Below are positions 1-64,000 of a stretch of 64,000 bases of DNA, in pieces. Position numbers and translations under genes: made by a program. Below the pieces are notes generated by a model. That model did not search any database, was not told the origin of the DNA, and worked only from the letters and a program-made list of their open reading frames with translations. Source of the DNA: Kofleriaceae bacterium (lineage in GTDB: Bacteria > Myxococcota_A > Polyangia > Haliangiales > Haliangiaceae); NCBI GenBank assembly GCA_965215005.1, contig CBDCCZ010000061.1, positions 32,001 to 96,000 on the forward strand, given 5' to 3'. The first letter of the stretch is position 1; each line of letters begins with the position of its first letter.

Positions 1-1
1 C

Positions 2-1171
2 CTCACTGCCATGGGCGTGGTGGTCGGAACGCCCGACTACATCGCGCCGGAACAAGCGCGCGGCGACACACTCGATGAGCGCGTCGATATCTATGCACTC
101 GGCGGCACGCTGTTCTTCTTGTTGACCGGTCGGCCGCCGTTTCGTACCGGCAAGCCAGCCGACGATAAATACCTCAAGGTCGTCGCCCGCCATCTGCGCC
201 AAGCCCCGCCTAGCGCGCATCAAGAGGTCCGCGGGCTCGATCGCGAGCTGTCCGAGCTGGCGCGGCGCATGATGTCCAAAAGCTCGGAAGAACGGCCTGG
301 GTATCCCGAGCTGCTCGGCGCGCTCGAAGCAGTGATAGCTCGCCTCGAAACCAGCGCCGGCGATTCGCAGCTCGCTCGTCCCGCGCGCAGCTCGCCAGCA
401 CTGGCCGGACGCGTCGCGCCGACGCCTTTCATCGGCAGCACCCTCGCCGACGCCGACGATGAGCTGGCGCCGACCCGCATGCGAATCCCCACGCAGCCGC
501 CAGACTCTGCACGCACTGCCGCCCGCGAGCTCCACGATAGCGCCCACACCAGCGCCATCGGCACCGAGCTCGACGAGCTACGCGGTCGACCGAAGCGAGC
601 ACGCTGGCTCATCGCGGTCACGGTCGCGTCGGTGGCGGTGTTTCTCGTCGGCCTCGGGCTGCTGCTGTTTGGGCCACTTCCGAGCCTGGCCAACCTCGCT
701 CCTGATGCCGGTGTGCTCGGAGCGATCGCAACCGACGCCACACCTACGGTATCCCCTGCCCTTCCCGAGCCGCCGCCGGGCATGTTGCTGTTGACCGATA
801 CAAGCGGCAATCCAAGACTCTTCGTCGCCGCCGCGCCGGTCGAACATGGTGACTACAGCGCGCTGTTTCCCACCCAAAAGCGTCTCCTCGGCTCCGCGCG
901 AGCCAACGCTCGACCGGTACGATCGGTGGCGTTCAAGTACGCTCAAGCGTACGCACGCGCCAAAGATGCGCGGTTGCTTTCGCCAGAGGAGTGGGCCGCC
1001 GCTGCCGAGCTCGAGGGCTTTGAGCACGCCGGCCCGCGCCTCTGGGAATGGGTGAACGATGGCACCACGGGCGTGTCCGCACCGCGACCTGTCACGGGCC
1101 CGGCCGGCATCGAGCGTCGGCCCCCCGTGGCCCACAGCGACGTCACGTTTCGCCTGGCCCGCGACCTCTAA
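2..1171 (+). CDS. Ser/Thr protein kinase, 5'-truncated by the window edge, with a TM helix and a degenerate C-terminal FGE/sulfatase-modifying-factor-like domain
   Basis: [10 protein letters not shown] and DIYALG kinase motifs; hydrophobic helix [23 protein letters not shown]-terminal [16 protein letters not shown] and FRLAR pattern typical of FGE-sulfatase domains. Confidence 0.85.
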
Positions 1172-1193
1172 CTAGATCTATACAGTCGCGGCA

Positions 1194-1943
1194 ATGAGCC
1201 AACCGCGCCAGATGCAGAGCCAGCCATCCACTGCGACACGCGCAAGCGAATCCACCGCGGCTAACGTTGATAGCCCGCCGCTGGCGCCGCTCATCGACCA
1301 CACGCTGCTCGCCGCCGATGCTGCCCGCGCTGATATCGAGCGACTATGCGCGGAAGCTCGTGAGCACGGCTTTGCATCGGTGTGCGTGAGCTCGAGCTGG
1401 GTGCCGCTCACCCGCACGCTCCTCGATGGCTCGGGCGTCGTGACCTGCGCTGTCGTCGGCTTTCCGCTGGGAGCGGTCACACCGGCCGCCAAAGCGTATG
1501 AAGCACGCCTGGCCGTCGCTCAGGGCGCAAGAGAGATCGACATGGTCATCCATCTCGGTGCGCTGGTCTCGCGCGATTATCGCGCCGTGCTCGGTGACAT
1601 CGCCGGCGTCGTGGAGGCCGCCGGTGATGCCATCGTCAAGGTCATCATCGAAGCCGCCGCGCTCGGCCACGACGACAAGATCATCGCTTGCTGCTTGGCC
1701 AAGGCTGCCGGCGCCGCATTCGTAAAGACCTCCACCGGCTTCCATTCCGCTGGGGGCGCAACGGCCGCAGACGTGGCTCTGATGCGCCAAATCGTCGGCC
1801 CCGAGCTCGGCGTCAAAGCCTCCGGCGGTATCCGCACCGCCGACGACGCCGAGCGAATGCTCGCCGCCGGTGCCAGCCGTCTCGGTGCATCGGCTTCGGT
1901 AGCAATCGTCACCGGCGTCCGAGCCTCCAGCCAAGGATATTAA
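1194..1943 (+). CDS. deoC: Deoxyribose-phosphate aldolase
   Basis: [27 protein letters not shown] and VKASGGIRT motifs. Confidence 0.97.
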
Positions 1944-1945
1944 TC

Positions 1946-4078
<2,133 letters not shown>

Positions 4079-4086
<8 letters not shown>

Positions 4087-5407
4087 AGTCATCCTCCGCG
4101 GCGGCACCATCCTCACCATGGATGGCGATTGGCATCTCACCGATGGCGACGTCGCCGCTATCGACGGCGAGCTCGTTGCAGTCGGCGGTTCCTATACGCC
4201 GCGCACTGACGACTACGAGGTTCTCGACGCTCACGGCTGCGCCGTCTTGCCCGGTTTCGTGCAAGCACACACGCATATGTGTCAGACCTTGGCCCGCGGT
4301 CGCGCCGACGACCTCGAGCTTCTCGACTGGCTGCGCGAGGTCATCTGGCCCTACGAAGCCGCCCTCGACTCCGATGACGTCACGGCCTCGGCAGAGCTCG
4401 CCTGCGTCGAGCTGCTAACCGGCGGCACCACCGCGATTCTCGACATGGGAACCGTTCATCATACCGACGCGCTGTTCGCCGCCGCGCGCGACAGCGGCCT
4501 GCGCGCCACCATCGGTAAGGCAATGATGGACGAGCCCGATGAGCGCATCCCGGTCGGGCTGCGCGAGAGCACCAGCGAGTCGCTCGCCGAAGCCGCGCGC
4601 CTGTGTCAGCGCTGGAACGGCGCCGAGCGGGGACGTTTGCGCTATGCCTACGCGCCCCGCTTTGCCCTCTCGTGCACCGAGGAGCTGCTTTCCGCCGTGG
4701 GCCGCGCTGCGCGCCTCGCCGGCGTCCGCATACACACCCACGCCAGCGAAAATCAGCACGAGATTGCCGAGGTGCGCCGCCGCACCGGCACCTCGAATAT
4801 CGAATACCTGCACCGCCTCGGCCTCACCGGTCCCGAGGTCACCCTGGCGCACTGCGTGTGGCTCTCCGAGCACGAGCGCGCGCTCCTGGCCGACACCGGC
4901 ACTCACATCGCCCACTGCCCCTCCTCCAACCTCAAGCTCGCTTCTGGCATTGCGGCGATTCCCGAGGCTCGCCTCGCCGACATCTCGGTGGGCCTCGGCG
5001 CCGACGGCGCGCCTTGCAACAACAACCTCGATGCCTTCATGGAAATGCGCATCGCGGCGTTGATACAAAAACCGCGCGCCGGTGCCCGCGCCATGGCCGC
5101 GCCGCTCGTCGTACGCATGGCCACCATGGGCGGCGCGCACGCCCTCGGTCTGGAGCACCTCATCGGCTCCCTCGAGGTCGGCAAACGCGCCGATGTCATC
5201 GCCGTCGCGCTCGATGGACCGCACGTCACGCCGACCAGCAATCCCTACTCGGCCTTGGTCTATGCGTGCCGCGCCACCGATGTTCGCCAGGTCGTCATCG
5301 ATGGTCGCGTGATCGTTCGGGATCACCGCTTGCTAACCCTCGAGCCGCGCGCCGTCGCCGACCGCGCCCGCCATCGCGCGAGGGCGATTTTCGATAGGAT
5401 CTCGTAG
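4079..5407 (+). CDS. Amidohydrolase-family nucleoside deaminase (5'-deoxyadenosine/MTA/SAH deaminase-like)
   Basis: PGFVQAHTH, HTHASE, AHCVW, HCPSSNLKL, LGADG and GSLEVGKRAD motifs; ATG at 4079. Confidence 0.88.
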
Positions 5408-5447
5408 GCTTGCCGCTATAGTCGGGGTTGACGCAAAGGACCCCGCC

Positions 5448-6332
5448 ATGCTGCTCACCCGCGAGGAAATGACCTTCGACTTCGGCGGCGCCCGCCTCGA
5501 CCCCGGCCGCGACCGCCAGGTTCTCGAGTGGATGCTCAATCAATTTCTCTATGGTGAGATGACCGGCATCCAAGTTGGCCACTGGCTGTATCACGCCCCC
5601 GACTACGACGCCGCGAAGTTCCTCGCTAAACAAGCCATCGAGGAGATGCAGCACGTCGACAACTTCCTGCGCATCATGGCGATGCTCGGCTGCACACCGC
5701 AAAAAGCCAATCCAGTGGTGCGGTTTCTCTCCACTGGCATGATGGGCGGCTCCTGGGCAGAGCACGTCGCCCTTGAAATGGCCAGCGGCGAAGGCTTCGT
5801 GCTGTTGGCGTTCTACGCGCTCATTGACACGCTCGACCACAAGCCCACCGTCGATATCCTCAGTCGCGCCGTCAAACAAGAAGAGCGCCACGTCGACTTC
5901 GGCGAGCAGCAGACCATCAAAGCCATTGCCGGCAAGCCCTGGCTGCGTCGCCGCCTCCTCGGCCTCAACCTCGTGTCGATGTGGGCCGTGCGGCGGCTCG
6001 CCAGCTTCATGGAAACCCGCCTGCCGCGCGACCACGAAGTGCTTTCGCAGCTCCCAGCCTTCCTCGGCCACACCATCTCCTGCGCCGAGCTCCGCCTCCG
6101 CCGCATCGGCCTCCTCGACCGCCCTCTCGCCGACCTCAGCCGAGCCAAAAAACTGGCTCTCATCGGCGAAGCCTACGGAGGCAAAACCGCCGGCGCCGCC
6201 GCCTCCCTCCTCACCCTGCCACTGCGCCTATTGCCCTTCTGGCCAAAGAAGAAAAAGCTCACCGAGCTCTACCTCGCCGACCCACACATCCGCCACTTCC
6301 CCGCCCTCGAGTCAGCCCAAACCGAGACCTAA
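5448..6332 (+). CDS. Ferritin-like diiron-carboxylate protein
   Basis: Two E...EExxH ligand sets (YGE...EEMQH; SGEG...QEERH) in a helical protein. Confidence 0.75.
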   Translation: MLLTREEMTFDFGGARLDPGRDRQVLEWMLNQFLYGEMTGIQVGHWLYHAPDYDAAKFLAKQAIEEMQHVDNFLRIMAMLGCTPQKANPVVRFLSTGMMGGSWAEHVALEMASGEGFVLLAFYALIDTLDHKPTVDILSRAVKQEERHVDFGEQQTIKAIAGKPWLRRRLLGLNLVSMWAVRRLASFMETRLPRDHEVLSQLPAFLGHTISCAELRLRRIGLLDRPLADLSRAKKLALIGEAYGGKTAGAAASLLTLPLRLLPFWPKKKKLTELYLADPHIRHFPALESAQTET

Positions 6333-6456
6333 CACTCGCGGCAGTGCTCGCCGCGGCACCGCGGCGACACCGTCTGGCCGGCACCGTCACCGGCGGCTCC
6401 GCCCCAGAGTGGCTACACCCCTCCGTGCCGCCAGCTTTGCGCATGGCCACGCGTCG

Positions 6457-7575
6457 CTACTGCGAATCCGGTAGGGCACTGCTTCGCCGCAGCTCTTCGT
6501 CGGTGACGTTGTCGCCAAAGACTCGGCGCGACAGCTCCTGACGGCTCACCGGCACCGACACGTGCGCTTGGACGATTTCCCAGCCATCGTCGCGCAGCTC
6601 GAGCACGTAGCTGCCGCGCAAACCGAAGGTGACCAACGTACCTTCGACGGTCGCGTTCACGGTGAGGAGCGCGATCATCCAGGCGACTCGAGAGGATCGC
6701 GCCACTTCGATGCGCTGGGCCTCTACGCTCACCTGCGCTGCTCCTCCAGATTCGGTGAACAGCTGCGCCAAGCTCGGCGACGCTGCCGCTGCCGCTCCGT
6801 GCAGCTCCTCAGCGGGATCGGGCCACAACAGCAGCGTATCGCTCTCGCTGGCGATCTTACGCGCTCGATAGCGCGGGCTGCCGTTGTGCACTCGACCGAC
6901 GATATGTCGCACGAGCTCTGGAACGCCGGTCGCTTCGACTCGGCTGCTCATGGTTTTGCTCGCGACCATCGGATCGTGGCGGAGCGCCATCTGCAGAATA
7001 TCCGCGGTGTCGAGCGCGTACGAGACGTGCTCTTGCGCCAGCACCCAGCGGTCGATGTCGCGCACGTAGACGCCGGTGACGCGCAGCGGGATGGATGCTT
7101 GTCGCCCCGCAAACGGCAGCCGGTAGCTCACTTCATCAAACATCCAGCCCACCGAGCCGTCGCTTGAAAGATGCAGCTCGAGGTTCTTGGAGACCAAGCG
7201 ACCATCGCTGTGACGCAGCGGACGGCGGTCGAACTTGGCGTACGCCGCCGCGCCTTCGCCAGCGCTAGCCCGCGCTTCGGCGATGAGCTCCTCGCCGAGG
7301 CCAAACACGACGTCATCGGGGCCGGGGCCGATAAGCAGCAGCTCGCGCTCGCGGGCCGAGCTATCGACGTAGGCATCGAAGTTGTTCAAGCTGAGCTGGT
7401 TGTAGTTCTCGAGCACGGTGGCTTCTAAGTCGTGCAATAAGTCGGCGCGGCTCTCGAGGCGATCGGGCGCGCCGGTGCGCGGCGCTGTGACCGCCGCACG
7501 CTTAGCGTTGGCTCCGCACCCAGCGGCGAGGAGCGTAGCGATAGCAAGCGCAATCCCCCAATCGCGACGTCTCAT
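6457..7575 (-). CDS. Lipoprotein with tandem SnoaL/NTF2-like domains
   Basis: Lipobox LAAGC; two repeats ending R.TGVY...W.LAQEHVS and RGSYVL...WEIVQAHVS. Confidence 0.75.
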   Translation of the reverse strand: MRRRDWGIALAIATLLAAGCGANAKRAAVTAPRTGAPDRLESRADLLHDLEATVLENYNQLSLNNFDAYVDSSARERELLLIGPGPDDVVFGLGEELIAEARASAGEGAAAYAKFDRRPLRHSDGRLVSKNLELHLSSDGSVGWMFDEVSYRLPFAGRQASIPLRVTGVYVRDIDRWVLAQEHVSYALDTADILQMALRHDPMVASKTMSSRVEATGVPELVRHIVGRVHNGSPRYRARKIASESDTLLLWPDPAEELHGAAAAASPSLAQLFTESGGAAQVSVEAQRIEVARSSRVAWMIALLTVNATVEGTLVTFGLRGSYVLELRDDGWEIVQAHVSVPVSRQELSRRVFGDNVTDEELRRSSALPDSQ

Positions 7576-8156
7576 GGCTGCGGTAGATCCACCGGCTCGT
7601 CGACATCGGCGATGACGCCGCGATCCTCAACGGCGATTCGCACCACGTGGCGGCGCTCGCGGTGCAGCACCGAGCGAGCACCATCGGGCGCGCCGGCGCA
7701 AGCGGCGAAGGCGGTCCAGAAGCGGCGGCCAATGACGGGTGGGTGACCACCGCGGTCGCCGTGTTGCGGCACCACGATGCGTTCATAACCGCCGCGCGCA
7801 GCGAGCTCGGCAACCGTCGCTGCTTGGACAAGCGGATGATCCACCGGCCACAGCAGAGCCGTTTCCTGCGCTCCGTGGCTGCGCAACGCGTGCTCGAAGC
7901 CGAGCGCCACCGACGATGCCATGCCCCGCTCCGGGTCTGGATTTCGCACCACCGCAGCGCCGAGGGAGCTCGCGATGGCCTGCGTTGCCTCTTGGTGCGG
8001 CGGTCCTACTACCACGAGCAGAGCGTTCGCCTTGGCCACGCGCGCGGTCGCTGCGATGGTGGCCAAGAACGTGCGGCCATCGGCCGCGAGCAGCGCGGCT
8101 TTGTTGACGATGCCGAGCCTCCGACCGGCACCCGCCGCCAACACGATCGCGATCAT
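7572..8156 (-). CDS. mocA: Molybdenum cofactor cytidylyltransferase (MocA-like NTP transferase)
   Basis: LAAGAGRRLG, NP..ERGMASS, PVDHP, GHP and DVD motifs; adjacent to xdhC. Confidence 0.8.
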   Translation of the reverse strand: MIAIVLAAGAGRRLGIVNKAALLAADGRTFLATIAATARVAKANALLVVVGPPHQEATQAIASSLGAAVVRNPDPERGMASSVALGFEHALRSHGAQETALLWPVDHPLVQAATVAELAARGGYERIVVPQHGDRGGHPPVIGRRFWTAFAACAGAPDGARSVLHRERRHVVRIAVEDRGVIADVDEPVDLPQP

Positions 8157-9094
8157 GAGCTAGCGCGCCGCCGCTCGGCGATCAGCTCAGCGACCACGGC
8201 GATGGCTATTTCTTCAGGGGTTTCGGCACCGATGTCGAGACCAATGGGCGCATGCAGCCGCGCCCAGCGCGTGTCGCTATAGAGCCCTTTGGCGGCGAGG
8301 CGCTTGCGGAAACGGCCGATCTTGCCGACGCTGCCGATCAACCCGAGATAGCTGAGCGTCTCGTGCCCCAGCAGCTGCTCGAGAATGCGCTGATCGAGAG
8401 CGTGATCACGGGTGACGATGACGGCGAAGTCGCCGGCACCGATGGTGCCCAATGCGCGTTCAACATCCGCGATTTCAAATGACTCAATCACCTTCGCCGC
8501 CCATGGAGGCGGGCTCGTGACCGCGCCGAGCTCGTCGTCATCGCACACCACCACCTCGAACCCCACGCGAGCGGCGAGCGGGCCAATGGCCCCAGCGACG
8601 TGGCCCGCACCAAAGAGGAGCACGCGCTCTCTTGGCCACACCGGTTCGAAGAACTGCCCGCCGTCGCGACGGGGACGTCTTGCGGCGTGCACCGCGAGCG
8701 GCTCGAGCAGCTTGGCGGTGCCGTCGAGCGGGGTGACTAGCAGCGCCGGCCGCCGCTCTTGCCAGTGCCGCAGCGCCTCGCGCAGCGCCTCGAGGCTCGG
8801 GGCAACCGGCTCGAGATACACCTCCATGGTGCCTCCGCAACACATCGCCAAGTCTCGCACCAAGTGATGGCGCAAGAGCCGCGGCGGCGCTCCAGCAGCC
8901 ACCTCGGCGGCGGCGCGCGTGACCTCGAGCTCGATGCGGCCACCGCCGATGGTACCAACGGTGCCCTCGGCGACATCTACGAGCATCTTGGCGCCAACGT
9001 GCCGCGGCACCGAGCCCCACGCGCCGACCACTGTGGCCAGCGCCACCGGCTCGCCGGCGGTGCTGCGGGCGACAGCGTCTACAAGGAGCTCCAT
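8153..9094 (-). CDS. xdhC: Xanthine dehydrogenase accessory protein, XdhC/CoxI family
   Basis: GSVPRHVGAKM, GTIGGG, MCCGG, FGAGHV, YLGLIGS and APIGLDIGAETPEEIA motifs; start placed at MELLVDAV. Confidence 0.92.
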   Translation of the reverse strand: MELLVDAVARSTAGEPVALATVVGAWGSVPRHVGAKMLVDVAEGTVGTIGGGRIELEVTRAAAEVAAGAPPRLLRHHLVRDLAMCCGGTMEVYLEPVAPSLEALREALRHWQERRPALLVTPLDGTAKLLEPLAVHAARRPRRDGGQFFEPVWPRERVLLFGAGHVAGAIGPLAARVGFEVVVCDDDELGAVTSPPPWAAKVIESFEIADVERALGTIGAGDFAVIVTRDHALDQRILEQLLGHETLSYLGLIGSVGKIGRFRKRLAAKGLYSDTRWARLHAPIGLDIGAETPEEIAIAVVAELIAERRRASS

Positions 9095-9182
9095 GGCAGG
9101 CAATCGTAGCACCGCCGTCTGCTGGCGCCCGCGCTCGTCCCGGTCGCGTCTGGACTCGCGCTCGCCTTCCACGTCCGCTACC

Positions 9183-10370
9183 ATGCGGGCCATGGGGGGC
9201 ACGCTGCGGCTAGTTACCACCAACAACGTCGAGGTTTTTCGCCATCTCGGCAGCGCGTCGTTCCAGCGCCTTCGCATCGAGCACACCGTCGCCAGCTCAT
9301 ATGAGGAGGCGTTGCAGGCGATCCGCGTAGTTCGTCCGAGCTTGGCCGTCATCGACACCGAGCTCGCCGGCGGCAGCGGCTATGAGCTTTGTCGCGTTGT
9401 CAAGGACGATCCCGAGCTGCGCGTTACCCACGTGATCCTCCTCTTGCCTTCGGTGATCACGCGACGCGAGCTCGAGCGCATTCACACCAGTGGCTGCGAC
9501 GATATCTTGGCGCTGCCGCTGCACAGCGAAGATTTCTACCACCACCTGGCGCTCCTCGGCGGCTTGCCGGTGCGTCGCAACCGCCGGGTCGGCATCGACC
9601 TCGACGTCACGCTGCCCAACGTCGATCACCTGGCAGCTCAGGTCGTCAACGTCTCGTCCGGCGGAGGGCTGGGCATTGCGCTTCCGGAGCCGCTCACCCA
9701 AGGCCAAGAGGTGGTCGTTCGCCTTTGTCACGATGAGCAGACCTATCCCGACGCAACCGCCACGGTCGCGTGGGTAAGTGATGATTTCGACCGTCCGGGG
9801 GAGTATCAAGCCGGCCTCGAGCTTGCCGCCGACGCGCCGATCAAGGTGCGCATCCTGCTCGAGCAGCTGGCGCTGTTTGACGTCTCACAAGCGCCCTTCG
9901 ATAGCGCCATGGCCGGTGGCGTGACGGTGGCGCTGCAGGGCGACTTCACCGAGATCACCGATTTCACGCCGCTGGCGCAGCGCCTCGAGCACGAGCGCTT
10001 CATCGACTTCGATGCCTCCGGCGTTCGCTACGTGAGCTCGGCGGGAGTCCGCGCCTGGTGTCAATTTCTCGAGACGCTTTCGAATAAGCACTATACGTTT
10101 CGCCACTGCTCGCTGGCGTTTACGTCGCAAGCGGCAATGGTGCCGATGGTGATCGGCTGCGGTCAGGTACTGTCGCTCGAAGCACCCTACGCATGTGACT
10201 CCTGCGAGCGCGAGGAGCTGCGACTGCTCGAGGTCAAGTCGCTGCTCATGGATGGCAACGGCATCACGCGGCCGCCGCCGTTCACGTGCTCGCGCGAGCG
10301 TTGCGAGCTCGTCTTCGACGACGTGCCGGAGCGTTACTTCGCGTTCCTGCGTCCCGTCGACCCCGCTTGA
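9183..10370 (+). CDS. Atypical receiver domain + PilZ + STAS + Zn-ribbon signalling protein
   Basis: REC-like PSLAVID..L.GGSGYELCR.VK; PilZ RRNRR and NVSSGG; STAS FDASGVRYVSSAG; Cys pairs CDSC and CSRERC. Confidence 0.78.
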   Translation: MRAMGGTLRLVTTNNVEVFRHLGSASFQRLRIEHTVASSYEEALQAIRVVRPSLAVIDTELAGGSGYELCRVVKDDPELRVTHVILLLPSVITRRELERIHTSGCDDILALPLHSEDFYHHLALLGGLPVRRNRRVGIDLDVTLPNVDHLAAQVVNVSSGGGLGIALPEPLTQGQEVVVRLCHDEQTYPDATATVAWVSDDFDRPGEYQAGLELAADAPIKVRILLEQLALFDVSQAPFDSAMAGGVTVALQGDFTEITDFTPLAQRLEHERFIDFDASGVRYVSSAGVRAWCQFLETLSNKHYTFRHCSLAFTSQAAMVPMVIGCGQVLSLEAPYACDSCEREELRLLEVKSLLMDGNGITRPPPFTCSRERCELVFDDVPERYFAFLRPVDPA

Positions 10371-10606
10371 GCTGTGGGTCCCGTCGAGCCCGCTCGAGCT
10401 GTGGGTCCCGTCGAGCCCGCTCGAGCTGTGGGTCCGTCGAGCCCGCTCGAGCTGTGGGTCCGTCGAGCCCGCTCGAGCTGTGGGTCCGTCGAGCCCGCTC
10501 GAGCTGTGGGTCCGTCGAGCCCGCTCGAGCTGTGGGTCCGTCGAGCCCGCTCGAGCTGTGGGTCCGTCGAGCCCGCTCGAGCTCCTGCGTCCCGTCGAGC
10601 CCGCTC
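10343..10606. repeat. Tandem array of GAGCTGTGGGTCC(C)GTCGAGCCCGCTC: 8 near-perfect 26-27-bp copies (10369-10578) plus 2 degenerate flanking copies
   Basis: Units start at 10369, 10396, 10423, 10449, 10475, 10501, 10527 and 10553; variant unit at 10579; no spacers. Confidence 0.97.
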
Positions 10607-10655
10607 GCGTTGGCGCGCCGGCCGCGGCTCAGCCTGCGTCTTCAGACGCGAGCGG

Positions 10656-11456
10656 CTAGGCCCGCCGGGCCGCGCGGGGCTCACCGCTGAGCGCGAGCAC
10701 CCGCTCGACCACCTCACGAAACCCCGCTCCCTCGGGAGACTCGGTGAGGTAGCTCGGCTTGTGGGACAGCTCATCCCACCACTTCTTCACGTTCGCGACC
10801 CCAATGCTCCGCGGGAATCCTTCGAACATGGGACCATCATTGAGGGCGTCGCCGACGAACACGTACGGGGAGAGATCCTCCCGCTTGCCCGATAACACGC
10901 GCTCGACGATCCGCAGACATGCGCTGAGCTTGTTGAAGCTCGGCGGGCCGAAGTTGACGTGTACCGATGACCGGACCGCCAGAAAACCGGCCTTGGTCAA
11001 GCTGTCAACGACGTGCTCGGCGGCCTCCTTGGAGAGCGAGACTTCCTCGTTCCAGTCGACCGCGAGATCGACCTCACGATACTTGCTGTCCGACGAGAGC
11101 CGTGCCCCCGGAACCTCGGAGATGGCATCGATCGCTGCGGCATGCATCCGCCGTCGCCACTCCGGCAATGTTGCCGCGGGAACGCCGTAGACCTTCTCTA
11201 GCCGACCCTCAGTGCGCACAAACGAGATGCCGCCGTTCTCCGCGACCACCGCGGCGACTGGCATCAGGCTCATCAACGCTTGGCCCCACCCCGCCGGACG
11301 CCCGGTGACGAGAATGACGGCAACGCCGGCGTCACTGAGACGCTCTATCGAACCGTAGGTGCTGGCTTCGATGCGACCCTCGGTAGTGAGCGTTCCATCG
11401 ACATCACTGAAGAGCGCGCGGACTGGCCCCTGCAACTCGCTCAAAGGCAACGACAT
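10656..11456 (-). CDS. HAD-superfamily subclass IIB hydrolase
   Basis: DVDGTLT, VTGR, AENG and VGDALND motifs. Confidence 0.9.
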   Translation of the reverse strand: MSLPLSELQGPVRALFSDVDGTLTTEGRIEASTYGSIERLSDAGVAVILVTGRPAGWGQALMSLMPVAAVVAENGGISFVRTEGRLEKVYGVPAATLPEWRRRMHAAAIDAISEVPGARLSSDSKYREVDLAVDWNEEVSLSKEAAEHVVDSLTKAGFLAVRSSVHVNFGPPSFNKLSACLRIVERVLSGKREDLSPYVFVGDALNDGPMFEGFPRSIGVANVKKWWDELSHKPSYLTESPEGAGFREVVERVLALSGEPRAARRA

Positions 11457-11471
11457 AGCGTTCGCCCTATA

Positions 11472-11721
11472 TCACACGCTACCGGTCCTTCCCATAGAAA
11501 GCTCAGCCCACAATCGCGCGACGGCCTGGAGGTGCCGAAGATCGAACGTGTGCGGCGACCGGAAATCTCCGCGCGACGCACCCGACTCGCGCACACCGTC
11601 GCAGGATCCCGGGCGCCCGGCCCCTCGCGCGACGAGGGCGCGAGCGGATTGCCGCTCGAGCACCCTCTGGAGATCTCTTTCCTCGCGTATCGCGGCTCTG
11701 ACGAGCTCCGGCGATACCCAT
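11472..11721 (-). CDS. Putative ~82-aa protein, probably interrupted by a +1 frameshift right after the start codon
   Basis: The minus strand reads TAA-ATG-GGTATCG directly after the HTH gene stop; removing one G gives MVSPELVRAAIREERDLQRVLERQSAR..., open to 11472. Confidence 0.35.
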
Positions 11722-11949
11722 TTAGGCGATGAGCTTGAGCGCTGCCACTTCGTGGGCGCGGCCGGTGATCGCCTGCGCGCGTTGTCCCGCCAACCACTGG
11801 TCGAGATCGGCGGTGACCAGGCGAACGATGCCGCCGACCTTGAAGACCGGCAACGGATCGTGCGCCCGTCGCGCCATATAACGGCACCAGCGCTCCGAGC
11901 GACCCAGTGCATAAGAGATCCCCTTCCAAGTTTCTACGTACGTGTTCAT
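11722..11949 (-). CDS. Small excisionase/AlpA/MerR-like HTH DNA-binding protein (75 aa)
   Basis: WKGISYALGRSERWCR helix-turn-helix, then PLPVFKVGGIVR...DLDQWL wing, typical of the HTH_17/Xis fold; G-rich RBS upstream. Confidence 0.72.
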   Translation of the reverse strand: MNTYVETWKGISYALGRSERWCRYMARRAHDPLPVFKVGGIVRLVTADLDQWLAGQRAQAITGRAHEVAALKLIA

Positions 11950-12027
11950 CCGCGTTACCCCCCTGCGATGGTCGACTGCGTTGCCCACGGGGCAATCGAG
12001 TGCAGGGCCTTTCAGTTCCTGCCCTTG

Positions 12028-12043
12028 TGCAGTGGTCGTGCCA
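12028..12043 (-). promoter_or_regulatory. Sigma-54 (-24/-12) promoter
   Basis: Minus strand TGGCACGACCACTGCA has exact GG-N10-GC spacing, ~80 bp upstream of the HTH gene. Confidence 0.7.
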
Positions 12044-12203
12044 CTAGGGGGCATCGCCGCAGGCGCAGGCAACCCCGCGAAAAAGCGTGATCGTCCCCTG
12101 CCGAGGTGGAACACGTTTGCCTCCAAATGCCTGACACACCGGTACAAGGCGCTGTTCCGGTGCCTGGCGCGCCTTACACTTTGCCGCTAAGCTGATCGCG
12201 TAT

Positions 12204-14094
12204 ATGGGCCTGAAAACGCTGTGGGTCGTCGCCTCGTTCGCGGTTTGCGACCCTGCTGCAAGCGGCCGCCGCAAGCGCGTCGCCGCCGCAGACGTTTCCG
12301 CTCTCGCAGGTCAAGCGCGGCCAGAAGGGCTACGGCATGACCACGATGCATGGCCTCGAGCCCGAGCGCTTCGAGTTCGAGGTCATCGGCATCAATCGCA
12401 ACTTTCTGCCCAAGATGGACATCATCCTCGTCAGGTCCGAGGACCCCAAGCTCGCGGTCACCGGCTTTTGGCAAGGCATGTCGGGCAGCCCGCTGTACAT
12501 CGAAGGCAAGCTAGCGTGCGCGTTCTCCTATGGCTTCCGCTTCAACAAGGTCGCCATCGGCGGCTGCACGCCGATCGAGTACATGAAGAAGGAAGGCTTC
12601 GACACGCCGCGGCGAATCGAAGCGCAGGGCGCCACCGCGGTACCCCGATTGCCAGCGGGCAAGCGGGCTGTCGGCGCTGCGCCAGCCGCTACCATGGCCG
12701 ACTGGCTCGCGGTCGCGCCAGGTGGCGATGTCGACGCCGCGCTCGAGCGCCTCGGCAAGCCGCGCGAGCCCTGGCTGCTGCGCGCCCCACTCCCCAAGCT
12801 GCCGCGCAAAGCCACAGGCGATGACCACGGCATGGTCGCTGCCGCGGTGCCGCTGGCGATGAGCGGATTCACTTCGCCCGCCTTCGCGGAGGCCAAGTCG
12901 CTGATGGCCGACTATCCCATCGAGCCCATGCGCGCCGGCGGCACCGGCGATCCCAAAGCCGGCCCTGGCGAGTTCACCATGGGCGGCTCCATTGGCGTGC
13001 AGCTCATTCGCGGCGACATGTCCGCGACCGCCACCGGCACGGTGTCTTACGTAGACGGGCATCGGGTGCTGGCATTCGGCCATCCGATGTTTCAAGCCGG
13101 TGAGATCTACGCGCCCGTTGCGGTCTCCGAGGTTCACACCGTGATTCCGTCGGCGATGAACGCGTTCGTCATTGCCTCGCCAATGCGCGAGATCGGCGCG
13201 CTGGTGCAAGACCGGCAGTCGACCATCATGGCCGACACCAGCCTCAAGACGAGCATGATTCCCATCGATATCACCGTCACCACCGACCGCGGCCGCGGTG
13301 AAGTGGAGCGCGGCGACTTCCACGTCGAGGTGCTGAACAACCGTTTCATGACCGCAGGACTCGCCGGCGTCGCCGCGATGAACGCGGCGTCCTACTACCT
13401 GCCCGACCGCGATCACGCCACGGCGTACATGGAGTCGACGGTGCACGTGCGCGGTCACGAGCCACTGCACTTCGTCGACTACCTGTACTCGGAGGGAGGC
13501 GCCGAGCGCATGATTGGCGCCTCGCGCGGCCTACGGGTGCTCGTGCCGCTGCTCATGAACCCGTTCGCCCCCGTGCAGATCGAGCGCATCGAGCTCGACA
13601 TGAAGATCACCTATGCCACCAACTACGGCACCATCGAATCGCTGCGATTGCCCACCGCGACGCTGCAGCCGGGCAAGCGCAGCTATGTCGATGTGGTGCT
13701 GCGTAGCTTCGACAATCGCGAGCTGACGCGCCGGGTGCCGTTCAACGTGCCCGCTCGCCTCGCTGGCTCGATCATTCGCCTCGAGGTTAGTGCCGGCGAT
13801 TCGGCCACTCTCGATGCCGCGCCACCGGAGAACCTCGAGGATCTCCTGGCAGCGTTTCGCAAACTGCTACCCGGCAACGTCTTCGCGGTGACGCTCTACA
13901 GCGCAGAGGAAGGGGTCGCGCTCGAAGGGACGCTGGTGCGCGATCTGCCGCCAAGCGCCCTCGATCGCATCAAGACGGTGTCCTCGAGTGAACGCGGCCA
14001 GGTGTATCGGCCGATCGCTCGCTCGACGGCGCCAGCCAACTTGGTCATCAACGGCGATGAGAGTCTGCTCGTGAAAGTCGCGGAACGGCGCTAG
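12204..14094 (+). CDS. Secreted SpoIVB-like peptidase S55 (apparent +1 frameshift at 12244-12246)
   Basis: QGMSGSP catalytic-Ser motif, GTVSY...FGHP; deleting one T joins MGLKTLWVVASFAV to ATLLQAAAASASPPQTFPLSQV, giving a signal peptide. Confidence 0.85.
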
Positions 14095-14244
14095 CCGCGG
14101 TACCCTCGCTTGCACTGGCGTGCGACGTGGCACCAGACAGGAAGCGACCTCGCTCGCTTCGCAGGGGACGAGCCGAATCGCAGCTCTGGCCCCTCATAGG
14201 TCGTACTAGCTGTTCAACGCTCTGCTGCGAAAGGCTGAATTGTC

Positions 14245-16398
14245 GTGAAGCGCACCTCTTCCCGCGTGCTCGCAGCGGCGGCGCTGGCCGCCGGTACGTG
14301 CTTGCCGGCGCCGGCCGGCGCTGTCGTTACCGATACCTGGTCGGTGGCCTCGTACGAGGACTTCGACGAGGGCGAAGCCAACAACTCGTTCATCACCTCG
14401 CTCGGAGAGGTTCGCGCCGGTTGGGAGACCAAGCGACTCGAGATCGCCGCCGGCAGCGTTTGGTCCGCGGTGCGCGGCACCGACGGCACGGTGTATCTCG
14501 GAACCGATGACGAGGGCACGATTCTGCAAGTGCGGGATGACGCCGTCACCAAGCTCGCCAAGATTCCCGACGTGCTCGCGGTGGTGTCGCTAGCGGCCGG
14601 CTCGGGCGGCACGCTCTACGCCGGCACCATGCCCGGCGGCCAGGTCTGGAAAGTGAGCCCCGGCGGCAAGGCCGAAAAACTGGCCACACTCGAAGACGCC
14701 GAAACCGTCTGGGCGCTGACCACCAGTGCCGATGGCCGCTCGGTGTACGCCGGCACCGGCCCCAAAGGAGAGCTTTTCGAGGTCGACGCGACGTCCGGGA
14801 AGGCCCGCGTTGCGCTCGCCACCGACGACAAACGCATCGTATCGCTTACCCGCACCAGCGACGGCGCCATCTGGCTCGGCACCTCGGAACGGGCCTTGGT
14901 ATTCCGCTACGACCCCACGCGCAAGCGCGCTCGCGCCATGGGCGATTTTGCTGGCAACGAAATCACTGCAATTGCGCCTCTTGCAAGCGGCGTGGTGGTG
15001 ACGGCCAACGATCTCGAAGAGCCGACGACCACCGACATCAAGACCAAAGCTGCCGTCGAGAAAGCCGAGAAGGAGCCCGACGAGGGGCAGAAGCCCGATA
15101 TGCCCAAGACCGGCACCGCGCCCGGTGCCGAGAAAGCGACTCCAGAAGGCGCTAAGATCGCCCGCAAAGGCGGCCGCAAAGGCAAAGGCGCGCTGTATCG
15201 CATCGGCGGTGACGGCCGTCTCGACCAGCTCCACGCGCTCACGGCCACCTACTTCACCTCGCTTGCGGTCACCGACGATGGCGACATCTACGCCGGAGCC
15301 GGTGACAAAGGGCGAGTGTACTTGGTTAGTAGCGACGACAGCGTCGCCACCGCCTTCGACGTCGACGAGCGGCTCATCGCCGCGCTGCTATGGGACCCAA
15401 AGCGCGGCCTCTCATTCGCTAGCGCCGATTCATCGGCGTTTTATCGCACCGTAGGTGCCGCCAAGCGAGCGATCTATGAGTCGAAGGTGTTCGATAGTAA
15501 GGCGCCAGCGCGCTACGGCAAGATCGTCTGGTTTGGCGAAGGAGATATCGCGGTGCAGACCCGTACCGGCAACACCGCCACCCCCGGCAAAGGCTGGAGC
15601 GAGTGGGCGCGACCGACCGGCGTAGTGCGCGGAGGCGGCTCGAGCCAATACGGCCGCATTGCCAATCCCAGCGGCCGCTACGTCCAGTTTCGCGCCAAGC
15701 TCGGTGGCAAAGGCAGCGGCGAGGCACGGCTGCGGAAAGCGGCGGTCTACTACTTGCCGCAAAACCGAGCCACCGACATCACCGATATCGCCGTGCGCGT
15801 CGGCAGCAAGAAGGACCTCGTCACCATGGAGAGCGGTCCGGTCGAGCCGCGTAGTCCCGTGACCGAGCTCAAGTGGAAGGTCGAGAACCCGGACGACGAT
15901 GAAACGGTCTATCGGCTCGAGGTTCGGCGCGAGGGCGAGGTGCTGTGGCGCGAGGTTCCCACCGGCAAGAAGAACTTCACCGCCACCAGCTTTGAGTGGA
16001 ACACCGAAACCTTCGCCGACGGCTACTATCGATTACGCGTCACCGCCAGCGACCGGCGCGCCAACAGCGCCGACCGCGCCCGCCAGACCCATCGCGTCAC
16101 TCACCTGTTTCTCGTCGATAACAGCAAGCCGCGCATCGACGGCATCAGCATCGACTATCCGGTCGCAACCGCGCGCGCATCGGACTCGATGAGCGCGATT
16201 TCCGAAATGGCCTTTTCCGTGGACGACGGGCCATGGCAATTGGGCACCACCCAGGACGGTTTGTTCGACGATCCGGCGGAGCTGTTGCGTATCGCACTGC
16301 CAGCGGACTTGCAGCCGGGGCTCCATACGCTGTCGATCCGAGTCGCCGACGAGGCTGGAAATCTGGCCTCGGCGACCGCGTCGTTCCGCACCCGCTAA
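14245..16398 (+). CDS. Secreted beta-propeller (WD40-like) protein with C-terminal Fn3/Ig-like domains
   Basis: Signal peptide; repeated LYAGT..G.V / VYAGTG.KG.L blades; DGYYRLRVTASD and VADEAGN Ig-like ends. Confidence 0.8.
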   Translation: MKRTSSRVLAAAALAAGTCLPAPAGAVVTDTWSVASYEDFDEGEANNSFITSLGEVRAGWETKRLEIAAGSVWSAVRGTDGTVYLGTDDEGTILQVRDDAVTKLAKIPDVLAVVSLAAGSGGTLYAGTMPGGQVWKVSPGGKAEKLATLEDAETVWALTTSADGRSVYAGTGPKGELFEVDATSGKARVALATDDKRIVSLTRTSDGAIWLGTSERALVFRYDPTRKRARAMGDFAGNEITAIAPLASGVVVTANDLEEPTTTDIKTKAAVEKAEKEPDEGQKPDMPKTGTAPGAEKATPEGAKIARKGGRKGKGALYRIGGDGRLDQLHALTATYFTSLAVTDDGDIYAGAGDKGRVYLVSSDDSVATAFDVDERLIAALLWDPKRGLSFASADSSAFYRTVGAAKRAIYESKVFDSKAPARYGKIVWFGEGDIAVQTRTGNTATPGKGWSEWARPTGVVRGGGSSQYGRIANPSGRYVQFRAKLGGKGSGEARLRKAAVYYLPQNRATDITDIAVRVGSKKDLVTMESGPVEPRSPVTELKWKVENPDDDETVYRLEVRREGEVLWREVPTGKKNFTATSFEWNTETFADGYYRLRVTASDRRANSADRARQTHRVTHLFLVDNSKPRIDGISIDYPVATARASDSMSAISEMAFSVDDGPWQLGTTQDGLFDDPAELLRIALPADLQPGLHTLSIRVADEAGNLASATASFRTR

Positions 16399-16474
16399 CG
16401 AGGGATCAGCGCCGGCGGAGATGCCGACTCCTCGAGGCACCTCTGCGCCGTCGCGCGGGGGGCATGGCTGCAAA

Positions 16475-18241
16475 TCAGCGGCTGCTGCGGAGCGGATAGC
16501 GCACGCACGGCTCGAGCGGCGTTCTATCCGGTCGCTTGGCGCAGACGTGCACGAAGGTCGGATAGACGGTGACCATCACATAGTGGTGCTCACTGGCGAC
16601 GAACTGCATCCCGTCTTCGCGCGCGCATCGCGGCCGCCCGCGGATGCCGCAGGTCACCGGATACAGCGGCGCGCCCCCTCCGCCGGATACCACGTACGCC
16701 AGGCCATTTTTCTGGCCGCGCTGATATAGGTGGTCGTGACCGGTGAAGAGTACCGTCGCGCCGGCTTTGGCCAGAAGCGGCGCGTAGAGCGCAGCAGCAA
16801 CCTCATTGCCGCCGTGCAGCCCGCGCGAGTACGGCCCATCATGGGCCACGGCAAAGATGGCGCGGGCGCCGCGGGCGCTGTCGAGCTCTGCCTCGAGCCA
16901 TGCGAGCTGTTCCGGGTGCTCTAGCGAATTCGAGTCGAGCATCACGAAGTGCACGCCGGCAATAGCGAAGGCATGCCAATGCCCCCACGGAGGTCGCGAT
17001 GCAGGCCCCGGCCACAGCGCGAAGACATCGCTCATGCGCCGCTGCTGATCGCCGGCCTTGCCGAGGTCGTGGTTGCCGATGGCTGGGTAGTAGGGAGTGC
17101 GCGCCAAGAGCGGCTGCGCGATCGCAAAGAACCGCTGCCAGTCGGCCTCATCGCTGCCGCGCAGCACCAAATCGCCGGTCACGAGCACGAAGTCGGGAGC
17201 TTCGGCCAAGATGGCCGCGGTGAGCTGCTCGTGAACGCGATGGCCACCACGCACATCGCCAAAGACGGCGAAGCGAAGCACCGCGCCAGCAGCGGGGACG
17301 GTGTGAAACGACGACTCGGCGACCTGCTTGCCGTCGGCGTGGACGCGGTACGGCACCGCCGCCGCGACCGGCAAGTCGTCGAGCACCAGCTCATGCCGCA
17401 CTGCCAAACCGCCCGCGGCGGAGACAGCGGTGCGCTCTTGGCCATGGGCGCCCACGAAGGTCACCGCGCCTGTTACCGGCAGATCCGTCTCGAACACCAC
17501 GGTCGCGGAGGTCGAGCCAACCCGCTGCACGAGCGGTCCCCGCACCAGCCGTGACGGCGCAGCAGCGGCGAGCTCGAGGTCGAGCTCGGGCGCGAGCCGG
17601 TCGGCAGCAGGACGGACCTCGACGGCGAGCAGGTTGGCGCCAGAGGTGAGCAGTCCCGGAACCACCGGAATGTGAAACGTCTCCCATTCCGGGCCGTGTG
17701 CTCGCTCGGCGGGCTCCATGGGGCCGGCATCCGTGATGTTGCGGCGCGCGACCTCGCGACCATTGAGGTACGCGACCAGCCCATCTCGGTATCGCACCCG
17801 CAGCTGCACGGCCTCCAGCTGCGCGACTTCAGCGCCCACAGTGAACGGTGCCGCGACTCGCACGGCAGCGATGCGCTCGCGGTCGGTGTCGCCAATCGCC
17901 GTGGCGCAGTCGCCGCATTGGCCAGCAGGTCCAGCGGCAAGCGGCAGCCTCGCCTCGCGGGCTTGCGGCGGCACCCGGAGCGGCCAGTCGGGCGACTCAT
18001 GAGTCGGGTCGCCAAGCAGCGCAGGCACCGCGACGGCGGCACCCTGCAGCCGATCGAGCCACGCCAGCGCCACCGGCCCCAGTTGCCGCGCCGGCAACGG
18101 CGCCGCGGCGACCGTGTACACCACCTCGCTCCCGGCGGCTACGTAGACACGCGGAGCCTGAGCATCCGCCCCGCCATCTCGCGCCATCAGCACCAAGGAG
18201 AGAAAGCCCGCGCATGAGGCCAGCTGAACACCGCGCATCAA
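16475..18241 (-). CDS. Secreted purple-acid-phosphatase-like metallophosphoesterase with an N-terminal beta-sandwich domain
   Basis: GD, TGDLV, GNHD and GHDHLY calcineurin-like motifs; DG..AYLNG.EV...GANLLAVEV jelly-roll segment. Confidence 0.85.
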   Translation of the reverse strand: MMRGVQLASCAGFLSLVLMARDGGADAQAPRVYVAAGSEVVYTVAAAPLPARQLGPVALAWLDRLQGAAVAVPALLGDPTHESPDWPLRVPPQAREARLPLAAGPAGQCGDCATAIGDTDRERIAAVRVAAPFTVGAEVAQLEAVQLRVRYRDGLVAYLNGREVARRNITDAGPMEPAERAHGPEWETFHIPVVPGLLTSGANLLAVEVRPAADRLAPELDLELAAAAPSRLVRGPLVQRVGSTSATVVFETDLPVTGAVTFVGAHGQERTAVSAAGGLAVRHELVLDDLPVAAAVPYRVHADGKQVAESSFHTVPAAGAVLRFAVFGDVRGGHRVHEQLTAAILAEAPDFVLVTGDLVLRGSDEADWQRFFAIAQPLLARTPYYPAIGNHDLGKAGDQQRRMSDVFALWPGPASRPPWGHWHAFAIAGVHFVMLDSNSLEHPEQLAWLEAELDSARGARAIFAVAHDGPYSRGLHGGNEVAAALYAPLLAKAGATVLFTGHDHLYQRGQKNGLAYVVSGGGGAPLYPVTCGIRGRPRCAREDGMQFVASEHHYVMVTVYPTFVHVCAKRPDRTPLEPCVRYPLRSSR

Positions 18242-18439
18242 GCCATCGTACGAGCATCGCCCGGCCGCGCCAACTGAACCCTTCGACGGCAGGTGCCACG
18301 ACTCAGCGCGGACCGCCGGTCGCCGCGCGCCCCAAGGCCTGGAGGTCAGCTGGTCAACGCCGCCATGAGTGCCGTGGGTGCGGCACGACCCGCACCACGC
18401 CCCGAGTGGCGATGCTTCGCAACGTCTGCCGCGTTGAGA

Positions 18440-18769
18440 CTAGGCGCGCTTGGCGCGACGCTCTGCGGCGCGAGTCAGGTCGAACAAGCGCGGCAGGGAA
18501 TAGCTGCTCAGCTTGGTCTTGTAGTCCTCGTCCTTGCTCCTGCCCTGAGCACCGACGAGCTTGTCGATCAGCGCTGCCTTGCCGCCCTGTTCTTTGACGG
18601 CTTGCGAAACCTTCATGAGCCGCAAGAGCTGCTTATTGGACGCGGTCTTGAGGCGCTCCTTGAGCTCCGCCTCATCGCCTTGCTCGAGATTGCTGGTGAG
18701 TTGGTCGACCAACTGCTCTTTGCTGCCGTACTGCCGCTTCATAGCGGCCATGGGGGTCTCTTTTGCCAT
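18440..18769 (-). CDS. Small basic helical protein with an internal two-fold repeat
   Basis: GAGGAG RBS; K/E/L-rich; repeated K..G.K..L.D.L...L...S...L..L pattern. Confidence 0.75.
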   Translation of the reverse strand: MAKETPMAAMKRQYGSKEQLVDQLTSNLEQGDEAELKERLKTASNKQLLRLMKVSQAVKEQGGKAALIDKLVGAQGRSKDEDYKTKLSSYSLPRLFDLTRAAERRAKRA

Positions 18770-18780
18770 TGTTCAGCTCC

Positions 18781-19863
18781 TCAATTTGCGGACGCGGGTC
18801 CGGCATCCTGCCCAGGTCGAGCACGAGAGTCAATCTTGGACAGGAGCTGTTTCACCTCAGCGTCGCTGAGGGAGACACGCAAATACACTGTAGCGGCCTC
18901 CGCGTCTACCTCGAGCTTGCTCACCAGCGGCCCCAAGCTTAGCGTTTGTGCCACCGTCGCCAGCAACGCCATCTGTGGCTTCATGAAGGATACTGCGGCG
19001 TTAGCGTCTTGCTCCGAGGCCATTAGCACCCCTAGCCGGGCGCGCACCCCGTCGCTCAAGTCAAGCTCACCAAACATCGCCGCTGGTGGCGCCGCGACCT
19101 GCCGCTCGGTGAGAGTCACGATTCCCTGCCCCACCGCGGGATCCACCTGCCCCACAGCCCAAAGCCCCGCCTTCTCGTCGATTCGGCCCAGGAGCGGACC
19201 GAGCGGGCCCTTGCGCACGTCGCTGCCGGGGCTGAGGGCCTGCACCAGCCAGTCTCGCGAAGCGCTCACCACCAGCGTGTCCTCGGCGCCAAAACCAAAC
19301 CACAGCGGCCGCTTCCGGTCGGGCTGCTCGACGCGATACAAGGTGCGGCCAGCGAGGGTTTTGGTGGTTAGGCGCCCCCCGGACTCCGCCATCAACCGGG
19401 TGATGCAGCTTGCGAGCGCCGGCTCCGAAAACGATCCAGCGAGCACCATGAGAACCTGATCCGTTGGCGCCGTGGGTTGCGGTAGCGCGCCCATGGCGAG
19501 CAGCACCGAGTGCGTATCGCCGGGAACCTCGAGCTTGCACCCCTGCAAGATGGCCATCGCGCGATCGCGCAGCTCCGGGTCGCGCAGGAACATTTGCTCG
19601 ACCGCACGAGTCACCAGTGGTGACTGCGCCAGCTGCTTGACGTCGGCGCCCACCAGCACCCGCGCGTCTACCGGGATGGCCGCGAGCCCGAGAATGGGCC
19701 GCGGCCCTCGGCGCTTGCCCCGCTCATCATTCTTGCAGCCGGCCTGCGCCACCAGCCCGATGAGCAGGCTGGTGACGAGCACGCAACGCAGGCGCACGGA
19801 AACCGAAGAGAACCGCGCCCGGAAACGCTCCCGGTCGGGCCGAGCGAACGCGGTCGCCTTCAC
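18781..19863 (-). CDS. Lipoprotein of unknown function (paralog of the neighbouring gene)
   Basis: Lipobox AQAGC; IP..A..LVG motif shared with 19871-20845. Confidence 0.7.
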   Translation of the reverse strand: MKATAFARPDRERFRARFSSVSVRLRCVLVTSLLIGLVAQAGCKNDERGKRRGPRPILGLAAIPVDARVLVGADVKQLAQSPLVTRAVEQMFLRDPELRDRAMAILQGCKLEVPGDTHSVLLAMGALPQPTAPTDQVLMVLAGSFSEPALASCITRLMAESGGRLTTKTLAGRTLYRVEQPDRKRPLWFGFGAEDTLVVSASRDWLVQALSPGSDVRKGPLGPLLGRIDEKAGLWAVGQVDPAVGQGIVTLTERQVAAPPAAMFGELDLSDGVRARLGVLMASEQDANAAVSFMKPQMALLATVAQTLSLGPLVSKLEVDAEAATVYLRVSLSDAEVKQLLSKIDSRARPGQDAGPASAN

Positions 19864-19870
19864 GAAGGGT

Positions 19871-20845
19871 CTACTGGCCGCCCAACTGCGACATGATCAT
19901 CGCCCCGATGAACTGCATCTGCGGGTCGGTCTTAGCGGTCTCGATGAGCTCATTGACGTCACTATCGCTCATGACGAGGTCGAGAACGATGTCTTGCCCG
20001 TTGGCCTGCACCGACAACTTGCTGAGGTACTTGCCGACCGGCGTTGCCTTCACTGCCTCGAGCTGCTGATTCATCTGCGTGACCATCGACTGTGCCTCGC
20101 TGGCCTCGGTCATCGTGGCCTTCGCATCGATATCGATGCCCTGGGACAAGTCGAGGTCGAACGTGGCCGACTGGAAGCTCACCGGCCCCTCCGCCACGTC
20201 ACCCTTGACCACCGACCAGACAGCCGCTTTGGTATCGACCGTGCTCGCCAGCTGCATGAAGGCGGCACTGGACTGCAGCGAGTCTTTGTTGCTCTTGAGA
20301 GCTGCCAGCTTGGTCGAGTCGTACTTTGGACCACCGATGAACGTGTCGTTGTCGAGCCAGATGAACGCCATCGGCTCGCCATCCGACGTGATGGTGGTGA
20401 CGTCGCCGTCGTTGGCAACGGCGAACGTCTTGTCGTCGTTGGCTTCGGCTGCCGCGCCCTGCGCGCACTTGTTGAGCGTCTCGCGCTCGAGCCCGTCGAC
20501 GAGAACCACCATATCCTCCGCCTCCGCGTCGATGATGGCGAAGGTGAGCGAGTCGACCTCCTCCATCGGATCGAGCCCGCAGTAGGCCTTGAGCTTGGTC
20601 AGCTCTTGCGAGGCATTCTCATCGATCATCGGCTTGAAACGCTTGTACAGCGCACTGCTCGTGATGCGATCGAAGTTCACGCCGACCACCATCTTTGCAG
20701 TGCTCGGAATCAGCGCGAACGCCGAGCTAGCCTCGGTTGCCGGAGCGCCTTCGGTCTTCTTCTTCTCGTCTTTTTTGCAACCACCAGCCGCGAGCGCCGC
20801 GGCTGCAAAGAGCGCGGCTAGGCCGAGCGTCGTGCGTTTCGCCAT
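19871..20845 (-). CDS. Lipoprotein of unknown function (DUF3352-like)
   Basis: GGAGGA RBS; signal MAKRTTLGLAALFAAAALAAGGC; strong GC3 bias. Confidence 0.78.
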   Translation of the reverse strand: MAKRTTLGLAALFAAAALAAGGCKKDEKKKTEGAPATEASSAFALIPSTAKMVVGVNFDRITSSALYKRFKPMIDENASQELTKLKAYCGLDPMEEVDSLTFAIIDAEAEDMVVLVDGLERETLNKCAQGAAAEANDDKTFAVANDGDVTTITSDGEPMAFIWLDNDTFIGGPKYDSTKLAALKSNKDSLQSSAAFMQLASTVDTKAAVWSVVKGDVAEGPVSFQSATFDLDLSQGIDIDAKATMTEASEAQSMVTQMNQQLEAVKATPVGKYLSKLSVQANGQDIVLDLVMSDSDVNELIETAKTDPQMQFIGAMIMSQLGGQ

Positions 20846-21013
20846 GAGTTGATTCCTCCGAGTCGGTAACGAGCAGATGCCGTGAAACCAGCTGGTTGTA
20901 ACACGCCCGATCGACCACGCAAGATCGCCTCGTGCAGCAACCACGGCAACATCTGTAACGATGCGGCGACAATCACGAGTCGTCGGAGGGATCCACTATG
21001 CTGTCGGGCTCTC

Positions 21014-21664
<651 letters not shown>

Positions 21665-21667
21665 TGC

Positions 21668-22609
21668 TCAGGCCACTGCCGCGGCAACCTCGGCCAACGT
21701 CTTCATCTCCCAATCGAGCGCCAACCGATCGAGCGTGGCCTCCAACGCGCGCAGCTTGATCCGCAACGGCACGCGCAGATCCGGCTGGCGAGCCACGAGC
21801 ACCCCCGGAATCCCATCGACGTCGGCATCACAGAGATCGATCCCGTGGAGCTCGAAATTGAAAAACGGCCGCTGGCGCATCGCTTCGAGCCAACGCGCGC
21901 GCAGCCACACCGGCGCGAGCAACAGCGAGGTGCCAATCACCGGGGTGCGCGCACCGGGCGTGACCGCAATCGGCAGCTCGACCAAGGATGCGCCGCCGCG
22001 TCGCCAGGGCGCCCGCAGATCGGGACGATAGGGCACGGCCGGCGCCAGCAGCGCGCGCGGGTTGGTTAGCACCGCGCCGCTGCGGCGGCCCACGGCCCGT
22101 AGCGCGCCCATGACCGCGGCTTTGGCGAGGTAGTACCCAGGAGCCGGAAACATCGACGAGTCGTAACGGTAACCGCGGGCTACCAAGTGCACCAGCATGT
22201 CGCCGGAAAGGTCGTACCCAGGCGCGCGAAATCCAACGATGGGCGCGCCGGTAAGCTGCCGGAGCAGCGCGTCGGCGCGGTCGATTTCGGCGTGCATTTG
22301 CGGTACAGGCAGCCGCGCCAGCTCGTAAGGATGACTGTGCGAGTGATTGCCGAGCTCGTGGCCGGCAGCAGCGAGCTCGGCAAGCTGCGCGGCAGCGGCG
22401 CGCGCGCTGCTGCCGCGGGCGGGATCGACGTCATCGCCAATGACGAAGAACGTGGCGCGTAACCCGCGACGCGCGAAGAGCTCGGCGAAGCGCGGCACGC
22501 AGCGGCGCAAGACGATGTCGCGGAGCTCCGGTGGCGCCGGCCCAAGCCCATGAATCCGGTAGTAACAAGGGATCGGATCCAGGTCGATGGACACCGCGCA
22601 GCTCGGCAT
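21668..22609 (-). CDS. Polysaccharide deacetylase (CE4/NodB-like)
   Basis: [25 protein letters not shown] and YDSS motifs. Confidence 0.88.
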
Positions 22610-22611
22610 CG

Positions 22612-23313
22612 TCAACCCTTGAAGCGAATCGTATACGTGAGCGTCGCCAGTCCTCGCAAAACGTCGGGCACGCGGCGCATCAAGTTGATCGCCGGCCGCC
22701 GCTTCTCCGCGACGCGCACCGGAATCTCGACCACTCGCTTGCCCTCGCGATAGGCGCGGATGACGAACTCGCTGGCGAAGAGGTCGCGTTCGATAACGCA
22801 CCGCCGCGCCGTGTCCACCAACCGCTCGCGGCGAAATGCCTTGAGCCCATGGGTATCGGTGCCGCGAAAGTCCAGAGCGACGCGAAACATGCCGTTGATG
22901 ACGCGCGTCGCGGCTCGGCGCAACGCCGGGCGCTCATCGTGGGCGCCTTTCATCACTTTCGAGCCAATGACCATATCGGCGTTGCCATGCTCGAGTAGAT
23001 CCATGGCGCGACGATAGAAGTCGGCGTCGCAAAGGTCGATCTCGTCGCAAATGACGTACGTGCCGCGAGCGCGCAAAATGCCTTCACGCAGGGCCTTGCC
23101 GTAGTTCGGCGCATCGCAAGAAAACATCTGCACCGCGGGGAGCTCGGCGCTCAGGCTCTGAGCAATCTCGACGGTGCGGTCGCTGCTGCCGTTTTCGGCC
23201 AAGATCAGCTCCCAGTCCCACTCGAAGCCGCGGAGCTCAGCGGCGAGCTCACCCACTGCTTCGCGCAGGATGCCTTCCTCGTTGTAGATTGGGATGACGA
23301 TCGAGACGTGCAT
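22612..23313 (-). CDS. Glycosyltransferase family 2 (polyprenol-phosphate glycosyltransferase/DPM1-like)
   Basis: [26 protein letters not shown] and DT.GLKAFRR motifs. Confidence 0.88.
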
Positions 23314-23391
23314 CAGCGGTCGCGTTCTAACACATCCCGTGCAAGGCTCGTGGACTCGCTCGTCGCGTGAGTCGTGACGGGGTTTCGGCCG

Positions 23392-24529
23392 TCAATGCTC
23401 CCGCCGCTGGCGCGCGGGCGGCCCGGCGATGAATACCGCGCCCGCCGCCACGATCCCGGCGCCGGCAGCGAGCCAGTAGATCGTGGGATAGGCGAAGTAT
23501 TTGGCAATCGCGCCGAGGCCGAAGGCGGCCGACAAAATGCCAAAGCCAAACGCGAAGGTCGACGTAGCAATGGCCCGCGACCGAGCCCCCACGGTGCGCT
23601 CGACGATCATCGCTTGCAGCGCTGGGTAGTACAGTCCGTGAGAGAAGCCAAATGCTGTTCCGACCACGATGAGCTGGGTGCGACTCGAGAGCGTCGCCAT
23701 CAACACCAACGCCGCCGCGTGGCCTAGTAGCGCCGGTACCGCCGTCGCACGCCGCCCGAGTCGGTCGGCAAGGTGCCCGAGCGCCAACCGACTCGCGATC
23801 GCCGCGACCGTATAGGGAATGAAGAACGGTGTAATCGCGCCAACGCCGGTGCGTTCGGTGTAGTCGGCGATAAAGGTCCAGACGCTGCCAAATCCCATGC
23901 CCGCCAAGCCAGTGGCGAGCCAGATCGGACCGGCGCCGCGGCTCACGAACGAACCGCCGCTGCGGCGACCCGAGGCCAGAGGCAACGGCGCAGCAACCAA
24001 CGCACCGCCAATGCCACCCAGCGCGCCGGCGGTGAAGACTGCCGTCCAGCCAAGCTCGGCGTGCAGCACCTCACCGAGCCACGGGCCCACTGCTTGCGAG
24101 GTCAACGTCAGCACACCGGAGATGCCCAAGGCCTGCGCCAACCGGCCGGGAGGCGCGATATCGGCAACGTAAGCGGCAGCGGCGACGAGCACCGCGCCAA
24201 ATCCCAAACCCTGCAACGCGCGCCCAAAGGTGAACGAGACCAGGTGGTCGGCACCATAAAACCACCCGGCGCCGGCGGCGGCGATGAGGCAGCCCAGCAT
24301 TAGAACCAGGCGATGGCCGAAGCGATCGGCCAATCGACCTGCAAGCGGCATCGACACGAGCGATGCGATGTTGAAGCCGCCCATGACCAAACCGATTTGC
24401 TGCTCATCATAGCCACGCGCCGCCAAGAACCGCGGCAGGAGCAAGAATAGGTTGGGCACGAGCGCCCCCCAAAAGGAGCGTCATTCCGACCAACACCAGC
24501 GGTACGGTGATGAGACGCGGGGGCGACAC
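23392..24529 (-). CDS. MFS transporter (apparent +1 frameshift near 24465-24474)
   Basis: Motif A twice (GRLADRFGHR, GHLADRLGRR), many TM helices; removing one G restores the N-terminus VSPPRLITVPLVLVGMTLLLGALVPN. Confidence 0.85.
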
Positions 24530-24934
24530 GAACAGTGGTTGTAGACGAAACAGCCGCTCGTTGTACGCCGCCGCGGGTGCCAGGACGCGCTTCTCGCCCG
24601 CTCCATCGCGAGGCGCCGGCGGGCGAGTCCCGTTGCTCGTGGACCGTTGGCGGCTGCCCTGCCCATGGTTTCTGCTCTAGTGGTCCCCAGCCGCGCCGCC
24701 GGCTGTCTCGAGAGGGCGAGCGCGTACCGCTGCTCGTGAACACCGCTTGCCGGCTCTCTTAGCCATGGTTGCTCTGATGCGTCGCGACGCCGGACGAGCG
24801 GCGACGGTTTGTTGCGACGGCGGACTTCCCTAGCGACAATGGCCGCGTGAGCGAAGAGAGGCCCGAGAGCAGCGACGAAACCGATCTGCGCGGCTGCGCA
24901 TCGCCGGCATCGCCCGCGCCGCTACCCGAGCCTG

Positions 24935-26008
24935 GTGGCGCGGTGGTTGGTCGGCGCGCTGCGGCGGCCCGCGCGCGCCGAGGCCGCGCCGCTTCCTGCA
25001 GTGAGCGCCGGCCAGGTCGGCGTGTGCTTCGCCGGTCATGCCTCTGTGCTGCTGCGTTACGCATCGCTCGACATCGTCTGCGATCCGCTGCTTGGCCGCT
25101 GGGTTCGCGGCGTCAAACGCGCGGTCGATTGCGGCCTATCGCCTGCGGAGCTCGGTGGCGTCGACTTGATCCTCATAAGTCACGCGCACCGCGATCATCT
25201 GCACCGGCCCACACTGCGCAAGCTGCCGCGCTCGGCCACGGTCGTGGTTCCGCCGCGCACGGCGCACCTGGTGTCCGACCTCGAGTTTGCGCGCGTCGTC
25301 GAGCTCGGAGTCGGCCAATCGCTGCAGTATCGCGACGTCGACATCGTTAGTGCCGCGGTTCGCCACGGGGACGCCGACAGCACCCGCGCCCTGTCCTACG
25401 TCATCCGCGGCAATGGCCCCTCAGTATACTTCTGCGGCGACAGCGGCTACTTTTCTGGCTTCGCCGAGATTGGCCGGCGGTTTGCTCCTGACATCGCGCT
25501 GTTGCCCATTGGCGGCTATGCCCCCAGCTCGTTTCGCGCGCGCCACATGAGCCCGCTCGATGCTCTCACGGCGCTCGAAGATCTCCTCGCGCGAGTTCTC
25601 ATACCCATCCACTACGGCGCGTTTCCGCTGTCCTACGAGCGTCTCGATGAGCCTGCTCGTTGGTTGCGGCAGCTCGTTCGCGAGCGCCAGCTCGAGCGAT
25701 TCGTGGTGCCGCTGGCACCGGGTAGCTCGCGCGTCTTCGTGCCGCCGCGCACCAGGAGCATTCACCGGCCGCTCTCGACTATTGAATCCGCGCTAGAGCC
25801 GAAGAGCTCAGGCGTTCCCGAAACTGTCGAGGTGAATCTGGAGGCCACCGCGCCCGTGCCAGAGGAGGCGGCCACTGTCTCGCCCACGGATGCGATGTCG
25901 GCCGATGCCACGCAGCGACGAGCGACGAGCGAGACGGAATCCGTCGAGACTGACCCAGAGGTCGCACCTGCCGCCCAGGACTCGCCGTCCGGTCGAGTCC
26001 TGCACTGA
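24935..26008 (+). CDS. Metallo-beta-lactamase-fold hydrolase (NAPE-PLD/RomA-like) with a low-complexity acidic tail
   Basis: GHASVLL, SHAHRDH, CGDSGY, LLPIG and PIHYG motifs; the true start may be 24847 with a frameshift near 24892. Confidence 0.85.
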
Positions 26009-26274
26009 GAATCGGGCTGCAGTCGGCTGCTCGCCGTGAAGCAGCGTCGCACGCGTTTTGCTCTTCACGATGCGCTTCAACGTACTGCCGCCAACTCCGA
26101 GAGATGCCCATCGCGACGCCAGACGACCTCGTGCATGAGAGCCGCCGCATCGTCGAGCTCACAGCGCACGCCGACCGAGCTCGTGCCCCTGCCGCTGCCA
26201 TATACCCCCGCTGCCTCGTCGAGCTCGCAGCGCAGCTTGCAGTCTGTAACGGTTGCCACTACCGTCACCCGCCG

Positions 26275-28569
26275 GTGAAGGCTCTCCTTCCGTGGATTCG
26301 ACGCGAGGCCCTGTGGCCGCTGTTCGTGGTGCTGCTCGCTGCGGCCGTGCTGCTGCCGGGGCTGGGCAGCTTTGGCCTGTGGGAGCCACAGGAAATCGCC
26401 GTGGCGGACCGGGCTCGCGCCCGCGTCGAGCCGGCGACTGACGAGGCCTCCATAGGACGCCTGGCAAAGGGTAGCGGCGACTATGCCTTGACCGAGCGCG
26501 CCGCCGCCGCCGGCATGCGGCACTTGGGCACCAGCGAGCTCGCTGCTCGCCTGCCGCTGGCTCTCTTGGGGCTCATAGCCATCGCCGCGACGTTCTTTCT
26601 CGCGCGACGACTCGCGAGCCCTCGCGCCGGACTCTTCGCGGCGCTCGTGCTGCTCTCGATGCCGATTTTCGTGTTGCAGTCGCGACAACTGCTCAGCGCC
26701 ATCGGCGCCATCACCGGCACCGTGTTGCTCACCGTAGGCTTGGTTGGACTGGCTTGGCCACACCAGCGATTGTCGGCGCGGCCGCTGCTGCGGTTGCTCG
26801 ACATTATATTGATCATCGTCGGAGCGGCGCTCAGCTTCGACGCCGCCGGGCTGCTGCTCGGAATTGCTCCGGTGCTCGGCGCCGTCGGCCTCGCGAGCCT
26901 AGCGGCGCTGCTGCATTCTAACGACGCCGCGCGGCCTCAACGCCGGCAGCTCGGCGTTGCCGCCGCCCTCACCTTGCTTGCGAGCATCGCAGCGCTAGCG
27001 GTGGTGGCATTCATCGTCTACGACTTCGTGGAGCCGGTTCCCGGCACCCGGCAGCTCGGTGGTTACAGCTTCATTCCCACCGAAGTGCCAAGCGCGACCG
27101 TCGGCGGCATCTGGCGCGCCGCCGACAACGCCGACGCAACGTTTGACAGCCTGTTCGAGCAGCTCGCCTACGGCCTCTATCCGTGGTCGGCGCTGGCGCC
27201 GATCGCGCTGGCGCGCCTGGGCCTCGGTCCGCGAGAAGGTCGTCGCGTGTGGGCCGGGTACATCATCTTCGGTTGGGTGCTGCTGGCGTGGGCTGCAGCC
27301 ACGGTGCTCACCCGCAAGGTCGGCCCGGTGCTGTTTCCCGCGGTTGGTGCCGTCGCGGTGGCGGTGGGCGTGTGGCTCGACGATCTATTGACCGCTCGCG
27401 AGTGCGCCGCCGCCAGCGCCGATGATGATGCCCAGTCTCGTCACGGCTACGGCACCGCGCTGCGCTTGCCGCTGGTGGGTCTGTTCGTGGCGCTCGCCGC
27501 GCTCGTCCTCGGCAAAGACTTGCAGGCCTTCCCCGACCGCTTGGTCTCGATCCACGTCGTCGGCTCGACGATTTCCTATCCTGGTGGCGCCGCGCTCCGC
27601 GCCGCCGTGCTCGCCTTTGGTGTGCTGTTCGGTGGCGGCATGTTTCTCGGCCTATGGCGGTGGTATCGTCGCCCGCCGCACGGCCTGCGCTTTGGCCGGC
27701 AGCTGCGCTGGGCCAGCCGCTATGGCGTGCACGCAGCGGTGGCCGTGGGCGTTGGCTTCGCGGTGTTCGTCGCGCACGTGTGGACGCCAAGGCTGTCGCG
27801 CAAGCTGTCCTCGAGGCACTTGATGCGCGTCTACAGCGAGCTGGCGCGCCCCGGCGACGCGCTGGGAGTCATGGGCCAGCTCGGTGGCGGCATCGAGTAC
27901 TACACCGGCGGCAACTACGAAAAGCTGCGCTCGCGTGCCGAGCTCGTCGAGCTCTTGCAGCGGCCCGAGCGCGTCTTTGCGCTGGTTCCGACCTCGGAGC
28001 TGTGTCCGATTCACGCCGCCTCCAAGGCAAGCTTCGACTATCACGTGCTCGACGACAGTCACGCTCAGTTCCTCTTGCTGAGCAACCAGCTCCGTGACGG
28101 CGAGCAGGCCAGAAATCCGCTCGCAGAAGCAATTGCGCGGACGCGCCCGGCCGATATCAAAACGCCGCTCGACATCGACTACGACGGCAAGATTCGACTC
28201 ATCGGCGTGAACATGCCGAGCACCGTCGATCGGGGCGAGCGCTTCGAGGTCACGCTGTTCTACCAGGTGCTCGCTAACGTGCCCGGCACTTGGAAGGTGT
28301 TCGTTCACTTCGATGGCCCTGGCATCCGCTTCCAAGGCGATCACGAGCCGATTCGCGGCATGTGCGGCACTGGCGCGTGGCAGCCCGGAGACTTCATCGT
28401 CGATACCTTCGAGGTCGAGGCCGGCGACCTCACGCACCCAAAGACGACGTATCAAGTGTGGACCGGGTTCTTCCGGGGCGGCGGTGGCAACTGGACCAAC
28501 ATGAAGGTGGTCTCTGGGCAGGCCGATAACGACAACCGCGCCCGCCTTGGCACCATCACGTTGAACTGA
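26275..28569 (+). CDS. GT-C glycosyltransferase (ArnT/PMT family 39/83-like) with a C-terminal periplasmic Ig-like domain
   Basis: LGSFGLWEPQE, ELAARLP, >10 TM helices; C-terminal KVFVHFD...GDH...WQPGD.IVD domain. Confidence 0.8.
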   Translation: MKALLPWIRREALWPLFVVLLAAAVLLPGLGSFGLWEPQEIAVADRARARVEPATDEASIGRLAKGSGDYALTERAAAAGMRHLGTSELAARLPLALLGLIAIAATFFLARRLASPRAGLFAALVLLSMPIFVLQSRQLLSAIGAITGTVLLTVGLVGLAWPHQRLSARPLLRLLDIILIIVGAALSFDAAGLLLGIAPVLGAVGLASLAALLHSNDAARPQRRQLGVAAALTLLASIAALAVVAFIVYDFVEPVPGTRQLGGYSFIPTEVPSATVGGIWRAADNADATFDSLFEQLAYGLYPWSALAPIALARLGLGPREGRRVWAGYIIFGWVLLAWAAATVLTRKVGPVLFPAVGAVAVAVGVWLDDLLTARECAAASADDDAQSRHGYGTALRLPLVGLFVALAALVLGKDLQAFPDRLVSIHVVGSTISYPGGAALRAAVLAFGVLFGGGMFLGLWRWYRRPPHGLRFGRQLRWASRYGVHAAVAVGVGFAVFVAHVWTPRLSRKLSSRHLMRVYSELARPGDALGVMGQLGGGIEYYTGGNYEKLRSRAELVELLQRPERVFALVPTSELCPIHAASKASFDYHVLDDSHAQFLLLSNQLRDGEQARNPLAEAIARTRPADIKTPLDIDYDGKIRLIGVNMPSTVDRGERFEVTLFYQVLANVPGTWKVFVHFDGPGIRFQGDHEPIRGMCGTGAWQPGDFIVDTFEVEAGDLTHPKTTYQVWTGFFRGGGGNWTNMKVVSGQADNDNRARLGTITLN

Positions 28570-28660
28570 AGGGAGGCGGCTTTGGGATTTGTTGCTTGCA
28601 CCGAGAAAGTGGTTCGAGATAAGACGCCACAACATCGATCCGCCGGGGGGCCGCCACGTG

Positions 28661-29083
28661 ATGGGCGCTGATTTCGACGATGAAGAACGAGCGCGCGAAC
28701 GCGCACGAGACCGACGCGCCGCGCCGCGCGTGCTGATTCACCTGGAGGTGGATTACGGCAGCGAAGAGACGTTCCTCTTCGCGTACATCACGGATATCAG
28801 CGCTACCGGTATCTTCGTGCGCACGAACACGCCGGAGCCGCCTGGCACGCACTTGCAAGTCCGGTTCTCGCCCAAGGACTCGCAGCCGCCGCTCGAGCTC
28901 GAGGGCGAGGTCATCTGGATCAACCCGTACCGTCCCGGGCGACGCGACAACCTCAACCCGGGGATGGGAATTCGCTTCGAGAGCCTCACCGGCGATGCTC
29001 GCTCGCGACTGATCGCTCTCGTCAAACGCTTCGCGTATCTCGACGGTCCTGAGCAAGACGCGGCTGCGGAACCTTCGAAATAG
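28661..29083 (+). CDS. Single-domain PilZ protein (myxobacterial TIGR02266-like)
   Basis: RRAAPR, DISATGIFV, GEVIW and PGMGIRF motifs. Confidence 0.9.
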   Translation: MGADFDDEERARERARDRRAAPRVLIHLEVDYGSEETFLFAYITDISATGIFVRTNTPEPPGTHLQVRFSPKDSQPPLELEGEVIWINPYRPGRRDNLNPGMGIRFESLTGDARSRLIALVKRFAYLDGPEQDAAAEPSK

Positions 29084-29089
29084 CGAACG

Positions 29090-29268
29090 GCTGCTCCTTA
29101 GGAGGCGCGCAGGAATAAATGGTCAGAAGATCGGCGTCTGTGCGCCGGGCTGACAAGGCGCTCTGATGGAGTTGGGTCATCCCCAACGACCGAAGAGCAA
29201 CGCCGCCAGCACGGATGCACAGTCGCCTAGAACGGACCATTTATTTTGGAGCGCCGACCTAGAACAGC
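29090..29268 (+). ncRNA. Candidate structured ncRNA: ~180-nt rod-like hairpin (6S RNA-like)
   Basis: Nested stems AATAAATGGTC/GACCATTTATT, GGCG-CTGTGC/GCACAG-CGCC, CCG/CGG, GCTG/CAGC, GGCG/CGCC, CTCT/AGAG and GTTGGG/CCCAAC; G-U pairs favour the + strand. Confidence 0.55.
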
Positions 29269-29278
29269 GCAGGTGGGC

Positions 29279-29500
29279 TCATCGCTCGTCGACGTCGGTG
29301 AAATGCGCGCCGTCGCCGAAGCCTTCGTAGTCGAGCTCGGTCTCGGGGATGCGATACTCGCCGGCAAGCCAGCGGCTCAGGTCGACCATCTGGCAGCGCT
29401 CGGAGCAAAACGGAAACACGCGGTTGTCCGCGCGCGGCGGGCGCGCGTGGCCACAGATGGGGCAGAAGCCCTCGCCCTCAGTCTTTGCGGGTGAGCCCAT
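29279..29500 (-). CDS. yacG: DNA gyrase inhibitor YacG
   Basis: CPICG...[17 protein letters not shown] zinc-binding signature. Confidence 0.9.
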
Positions 29501-31085
29501 AGCGATTCACCTTCTGTAACAGATTCGATCGACTCACGCCGAGCTCCCGCGCGAGCGCGGTGGTGTTGCCCCGCGTGCGCGTCAGCCCTTTGGCAATGAC
29601 CTCCGCCTCCACGCTCTCCACCATGGCGCGCAGGGAACCCTTGCGAAGCGTCGGACGCGTTGGCGCCGCCACCGGAGTGGCCGCTTTGGCCGAGCGGATG
29701 CGCGGCGATAACAGCTCGGGGCCGACTCGCGTGTCGCTCCCCGACAGCACCATTAGCCGTTCAATCTCGTTTTCCAGCTCACGGATGTTGCCGGGCCAGC
29801 CGTAGCGCGCCAGCGCTTCCATGGCCGCCGGCGTGAGCTCGGGAATCTCACTCTTGCCGCTGCCGTGCTTGCGCAGAAAGTGCGTCACCAACATCGGCAG
29901 ATCCTCGAGCCGCTCTCGCAGCGCCGGCATAGTCACTTTGAGAACATTCACCCGATAGAAGAGGTCTTCGCGGAACTGGTTTTTCTCGACCAACGTCGCC
30001 AGGTCTTTGTGGCTCGCCGCGATGATGCGCACGTCGACGCGAACCTCTTTGTTCGCGCCTACCGGCGTCAACGTTCCCTCTTGCAACACCCGCAACAACT
30101 TGACCTGCAACGCGGGCGACATATCGCCGATTTCATCGAGGAAGAATGTGCCGCCATCGGCGACCTCGAACAGGCCCTTCTGATCCTTGACGGCTCCGGT
30201 AAACGAGCCGCGCACGTGGCCGAACAACGCGCTCTCGAGCAGGTTGTCGTTGAACGCCGAGCAGTTCTGCACCACGAACGCCTTCTTAGCGCGCGGACCA
30301 TGGAAATGAATCGCGCGGGCCACCAGCTCCTTGCCAGTGCCGCTCTCGCCCTGAATGAGCACCGTCGACTCCGAGCGCGCGATCTTCTCCAGCAGCGCCA
30401 ACGCCTCGCGCATCGCCGGCGCATCCCCGATGAGCTCGCTAAAGGCGTCGGCCCTTGCCACCGGCTGCGCCGAGGTGCATGCGCGCGCTTGCAGGAAGTG
30501 ACCGAGATCGGCGGCGGCGTACTCGATCAGGCCGCCAGCGATTTCGAGCTCGCGCTCATTCATCCGCGGCACCTCGCTCCACCGCTGCCGATCCTCGGCA
30601 GCCTCTGCTTCGCGTTCGACGGAGTCGTCCTCGCTCGAGCCTGCGCCGAGCTGCCGCACCCCTCGCAACGCCGCGCGCTCATCGCCAGCATCGAGCTCGC
30701 GATGCAAGCTGCCACGCAAGTACAAGAAGCCCACCAGCTCCTGGCCCACCACCACCGGCGCCGAAATCATGTCGAAGCCGAGATGACACGAGTCTACCCG
30801 CCATCCTTCGCGGCTGCGGTGATTGACGCCGAGCTGCGCCAAGCTTTGGGCGCAGCGGGCAGCGCCTTCTTCCGACGCGAGCGCGAGTCGACACAGCTCG
30901 TTGTCGGCCACCGCGAGCCCGCCCTCAGCGTGCTCTGCCGCGTTGCCCGCTGCATCTGCAAGGCCAAGCTCGAGGCCCCACCACTGTCGAGCCAACGTTT
31001 GCACCAAACGCAGGGAATGCAGTTGATCGAAATCGAGATTCAAACGCTCGTCCACGAGGTCCACCGACACCAAAGTGTCGGCCAC
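29478..31085 (-). CDS. Sigma-54-dependent enhancer-binding protein with an N-terminal PocR-like sensor
   Basis: [29 protein letters not shown] and Fis-type HTH; N-terminal C...C...CHLG pattern of PocR. Confidence 0.9.
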
Positions 31086-31126
31086 TATACCCGACGACTA
31101 ACGACATGCCGCTCACCCTCAGCGCT

Positions 31127-32551
31127 TCACGGCACGTCCCGCCACTGCTCGCCCTCGCGACGCGCTCGGCCATCACGCTCGAGCTTGATGAGATGCGCGA
31201 TGAGCGAGCGCTCCGCCAGCGGCCAGACCGCGGCAGGAACATCGGCATAGGCGACTGCGACCAACTCACGCGGCGTTGCCGGAGATTTGCGCAGTGCCTC
31301 CGCAACGCGCTCCTCGCGCCACAACCGATGGCCCAGATACAGCTCGAGCTTGACCAGCGGATCCGCAATTACGTCGCCATGGGCGGGAATCAGTGCGGTT
31401 GGCGACAACGCGGCGAGCGCGCGAAGCGAAGCGAGGTAGTGGGTCATATCGCCTTCACTGGGCTCGATCACGATGGTGCCGACGCTGGCGACCATATCGC
31501 CGGCGATCGCAATGCCCGTGTACTCTTCCAGAAAGCAGAGATGCCCCGGCGCGTGCCCCGGGGTGTAGACGCAGCGCAGCCGTCGCGGCGGCTCGCCGGC
31601 GAGCTCCACGACCTCGCCATCGTCGAGATGCCGCTCGATCGGCACCCGCCCCCGAAGCAGCCGCGCGGTTTCGCGATGCGCCGCAATGGGCACCTTGAGC
31701 CGCGCTGCCAGCTCTCGCGCCCCGCCGACATGGTCGCCGTGATGATGCGTGAGCCAAATTCCCACCACCCGCCGACGCGGGCCTAGCGCGTCGAGCACGG
31801 CATCGAGCGCGGCGCGCTCGGCCTGGTACGGCGAGCCGGGATCAATCACCAACACCTCAGCGTCACCAACCAGCACCGCATTGGTGTGCGTCGCCGGCGG
31901 CAACGTCGGCGTGCGCAACGGGCACACCGCGATCGCCTCGGCCACGTCCCACCATCGCTCCGTCGCCAGCCGGGTCAAGGCCTCGGCAAGGCGGCTTGTC
32001 GCGCCTTCGACGCCAGCTTGCAAAGCCAGGAGCGCGGCACGGACCGCAGCGCTCATCACCATCGCGCCCCGGCGCCATCGCGTCAGGAGGTCGGCCGGCG
32101 CCCACCACCCCAGCTCCTCGAGTGGCTCGAGCACCGCCGGAGCTGCATCGCTGCACCACTCGAGAAGCACGTAGCGGGTGGCAACCGCGCGCGCGGCGGA
32201 ATCGAGCGTCGCAACGGGTCCAGCGCTCACAAGGGCCCAGCGCTTGGGCCCAGGGGCGTCGCTGTCGAATAGACCGAGCACTGCCGCTCGGATTGCCGCC
32301 TGCAGATCTTCGGTCTCGGCGGCCGCCGCGGTATGCTCCGGCGGCTCAATGCAGCGCTGCGGAAACATCCAATGGCCGCCCGCCTCGGCGAGTGTGGTCG
32401 CCCGTCGGCCCACGTAGACCTCCAGATGATCGCCCTTTCGTCGCCACAAAATTACCGCCACCGCCAGCCGCGCCGCCGCGCCCGCGGGCGCCGCGGCTCG
32501 CTCGCGCGCCCGCCGGTACAACTCCTCCACGCCTGGGGCGCCATCCGACAT
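31127..32551 (-). CDS. Degenerate NUDIX-like + metallo-beta-lactamase (LACTB2-like) fusion
   Basis: TPTLPPATHTN, IDPG, THHHGDH, TPGHAPGH, AGD and PAHG motifs; C-terminal winged helix (AHLIKLE..G). Confidence 0.85.
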   Translation of the reverse strand: MSDGAPGVEELYRRARERAAAPAGAAARLAVAVILWRRKGDHLEVYVGRRATTLAEAGGHWMFPQRCIEPPEHTAAAAETEDLQAAIRAAVLGLFDSDAPGPKRWALVSAGPVATLDSAARAVATRYVLLEWCSDAAPAVLEPLEELGWWAPADLLTRWRRGAMVMSAAVRAALLALQAGVEGATSRLAEALTRLATERWWDVAEAIAVCPLRTPTLPPATHTNAVLVGDAEVLVIDPGSPYQAERAALDAVLDALGPRRRVVGIWLTHHHGDHVGGARELAARLKVPIAAHRETARLLRGRVPIERHLDDGEVVELAGEPPRRLRCVYTPGHAPGHLCFLEEYTGIAIAGDMVASVGTIVIEPSEGDMTHYLASLRALAALSPTALIPAHGDVIADPLVKLELYLGHRLWREERVAEALRKSPATPRELVAVAYADVPAAVWPLAERSLIAHLIKLERDGRARREGEQWRDVP

Positions 32552-32651
32552 CTGCGGTCTCCTTTCTCTCTGCCGTGCCTCGTCCCGCGAAAGTGCGTGA
32601 CGGAGGCGGCGCGGCAACGTAGAATCATCTTCGTTCCGCCGGCCAAACTCG

Positions 32652-32948
32652 ATGGTCAACGTAACCGCTAGAAAGATTCGCGACCACGGCAGCGATCGTG
32701 CTTCCGCCGGAATTGGGCGCATCTACACCGGCTATCTCATTAGCTATCCGCTCATTGGTCGCGGCATGGTGATCTTCCGCGATCCTCACGGCCACCGGAT
32801 GATCACCACGCCGGTCAAGCGCGTCCTCGGCGAAACCGCTGGCCGCATGATCTACGTCGAGACCGAAAACAGCGTCTATCGCCTCGAGATCCACGGCGAG
32901 CCGCTGTTTCCCATGCGTGCTCCCAGCACCGAAGCCGCGGCGCAATAG
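32652..32948 (+). CDS. Hypothetical beta-rich protein (98 aa)
   Basis: Coding-like codon usage; TTPVKRV and VETENSVY segments. Confidence 0.7.
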   Translation: MVNVTARKIRDHGSDRASAGIGRIYTGYLISYPLIGRGMVIFRDPHGHRMITTPVKRVLGETAGRMIYVETENSVYRLEIHGEPLFPMRAPSTEAAAQ

Positions 32949-33120
32949 CCTCCAGCTGCTCCAGTTTGGAGCGCTCTATAATGGCCCGGTTTAAAGCCAT
33001 CTGGTCCATAACGGATCGCCTCGGCGGTTGCACCAGGCGGCAGCAATTGGCTAACGTCGCAGAAGATGGGGTGGTTTCCGGGACCGCGGCGATGGCGCGA
33101 GCGTTGCTTTCTTGCCGGCC

Positions 33121-34041
<921 letters not shown>

Positions 34042-34062
34042 GCCCTGCGCGGGACGTGCCGC

Positions 34063-35544
34063 GTGAATAAGCCCTCGGTGTTGCTCGCGGTCCGCTCGCT
34101 CCTGCAGAGCGAGATCGATGTCGAGGTGCTACTAGCGCACATCGTCGAGCGCATCAGCGACGCCTTGAGCGCTGACCGAGCGACCTTGTTCCTCGTCGAT
34201 CTCGTGCGCTCGGAGCTCTACTCGAAAGCCGCGCAGCTGCCCGAGCTAGCAGAGATCCGCTTGGCCATTGGTCAAGGTCTTGCTGGCCACGTTGCCGCGA
34301 CGGGTCGCGCGATTTCGATCCGCAACGCCCAACGCGACCAGCGCGCCTTCCTCGAGGTCGACGCCACGACTGGCTACACCACCACCTCGGTGCTGGCAGT
34401 GCCCATCTTCGCGCACGAAACCAACAGCGAGTCTGGTCGTGGTCGGCACGTCGTAGGCGTGTTGCAGGTTCTCAACAAACGCGGCGGCGCCTTCGACGAT
34501 AGCGACCAAGCACTCCTAGAAGCGCTGGCGATGGAGGTCGGCGAGGCGCTTGCGGTGACGCATCTGGACGACAGTCGTGAGCGACCGCTGCGCTTCAACA
34601 AGATCATCGGCGCGTCGCCGGCGATGCGAGCCATCTACGAAGTGGTTGACAGTGCTGCCAGCACCGACGCGACGGTCCTCATCTTAGGCGAGAGTGGCAC
34701 CGGCAAAGAGCGCGTTGCCCGCGCGATACACGTCAACAGCGGCCGCACCGAGGGCCCCTTCGTGCGGCTCGACTGCACCGCCATTCCCGAAGGACTCATC
34801 GAAGCCGAGCTGTTTGGTCATGAGAAAGGCGCCTTCACGGGCGCCCAGCGGCGCGTGCTCGGCAAATGCGAGCTGGCGCACGGCGGCTCGCTGTTTCTCG
34901 ATGAGCTCGGTGAGCTACCGCTAGCGCTGCAAGCCAAGTTGCTCCGCTTCATACAAGAACGCGAGCTCGAGCGGGTTGGCGGCCGCGAAGTCATCAAGAC
35001 CGACGTTCGCGTCATCGCCGCGACCAACCGCGATCTCTCACAGATGGTGCACGAGGGCCAGTTTCGCCGCGATCTCTACTACCGCATCAAGGTCGTCACC
35101 GTAGAGCTTCCGCCCCTGCGCGAGCGCGGCGGCGGCGACCTCGAGCTGCTCGCCCGTCACTTCCTGGCCCACTACGCCCGCCGGCATCGGCGCCCCGCAC
35201 GCGCCTTCTCGCGGGAGGCGATGACGCTGCTCGCCAGTCATCGTTGGCCCGGCAACATTCGCGAGCTCGAACACTGCGTCGAGAGCGCGGTGGTGTTCTG
35301 TCACGGGCCGGTGATTCAGCCGGCGCATCTATCCGTGCCCCAGGAGGCGGTCGCGGTGGCAGAATGGGACGAGATGAGCCCGCACGAGAGCGTGCCCTCG
35401 GGTCTCACGCTCGCCGACGTCGAGAAGCGCTACATCCTTCGAACGCTCGCCGAGCACGGCGACAACCGGACCCGCACCGCCGAGGTCCTCGGCATCGGGC
35501 GCAACACCTTGGCGCGCAAGCTGCGAGGGTACGGCATCGCCTGA
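34063..35544 (+). CDS. GAF-domain sigma-54-dependent enhancer-binding protein
   Basis: GAF with [31 protein letters not shown] and Fis HTH. Confidence 0.92.
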
Positions 35545-35629
35545 GCAGCGCGGCGCGTTTGGCCGCACTGCTCGCGAATCGCCGCTGCTCGCTGGGCGCC
35601 GCGAGAGGTATCTGTTAAGGTGCGCCGCC

Positions 35630-36574
35630 GTGGCCGAATCCGGGTCGATATTCGACAAGTCGCTCATCCTCGTGGGCGGCAAAGGTGGTGTGGGACGAAG
35701 CACCGTGGCCGCGGCGATCGCGCTGGCCTCGGCGCGCCGAGGCCGCCGCACGCTCCTCTTCGAAGCCAACGCCAATGACCGCTTCGGCGGCTACTTCGGC
35801 CAAAGCGCAGTGGGCACGTCGATCACACGGCTGACGGATAATCTGCACGCTGTGAACACCAGCCCAGCCGCGGCGCTCGAGGAGTACGGCCTGATGGTCC
35901 TCAAGTTCCGCCGGGTGTACAAGATGGTGTTCGAAAATCGACTCACCAAGTACTTCCTGCGCGCCATTCCAGGGCTGGATGATTACTCCATCATCGGCAA
36001 GGCCTGGTACCACACCACGGAAAAAGACTGGGACACCGTGGTGTTCGATATGCCGGCCAGCGGCCACAGCCTATCGATGTTGCGCATCCCGCAGGTCATC
36101 CTCGACACGGTTCCCGAGGGGCCGCTAACGCGCGACGCGGCTACCTTGCGCGCGCTGTTGATCGATCCGGCGCGCACCGCGGCCGTGGTAGTCACGCTCG
36201 CCGAAGAGATGCCCGCCAATGAAGCGCGCGAGCTCACCGATACGATGCGCTCGGAGCTCGGCATCGGCGTTCAGCACCTCATCGTCAATCAGATCTATCC
36301 AGAGCGCTTCGTCGCTGGGACGCCATCTATGCAGGTGGTCGAAGCGCTCGACCGCCACGTCTCTCGCGGCACCGAGGTCGATGCAGATCTCCTCGCGCTG
36401 CATGCGCACGCAAGCCTCGGTCGTAGCCGGCGTGAGCTCAACGAGCGGTATTTAGCGCTGCTCGCCGACACCGTCCCGGCGCGGCAGACCCAGCTGCCGC
36501 TGCTATTCACGCCGCAGCTCGAGCGTGCCCACATCCGCCAGCTTTCCGAGCACCTCGCGGGCGCCCTCGAGTAG
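35630..36574 (+). CDS. ArsA/Get3-family ATPase with an atypical Walker A
   Basis: [28 protein letters not shown] and IVN motifs. Confidence 0.85.
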
Positions 36575-36612
36575 CAATCTGTCGCCGTCGTTGGTGTACG
36601 CTGTGGAGCGTG

Positions 36613-37032
36613 ATGCCAGCGCTCCGCAGCGGATTTCTGCTCGCCCTAGCATGCCTGCCGGCGTGCTCGAGCCTCTCGACCGTGCGGCTTCAGCCCGAGA
36701 CCGTGCACGTTGCTGCCGGCTTGCGCCCCATCGCCGCCATCGAGGCCAACGCCATCAGCGCCTATGTCGCCTTCATTCCACTGCCCGGCGGCGTCGACCT
36801 CGATCGGGTAGTCAATCGAATGCTCGTAGTCGCTGCCAAGACCATGGGCGCCGACAAAATCGCACAGCTCGACTTCGACATCACCCCCGACGGTGGCATC
36901 TGGGCGCTGCGTAAGCTGCTTGGCTGGCGCACCGCGCGCGCCTCGGCAATCGCCGTGCAAATCACCGAGCCGGCACCGGATCCGGAGGCCGACGCTGGTC
37001 CAGAGGCGCCCTCTCCGCTCTCCAACCTCTGA
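36613..37032 (+). CDS. Small lipoprotein of unknown function
   Basis: Signal with LPAC lipobox; AKTMGAD segment reminiscent of YbjQ/TRL-like folds. Confidence 0.65.
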   Translation: MPALRSGFLLALACLPACSSLSTVRLQPETVHVAAGLRPIAAIEANAISAYVAFIPLPGGVDLDRVVNRMLVVAAKTMGADKIAQLDFDITPDGGIWALRKLLGWRTARASAIAVQITEPAPDPEADAGPEAPSPLSNL

Positions 37033-37047
37033 TACACTTGCAGCGGC

Positions 37048-37971
37048 GTGAGGTCGTCGCCGCCCGTTGTCGTGCTCGCAGCGCTGGTTTACGCTGCCGT
37101 GCCCGCAGCCGCGGATCCGAAGACCGCTAGTAATGAGATCGCACGTGATCCCGCCGCCGTGAGCGTCGGAGCAGTCGATCGTCGCATCGCGGTGGTTCCC
37201 TTCGAAGCGCTCGGAATGGATCCAGAGCCGGTGTCCCGCCTCGAGACGCTGTTTCGCATCGAGCTCGATCGCCTCGCCAAGGCGCCGCTCGCAACTCGCC
37301 GCGAAGTGCAGTACCTGCTGCGCAACGCGCCCGAGCTCGCAAGCTGCGGCGGCGCCGATACGTGTCTGGCGGCGATTGGCAAGCAATTGGGAGTCGACGC
37401 CGTGGTCGCAGGCAGCGTCGCCGGCCTGGGTAACTCCTTCATCATCGACCTCAAGCTCGTCGACGTCGCCAGCGGCGAGCAGCTTCGTCGAGTGGCCACA
37501 GAGCCGCTGCGCAACCGCCCCGATGCGCTGATCGATTCGGTGCGCGTGGCGGCGTATCGGCTGCTCGCACCGCAAGAATTGGTCGGCGCGATCGCGGTGC
37601 TCACCGACCTGCCCGGCGCGCAGGTCTTGCTCGACGGCGAGACCGTCGGCGTCACGCCCCTGGACGGACCACTCACCCGCGTTGCCCTCGGCCAGCACAA
37701 CCTGCGGGTCGTGGCAGCTGGATACGCTCCGTTCCAAGAGTCGGTCGCGGTGCGCTTCCAGAAGACGTCCCAGGTGGTGGTGCGATTGACGGCTGCTGCA
37801 GCGCTGCAGCAAACTACCGCCAATTCAAAAGATTCGCGCAGCTGGTATCGCACGCCCCTCCTCTACCTCGGAGCCGGGCTTGCTGCCGGCCTTCTCGGCG
37901 GCTACCTCGGCTATCGACTCACCAGCGACACCGTCATCGACTGCAACGCGGAGCCGATGCCGTGCCGGTGA
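37048..37971 (+). CDS. PEGA-domain protein with a C-terminal membrane anchor
   Basis: Signal peptide; C.G...CLA.IG; GAQVLLDG...GVTP...GQHNLRV..GY PEGA motif; WY + TM helix. Confidence 0.85.
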   Translation: MRSSPPVVVLAALVYAAVPAAADPKTASNEIARDPAAVSVGAVDRRIAVVPFEALGMDPEPVSRLETLFRIELDRLAKAPLATRREVQYLLRNAPELASCGGADTCLAAIGKQLGVDAVVAGSVAGLGNSFIIDLKLVDVASGEQLRRVATEPLRNRPDALIDSVRVAAYRLLAPQELVGAIAVLTDLPGAQVLLDGETVGVTPLDGPLTRVALGQHNLRVVAAGYAPFQESVAVRFQKTSQVVVRLTAAAALQQTTANSKDSRSWYRTPLLYLGAGLAAGLLGGYLGYRLTSDTVIDCNAEPMPCR

Positions 37972-38864
37972 GCCACCGCGCCGGGCCCGTGTGCATGCTC
38001 ATCGCGCTGCTCGCGTGGAGCCACCGCGGGCACGCCGACAACGTCGCGCTGGCGCCGGTGGCGCGCCTCGGCAACGAGCCAACCAGTCCCGACGATAGCG
38101 AGCTCGAGCAGCACTTGGCCCGGGCGTTGGCCAACGTACCCGGTGTTGAGGTCATCGCCGGCGCCGAGCTTCGGCGTGCGCTCGTCCACCAGCCGCGACT
38201 GCGTGGCTGCGACGGCGACGTCGCGTGCCTCGCCGAGCTCGGCCGGGTCGCCAACGCCGCGCGCGTCGTCTATGCCGAAGCAGGCGATCTCGGGCCTATG
38301 CGCCTGGTGTATCTCGCTCTCGTCGACGTCGCCAGCGGTCGCGAGCTCGGCTCCACCACCCTCACGCTAACGCCCCAAGACCCAGATGCAGCACGCGCCG
38401 CGGCCTTCCGCTTGCTCTCGCCAGAACGCTACCTCGGACGACTCGTGCTCGACATTGCACCATCCGGTGCCGTGGTGTTCATCGATGGCCGCCGCGTCGC
38501 CACCACGCCCACCGAGCCTCTCGCGCTCCCCGTCGGCTCTCACGCGGTGCGCATCACCCACCCCGAGCGCCGCGACTTCGTCCGGTTCGCCGACATCGAG
38601 TTCGACCGCGACACCACCCTTGCCGCGACGCTGCCGTCCTACCCGGTGATCGCGAGCGACCTCGTGCAGCATTCCGTACGCGCTCGAGCCGCCGCACCCT
38701 CGCCCTGGTATCGACGCTGGTACGTCATCGCCGGCGCCAGCGCCGCGGTGTTGCTCACCACCGCCCTCGTCACCGCCGCCTTGACCGCCGGCATCGAGGC
38801 CGACCGCCAGCGAGTCATCGACGTGCCCACAGCCAACCTGCGAGCGCCGCTGCTGCGTTTCTAG
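37968..38864 (+). CDS. PEGA-domain protein (tandem paralog)
   Basis: CDGDVACLAELG; GAVVFIDG...TTP...GSHAVRI; PWYRRWY + TM helix; GTGA overlap with the upstream gene. Confidence 0.85.
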   Translation: MSHRAGPVCMLIALLAWSHRGHADNVALAPVARLGNEPTSPDDSELEQHLARALANVPGVEVIAGAELRRALVHQPRLRGCDGDVACLAELGRVANAARVVYAEAGDLGPMRLVYLALVDVASGRELGSTTLTLTPQDPDAARAAAFRLLSPERYLGRLVLDIAPSGAVVFIDGRRVATTPTEPLALPVGSHAVRITHPERRDFVRFADIEFDRDTTLAATLPSYPVIASDLVQHSVRARAAAPSPWYRRWYVIAGASAAVLLTTALVTAALTAGIEADRQRVIDVPTANLRAPLLRF

Positions 38865-38931
38865 AGCTCGACAATGTCAGACGGCTGCGCTGTGGGGACG
38901 CATACAGCCGCTCGCAAGGCACTGCCGCCCC

Positions 38932-39879
38932 TCACTGCAGCAGCGCGTAGATGCGGTTGATTCGGGCGTTCGCGCGGCTGAAGTCACCATCGCCATAGCT
39001 GGCGGTGGCCTGACGGAACAGCTCGTCCACCTCGCTTTGCAGCGCCGACGGTAGCGTGCGGCCTTTGACGGCGGCGCTGAGGCGGCTGATTTTCTGCGCG
39101 ACGAACGCTTTGTCGATGGCGGCGGTGCGAACCGTCGCGAGCAGCTGCGTGGCGGCGAAGCGGGCGCGACCGAAATCGCCTTCGGCCATGGCGGCTGTCG
39201 CTTCTTTCTCCAGACCCTGCGCGGGAGCCGGCAAGTCGCTGGCAAGAATGCCTTTGCGACTCATTGTCTGCCGCGCATTGGCCAGCAGCGGTTCGACATC
39301 GCGTTTGCGATACGTCGTGCCCTTCGCGGGGGCCTGTTGAATGATGGTCGTCGGGCCAGCGGCGCAGGTGTCGCGCTCGCGAATGGCTAACGTGCGCTCG
39401 CGGCCCGCCATGGCTTCCTCGCGCGTCGCAATGCGTTCCTCGCGCGCGGCCAACACCCGCTCGCGCGCGGCTATCGCCGATTCACGCGCTACTACCTTGG
39501 CCTCACCACCGCTCGCTGCGCTGAGCGCCTCCATCATTGCTCGGCGCTGCGCGAGCACCCTGTCGAGCTTGTCGTTGAGCGCGCTCTCTTCGTGATCGAG
39601 CTCGCGCTCTTGGCTCGCCAGCGCACTCGCCTTCTGATCGAGCTCCGCTGGATTTCCGCCCTCGGCGAGCATCGAACGCCGCCTATCAGCAAGGTCATCG
39701 CGCTCGCGCGCCAGCTGCTGCCGACTCTTTAGCAGCGCATCGCGGCGGGCGAGCAGATCCTCTTCTTCCGAGCCCAACTGCGACGTCGCAACGGTGTCGT
39801 CGGCGGGCGTATCGCTACCTTGGCAACCGCCGGCCATCCCCCCCATCAGGAGCAGCACGCACGTCCAAACTCCGCGCAT
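38932..39879 (-). CDS. Coiled-coil lipoprotein of unknown function
   Basis: Signal ending in AGGC; heptad-spaced RE repeats (ARESAIAARERVLAAREERIATREE). Confidence 0.75.
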   Translation of the reverse strand: MRGVWTCVLLLMGGMAGGCQGSDTPADDTVATSQLGSEEEDLLARRDALLKSRQQLARERDDLADRRRSMLAEGGNPAELDQKASALASQERELDHEESALNDKLDRVLAQRRAMMEALSAASGGEAKVVARESAIAARERVLAAREERIATREEAMAGRERTLAIRERDTCAAGPTTIIQQAPAKGTTYRKRDVEPLLANARQTMSRKGILASDLPAPAQGLEKEATAAMAEGDFGRARFAATQLLATVRTAAIDKAFVAQKISRLSAAVKGRTLPSALQSEVDELFRQATASYGDGDFSRANARINRIYALLQ

Positions 39880-39951
39880 TGATCCTCATCGTACCATCCC
39901 CATTCGCCAGAACCGCGCACCCATTCGCGAACCCCGCGGCGCCACTTTGTT

Positions 39952-39977
39952 GATGCGGCATCTAACGCATTGCGTTA
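39952..39977. promoter_or_regulatory. Adjacent palindromes upstream of gltB (candidate operator)
   Basis: GATGC-G-GCATC (39952-39962) and TAACGCA-T-TGCGTTA (39963-39977). Confidence 0.4.
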
Positions 39978-40049
39978 AGCTGCGCCCGTTGCGCGCGACC
40001 CACGAGCACCCGCCGGCTGGGCAACCGCGGCTCGACATTGGAGGCTAGG

Positions 40050-46087
<6,038 letters not shown>

Positions 46088-46213
46088 GGCGCAACATTTC
46101 CGCGATCGCGGCCGCGGTACCAGCCACTCGCCGCCTACCTCGCCCCTGGCCCGCGCACCCGCCGCTGGCTTGCGACGCTAGTCACCAGCAGACTTCTGAT
46201 ACTCTAATCTGGC

Positions 46214-47972
46214 ATGGTAGTGGGCCTGGACGCGGAAGCGACGCGAACGACGCTTGGGTCGCATACGTCCGGACCGACCGTGGCGACCGCACCGCCACTC
46301 ACCGCCGCCTCCACTTCCCAAGTTCGCACACCGCTCGATGCGTTGGCGGCCGAAGAGCACAAGCGCATCCGCAACTACGCGGTGTTCTCCGTCGCGCTCA
46401 CCGGCTCGGCGCTGCTCACCTTGCCGCTGCTAGGCGGCGATGAGCTCGCCAAAGTCCTCCATGCGCTCGGTCTCAGCGCCTCGCTCGTGAGCGCCGGCTG
46501 GGTGCTGCGAGCGCTTTCGACGCGCGGCAACGAGCGCGGCGTGTTGTCGACAGCGCTCGGCTTTCTCACCCTGCCCGCGCTCATCAGCGGCTACTTGTAT
46601 TGGGGCGAGCTATCGGCCGCCGCGATGATCATTCCGCTGGCGACGGTCTTCTTCGGCATGGGCCAAAGCTTCGCAAGTGGGCTCGCGGTGCTCCTCGGCT
46701 GCCTGGTGCCGCAAGCGGTGATGAGCATTGCGATCGCCGCCGGCTGGATGCACGACCGCTCGCTGATTCACCTCGGTCTCGATCAGCCGCTCGAGCGGCT
46801 TGCGGTGACCGGACTAATCCAGATGATTGGCGTCACCTCGTTCATTCTCACCCGCCAGATACGTCGCGAGACCTTGCAGTCGATGACGGCTCTAGAACGC
46901 GCCAGTCGCGCCGCAGCACAGCGAGAAGCGTTGCTCGCCGAGGCTCGCGAACAGCTGCAGCTGGCCGCCCGCGTCGGCGGTCCCGGGCGCTTCACCGAGC
47001 AGATCATCGGCTCATTTCGGACTCGGCGTGATCATCGGCCGCGGCGCGATGGGCGAGGTCTACGAAGCCGCGCACGTGCATTCCGGCGAAGCCGCCGCTG
47101 TGAAGCTCCTGCATCCCCATTTACTCGTGCCCTCGCACATCCAGCGCTTCTTGCGTGAGGTGGAGATCTCCCGCGCGATTCGTTCCGAGCACGTCGTGCA
47201 CGTTCTCGAGGTGCCTTCGGGCGACGCGCCGATGCCGTACCTCGCGATGGAGCGACTGCACGGCGAGACGTTGAGCGAGTGCTTTGCGCCATCAGCCGCG
47301 ACTACCCACCACCGAGGTCCTCGCGCTGATGCGCGATCTCGCCAGTGGCGTGACAGCAGCCCATGCCGCCGGCATCGTGCACCGCGATCTCAAGCCAGCC
47401 AACCGTGTTCCGCCATCGGCCGCTGCGATCGAGCCGCGAGACCTGGAAGATTCTCGACTTTGGCGTCTCCAAGCTCGCCGAAGGCTCGGGCACCCTCACC
47501 GCGGGTCGCATCGTCGGAACGCCCGCGTATATGGCACCGGAGCAGGCACGGCGGTCACGCCGTGGGTCCGGCCGCCGACATCTACGCACTCGGCGCCATT
47601 GCCTATCGCGCGCTCACCGGCCGACCTGCGTACACCGGCACCGATCCCGCGACCATCGTCCATAGCGTCATCTACATGATGCCGCCACGGCCCTCCGATA
47701 CCTCGTCCCTGCCGACCATCTTCGACCTGGTGTTGGCGGTGGCCATTGCCAAGCAACCCGAGGATCGCTTCGAGTCGCCCGAGGCGCTGGTGGCAGCGCT
47801 GGAGAGCGCGGCGCGCGGCGTGGTCGAGCCGCCCGTTCGGCAGAAAGCGCGGCGTGTGCTGCGAAGGACCCCGTGGGAAAACCGGCGGGGCAAAGCCGCC
47901 AAGGCCAGCTCGAAACAAGCAACCGAACGACTCGAGACGGTGAACGACTCCGACTCCGCCGCGGTGCGATGA
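46214..47972 (+). CDS. Ser/Thr kinase with an N-terminal multi-TM domain; four apparent +1 frameshifts
   Basis: After correction at ~47020, ~47284, ~47404 and ~47551: [37 protein letters not shown] and DIYALG. Confidence 0.85.
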
Positions 47973-48039
47973 GCGGCCGACGACGAGCCGGGGCGGGCGC
48001 CGCTCGCATCCGCGCAGTCGAGCAGGTAGCATCGACGTG

Positions 48040-49474
48040 ATGGCGTACCCGCAGGTCGTTCGAGTCTTTGCTACCACGCAGGATCCCCGACTACGACGGT
48101 CCGTGGCAGACGCGAACGCCGGTATCGAGCACCGGCTCAGGCGTCGTGATCGGCCGCGGCGAGATCCTCACCGGCGCGCACGTGGTCGCCAACGCCACGT
48201 TCCTGCAAGGTGCAAAAGATCTCCGATCCGAACAAGTCGATCGCCCGTGTCAAAGCGGTGTGCCATGACTGCGATCTCGCGCTACTCGAGGTCGTTACCC
48301 CCGGCTTCCTCGACGACATCGAGCCCCGCGCAGGTCGGTGAAGCTCTCGGACTTGCGCGATAAGGTCTCGGTGGTCGGATTCCCAATCGGCGGCGATGAA
48401 GTGTCAATCACCGAGGGTGTCGTGTCTCGCATCCGAGGTGCAGCGCTACTCGCACTCGCAACGGTTTCTTCTCGCGGTCACCGTCGACGCCGCGATCAAT
48501 CCCGGCAACAGCGGCGGCCCAGTGTTCGCCGATGGCTACAAGGTCGTCGGAAATCGCCTTCCAGAAGCTGAGCGGTGCCGAGAATATCGGCGAGATGGTG
48601 CCGCCGCCGATCATCCACAATTTCCTCGACGGCGTGCGTCGCGGTGCAGCTGCCGGTTCCACGCGGCGAATGGATCTGCCGGGGCTCGGCATCGCCCAGC
48701 CAAAACCTCGAGAACCCGCGGCTGCGCCGCCGTCTGGGCCTACGCGATGACGAAAGCGGGGTGATGGTGGTGTCGGTGGAATATGGCGGGTCGTGCTACG
48801 GCGTGCTGCAGCCGCGCGATGCGATCTTGGCCATCGATGGCCTCGCTATCGCCAATAACGGCACGGTTCGCTATCGCCAGCGCTACCGAACCCGCTACGA
48901 CGTCGTCCTCGGCGATCACTTCGTTGGCGACGAGATGAGCTTGACGGTCATGCGGCAAGGCCAGCGCCAAGACGTGCGCATCCGACTCGAGCCGCTCGTC
49001 TATCTCGTGCCGCGCGCGCAGTATGATGTGCAACCGACCTATTTCGTCTACGGCGGTCTGGTTTTCCAAGTCCTCAGCCGCGACTTTCTCGGCACCTGGG
49101 ACAAATGGTGGAACAAAGCCCCGAAGGAATTTCTTTACTACTACTACTCTGGCGTGCGCACTGCCGCCCGCCACGAGGTCGTCGTTCTCACCCAAGTGTT
49201 GGCTGATGAGCTCAACGTCGGTTACGCGCACCTCTACAACGAGGCCATCGAAGAGATCAACGGCCACGTTCCTCGCAACATGCACGACTTCGTGACCGAG
49301 CTCGAGGCCAGCCACGGCGTCATCGAAATTCGCTGCTCCTCGAGCGGCCTCATCGTGCTCGATGCCGACGAAGTCGCCGCCGCCAACCAGCGGATCCTCG
49401 ACCGCTATCACATCGCCCGCGACCGCTCCGAAGACCTGCCCGGCGCTCCCCACAGCGGCGTCATTCACGGCTGA
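48040..49474 (+). CDS. HtrA/DegP-family (plant Deg2-like) serine protease with PDZ domains; seven apparent +1 frameshifts
   Basis: After correction: TGAHVV, DCDLALL, VVGFPIGG, DAAINPGNSGGP catalytic triad motifs; PTYFVYGGLVF second PDZ region. Confidence 0.85.
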
Positions 49475-49530
49475 CCCGGAGCACCAGCGAGCTACTACGG
49501 GCGCCTCAGCGCTCCAGAGGTGCCAACCGC

Positions 49531-50671
49531 ATGGCCAAACTAAAAGTGGAAAGTGCGCGCAAGCGGCGCCTCCGCCGCCGCCGCCGCAGGCCCAAGCCCG
49601 GCGCCGCGCCGGGAACGTTGGTCCGAGGATCCGCACGCGCCGCCAGCGAAGATCTACGTCATCGGCTACGGCCCAACAGGCCTAGAAGAAGCCCCTCTGA
49701 CCGATCTCGCCGAAGTTGGGCCAAGCTGGCAGCAAAAGTGGCCCGTGGTATGGGTCGACGTGCAGGGCACCGGCGACACCAAGAACTTGCGCACGCTCGG
49801 TGAGCTCTTTGGTCTGCATCCGCTGGTGCTAGAAGACATCGCCACGCTCGGACAGCGCCCCAAGGTCGAAGAGTACGAAGACTACAACTTCGTCGTGCTG
49901 CGCATGCTCATCCCCAACTCCGGCTCCGACACCGAGCAGCTCAACATCGTGATGCGCAAGCAGGTCGTCATCACGTTACAAGAGCCCGACTCCGGCGATT
50001 GCCTCAATCCGGTGCGTGAACGTCTTCGACGAGGGCTCGGTCGGCTGCGAACCTGGGGCGCGGACTACCTGGCCTATTGCCTACTCGATGCCGTGGTCGA
50101 TCATTATGGCCCGCACCTCGATTCCTTCAGCGACCGCATCGAGGCGCTCGAGCGAACCATCGTGATGAACCCCGATCCAGTCATCCTGCCGCGGATCTAC
50201 GACCTCAAATACGAGATCGCCCGCCTGCGACGCGTGATTCGGCCCCAGCGTGACGCCATTTCGCGGCTCTACAACGAAGAGATCGCGCTCTTCGCCGACG
50301 ACGTGAAGCCATTTTTGCGCGACTGCCTCGATCACGCGATTCGCTTGATCGAAGTAGTCGAGACCTGCCGCGACGGTGCCTCGAGCCTCACCGACCTCTA
50401 CATGTCGGCGCAGAGCCAGCGAATGAACGAAATCATGAAGGTGCTCACGATGATCGCGACCATCTTCATTCCGCTTTCGTTCATCGTCGGCCTCTATGGA
50501 ATGAACTTCGACTTCATGCCCGAGCTGCATTGGAAGTGGAGCTACCCGCTGGTGCTCAGTGTGATGCTGGTGCTGGTCACTAGCATGCTGGTGTACTTTC
50601 GTCGCAAAGGCTGGCTCGGTGGTGAAACTCCACCCGCGCATGCTCAAGCCGATTCGCTCGACGATGCCTGA
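49531..50671 (+). CDS. corA: Magnesium/cobalt transporter CorA (apparent +1 frameshift at ~49624)
   Basis: PGAAPGTL N-terminus, LHPLVLEDI...QRPKVE, YGMNF and MPEL motifs, two C-terminal TM helices. Confidence 0.93.
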
Positions 50672-51794
50672 AACCCATCACATCTACCTCATCCCCGGCT
50701 TCTTTGGATTCGTCAACTTTGGCCGCTTGGTCTACTTCGGCCACGTCCGCGACGTTCTCGAAGAGGTGCTCGATCGCTATGGCATGCGCGCCGAGATCCA
50801 CCGCACCCGCCCCTCGCCCACCGCCTCTCTTCGGCAGCGCGCCGCCCAGCTTCACGAGCACGTTCGCGCGACCGCTGGCGGCACTGGCCCCATTCACCTC
50901 ATCGGACACTCCACTGGCGCGCTCGACGCCCGCCTGCTCGTGAGCCCCGACGTGCAGCTGGCTGCCAGCATCGACGTGCGGCCGATTGCGCAGCGCGTTC
51001 GTTCGGTCGTCGGCGTCGCAGCGCCGCATCACGGAACCCCACTGGCGTCTTTCTTCAACGGCCTGCTCGGGCAAACGCTGTTGCGCCTGCTGTCGCTTGC
51101 AACCGTGGAGACGCTGCGCACTGGCCGCCTGCCGCTATCGATCACCGCGCGCCTCGGTGCGGCGCTGGCGCGGGCAAGCTTGCCCGGTGGCATGGCCGAA
51201 GCGGTGCTCGAGCAACTCTACGACGAGCTCATCCAGCAGCTTCCCGCCGGCGACCGCGATACCTTCGCGGAGTTCTTTCGCCTCGTCTACAAAGACCAAG
51301 CGCTATTGCCGCAGCTCACGCCAGAAGGCATCGACCTCTTCAATGCCGCCGCCGTCGATCGCAACACGGTGCGTTACGCATCGGTGGTGACGCGTGCGGA
51401 GAGGCCTTCGATGCGGCGCCAGCTCAAGGTCGGCGTAAAGCCTTATGACCAGGCAACCTATATGGCGTTTCGCGCCCTGCACTGGCGCACTGGCGTGTCT
51501 GGGCGGTGGCGGCCGCCGCCGCTGTCGCCCGAGCACCGCACACGCCTGCAGTCGCTATTTGGCGAAGTGCCTAGCGCTATCGACAGCGACGGCATCGTCC
51601 CCACGCTCAGCCAGTGTTGGGGCGAGCTCCTCTATGGCGCCAAGGGCGACCATCTCGACGTCATTGGACACTTTCACGCGCCCAAGCATCAGCCGCCGCA
51701 CCGCGATTGGCTCATGACTCATTCCGGGTTTGGCCGACCCGAGTTCGTCGCCGCCTGGACGGCGGTCGCCGCGATGCTCGCCCGCTCTGCGTGA
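50664..51794 (+). CDS. Alpha/beta-hydrolase (lipase/esterase)
   Basis: IPGFFGF, GHSTG nucleophile elbow, PHHGT, DGIV and DHLDVIG motifs. Confidence 0.85.
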   Translation: MPETHHIYLIPGFFGFVNFGRLVYFGHVRDVLEEVLDRYGMRAEIHRTRPSPTASLRQRAAQLHEHVRATAGGTGPIHLIGHSTGALDARLLVSPDVQLAASIDVRPIAQRVRSVVGVAAPHHGTPLASFFNGLLGQTLLRLLSLATVETLRTGRLPLSITARLGAALARASLPGGMAEAVLEQLYDELIQQLPAGDRDTFAEFFRLVYKDQALLPQLTPEGIDLFNAAAVDRNTVRYASVVTRAERPSMRRQLKVGVKPYDQATYMAFRALHWRTGVSGRWRPPPLSPEHRTRLQSLFGEVPSAIDSDGIVPTLSQCWGELLYGAKGDHLDVIGHFHAPKHQPPHRDWLMTHSGFGRPEFVAAWTAVAAMLARSA

Positions 51795-51860
51795 AACCAG
51801 CCCTCTGGGCCGCACCGACGACTCGCGGGGCAACGCGCGCTTCAGGTATGCTCCCGCGCC

Positions 51861-53030
51861 ATGTCCAGCGAACGCGAGCTCGATATCGTCGTCTTCGGCG
51901 CCACTGGTTTCACCGGCAATCTGGTGGCCGAATATCTGGCCCAGCGCGTTGATGGCTCGATTCGCTGGGCGATTGCCGGCCGCAATCGCGCCAAGCTCGA
52001 CGCAGTCAAGCAGCGCCTCATCGAGCTCGATGCCGCGTGCGAGCGGGTAGAGCTCATCGCCGCCGATAAAACCGACGCGGCTTCGATGTTGGCGATGACG
52101 CGCCGCACGCGCGTCGTCCTCACCACCGCCGGTCCGTACATCCACGGCGGCGATGCGGTGGTGCGCGCCTGCGTCGATGGCGGCGCCCACTACGTCGACA
52201 TCACCGGCGAGCCCGAGTTCGTCGCGCGCATTCGCGCCGGCTTCGACGGGCCCGCTCGCGACGCCGGACTGCGGCTCGTGAGCTGCTGCGGGTTCGACAG
52301 CATTCCCCACGATTTGGGCGTGTATCACCTCATGCAACATCTGCAGCCGAGGGCTCCGGTGACGGTTGAAGGCTTCGTACACGCCCGCGGCGCGCTCTCC
52401 GGCGGCACCTGGCGGTCGGCGGTGCTAGCGATGAGTCGGCTGCGTCAAAAGCCGCGCAGCGCGCGCCCGAGCAGCAACGGCCAGCGACGCGTCAAAGCCT
52501 TGGAGCCGCGCCTTCGCTACGAGCCTGCGGTCTCGGCTTGGGTCTTCCCGATGCCTACCATCGACCCGCAGATCGTGCTGCGCAGCGCCCGTGCTTTGGA
52601 GCTGTATGGGCCCGACTTTCGCTACGGGCACTACGGCATGTCGCGCCGACTCTCGCGGCTGGCGGTGGGAGCCGTGGGCCTCGCGGGAATGCTGCTGCTG
52701 GCGCAAACCAAGCCCACTCGCCAATGGCTACTCGATCGCAAGCAATCGGGGCAAGGACCGAGCCCCGAGGAACGCGAACGCAGTTGGTTCGAGGTGACGT
52801 TCGTGGCGCGGACCGAAGGGCGCGAGGTGGTCTCACAGGTCTCCGGTGGCGATCCGGGGTATGGAGAGACCGCGAAGATGGTCGCCGAGGCAGCGCTGGT
52901 ACTGGTGCAGGATGAGGCGCGCCTGCCCCACGCAGCGGGAGCCTTGACACCAGCGGTCGCTCTTGGTCAGCCGCTCCTGGACCGACTCATCGACCGCGGC
53001 ATCCGCTTCGAGCTGGTTGCAGAGCGCTAA
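51861..53030 (+). CDS. Saccharopine dehydrogenase-like oxidoreductase / trans-acting enoyl reductase
   Basis: FGATGFTG, AIAGRN, GPY, YVDITGE, CGFDSIP.D and DPGYGET motifs. Confidence 0.9.
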   Translation: MSSERELDIVVFGATGFTGNLVAEYLAQRVDGSIRWAIAGRNRAKLDAVKQRLIELDAACERVELIAADKTDAASMLAMTRRTRVVLTTAGPYIHGGDAVVRACVDGGAHYVDITGEPEFVARIRAGFDGPARDAGLRLVSCCGFDSIPHDLGVYHLMQHLQPRAPVTVEGFVHARGALSGGTWRSAVLAMSRLRQKPRSARPSSNGQRRVKALEPRLRYEPAVSAWVFPMPTIDPQIVLRSARALELYGPDFRYGHYGMSRRLSRLAVGAVGLAGMLLLAQTKPTRQWLLDRKQSGQGPSPEERERSWFEVTFVARTEGREVVSQVSGGDPGYGETAKMVAEAALVLVQDEARLPHAAGALTPAVALGQPLLDRLIDRGIRFELVAER

Positions 53031-53069
53031 CGCGCGCCGCCGCAGCCAGCGGAGCGCGCATCTTGCGCC

Positions 53070-53336
53070 TCACTCTTCGTCGTCGATCCAACGATCATCG
53101 TCGGGATCGAAGTCGACGTCATCCAAGTCATCTTCGTCGTCGTTCTCGAACTCCTCGTCTTCGAGGTCGTCTTCGTCGTCGTCTTCGAGCTCTTCTTCGC
53201 GGGCGAAGAGGTCCTGGTCGCCATCATCGCCAAAATCGTCGTAGGTGATGTCGCTGTCGTCGCTGGACTCGGAGCTATCGTCGAGCTCGTACACGACCTC
53301 GTCTGCATCCGATCGAACCATTTTGCTGCGGATCAT
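53070..53336 (-). CDS. Extremely acidic 88-aa protein
   Basis: AAGGAGG RBS; 47 of 88 residues are D/E by manual count; GAC/GAA/GAG codon bias. Confidence 0.72.
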   Translation of the reverse strand: MIRSKMVRSDADEVVYELDDSSESSDDSDITYDDFGDDGDQDLFAREEELEDDDEDDLEDEEFENDDEDDLDDVDFDPDDDRWIDDEE

Positions 53337-53378
53337 GCTCCCTCCTTGCCAAAGCGCGCCGGCGCTCCGCCGCAAATT

Positions 53379-53395
53379 TGCACCCAGCATGCCAA
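53379..53395 (-). promoter_or_regulatory. Sigma-54 (-24/-12) promoter
   Basis: Minus strand TTGGCATGCTGGGTGCA with GG-N10-GC spacing, ~43 bp upstream of the acidic ORF. Confidence 0.6.
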
Positions 53396-53491
53396 GCGCC
53401 GCCCGCCACTCGACGTCCCGCCACCACAGCTGCCGTGTGGCGCTTTGCCTCTGGGGGACGAACGCCACACGCAATGTCGCCATCGCCCTGC

Positions 53492-54721
53492 TCACCGTAT
53501 TCGGTCAGCACACGCCATCGCGGCAGCCGAGATTCTGGCCATTCGCAAATCACCAACCGGCGAGCCTGCCAACCGGTTGAGGATCATCGCCAGCGACAGC
53601 TCGCGCGATGGATCCGCCCAGGCGCCGGAGCCACCATAGCCAAAATGGCCAAACGCCGCCGGCTGCACCCCGCGGGTGGTGGCCACCAGGTGGTAGCCGA
53701 GCCGCCAACGCATCCGAAACCCCAGCACTTGATCCCGGCCGTGCACCTGCACCTCACTGGCGCGCTCGATCGTAGCCGGCGACAGCACCCGCACCCCATC
53801 GAGGCTGCCGCCCCCAGCGAGCATCGCGTACATCCGCGCCAGCGCTCGCGCCGTGAACACGCCGTTCATCGCCGGCAATTCCGCATCGAGAATGCGCGAG
53901 CCGACGATGAGCTCGCGGATTCCCGGCGGCGACAGCGCCCGCGACCACGTCTCGGGCTCGACCCGCAGCAGCGCGTAAACGCCACGGCGAGCGAGGGCAT
54001 CGAGGCGCCGCGCCACCGGCGAGCGCGACCTGCCGCGTCGCGCGCCAAGCAGGGTCGCGACCCGCGAGCGCAGCGCCTCCGGCGCCCCAAGTTGCAGCTC
54101 CGGTGCCGCCAGCGGAGTCGCTAGCTCGGTGGCGATGCATTGGCCCACGCTGGTGCCGGTGACGCGGCGAATGACCTCACCGACCAACCACCCAAACGTG
54201 TTGGCTTGATAGGCGCTTGCCGCTTCTAGCGACGACGCCGGTGCCGCTGCCAACGCCGCACACATGGCTTCCCAATCGAGGAAGTACTCGGCCCGCGCCA
54301 CCTGAGGCGGGATGAGATGCAAGCCGGACTGGTGCGTGAGGAGCGCGCGAAGCGGCAGGCGGTCCTTGCCGCGTTGCGCGAACTCCGGCCAGTACTCCGC
54401 CACCGGGGCGTCGTAGTCGAGCAAGCCGCGCTCCGCGAGCACGTGCACCAGCGTGGCGATGACGCCCTTGGTGGTCGAAAACGACATCGCCATGGTGTCG
54501 CGTTGCCATGGCCTGCCTGCCTCGTCTGCCGTGCCGGCCCACACGTCGACCACCGGCACGCCGCGATGGTAAACGCACACCGCGGCCCCACCGCGACCAG
54601 CCGCATCGAGCTGCCTGCCCAGCTCTCGGCTCACCGCAGCAAACCCGGGCGCGACAAGCCCTTGTACCGTGACCCTCTGCCGAGAAGAAACTGCGTTTGT
54701 CACCGTCGCACCGTACTCCAC
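53492..54721 (-). CDS. Serine hydrolase, class C beta-lactamase/family VIII esterase-like
   Basis: FSTTKG (SxxK), YWPEF, LLTHQSG, catalytic Y and FGHFGYGG motifs. Confidence 0.9.
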   Translation of the reverse strand: MEYGATVTNAVSSRQRVTVQGLVAPGFAAVSRELGRQLDAAGRGGAAVCVYHRGVPVVDVWAGTADEAGRPWQRDTMAMSFSTTKGVIATLVHVLAERGLLDYDAPVAEYWPEFAQRGKDRLPLRALLTHQSGLHLIPPQVARAEYFLDWEAMCAALAAAPASSLEAASAYQANTFGWLVGEVIRRVTGTSVGQCIATELATPLAAPELQLGAPEALRSRVATLLGARRGRSRSPVARRLDALARRGVYALLRVEPETWSRALSPPGIRELIVGSRILDAELPAMNGVFTARALARMYAMLAGGGSLDGVRVLSPATIERASEVQVHGRDQVLGFRMRWRLGYHLVATTRGVQPAAFGHFGYGGSGAWADPSRELSLAMILNRLAGSPVGDLRMARISAAAMACADRIR

Positions 54722-54769
54722 GTGCCTCGTCGCAGCGGCCCGGCGGAGGTCAGACTGTTCAGCCGGCGC

Positions 54770-56152
54770 TCATTCTCTGACCAGAAGTGCGAGCGCCTGC
54801 TGGCCGAGCTTGACAATGCGAAGCTGGTCCACCGGCGCATTCGCGTTGTTGACCGCCAAGGTGACCACAAACCAGCGGTTGTCGGCGCGGCGTAGGAGCC
54901 AGGTCATATGGATGACGCCCGGCTCTGAACCACCCTTGTACCCGACCCATGGAAACATCTCCGGGTCGACTGCGACACCGGGGTTCGTCGCAACGATGTC
55001 GAGAAGTAGCGCTCCCTTCGGATGTTCGGCCCGCTGGGTCAGGCTGGCCCACAGCCGGCAGATGTCGGTGGCGCTGGCAAACCAATCAAGCTCGTCGATA
55101 TGGCGCGGCTGCTTCCACGCGGCCGCGCTGGCGATGGAAGGCGTTCGCTTGGCGAGCGTCTGGTTCAAGAATCGCCGCCGCCGCGCCGGCGCCATCGCCA
55201 GATAGGACGCAACGTCCTCCTCGCTGAGACTAAGCTTGAGCAAGAACATCTCCCGCGTCGACAAGAACGGCTGGTTGCGCTCGGGCTGCGTGTGGCCACC
55301 AGCCCGCAGCGCTGCTTCAACGCGCTCACGACCCACGCTGTATAGGAGGTGATCGGTGGCGGTGTTATCGCTGCTCGCGATCATCTTCTTCGCATACTCA
55401 AGAATCGGAAGTTCGGCGCCCTCAGCTTGGTCCTGGAGCACGCCGCTCGGCAAGCTCTTCCACTCATCGCGAATGGCGATGCTGCGATCCCATTCTCGCT
55501 TGCCCGCCACAATTTCGTCGACGAGCGCGAGCAACACATACAACTTGAAGGTGGAAGCAATGGACAACGAGCGGTCCGGCGCCAGCTCGTGTAGTGGAAG
55601 ACAGATGCCATCTTCGAGCGCACTAACGAGTAGTTGGCTCTCTCCCGGCATGGCTTCGAGTTCATTGATGAGTTCCGCCCAGCTACTCGGCAACTCTTTG
55701 GCCTTTTGAAACAGGAGCTCTTCAATGCGCCCATCTTCGTTGACGGAGATCGAGACGTCCAAAGCGATGGACTTACCTCGAGTCCCAATCGCCAAGGCGT
55801 GCTCGCCAATCACCGCCAGTACACTTTCAACCTCAAACGGGCCGGCCGCTGCGAGCTCCGGAAGCACCTTCGCCTGAAGTTGCGCCGCGGGGAATTGCGC
55901 TAGAAACATGGTATCAAATCGCGCCTCCAGTTCCTCGATGCTCGGTTCCGCACCGGCGTTGATGACTTCGATTAGCCACGCGAGCTGGCGACCGGCCGCG
56001 GTTTCCGGAATAGCGTCAAGACCCTGCGCTATGCCGCGCTGCGGCTCACGCGCCGACTTCACGGCAGACGATGTTGGTAACGCTCCTGGCGCGTTCGAGT
56101 GCATTCCACATCCGCCCAACCCTAGTAGCGCTATGGCTATGCCTAGTCTCAT
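54770..56152 (-). CDS. Lipoprotein serine hydrolase (class A beta-lactamase-like, LpqF-type N-terminal domain)
   Basis: Signal with LGGC lipobox; IASTFKLY, SDNTATD and YKGGSEPG motifs. Confidence 0.85.
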   Translation of the reverse strand: MRLGIAIALLGLGGCGMHSNAPGALPTSSAVKSAREPQRGIAQGLDAIPETAAGRQLAWLIEVINAGAEPSIEELEARFDTMFLAQFPAAQLQAKVLPELAAAGPFEVESVLAVIGEHALAIGTRGKSIALDVSISVNEDGRIEELLFQKAKELPSSWAELINELEAMPGESQLLVSALEDGICLPLHELAPDRSLSIASTFKLYVLLALVDEIVAGKREWDRSIAIRDEWKSLPSGVLQDQAEGAELPILEYAKKMIASSDNTATDHLLYSVGRERVEAALRAGGHTQPERNQPFLSTREMFLLKLSLSEEDVASYLAMAPARRRRFLNQTLAKRTPSIASAAAWKQPRHIDELDWFASATDICRLWASLTQRAEHPKGALLLDIVATNPGVAVDPEMFPWVGYKGGSEPGVIHMTWLLRRADNRWFVVTLAVNNANAPVDQLRIVKLGQQALALLVRE

Positions 56153-56284
56153 GACGGCACGATAGCCGAAGGCGGGGCATGAGCAGCGTTTCTCGGCCGC
56201 CCTCGCCGCCGAAGGGGCGAGCAAGAAACGCGTCACGACTCTTGCGGCGTCGTATTAGCGGTTCACGACTTCCGCCGTGAACCA

Positions 56285-56572
56285 CTATTCGGCGGGTTCT
56301 TCGTCGAGATCCGCGGCTACCCAAATGTCTTCGAGGGCGGTGCGCAAGATGTCTTTATTGAGACGATGAAAGGCCGCGCGACCCTCGCTTCGGGTATCAA
56401 CGAGGTTTGCCAGGCGCAGGGTCTTGAAGTGGTGCGCGATGCTCGACTCGTTGATCTTGACGTGCTTGGCGAGCTCCGCGGGGCGTCGCTCTTTGTTGGC
56501 CATATAGGCCAGCATCTTGATTCGCGCAGGATGAGCGAGAGCTTCCAAGACGACCAGCGTGTTCTTCTTCAT
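56285..56572 (-). CDS. ArsR/SmtB-family transcriptional regulator
   Basis: ALAHPARIKML, HFKTLR.ANLV and EGR motifs; ATGA overlap with the FHA gene. Confidence 0.85.
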   Translation of the reverse strand: MKKNTLVVLEALAHPARIKMLAYMANKERRPAELAKHVKINESSIAHHFKTLRLANLVDTRSEGRAAFHRLNKDILRTALEDIWVAADLDEEPAE

Positions 56573-57630
56573 GACGGGCACCAGCGAAGGGAGGCCAGAT
56601 GGTCTCCCAACGTCAGCTCAGCGTCCACGTCCAAGGCGGCGATTCGTATCTCGCGCTCGCGATCGGCCAGCCACGTTCCATTGGTGCTCGCGGTGTCCAG
56701 TGCGTGCAGGCGCCCTTCGACGAGAATGATCAAGAGGTGCACGCGCGAGATGTTCTCGTCGACTAGGACCTGACTGCCATCGACGTCGCAGCGCTCATAC
56801 CGACCGAGGAGCACGCCCCGCTGCGCCGCGCGTGCGCCGATTACCACCGATTGCATGCCCGCGTCGGAGCTGATGCGAACCAGGCCGAGCGCTTCTTCGC
56901 CGTCGGTGAGCAGATCAGCGCGTGCGCGAATGGGCCCGCGAGCCGTCTGCACGTGCGTGATCGAGGGATGAGCCGCCGGTTTGGCCACCGGCGGCGCGGT
57001 CTTGGCACGACGCTTACGCAGCCAGCGATCGGGCTCGGCCTCATCCTCCTCGAGATAGACGCGCTCTGGAATACACGCCCAGCCATCTTCGGCTCCCGCG
57101 GGCCAGTCGCCCTCGCCGGTGATCAAGAAGAACAACGCATAGCTGCCGCAGCGCACGAAGATCGCTCCCTCGGCCACGAGCGAGCCATAGCAGCGGCCGT
57201 GCTCATCTCTGAACGCAGCGCGCGTGCGCAGATCGATCAGCCGAAACCGCACCTCGCGAGCCTGATCCGAGAGCGGTGAGACGATCACCGCGAGGTGACG
57301 CAGGGAGAGGCTGGCGTCGCCGTCGAGATAGAGGTCGGCCATGCTGTGGCGCCCGATGATCGCGGAGTTGGCCGCGCCGACCTTGGCGGCAATGCACAGC
57401 GAGCCCACCATCCGGCTCGAGAACATATCCACGGCCACCACCGCCAGCCCCGGCTGCGCAAAGCTGGTGACCTTGCGGGCGATGCGATCATAGTTGCGCA
57501 CGAACAGCGCACGAAACGAGGCAGGCGTTGCCGAGCGCTCTTCGTCGGCAACCCGGGTACGGGTGTTGTCGGCTTCCTGCCGCTCTTGGCCACCCTCGAG
57601 ATGGACGACCCGGGTGTTGGCTCCGGACAC
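56569..57630 (-). CDS. Tandem FHA-domain protein
   Basis: IGRH...SLRH and LGRY...ISRVH...STNGT motifs. Confidence 0.85.
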   Translation of the reverse strand: MSGANTRVVHLEGGQERQEADNTRTRVADEERSATPASFRALFVRNYDRIARKVTSFAQPGLAVVAVDMFSSRMVGSLCIAAKVGAANSAIIGRHSMADLYLDGDASLSLRHLAVIVSPLSDQAREVRFRLIDLRTRAAFRDEHGRCYGSLVAEGAIFVRCGSYALFFLITGEGDWPAGAEDGWACIPERVYLEEDEAEPDRWLRKRRAKTAPPVAKPAAHPSITHVQTARGPIRARADLLTDGEEALGLVRISSDAGMQSVVIGARAAQRGVLLGRYERCDVDGSQVLVDENISRVHLLIILVEGRLHALDTASTNGTWLADREREIRIAALDVDAELTLGDHLASLRWCPS

Positions 57631-57731
57631 TCGCGGGACTCTATCGCGAAGGTGTCACCTGCGTCACCTGCCGACCACCTCACGCCGAACTTTGGCGGCA
57701 CCAGCCATGTTCTGCCAATCGCATCCAACGT

Positions 57732-59312
57732 TCACGGGCGTTGGATCCCGAGCCAGGAGAAAAATACCGCCATCTGCCGGCGCTGGTCCGCGGGCATGTA
57801 CTCGAAGTTGCGGCCGCGGTCGATAATCTCCCAGAAATCCTTCGACTGCACCCGCGCGAGCTGGTCGGCAATGTTCTCGAGCCGCTCCCTCGGCTCATGC
57901 TGCATGTCGTCGGCGATGCGTCGCGCTTTGGCCTCTTCGCCGGCTTCTAAGTAGTACGCGGCCAGCTTGACCTGGGCCTTGCGCACTCCCAAAAGACCCG
58001 GCTCTTGTTTCATCACCCGCAGCGGCTGATCGAGCTCGAGGAACAAGTCGAGCATCGCTTCTTGCTCCGGGATGCCGCGGGTGTGGGCGTGCTCGCAGAC
58101 CGCGGCGACATCGTACGCGACCGTCTCGGTGACGAACGATAGGTTCATGTCGTAGCTCACGTGCCCGTAGTAGTTCATGTGTTTCACGGCATCGACGGCA
58201 TGAGCGCCCAGGCCGCGATCGATCATCGCTTCGGTGAGCTTGCGGTACTGATTGAGCACGTTATAGGCGGTGCGCACGTCGCGGCAGTTGAGGGTGGCCC
58301 GCAGATAGGAGTTCATGTACCAGAACACCAACGTGACCAATGCATGATCCTGCGTATTGGCCGCCGCTTCACCGATGTAGCGAGTATCGATCGCGATGAG
58401 GTAATTGATGTCTGGCATCTGCGTCATCGCTTCGCGATAGATACCGAGATACTGCCGTAGCACCTTCCACTCGACCCACGTTCGCCGCGCCTCCAGATCG
58501 CTGAGCGATTCGGGATCCATCGCCACGAAATCGGGGTTTTGTCGCAACGCGACACCGATACGGAACCACTCTGGTCCGGCTTGCGGCTTGACCAGAAGGT
58601 ATTCGATGCAGAACTCCGCCAGCGCATCCACCGCCTGGCTGGCGATGATCTTGTCTTTGCCCGAGATCGAGTTCGACGTGATGTCGGTGAGCTCCTCCAT
58701 CGCCGATACAGTTGGAACCTGCAGCGCGCCGCAGCGCCGCGACCGCATCGCCTTGGCGACGGTATCGACGGCGCCCTCGCGGATGCGCGCGATGATGTTG
58801 GCCGGCTCCAGGAACCAAAAGACGTAGGTGAAGTAGGGCAACATCAGCACCAGGCCGAGCGTGGTGGCGGCCATCATGATGAGAATGGCCGCCCGCGGCA
58901 CGAAGCTCGGCTGAATCGACATGCTGAGCCACACGCCGCACACGCAAGCGATGACGAAATACATGAGTACGGTGACGTTGACCCGATCGCGGATGAACAT
59001 CCGGGCCACGCCGGTGTAACGGTCGGAGGACAGCTGCACGATGATGCTCACCACCGTGATTACGATGCCGAGCACCGCGGCCATGAGTCCTGCGAGCGCG
59101 GGGACGGCGTCGGTGATGGTCTGCGACGAAAAGTTGATGTACTGCGTGACGACGCCGGCACGCCGCACGCCACTCGCCAGCGCGTCATGCGAGGACGTGA
59201 AGAAGTAATCGATCGAATAGAACCCAGCGAACAGCAGCAGCGCCACGACACCGAGCAGCACCACCGCCCACAGCCAAAGGCGCTTGCCAGGGCTGGACCT
59301 ACGCCGCTTCAC
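57732..59312 (-). CDS. DUF2254-like membrane protein
   Basis: N-terminal TM helices with VQLSSDRY; long soluble helical C-terminus. Confidence 0.7.
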   Translation of the reverse strand: MKRRRSSPGKRLWLWAVVLLGVVALLLFAGFYSIDYFFTSSHDALASGVRRAGVVTQYINFSSQTITDAVPALAGLMAAVLGIVITVVSIIVQLSSDRYTGVARMFIRDRVNVTVLMYFVIACVCGVWLSMSIQPSFVPRAAILIMMAATTLGLVLMLPYFTYVFWFLEPANIIARIREGAVDTVAKAMRSRRCGALQVPTVSAMEELTDITSNSISGKDKIIASQAVDALAEFCIEYLLVKPQAGPEWFRIGVALRQNPDFVAMDPESLSDLEARRTWVEWKVLRQYLGIYREAMTQMPDINYLIAIDTRYIGEAAANTQDHALVTLVFWYMNSYLRATLNCRDVRTAYNVLNQYRKLTEAMIDRGLGAHAVDAVKHMNYYGHVSYDMNLSFVTETVAYDVAAVCEHAHTRGIPEQEAMLDLFLELDQPLRVMKQEPGLLGVRKAQVKLAAYYLEAGEEAKARRIADDMQHEPRERLENIADQLARVQSKDFWEIIDRGRNFEYMPADQRRQMAVFFSWLGIQRP

Positions 59313-59395
59313 GCGGCGATAGTTGCACACCGCGAACGTGCCGCCAACGCGGCCGCGCCAGCGAGCGTTACCGCGCCTCTGCTATCCTGGCCCAG

Positions 59396-60883
59396 GTGGA
59401 CGACGCGGCGGATGACGACAGCCGGGTGGGCACCGTCCTGGACGGTCGCTATCGCATTCACGAGCGCATCGCCGCGGGCGGAATGGGTGTGGTCTATCGA
59501 GCCGAACGCGTCAAGCTCGGCCGCGCGGTCGCGATCAAATTCTTGCACCCGTGGATTGCCGGCGAGCCAACGGTGCTGGCGCGGTTCGAGCTCGAAGCGC
59601 GCGCCATGGCCAAGCTCGATCATCCAAACTGCGCCTCGGTGATCGACTTCGGCATCGCTTCCGGTGCGCCCTACGTGGTCATGGACTACGTCTCCGGCCA
59701 CACGCTGCGCGAGCTCCTCGATGCCGGCCCGCTCGCGCCGGCGCGAACGAGCGAGATCATGCGCGGGGTTCTTTCTGGGCTCGCCCACGCCCACGCCTGC
59801 GGCATCGTGCATCGCGACATAAAGCCTGCGAACGTGATGGTGAGCGCCGCCACCGCGCTGGGCGATCAAGTGCGCATCCTCGACTTCGGGCTGGCTCGTT
59901 TGCGGGAGGGCTCGCAGCTCTTGACGAGCGGCATGGCGGTAGGAACGCCGTCTTACATGGCTCCCGAGCAGACGGTGGGCGAAACTGCCGACGTTCGCAC
60001 CGACGTCTACGGCTGCGGCATTCTCCTTTACGAGATGTTGACCGGCGTCAAGCCGTTCCAGTCGGACGAGCCTCACGAGGTCATGCGACTACACCGCGAA
60101 GCGCCGCGCCCGCGTCTCGGTGACCTCGCCCCGGGGCTCGATGCGCTCGAGCCAATCGTTGCAACAGCGCTCTCGATCGACCCCGCGCAGCGTTACCAAA
60201 GCGCCGAGGCGTTCGCCGACGCGCTCGCCGAGGTAGGACGACACGCAACACCTCCTCCCTCGCTAGGCGTTGCCCCCACGGCGCTTGCGCTGCCAGCCAC
60301 CGATGCAACCGCCCACAGCGCTCAGATGGCGGCGCCGCGGCATCGGTGGCTCATCGGCGCGCTCCTTGGCGTGGTGGGCGGCGCCGTACTTCTGGCGCTG
60401 GCCTTGGCCAACGACGAGCCAGTTCCCGCACCAGCGGCCGTCTTCGACAACGACTATATAGATAAGTCGCGCGAGCCCGAGCGCGACGGCATCGCCGAAG
60501 CCAAAGCGCGTATCGCCGACGGTAGAATCGACGCCGCGATCGACCTTCTCGAGAGCTTGCGCAAAGTACACCCCGGCGATGCCCGAGCGCCCTATCTGCT
60601 AGGCCGCCTCTACTTCGACAAGCTATGGTGGCGCGACGGTTTGCAAGCGTATCGCGCCGCATTGCGCGCCGATCCGACGCTGGCGAGCGATCTGGCCCTG
60701 CAAAAAGATCTGTTGCGCGGCTTCCTCATCACGCCACGCTACTTCGCTCCCATTGCCAGCTTCATGCGGGACGAGATTGGCGCGCCGATGGTGCCGCTCC
60801 TGGAGGAGACCGCGCGCAGCCACCCAAACCCCAAGACCCGCGCTCGCGCCGCCGGCGAGCTCGCCCGCTATCGGCAGCGGTAG
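59396..60883 (+). CDS. Ser/Thr protein kinase with a TM helix and an extracytoplasmic TPR-like domain
   Basis: GGMGVVY, AIKFL, HRDIKPAN, DFG and GTPSYMAPEQ motifs; TPR-like A..LLG.LY. Confidence 0.93.
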   Translation: MDDAADDDSRVGTVLDGRYRIHERIAAGGMGVVYRAERVKLGRAVAIKFLHPWIAGEPTVLARFELEARAMAKLDHPNCASVIDFGIASGAPYVVMDYVSGHTLRELLDAGPLAPARTSEIMRGVLSGLAHAHACGIVHRDIKPANVMVSAATALGDQVRILDFGLARLREGSQLLTSGMAVGTPSYMAPEQTVGETADVRTDVYGCGILLYEMLTGVKPFQSDEPHEVMRLHREAPRPRLGDLAPGLDALEPIVATALSIDPAQRYQSAEAFADALAEVGRHATPPPSLGVAPTALALPATDATAHSAQMAAPRHRWLIGALLGVVGGAVLLALALANDEPVPAPAAVFDNDYIDKSREPERDGIAEAKARIADGRIDAAIDLLESLRKVHPGDARAPYLLGRLYFDKLWWRDGLQAYRAALRADPTLASDLALQKDLLRGFLITPRYFAPIASFMRDEIGAPMVPLLEETARSHPNPKTRARAAGELARYRQR

Positions 60884-60928
60884 CGCGCGTTTGGGCTGCT
60901 ATCGCCCGCCGCGAGCATCTTTTGTAAG

Positions 60929-61516
60929 ATGCCGAGCAACAAGGAGCTCGCAATCGTGTCCAATCCTCTCGACGACCGACGTCATGCGCTGGAAGACGAA
61001 TTCTTTCACCGCCAAGACCAAAAGAAGCTAGAGACCCTGCGGGATAACCTCGCCAAGCTCAGCAGCAAGCAAGAGCTGGCGGAGGCCTCGGGCATGAAAG
61101 ACGATGCGGTGCTCGACCGGCTGCTCGAGCTCGGGCTATCCGCGCAAACCTTAGCCGCGCTGTCGCTGGTGCCGCTCATCGAGGTGGCGTGGGCCGACGA
61201 CAAAGTGCAGAGCAACGAGCGCGACGCGATCTTGCAAGCCGCCGGCGGCAAGAAGATCGAGCCTGGCTCGCCAGCGCATGAGCTGCTGCAGACGTGGCTG
61301 CTCGTCAAACCACCCGCGAGTCTGTTCCAAGCATGGACCTCCTACGTCGCGACCCTGCGCCAGGAGCTGACCGCAGAGCAGAGCAAGATCTTGCGCAATC
61401 AAGTGGTTGGGTTTGCTCGCATGGTCGCCGAATCTGCCGGCGGGTTGCTCGGCTTTGGCAAGGTCTCAGACGCCGAAGAACAGGTCCTGGCGCGAGTCGA
61501 CGCAGCGTTTCAGTGA
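60929..61516 (+). CDS. TerB-like protein
   Basis: VAWAD..V...E and GKVSDAEEQVL TerB-like motifs; alternative GTG start at 60956 after AAGGAG. Confidence 0.7.
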   Translation: MPSNKELAIVSNPLDDRRHALEDEFFHRQDQKKLETLRDNLAKLSSKQELAEASGMKDDAVLDRLLELGLSAQTLAALSLVPLIEVAWADDKVQSNERDAILQAAGGKKIEPGSPAHELLQTWLLVKPPASLFQAWTSYVATLRQELTAEQSKILRNQVVGFARMVAESAGGLLGFGKVSDAEEQVLARVDAAFQ

Positions 61517-61610
61517 CGCGGCGCCGCGCGGGCCGACGCGGCTTTCGCCCACCGCCCAAGGCTTGGCCCGCTGCTCGAGCCGCTTTTAGCGTCTCCCTTC
61601 GCTGCTCACC

Positions 61611-63407
61611 ATGCCCATCCTCAAGCACCGCCCGCGCCTCCGCCTGTACCTGGCGCCCCTCCTCCGCCCGGGCGACGAAGTCACCTTCACCGTCGAGCTC
61701 CTCGCGCAGCACCGCGTCGAGCTCCGCGCCGTCACCGCGACCTTTCTCGGCGTCGAAACGGCCGCCCTAGGAGCGGGGCAATATCGCGTCACGCGGCGCT
61801 GGACCATCTGTCGGCTCAGTGCGCAGCTCACCGGCCACACCATCGTCACGCCGGGAACCACGCGGCTGACCGCGCGCGTCCGCCTGCCGAGCGAGCTGCC
61901 GCCGACCTACAGCGGTCGCAACGCCAAGGTCGAGTATGTGGTCATCGTCAAAGCGGCGCTGCCCTGGTGGATCGATCGCCGGATGCGCTTCGAGGCCGTC
62001 GTCGGGCTCGGTCCCGAGGCCAACGAGCTGCGCGGCGACCCGGTGGTGTTTTCGTCGGCCCCCGAGGGTCCCGTGGCCCGTGAGCCACATCTCGAGGGCA
62101 GCCTGGCCTCCAACGTCATCGCCGATGGCGGCATCCTCACCGGCGCGGTGGCGCTCGGCAACGTCGCCTTCAACCGCTACACCGGCGTTCGACTGGCAGT
62201 CCGCGCACAAGAAATCGTGCAGCTTTCGCCGCGCCAGCGCGAGGAACGCGAGCTGCGTCGTTATGAAGGCCAGGTCGTCGTGCGCGAGCCGACCGAAGGC
62301 GGCGAATACCCGTTTCGCCTGCGGCTGCCGCCAGGCCTGCCGCCGTCGGCGCGCTCGACGCTATGGCGACTGTCGTGGGAGCTCGAGGTGCGCGCGAAAA
62401 TTCGCTGGAGCTCGGATCTCGTGTTGCGCGTGCCGCTGATCCTCGTAGCCACCAGCGGCACCACCAAAGAGCACCGCGCCCCACCCGCTATCGGCTCCGA
62501 GCGAGTGCAGCGAATTTGGCGCCAGATCGCCGACGAGCATCAACTTCGCTTCGATGGCGCCATATTGCGCGGCGAGCCGCAAGGCATCCACGTGGCCATC
62601 GCACGCGAGCACCGCGGACGCGCCGGGCTCTATCTGGTGGCAACCCTGCACTACCCCTCGCTCGGACTCGAGCTCGCCATCGAGCCGGTATCGCTGCGGC
62701 ATCTCGGCACCCGCGACGCCACCCTCGGCGACGCTGGCTGGGATCGCCGGCACGTCGTTCACTGTCGCGAGCACGCGCAGCTCGCCCCGCTGGCCGCGTT
62801 GGCGTTGCCGAGCTTGGCGTCGTGCCGGCACGTGCGCATGAACGATACCCACGCGCAGCTCGCCACGCGCAGCGCCGGCGCCAGCCGCCGCGCGTTGTCC
62901 CGCTTCACCCGCGACGTGCTCGGGCTCGCCGGCGCCCTGGCAGCGATACCCGCACACATTCCGCCGCCGCGTGAGCTTGCCGCGGGTCTGGTGCATTGGC
63001 GCGCGCTCGCCGCTGAGCTCGGCGGGCAGCTCCACACCGCGATGATGCGTATCGACGGCGAGCTCGGCGGCTGCCGCTGGGTCATCCGCACCGACTGGAC
63101 CACCGACGGCAAGCCGCTGCGGACCTGCATCGAGGTCACTGCCAGCGCCGCCATACCGCCAGCCGAGCAGCTCGAGGCCCGCGGCCTGGCCCTCGCCGCC
63201 TTGCTCGAGCAGGCCGAATTTTCGGCCACCGCGCGGCCACTCATCGCGCGCGTCTGCGCCGGCGCCGAGGGCCTCTTCATCGACCGCGACCGACTGATCG
63301 TCGAGCTGCCCGCGCCACTCTTGGACCCGCGTCCGCTCGCCGGCCGGCTGCGCACGTTGAGTGAGCTCGGTCGGGCGCTTTCGAGTCGCGACGGACCCTA
63401 TAGATAG
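61611..63407 (+). CDS. Protein with tandem arrestin/SpoOM-like beta-sandwich domains
   Basis: Two repeats: RLPSELPPTYSG....VEY and YPFRLRLPPGLPPS......SW.LEVRA. Confidence 0.65.
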   Translation: MPILKHRPRLRLYLAPLLRPGDEVTFTVELLAQHRVELRAVTATFLGVETAALGAGQYRVTRRWTICRLSAQLTGHTIVTPGTTRLTARVRLPSELPPTYSGRNAKVEYVVIVKAALPWWIDRRMRFEAVVGLGPEANELRGDPVVFSSAPEGPVAREPHLEGSLASNVIADGGILTGAVALGNVAFNRYTGVRLAVRAQEIVQLSPRQREERELRRYEGQVVVREPTEGGEYPFRLRLPPGLPPSARSTLWRLSWELEVRAKIRWSSDLVLRVPLILVATSGTTKEHRAPPAIGSERVQRIWRQIADEHQLRFDGAILRGEPQGIHVAIAREHRGRAGLYLVATLHYPSLGLELAIEPVSLRHLGTRDATLGDAGWDRRHVVHCREHAQLAPLAALALPSLASCRHVRMNDTHAQLATRSAGASRRALSRFTRDVLGLAGALAAIPAHIPPPRELAAGLVHWRALAAELGGQLHTAMMRIDGELGGCRWVIRTDWTTDGKPLRTCIEVTASAAIPPAEQLEARGLALAALLEQAEFSATARPLIARVCAGAEGLFIDRDRLIVELPAPLLDPRPLAGRLRTLSELGRALSSRDGPYR

Positions 63408-63552
63408 TGCAGCAATAGGAACAGAAGCCCTGGGGGCATTCGCGCCGGAGGGGGGACGACATCCACCAGAGGCCAATGTAGGACCCGCCGCTCGGTGCGG
63501 CGCGGGGTCGCGCTCGCCGCCCACGTCGCGGGACTACGAAAACCATCGCCGC

Positions 63553-63569
63553 TTGGCGCGGCAGCTGCA
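63553..63569 (+). promoter_or_regulatory. Possible sigma-54 promoter
   Basis: TTGGCGCGGCAGCTGCA with GG-N10-GC spacing just upstream of the ATG at 63584. Confidence 0.45.
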
Positions 63570-63583
63570 CTACCGGCGGCGTC

Positions 63584-64000
63584 ATGCCCGCTTACGCAGC
63601 ATCCGATCCGTACCCCGAGCCTGGGGCTGCCGCTGAACGTCGCACCGCCGAGCGGATCCTTCTCGACTTGCCGGTAACGATGAGCTTCAACGCCGGCGGC
63701 GTCCGCTGGACCGAAACCGACGCGGCGCTCGTGGACGTCTCGCCAAGCGGCATGTTCATCCGCTGCGACCGCCAACCAGGGGACGACAATCGCATTCTCA
63801 TTGGCCTGTTGCACCCCCGCTTCGGCCTCTGCGCTGCGGCTGGAAAACTGGCTCGATGCGACGGTTGGGGCGGCTTTGGGGTTCAGTTCGAGCGCTGCAA
63901 CGACGCGCTGCTGCGATTGGTCGACGAGCTCGGGCGGCTGGCGCCTGGGCAACGAAGCTCGGCCACCGCCGGACACCTCGAAGCGCGGGTCTGGATCGAG
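63584..64000 (+). CDS. PilZ-domain protein, 3'-truncated by the window edge and absent from the ORF track
   Basis: Manual translation MPAYAASDPYPEPGAAAERRTAERILLDLPV...VDVSPSGMFI...GFGVQF shows the RxxxR and DxSxxG motifs. Confidence 0.85.
   Translation, partial: MPAYAASDPYPEPGAAAERRTAERILLDLPVTMSFNAGGVRWTETDAALVDVSPSGMFIRCDRQPGDDNRILIGLLHPRFGLCAAAGKLARCDGWGGFGVQFERCNDALLRLVDELGRLAPGQRSSATAGHLEARVWIE

Follow-up and report, generated by a model that had tools for sequence, protein, structure and literature searches.

The hairpin between a PilZ-domain gene and yacG in the 64,000-nucleotide stretch of Kofleriaceae DNA analysed here (the window) is, with a probability of about 0.9, one copy of a MITE moved by a transposase acting in trans, and not a 6S-like RNA gene. 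The element is present in multiple copies in its source genome (G000), has sharp ends, terminal inverted repeats and duplicated flanks, and is missing from the same gene junction in relatives; its sister subfamilies have empty sites and ends that match those of autonomous insertion sequences (IS). Its middle is conserved while its ends are free to differ, the reverse of a typical MITE, and we infer that this inner rod is a module under selection at the level of the element rather than a host gene.

The PilZ-domain gene (PF07238; 28589-29083, plus strand) lies upstream of the hairpin, and yacG (PF03884; 29279-29500, minus strand) is convergent with it; both are host genes outside the element, and the placement of the rod between them is as an earlier note on this sequence had it. 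A sigma-54 activator with a PocR-like sensor domain (29478-31085, minus strand) is encoded upstream of yacG, a pairing that is retained in many relatives. Every stem that the earlier note described is found in the window where it was placed: AATAAATGGTC at 29114-29124 pairs perfectly with 29235-29245, the internal bubble (AGAAGATC/TAGAACG) measures 8 x 7 nt, and the apical stem joins GTTGGG (29171-29176) to CCCAAC (29182-29187). The region 29085-29275 is predicted to form a single rod with a minimum free energy of -93.5 kcal/mol (z = -6.9), more stable than all of 200 shuffled controls. The minus strand of the same region folds equally (-92.5, z = -7.1), and the raw energy of the hairpin is unexceptional for this GC-rich sequence: when the window was tiled into 710 segments of 180 nt, no fewer than 8 folded lower. 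The rod-like hairpin is thus real as described, except in its extent. The inner stems belong to the element, but the repeated unit spans only 29101-29258 and the outermost stems are flank: GCTG/CAGC is flanking DNA that is present in one of the six full copies, the pilZ-yacG copy itself, and TAGG/CCTA is mostly target-site flank.

The MITE is 158 bp long (29101-29258), copy-to-copy similarity ending exactly at these bases. Its left terminal inverted repeat (29101-29124, plus strand) starts with GGAG and contains the AT-rich 11-bp stem, which forms the inner half of the repeats; the right one (29235-29258, minus strand) starts with GTCG on the minus strand. These 24-bp repeats are imperfect, with 18 of 24 bases matching in the pilZ-yacG copy by a hand count. 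They enclose an inner rod (29125-29234, plus strand) that is common to elements of many phyla and scores 72.5 bits with our covariance model R1, whose training set includes this copy. Within the rod lies a purine-rich conserved core (29154-29203, plus strand) composed of CAAGGCGC, the apical hairpin (29171-29187) and GAGCAACGC. Six-frame translation of the element gives at most 52 codons and no transposase gene, and a search of it with an IHF consensus gave no exact match.

A genome-wide search for copy number, as the earlier note had proposed, finds nine dispersed copies: six full copies of 158 bp that differ by 1-6 nt, and three with internal deletions, which measure 120, 119 and 77 bp. They sit at unrelated places, all intergenic by ORF scan (0 of 9 inside genes), and their orientation relative to transcription is plus in three, minus in four and convergent in two; the ORFs behind both of these calls were taken from a codon-bias filter. 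In four of the nine, including the one at rpsB, the flank overlaps the stop codon of the neighbouring gene. Among the six full copies there are nine substitutions at paired sites; six break a pair and none is compensated, as expected under neutral decay.

The flanks carry the signature of a target-site duplication. The left flank, TTA here (29098-29100, plus strand), is TTA or TAA (TWA) in all nine copies, whereas these two triplets together make up 0.4% of positions. The right flank, CTA here (29259-29261, plus strand), is an imperfect duplicate at this locus and equals the left one over 3 bp in six of the nine copies (permutation mean 3.6, p = 0.028). Scored over 4 bp, the flanks match in four of nine, and duplications of 3 and 4 bp are not firmly separated by these counts. 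Mismatches exceed what clean duplication predicts, at 3 of 9 sites in G000, 9 of 15 in the relative G033 and 9 of 12 in G005 (the last counted by eye). The combination of nine dispersed copies with direct flanks in six (p = 0.028) is nonetheless what the earlier note had said would speak against a non-coding RNA. Its broader label of a MITE/REP-type element is upheld for the MITE half, by the copies, terminal inverted repeats and duplication, and fails for the REP half, given a 158-bp unit with IS-like ends.

We compared 29 relatives' yacG loci, in 14 of which pilZ is convergent with yacG, and none of these 14 gaps contains a match to the core model. A base-level empty allele of the insertion site was not seen among the loci compared, and the contigs of three sequencing runs from one study, the closest of which is possibly the source sample, contain no joint that skips the element. 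Among the sequencing runs listed as containing it none was of RNA, and these two results speak neither for the element's mobility nor against it. The only core-model match at the relatives' yacG loci is in G033, where it lies in frame within yacG itself (L322:1359-1520, on G033:C865): an insertion of 159 bp plus a duplicated TCA, 54 additional codons in all, close to where the YacG domain ends. This is an independent event, close to the pilZ-yacG junction. The sister family of G033 to which it belongs has the same GGAG..CGAC ends as the G000 subfamily and TNA-type flanks, with direct 3-bp flank matches in 6 of 15 copies (p = 0.03).

The possibility raised in the earlier note that the rod is a 6S paralog, a decoy for sigma-70 RNA polymerase in a non-canonical place, had some points in its favour. 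The rod and 6S RNA (RF00013) are alike in size and in being a long rod with a single internal bubble; zapA and the 5-FTHF cyclo-ligase gene (L269) abut in G000, leaving no room for a 6S gene between them; and an initial genome-wide RF00013 search was empty. That empty result was a miss. An HMM built from the 6S genes of five relatives recovers a genuine 6S RNA gene at G000:C4:61513-61694 (L292:1014-1195, minus strand) with an E-value of 1.6e-31, and this gene scores 63.7 bits with the Rfam model against a cut-off of 46.4. It is not located between zapA and the 5-FTHF cyclo-ligase gene, and tblastn searches for these two beside the five relatives' 6S loci found neither. Rfam-detectable 6S RNA occurs in 35 of 40 relatives, 33 of which have one match. 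The rod itself is matched neither by RF00013 at E-values up to 10 nor by the relatives' HMM run on the whole genome, and an Rfam scan of the entire window at gathering scores gave no match. Unlike 6S RNA, the rod has a small bubble (8 x 7 nt only), is multi-copy with target duplication, and is mobile. We therefore reject it as a member of RF00013 and regard the decoy reading as extremely improbable; 180-nt rods in GC-rich genomes can mimic 6S RNA. The earlier suggestion of a new stand-alone rod RNA is also unlikely, as the rod is not kept at the junction in the 14 relatives and scans of its ends gave no sigma-70-like promoter and no terminator, the two terminator-like sites detected both lying inside yacG.

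Autonomous IS with matching ends are seen for sister subfamilies. In Vicinamibacterales, the ends of the rods match at 20 of 22 nt a transposase-bearing element of the same genome, which encodes a 465-aa protein with DUF772 and DDE regions whose best NCBIfam match is IS1182, below the cut-off of that model. An IS1182-like element with the same ends directly adjoins one Vicinamibacterales copy (L207:9995-11466), and in each of the complete chromosomes G335-G339 at least 40 copies were scored, among 92-483 candidates. Between two Vicinamibacterales genomes, six true elements were left once false core hits and positions without an alignable ortholog had been dropped, and four of these form filled/empty site pairs, with a net size of 162 bp in three of them and of 211 bp in the fourth. 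At two non-palindromic empty sites, L206:9391 and L206:6226 compared with L216, the target dinucleotide reappears on one side of the inserted element as its reverse complement instead of as a direct copy; palindromes can self-correct by template switching, and this is one possibility for these two sites. Flank duplication is uninformative in this group, 25 of 30 copies being flanked by TA/TA (permutation p = 0.24). Two further IS families appear elsewhere: an IS630-like element has an end that agrees with the G015 rods over as many as 27 of 32 nt, and for L078 the agreement is with an IS5/DUF4096 end, at 18 of 22.

For the G000 subfamily, a search of 146 other genomes of the order found no IS with its ends, and a metagenome search returned one match, which is unrelated. 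Profiles PF01609, PF13586 and PF13340 have no match in G000 (92.8% complete), the best agreement of the subfamily's ends with 11 IS ends is 12 of 22, and the IS630 copies of G000 have ends that differ from those of the MITE. One clue is the target: IS1031 is described as preferring TNA (PMC1676026), and the TNA target of the G000 subfamily likens its mover to the IS1031 group of IS5. By this analogy we lean slightly towards an IS5-family, IS1031-like mover.

Beyond this genome, sequences of relatives match the centre of the element and not its ends. The exact core pattern occurs in at least 108 stretches of a species-level genome collection, and its titled matches (80 among those listed) span at least eight phyla, including Acidobacteriota, Verrucomicrobiota, Nitrospirota, Desulfobacterota, Myxococcota, Gemmatimonadota, Actinomycetota and Pseudomonadota. 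One core match (L076) is on a 3.6-kb contig titled Promethearchaeota, which may be a mis-binned bacterial contig. Within the phylum, the strict pattern is present in 6 of 301 genomes; within the order, the covariance model finds the core in 33 of 61 genomes, with copy numbers from 0 to at least 63 across the 61, and in G000, where 150 of 7385 candidates were scored, at no fewer than 13 places with E below 1e-5. The distance from the core to the end of the element is also kept. After de-duplication there are 66 members; 22 of them have a YTAR-like word 58 nt to the left of the core and 20 have one 55-56 nt to its right, and the positions 56-59 nt to the left collect 43 counts against about 2 per position elsewhere. 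Viral contigs yielded no match to the core pattern; blastn gave no match in plasmids and only 13 chance 21-mers in phages; and Rfam applied to 20 family loci returned a single unrelated SRP RNA.

The core retains its fold as well as its place. Alignment A1 contains 54 of the 66 members (nine were excluded for core length and three by hand), and both sides have changed in 16 of its 20 core pairs, although these members include kin and are not independent. Its paired cells amount to 89%, compared with 63% after shuffling and 29-43% after sliding, and its invariant columns are partly built in because most members were chosen by the exact core pattern. On the plus strand of the core, G-U pairs outnumber A-C pairs by 41 to 14, and the plus strand folds better than the minus strand in 61 of 66 members. 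Both the covariation that the earlier note proposed to look for and the G-U bias that it remarked on are accordingly real for the family core.

These patterns, together with the presence of the core in at least eight phyla, are what one would point to in favour of a structured non-coding RNA present in multiple copies, or a cis-acting element of mRNAs, that serves the host and spreads by means of borrowed IS ends. They can be read otherwise, however: the core columns of the plus strand are G-rich (975 G against 669 C), a composition that alone favours G-U, and the self-correction of palindromes bears on the paired changes. The distribution of copies also speaks against a host RNA. The core has no conserved locus, being absent from the pilZ-yacG gap in all 14 relatives; it is missing from 28 of the 61 genomes searched; and a scan of the protein-coding neighbours of 80 core loci found no recurring gene. 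The occurrence of copies in both orientations within transcripts and their decay without compensation argue in the same direction, and we consider a host RNA role improbable. A different alternative is a REP/REPIN-like element that moves as single-stranded DNA through an HUH enzyme (RAYT/TnpA) that would recognize the core hairpin and cut at a constant distance from it. It would account for a hairpin that is conserved while its arms vary, for a boundary kept 56-59 nt away, for doublet and tandem forms, and for flanks that are imperfect and sometimes inverted. It is difficult to reconcile with ends that agree at almost every base with those of three DDE IS families, with left and right flanks that covary as direct repeats and with the same lack of a recurring gene beside the 80 loci scanned. 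REPs are described as units of 20-40 bp with a GTAG or CGTC tag (PMC3733652), which does not fit the 158-bp unit with its IS-like ends; REP-type movement is in our estimation very unlikely.

A MITE with a conserved middle remains the best explanation, and its life cycle may be sketched as follows. A DDE transposase from an insertion sequence elsewhere would bind the ~24-bp ends in trans, excise or copy the element, and place it at TNA/YTAR-like targets with a duplication of about 3 bp. In DNA of 65% GC, TNA-like sites are often stop codons, which would bring copies to lie immediately downstream of genes. Such copies would then be co-transcribed and might alter mRNA stability, by analogy with ERIC and Correia elements, for which effects of this kind have been reported (PMC2229807, PMC10969869). 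New MITE families would arise when the inner rod becomes enclosed by the ends of another IS.

The fixed spacing and the conserved unpaired purines support a function for the core. The job we tentatively rank first, at somewhat less than even odds, is that it acts as folded single-stranded or cruciform DNA bound by a host protein, helping ends 160 bp apart to pair. It is unlikely, though conceivable, that the core instead works at the RNA level, its fold rendering copies harmless or stabilizing within host mRNAs, and we are equally doubtful that passive inheritance plus palindrome self-correction suffices. A more specific proposal, which we put forward as speculative, is that the inner rod (~110 nt) may be an ancient, selected, cis-acting transposition enhancer for IS5, IS630 and IS1182 transposases, homologous to the centre of ERIC. 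The rod, ~58 nt from each end, would then be recognized in a folded single-stranded form whose internal loops are rich in purines, would have been handed between IS end pairs across at least eight phyla, and could be bound by a conserved host protein.

In its general build the element resembles bacterial MITEs such as RUP, Correia/NEMIS, Chunjie and Nezha, as described in the sources on these families, in being 100-200 bp long and intergenic, with terminal inverted repeats, a short target duplication, a long stem-loop and no transposase; RUP, for example, shares its ends with the autonomous IS630-Spn1 (PMC2229807, PMC10969869, PMC3184786). Unlike typical MITEs, it is GC-rich rather than AT-rich, and its middle is conserved across phyla while its ends switch IS family. 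MITEs of Neisseria, E. coli and Anabaena are described as having cores without similarity to one another (PMC3184786). Rickettsia palindromic elements, which we set beside it by their description as ~150-bp palindromes (PMC2229807), share one trait with the G033 sister copy, its in-frame insertion in yacG; the G000 subfamily differs from them in that its insertion adds 161 bp, a length that would break the reading frame, and in that 9 of 9 copies are intergenic.

The closest comparison is with ERIC (also IRU or RU-1), a 127-bp element of enterobacteria that is likewise a palindromic MITE found behind stop codons and co-transcribed, but has other ends, another length and an extra helix. The element between rpsB and tsf in E. 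coli, which we take to be an ERIC, carries AAGGCG, GGAGC-hairpin-GTGACCG and AACGCA in the same order as the G000 core, and one copy of the G000 MITE also follows rpsB. Its motif score of 26.8 is the highest in 49 kb of E. coli, but 3 of 60 null sequences of that length score as high. Model R1, run against this one E. coli copy, aligns with the apical hairpin only (9.4 bits, E = 0.54), so membership in ERIC over its 127-bp length does not hold. The shared motifs are at most suggestive of kinship between the core and the ERIC centre.

As a single locus, the pilZ-yacG hairpin is an ordinary MITE behind a stop codon. The family is of wider interest, as its fold, loop letters and end distance are kept while the ends switch IS families, in a part of the element that is usually regarded as decayed filler. 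If functional, the core would explain the transposition of very short elements and might provide a role for the long-known ERIC centre. In the open full-text articles searched we found no description of a MITE core shared across phyla; multicopy sequences reported from Geobacter (PMC2700814, PMC2996986), as far as these reports describe them, may include members of the family.

Other repeats of G000 and variant forms of the rod were also observed. A second, older core-bearing subfamily in G000 has different ends, GCGCC..GGCGC, and is represented at C18:302304, C42:272424, C6:55627, C54:32838, C4:175328, C49:202586 and C1:20520. A third repeat family of this genome, exemplified by C60:108865-109036, is about 150 bp long, flanked by CTAG and without the core, and gives 80 blastn matches. 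Six loci (L102, L104, L117, L128, L139 and L152), from Longimicrobiales/Gemmatimonadota where titled, carry behind the core a variable cassette of ~70 nt with TGTAAA-N6-TTTACA-like palindromes, which we presume to resemble the boxes of TyrR-type regulators; a similar word also follows a half element at G000:C51:11297. Doublets with two inverted cores are seen at L051, L069, L077, L093, L107, L115, L118 and L122, and L022, L075, L168 and L172 have the core, or the entire element, repeated head to tail.
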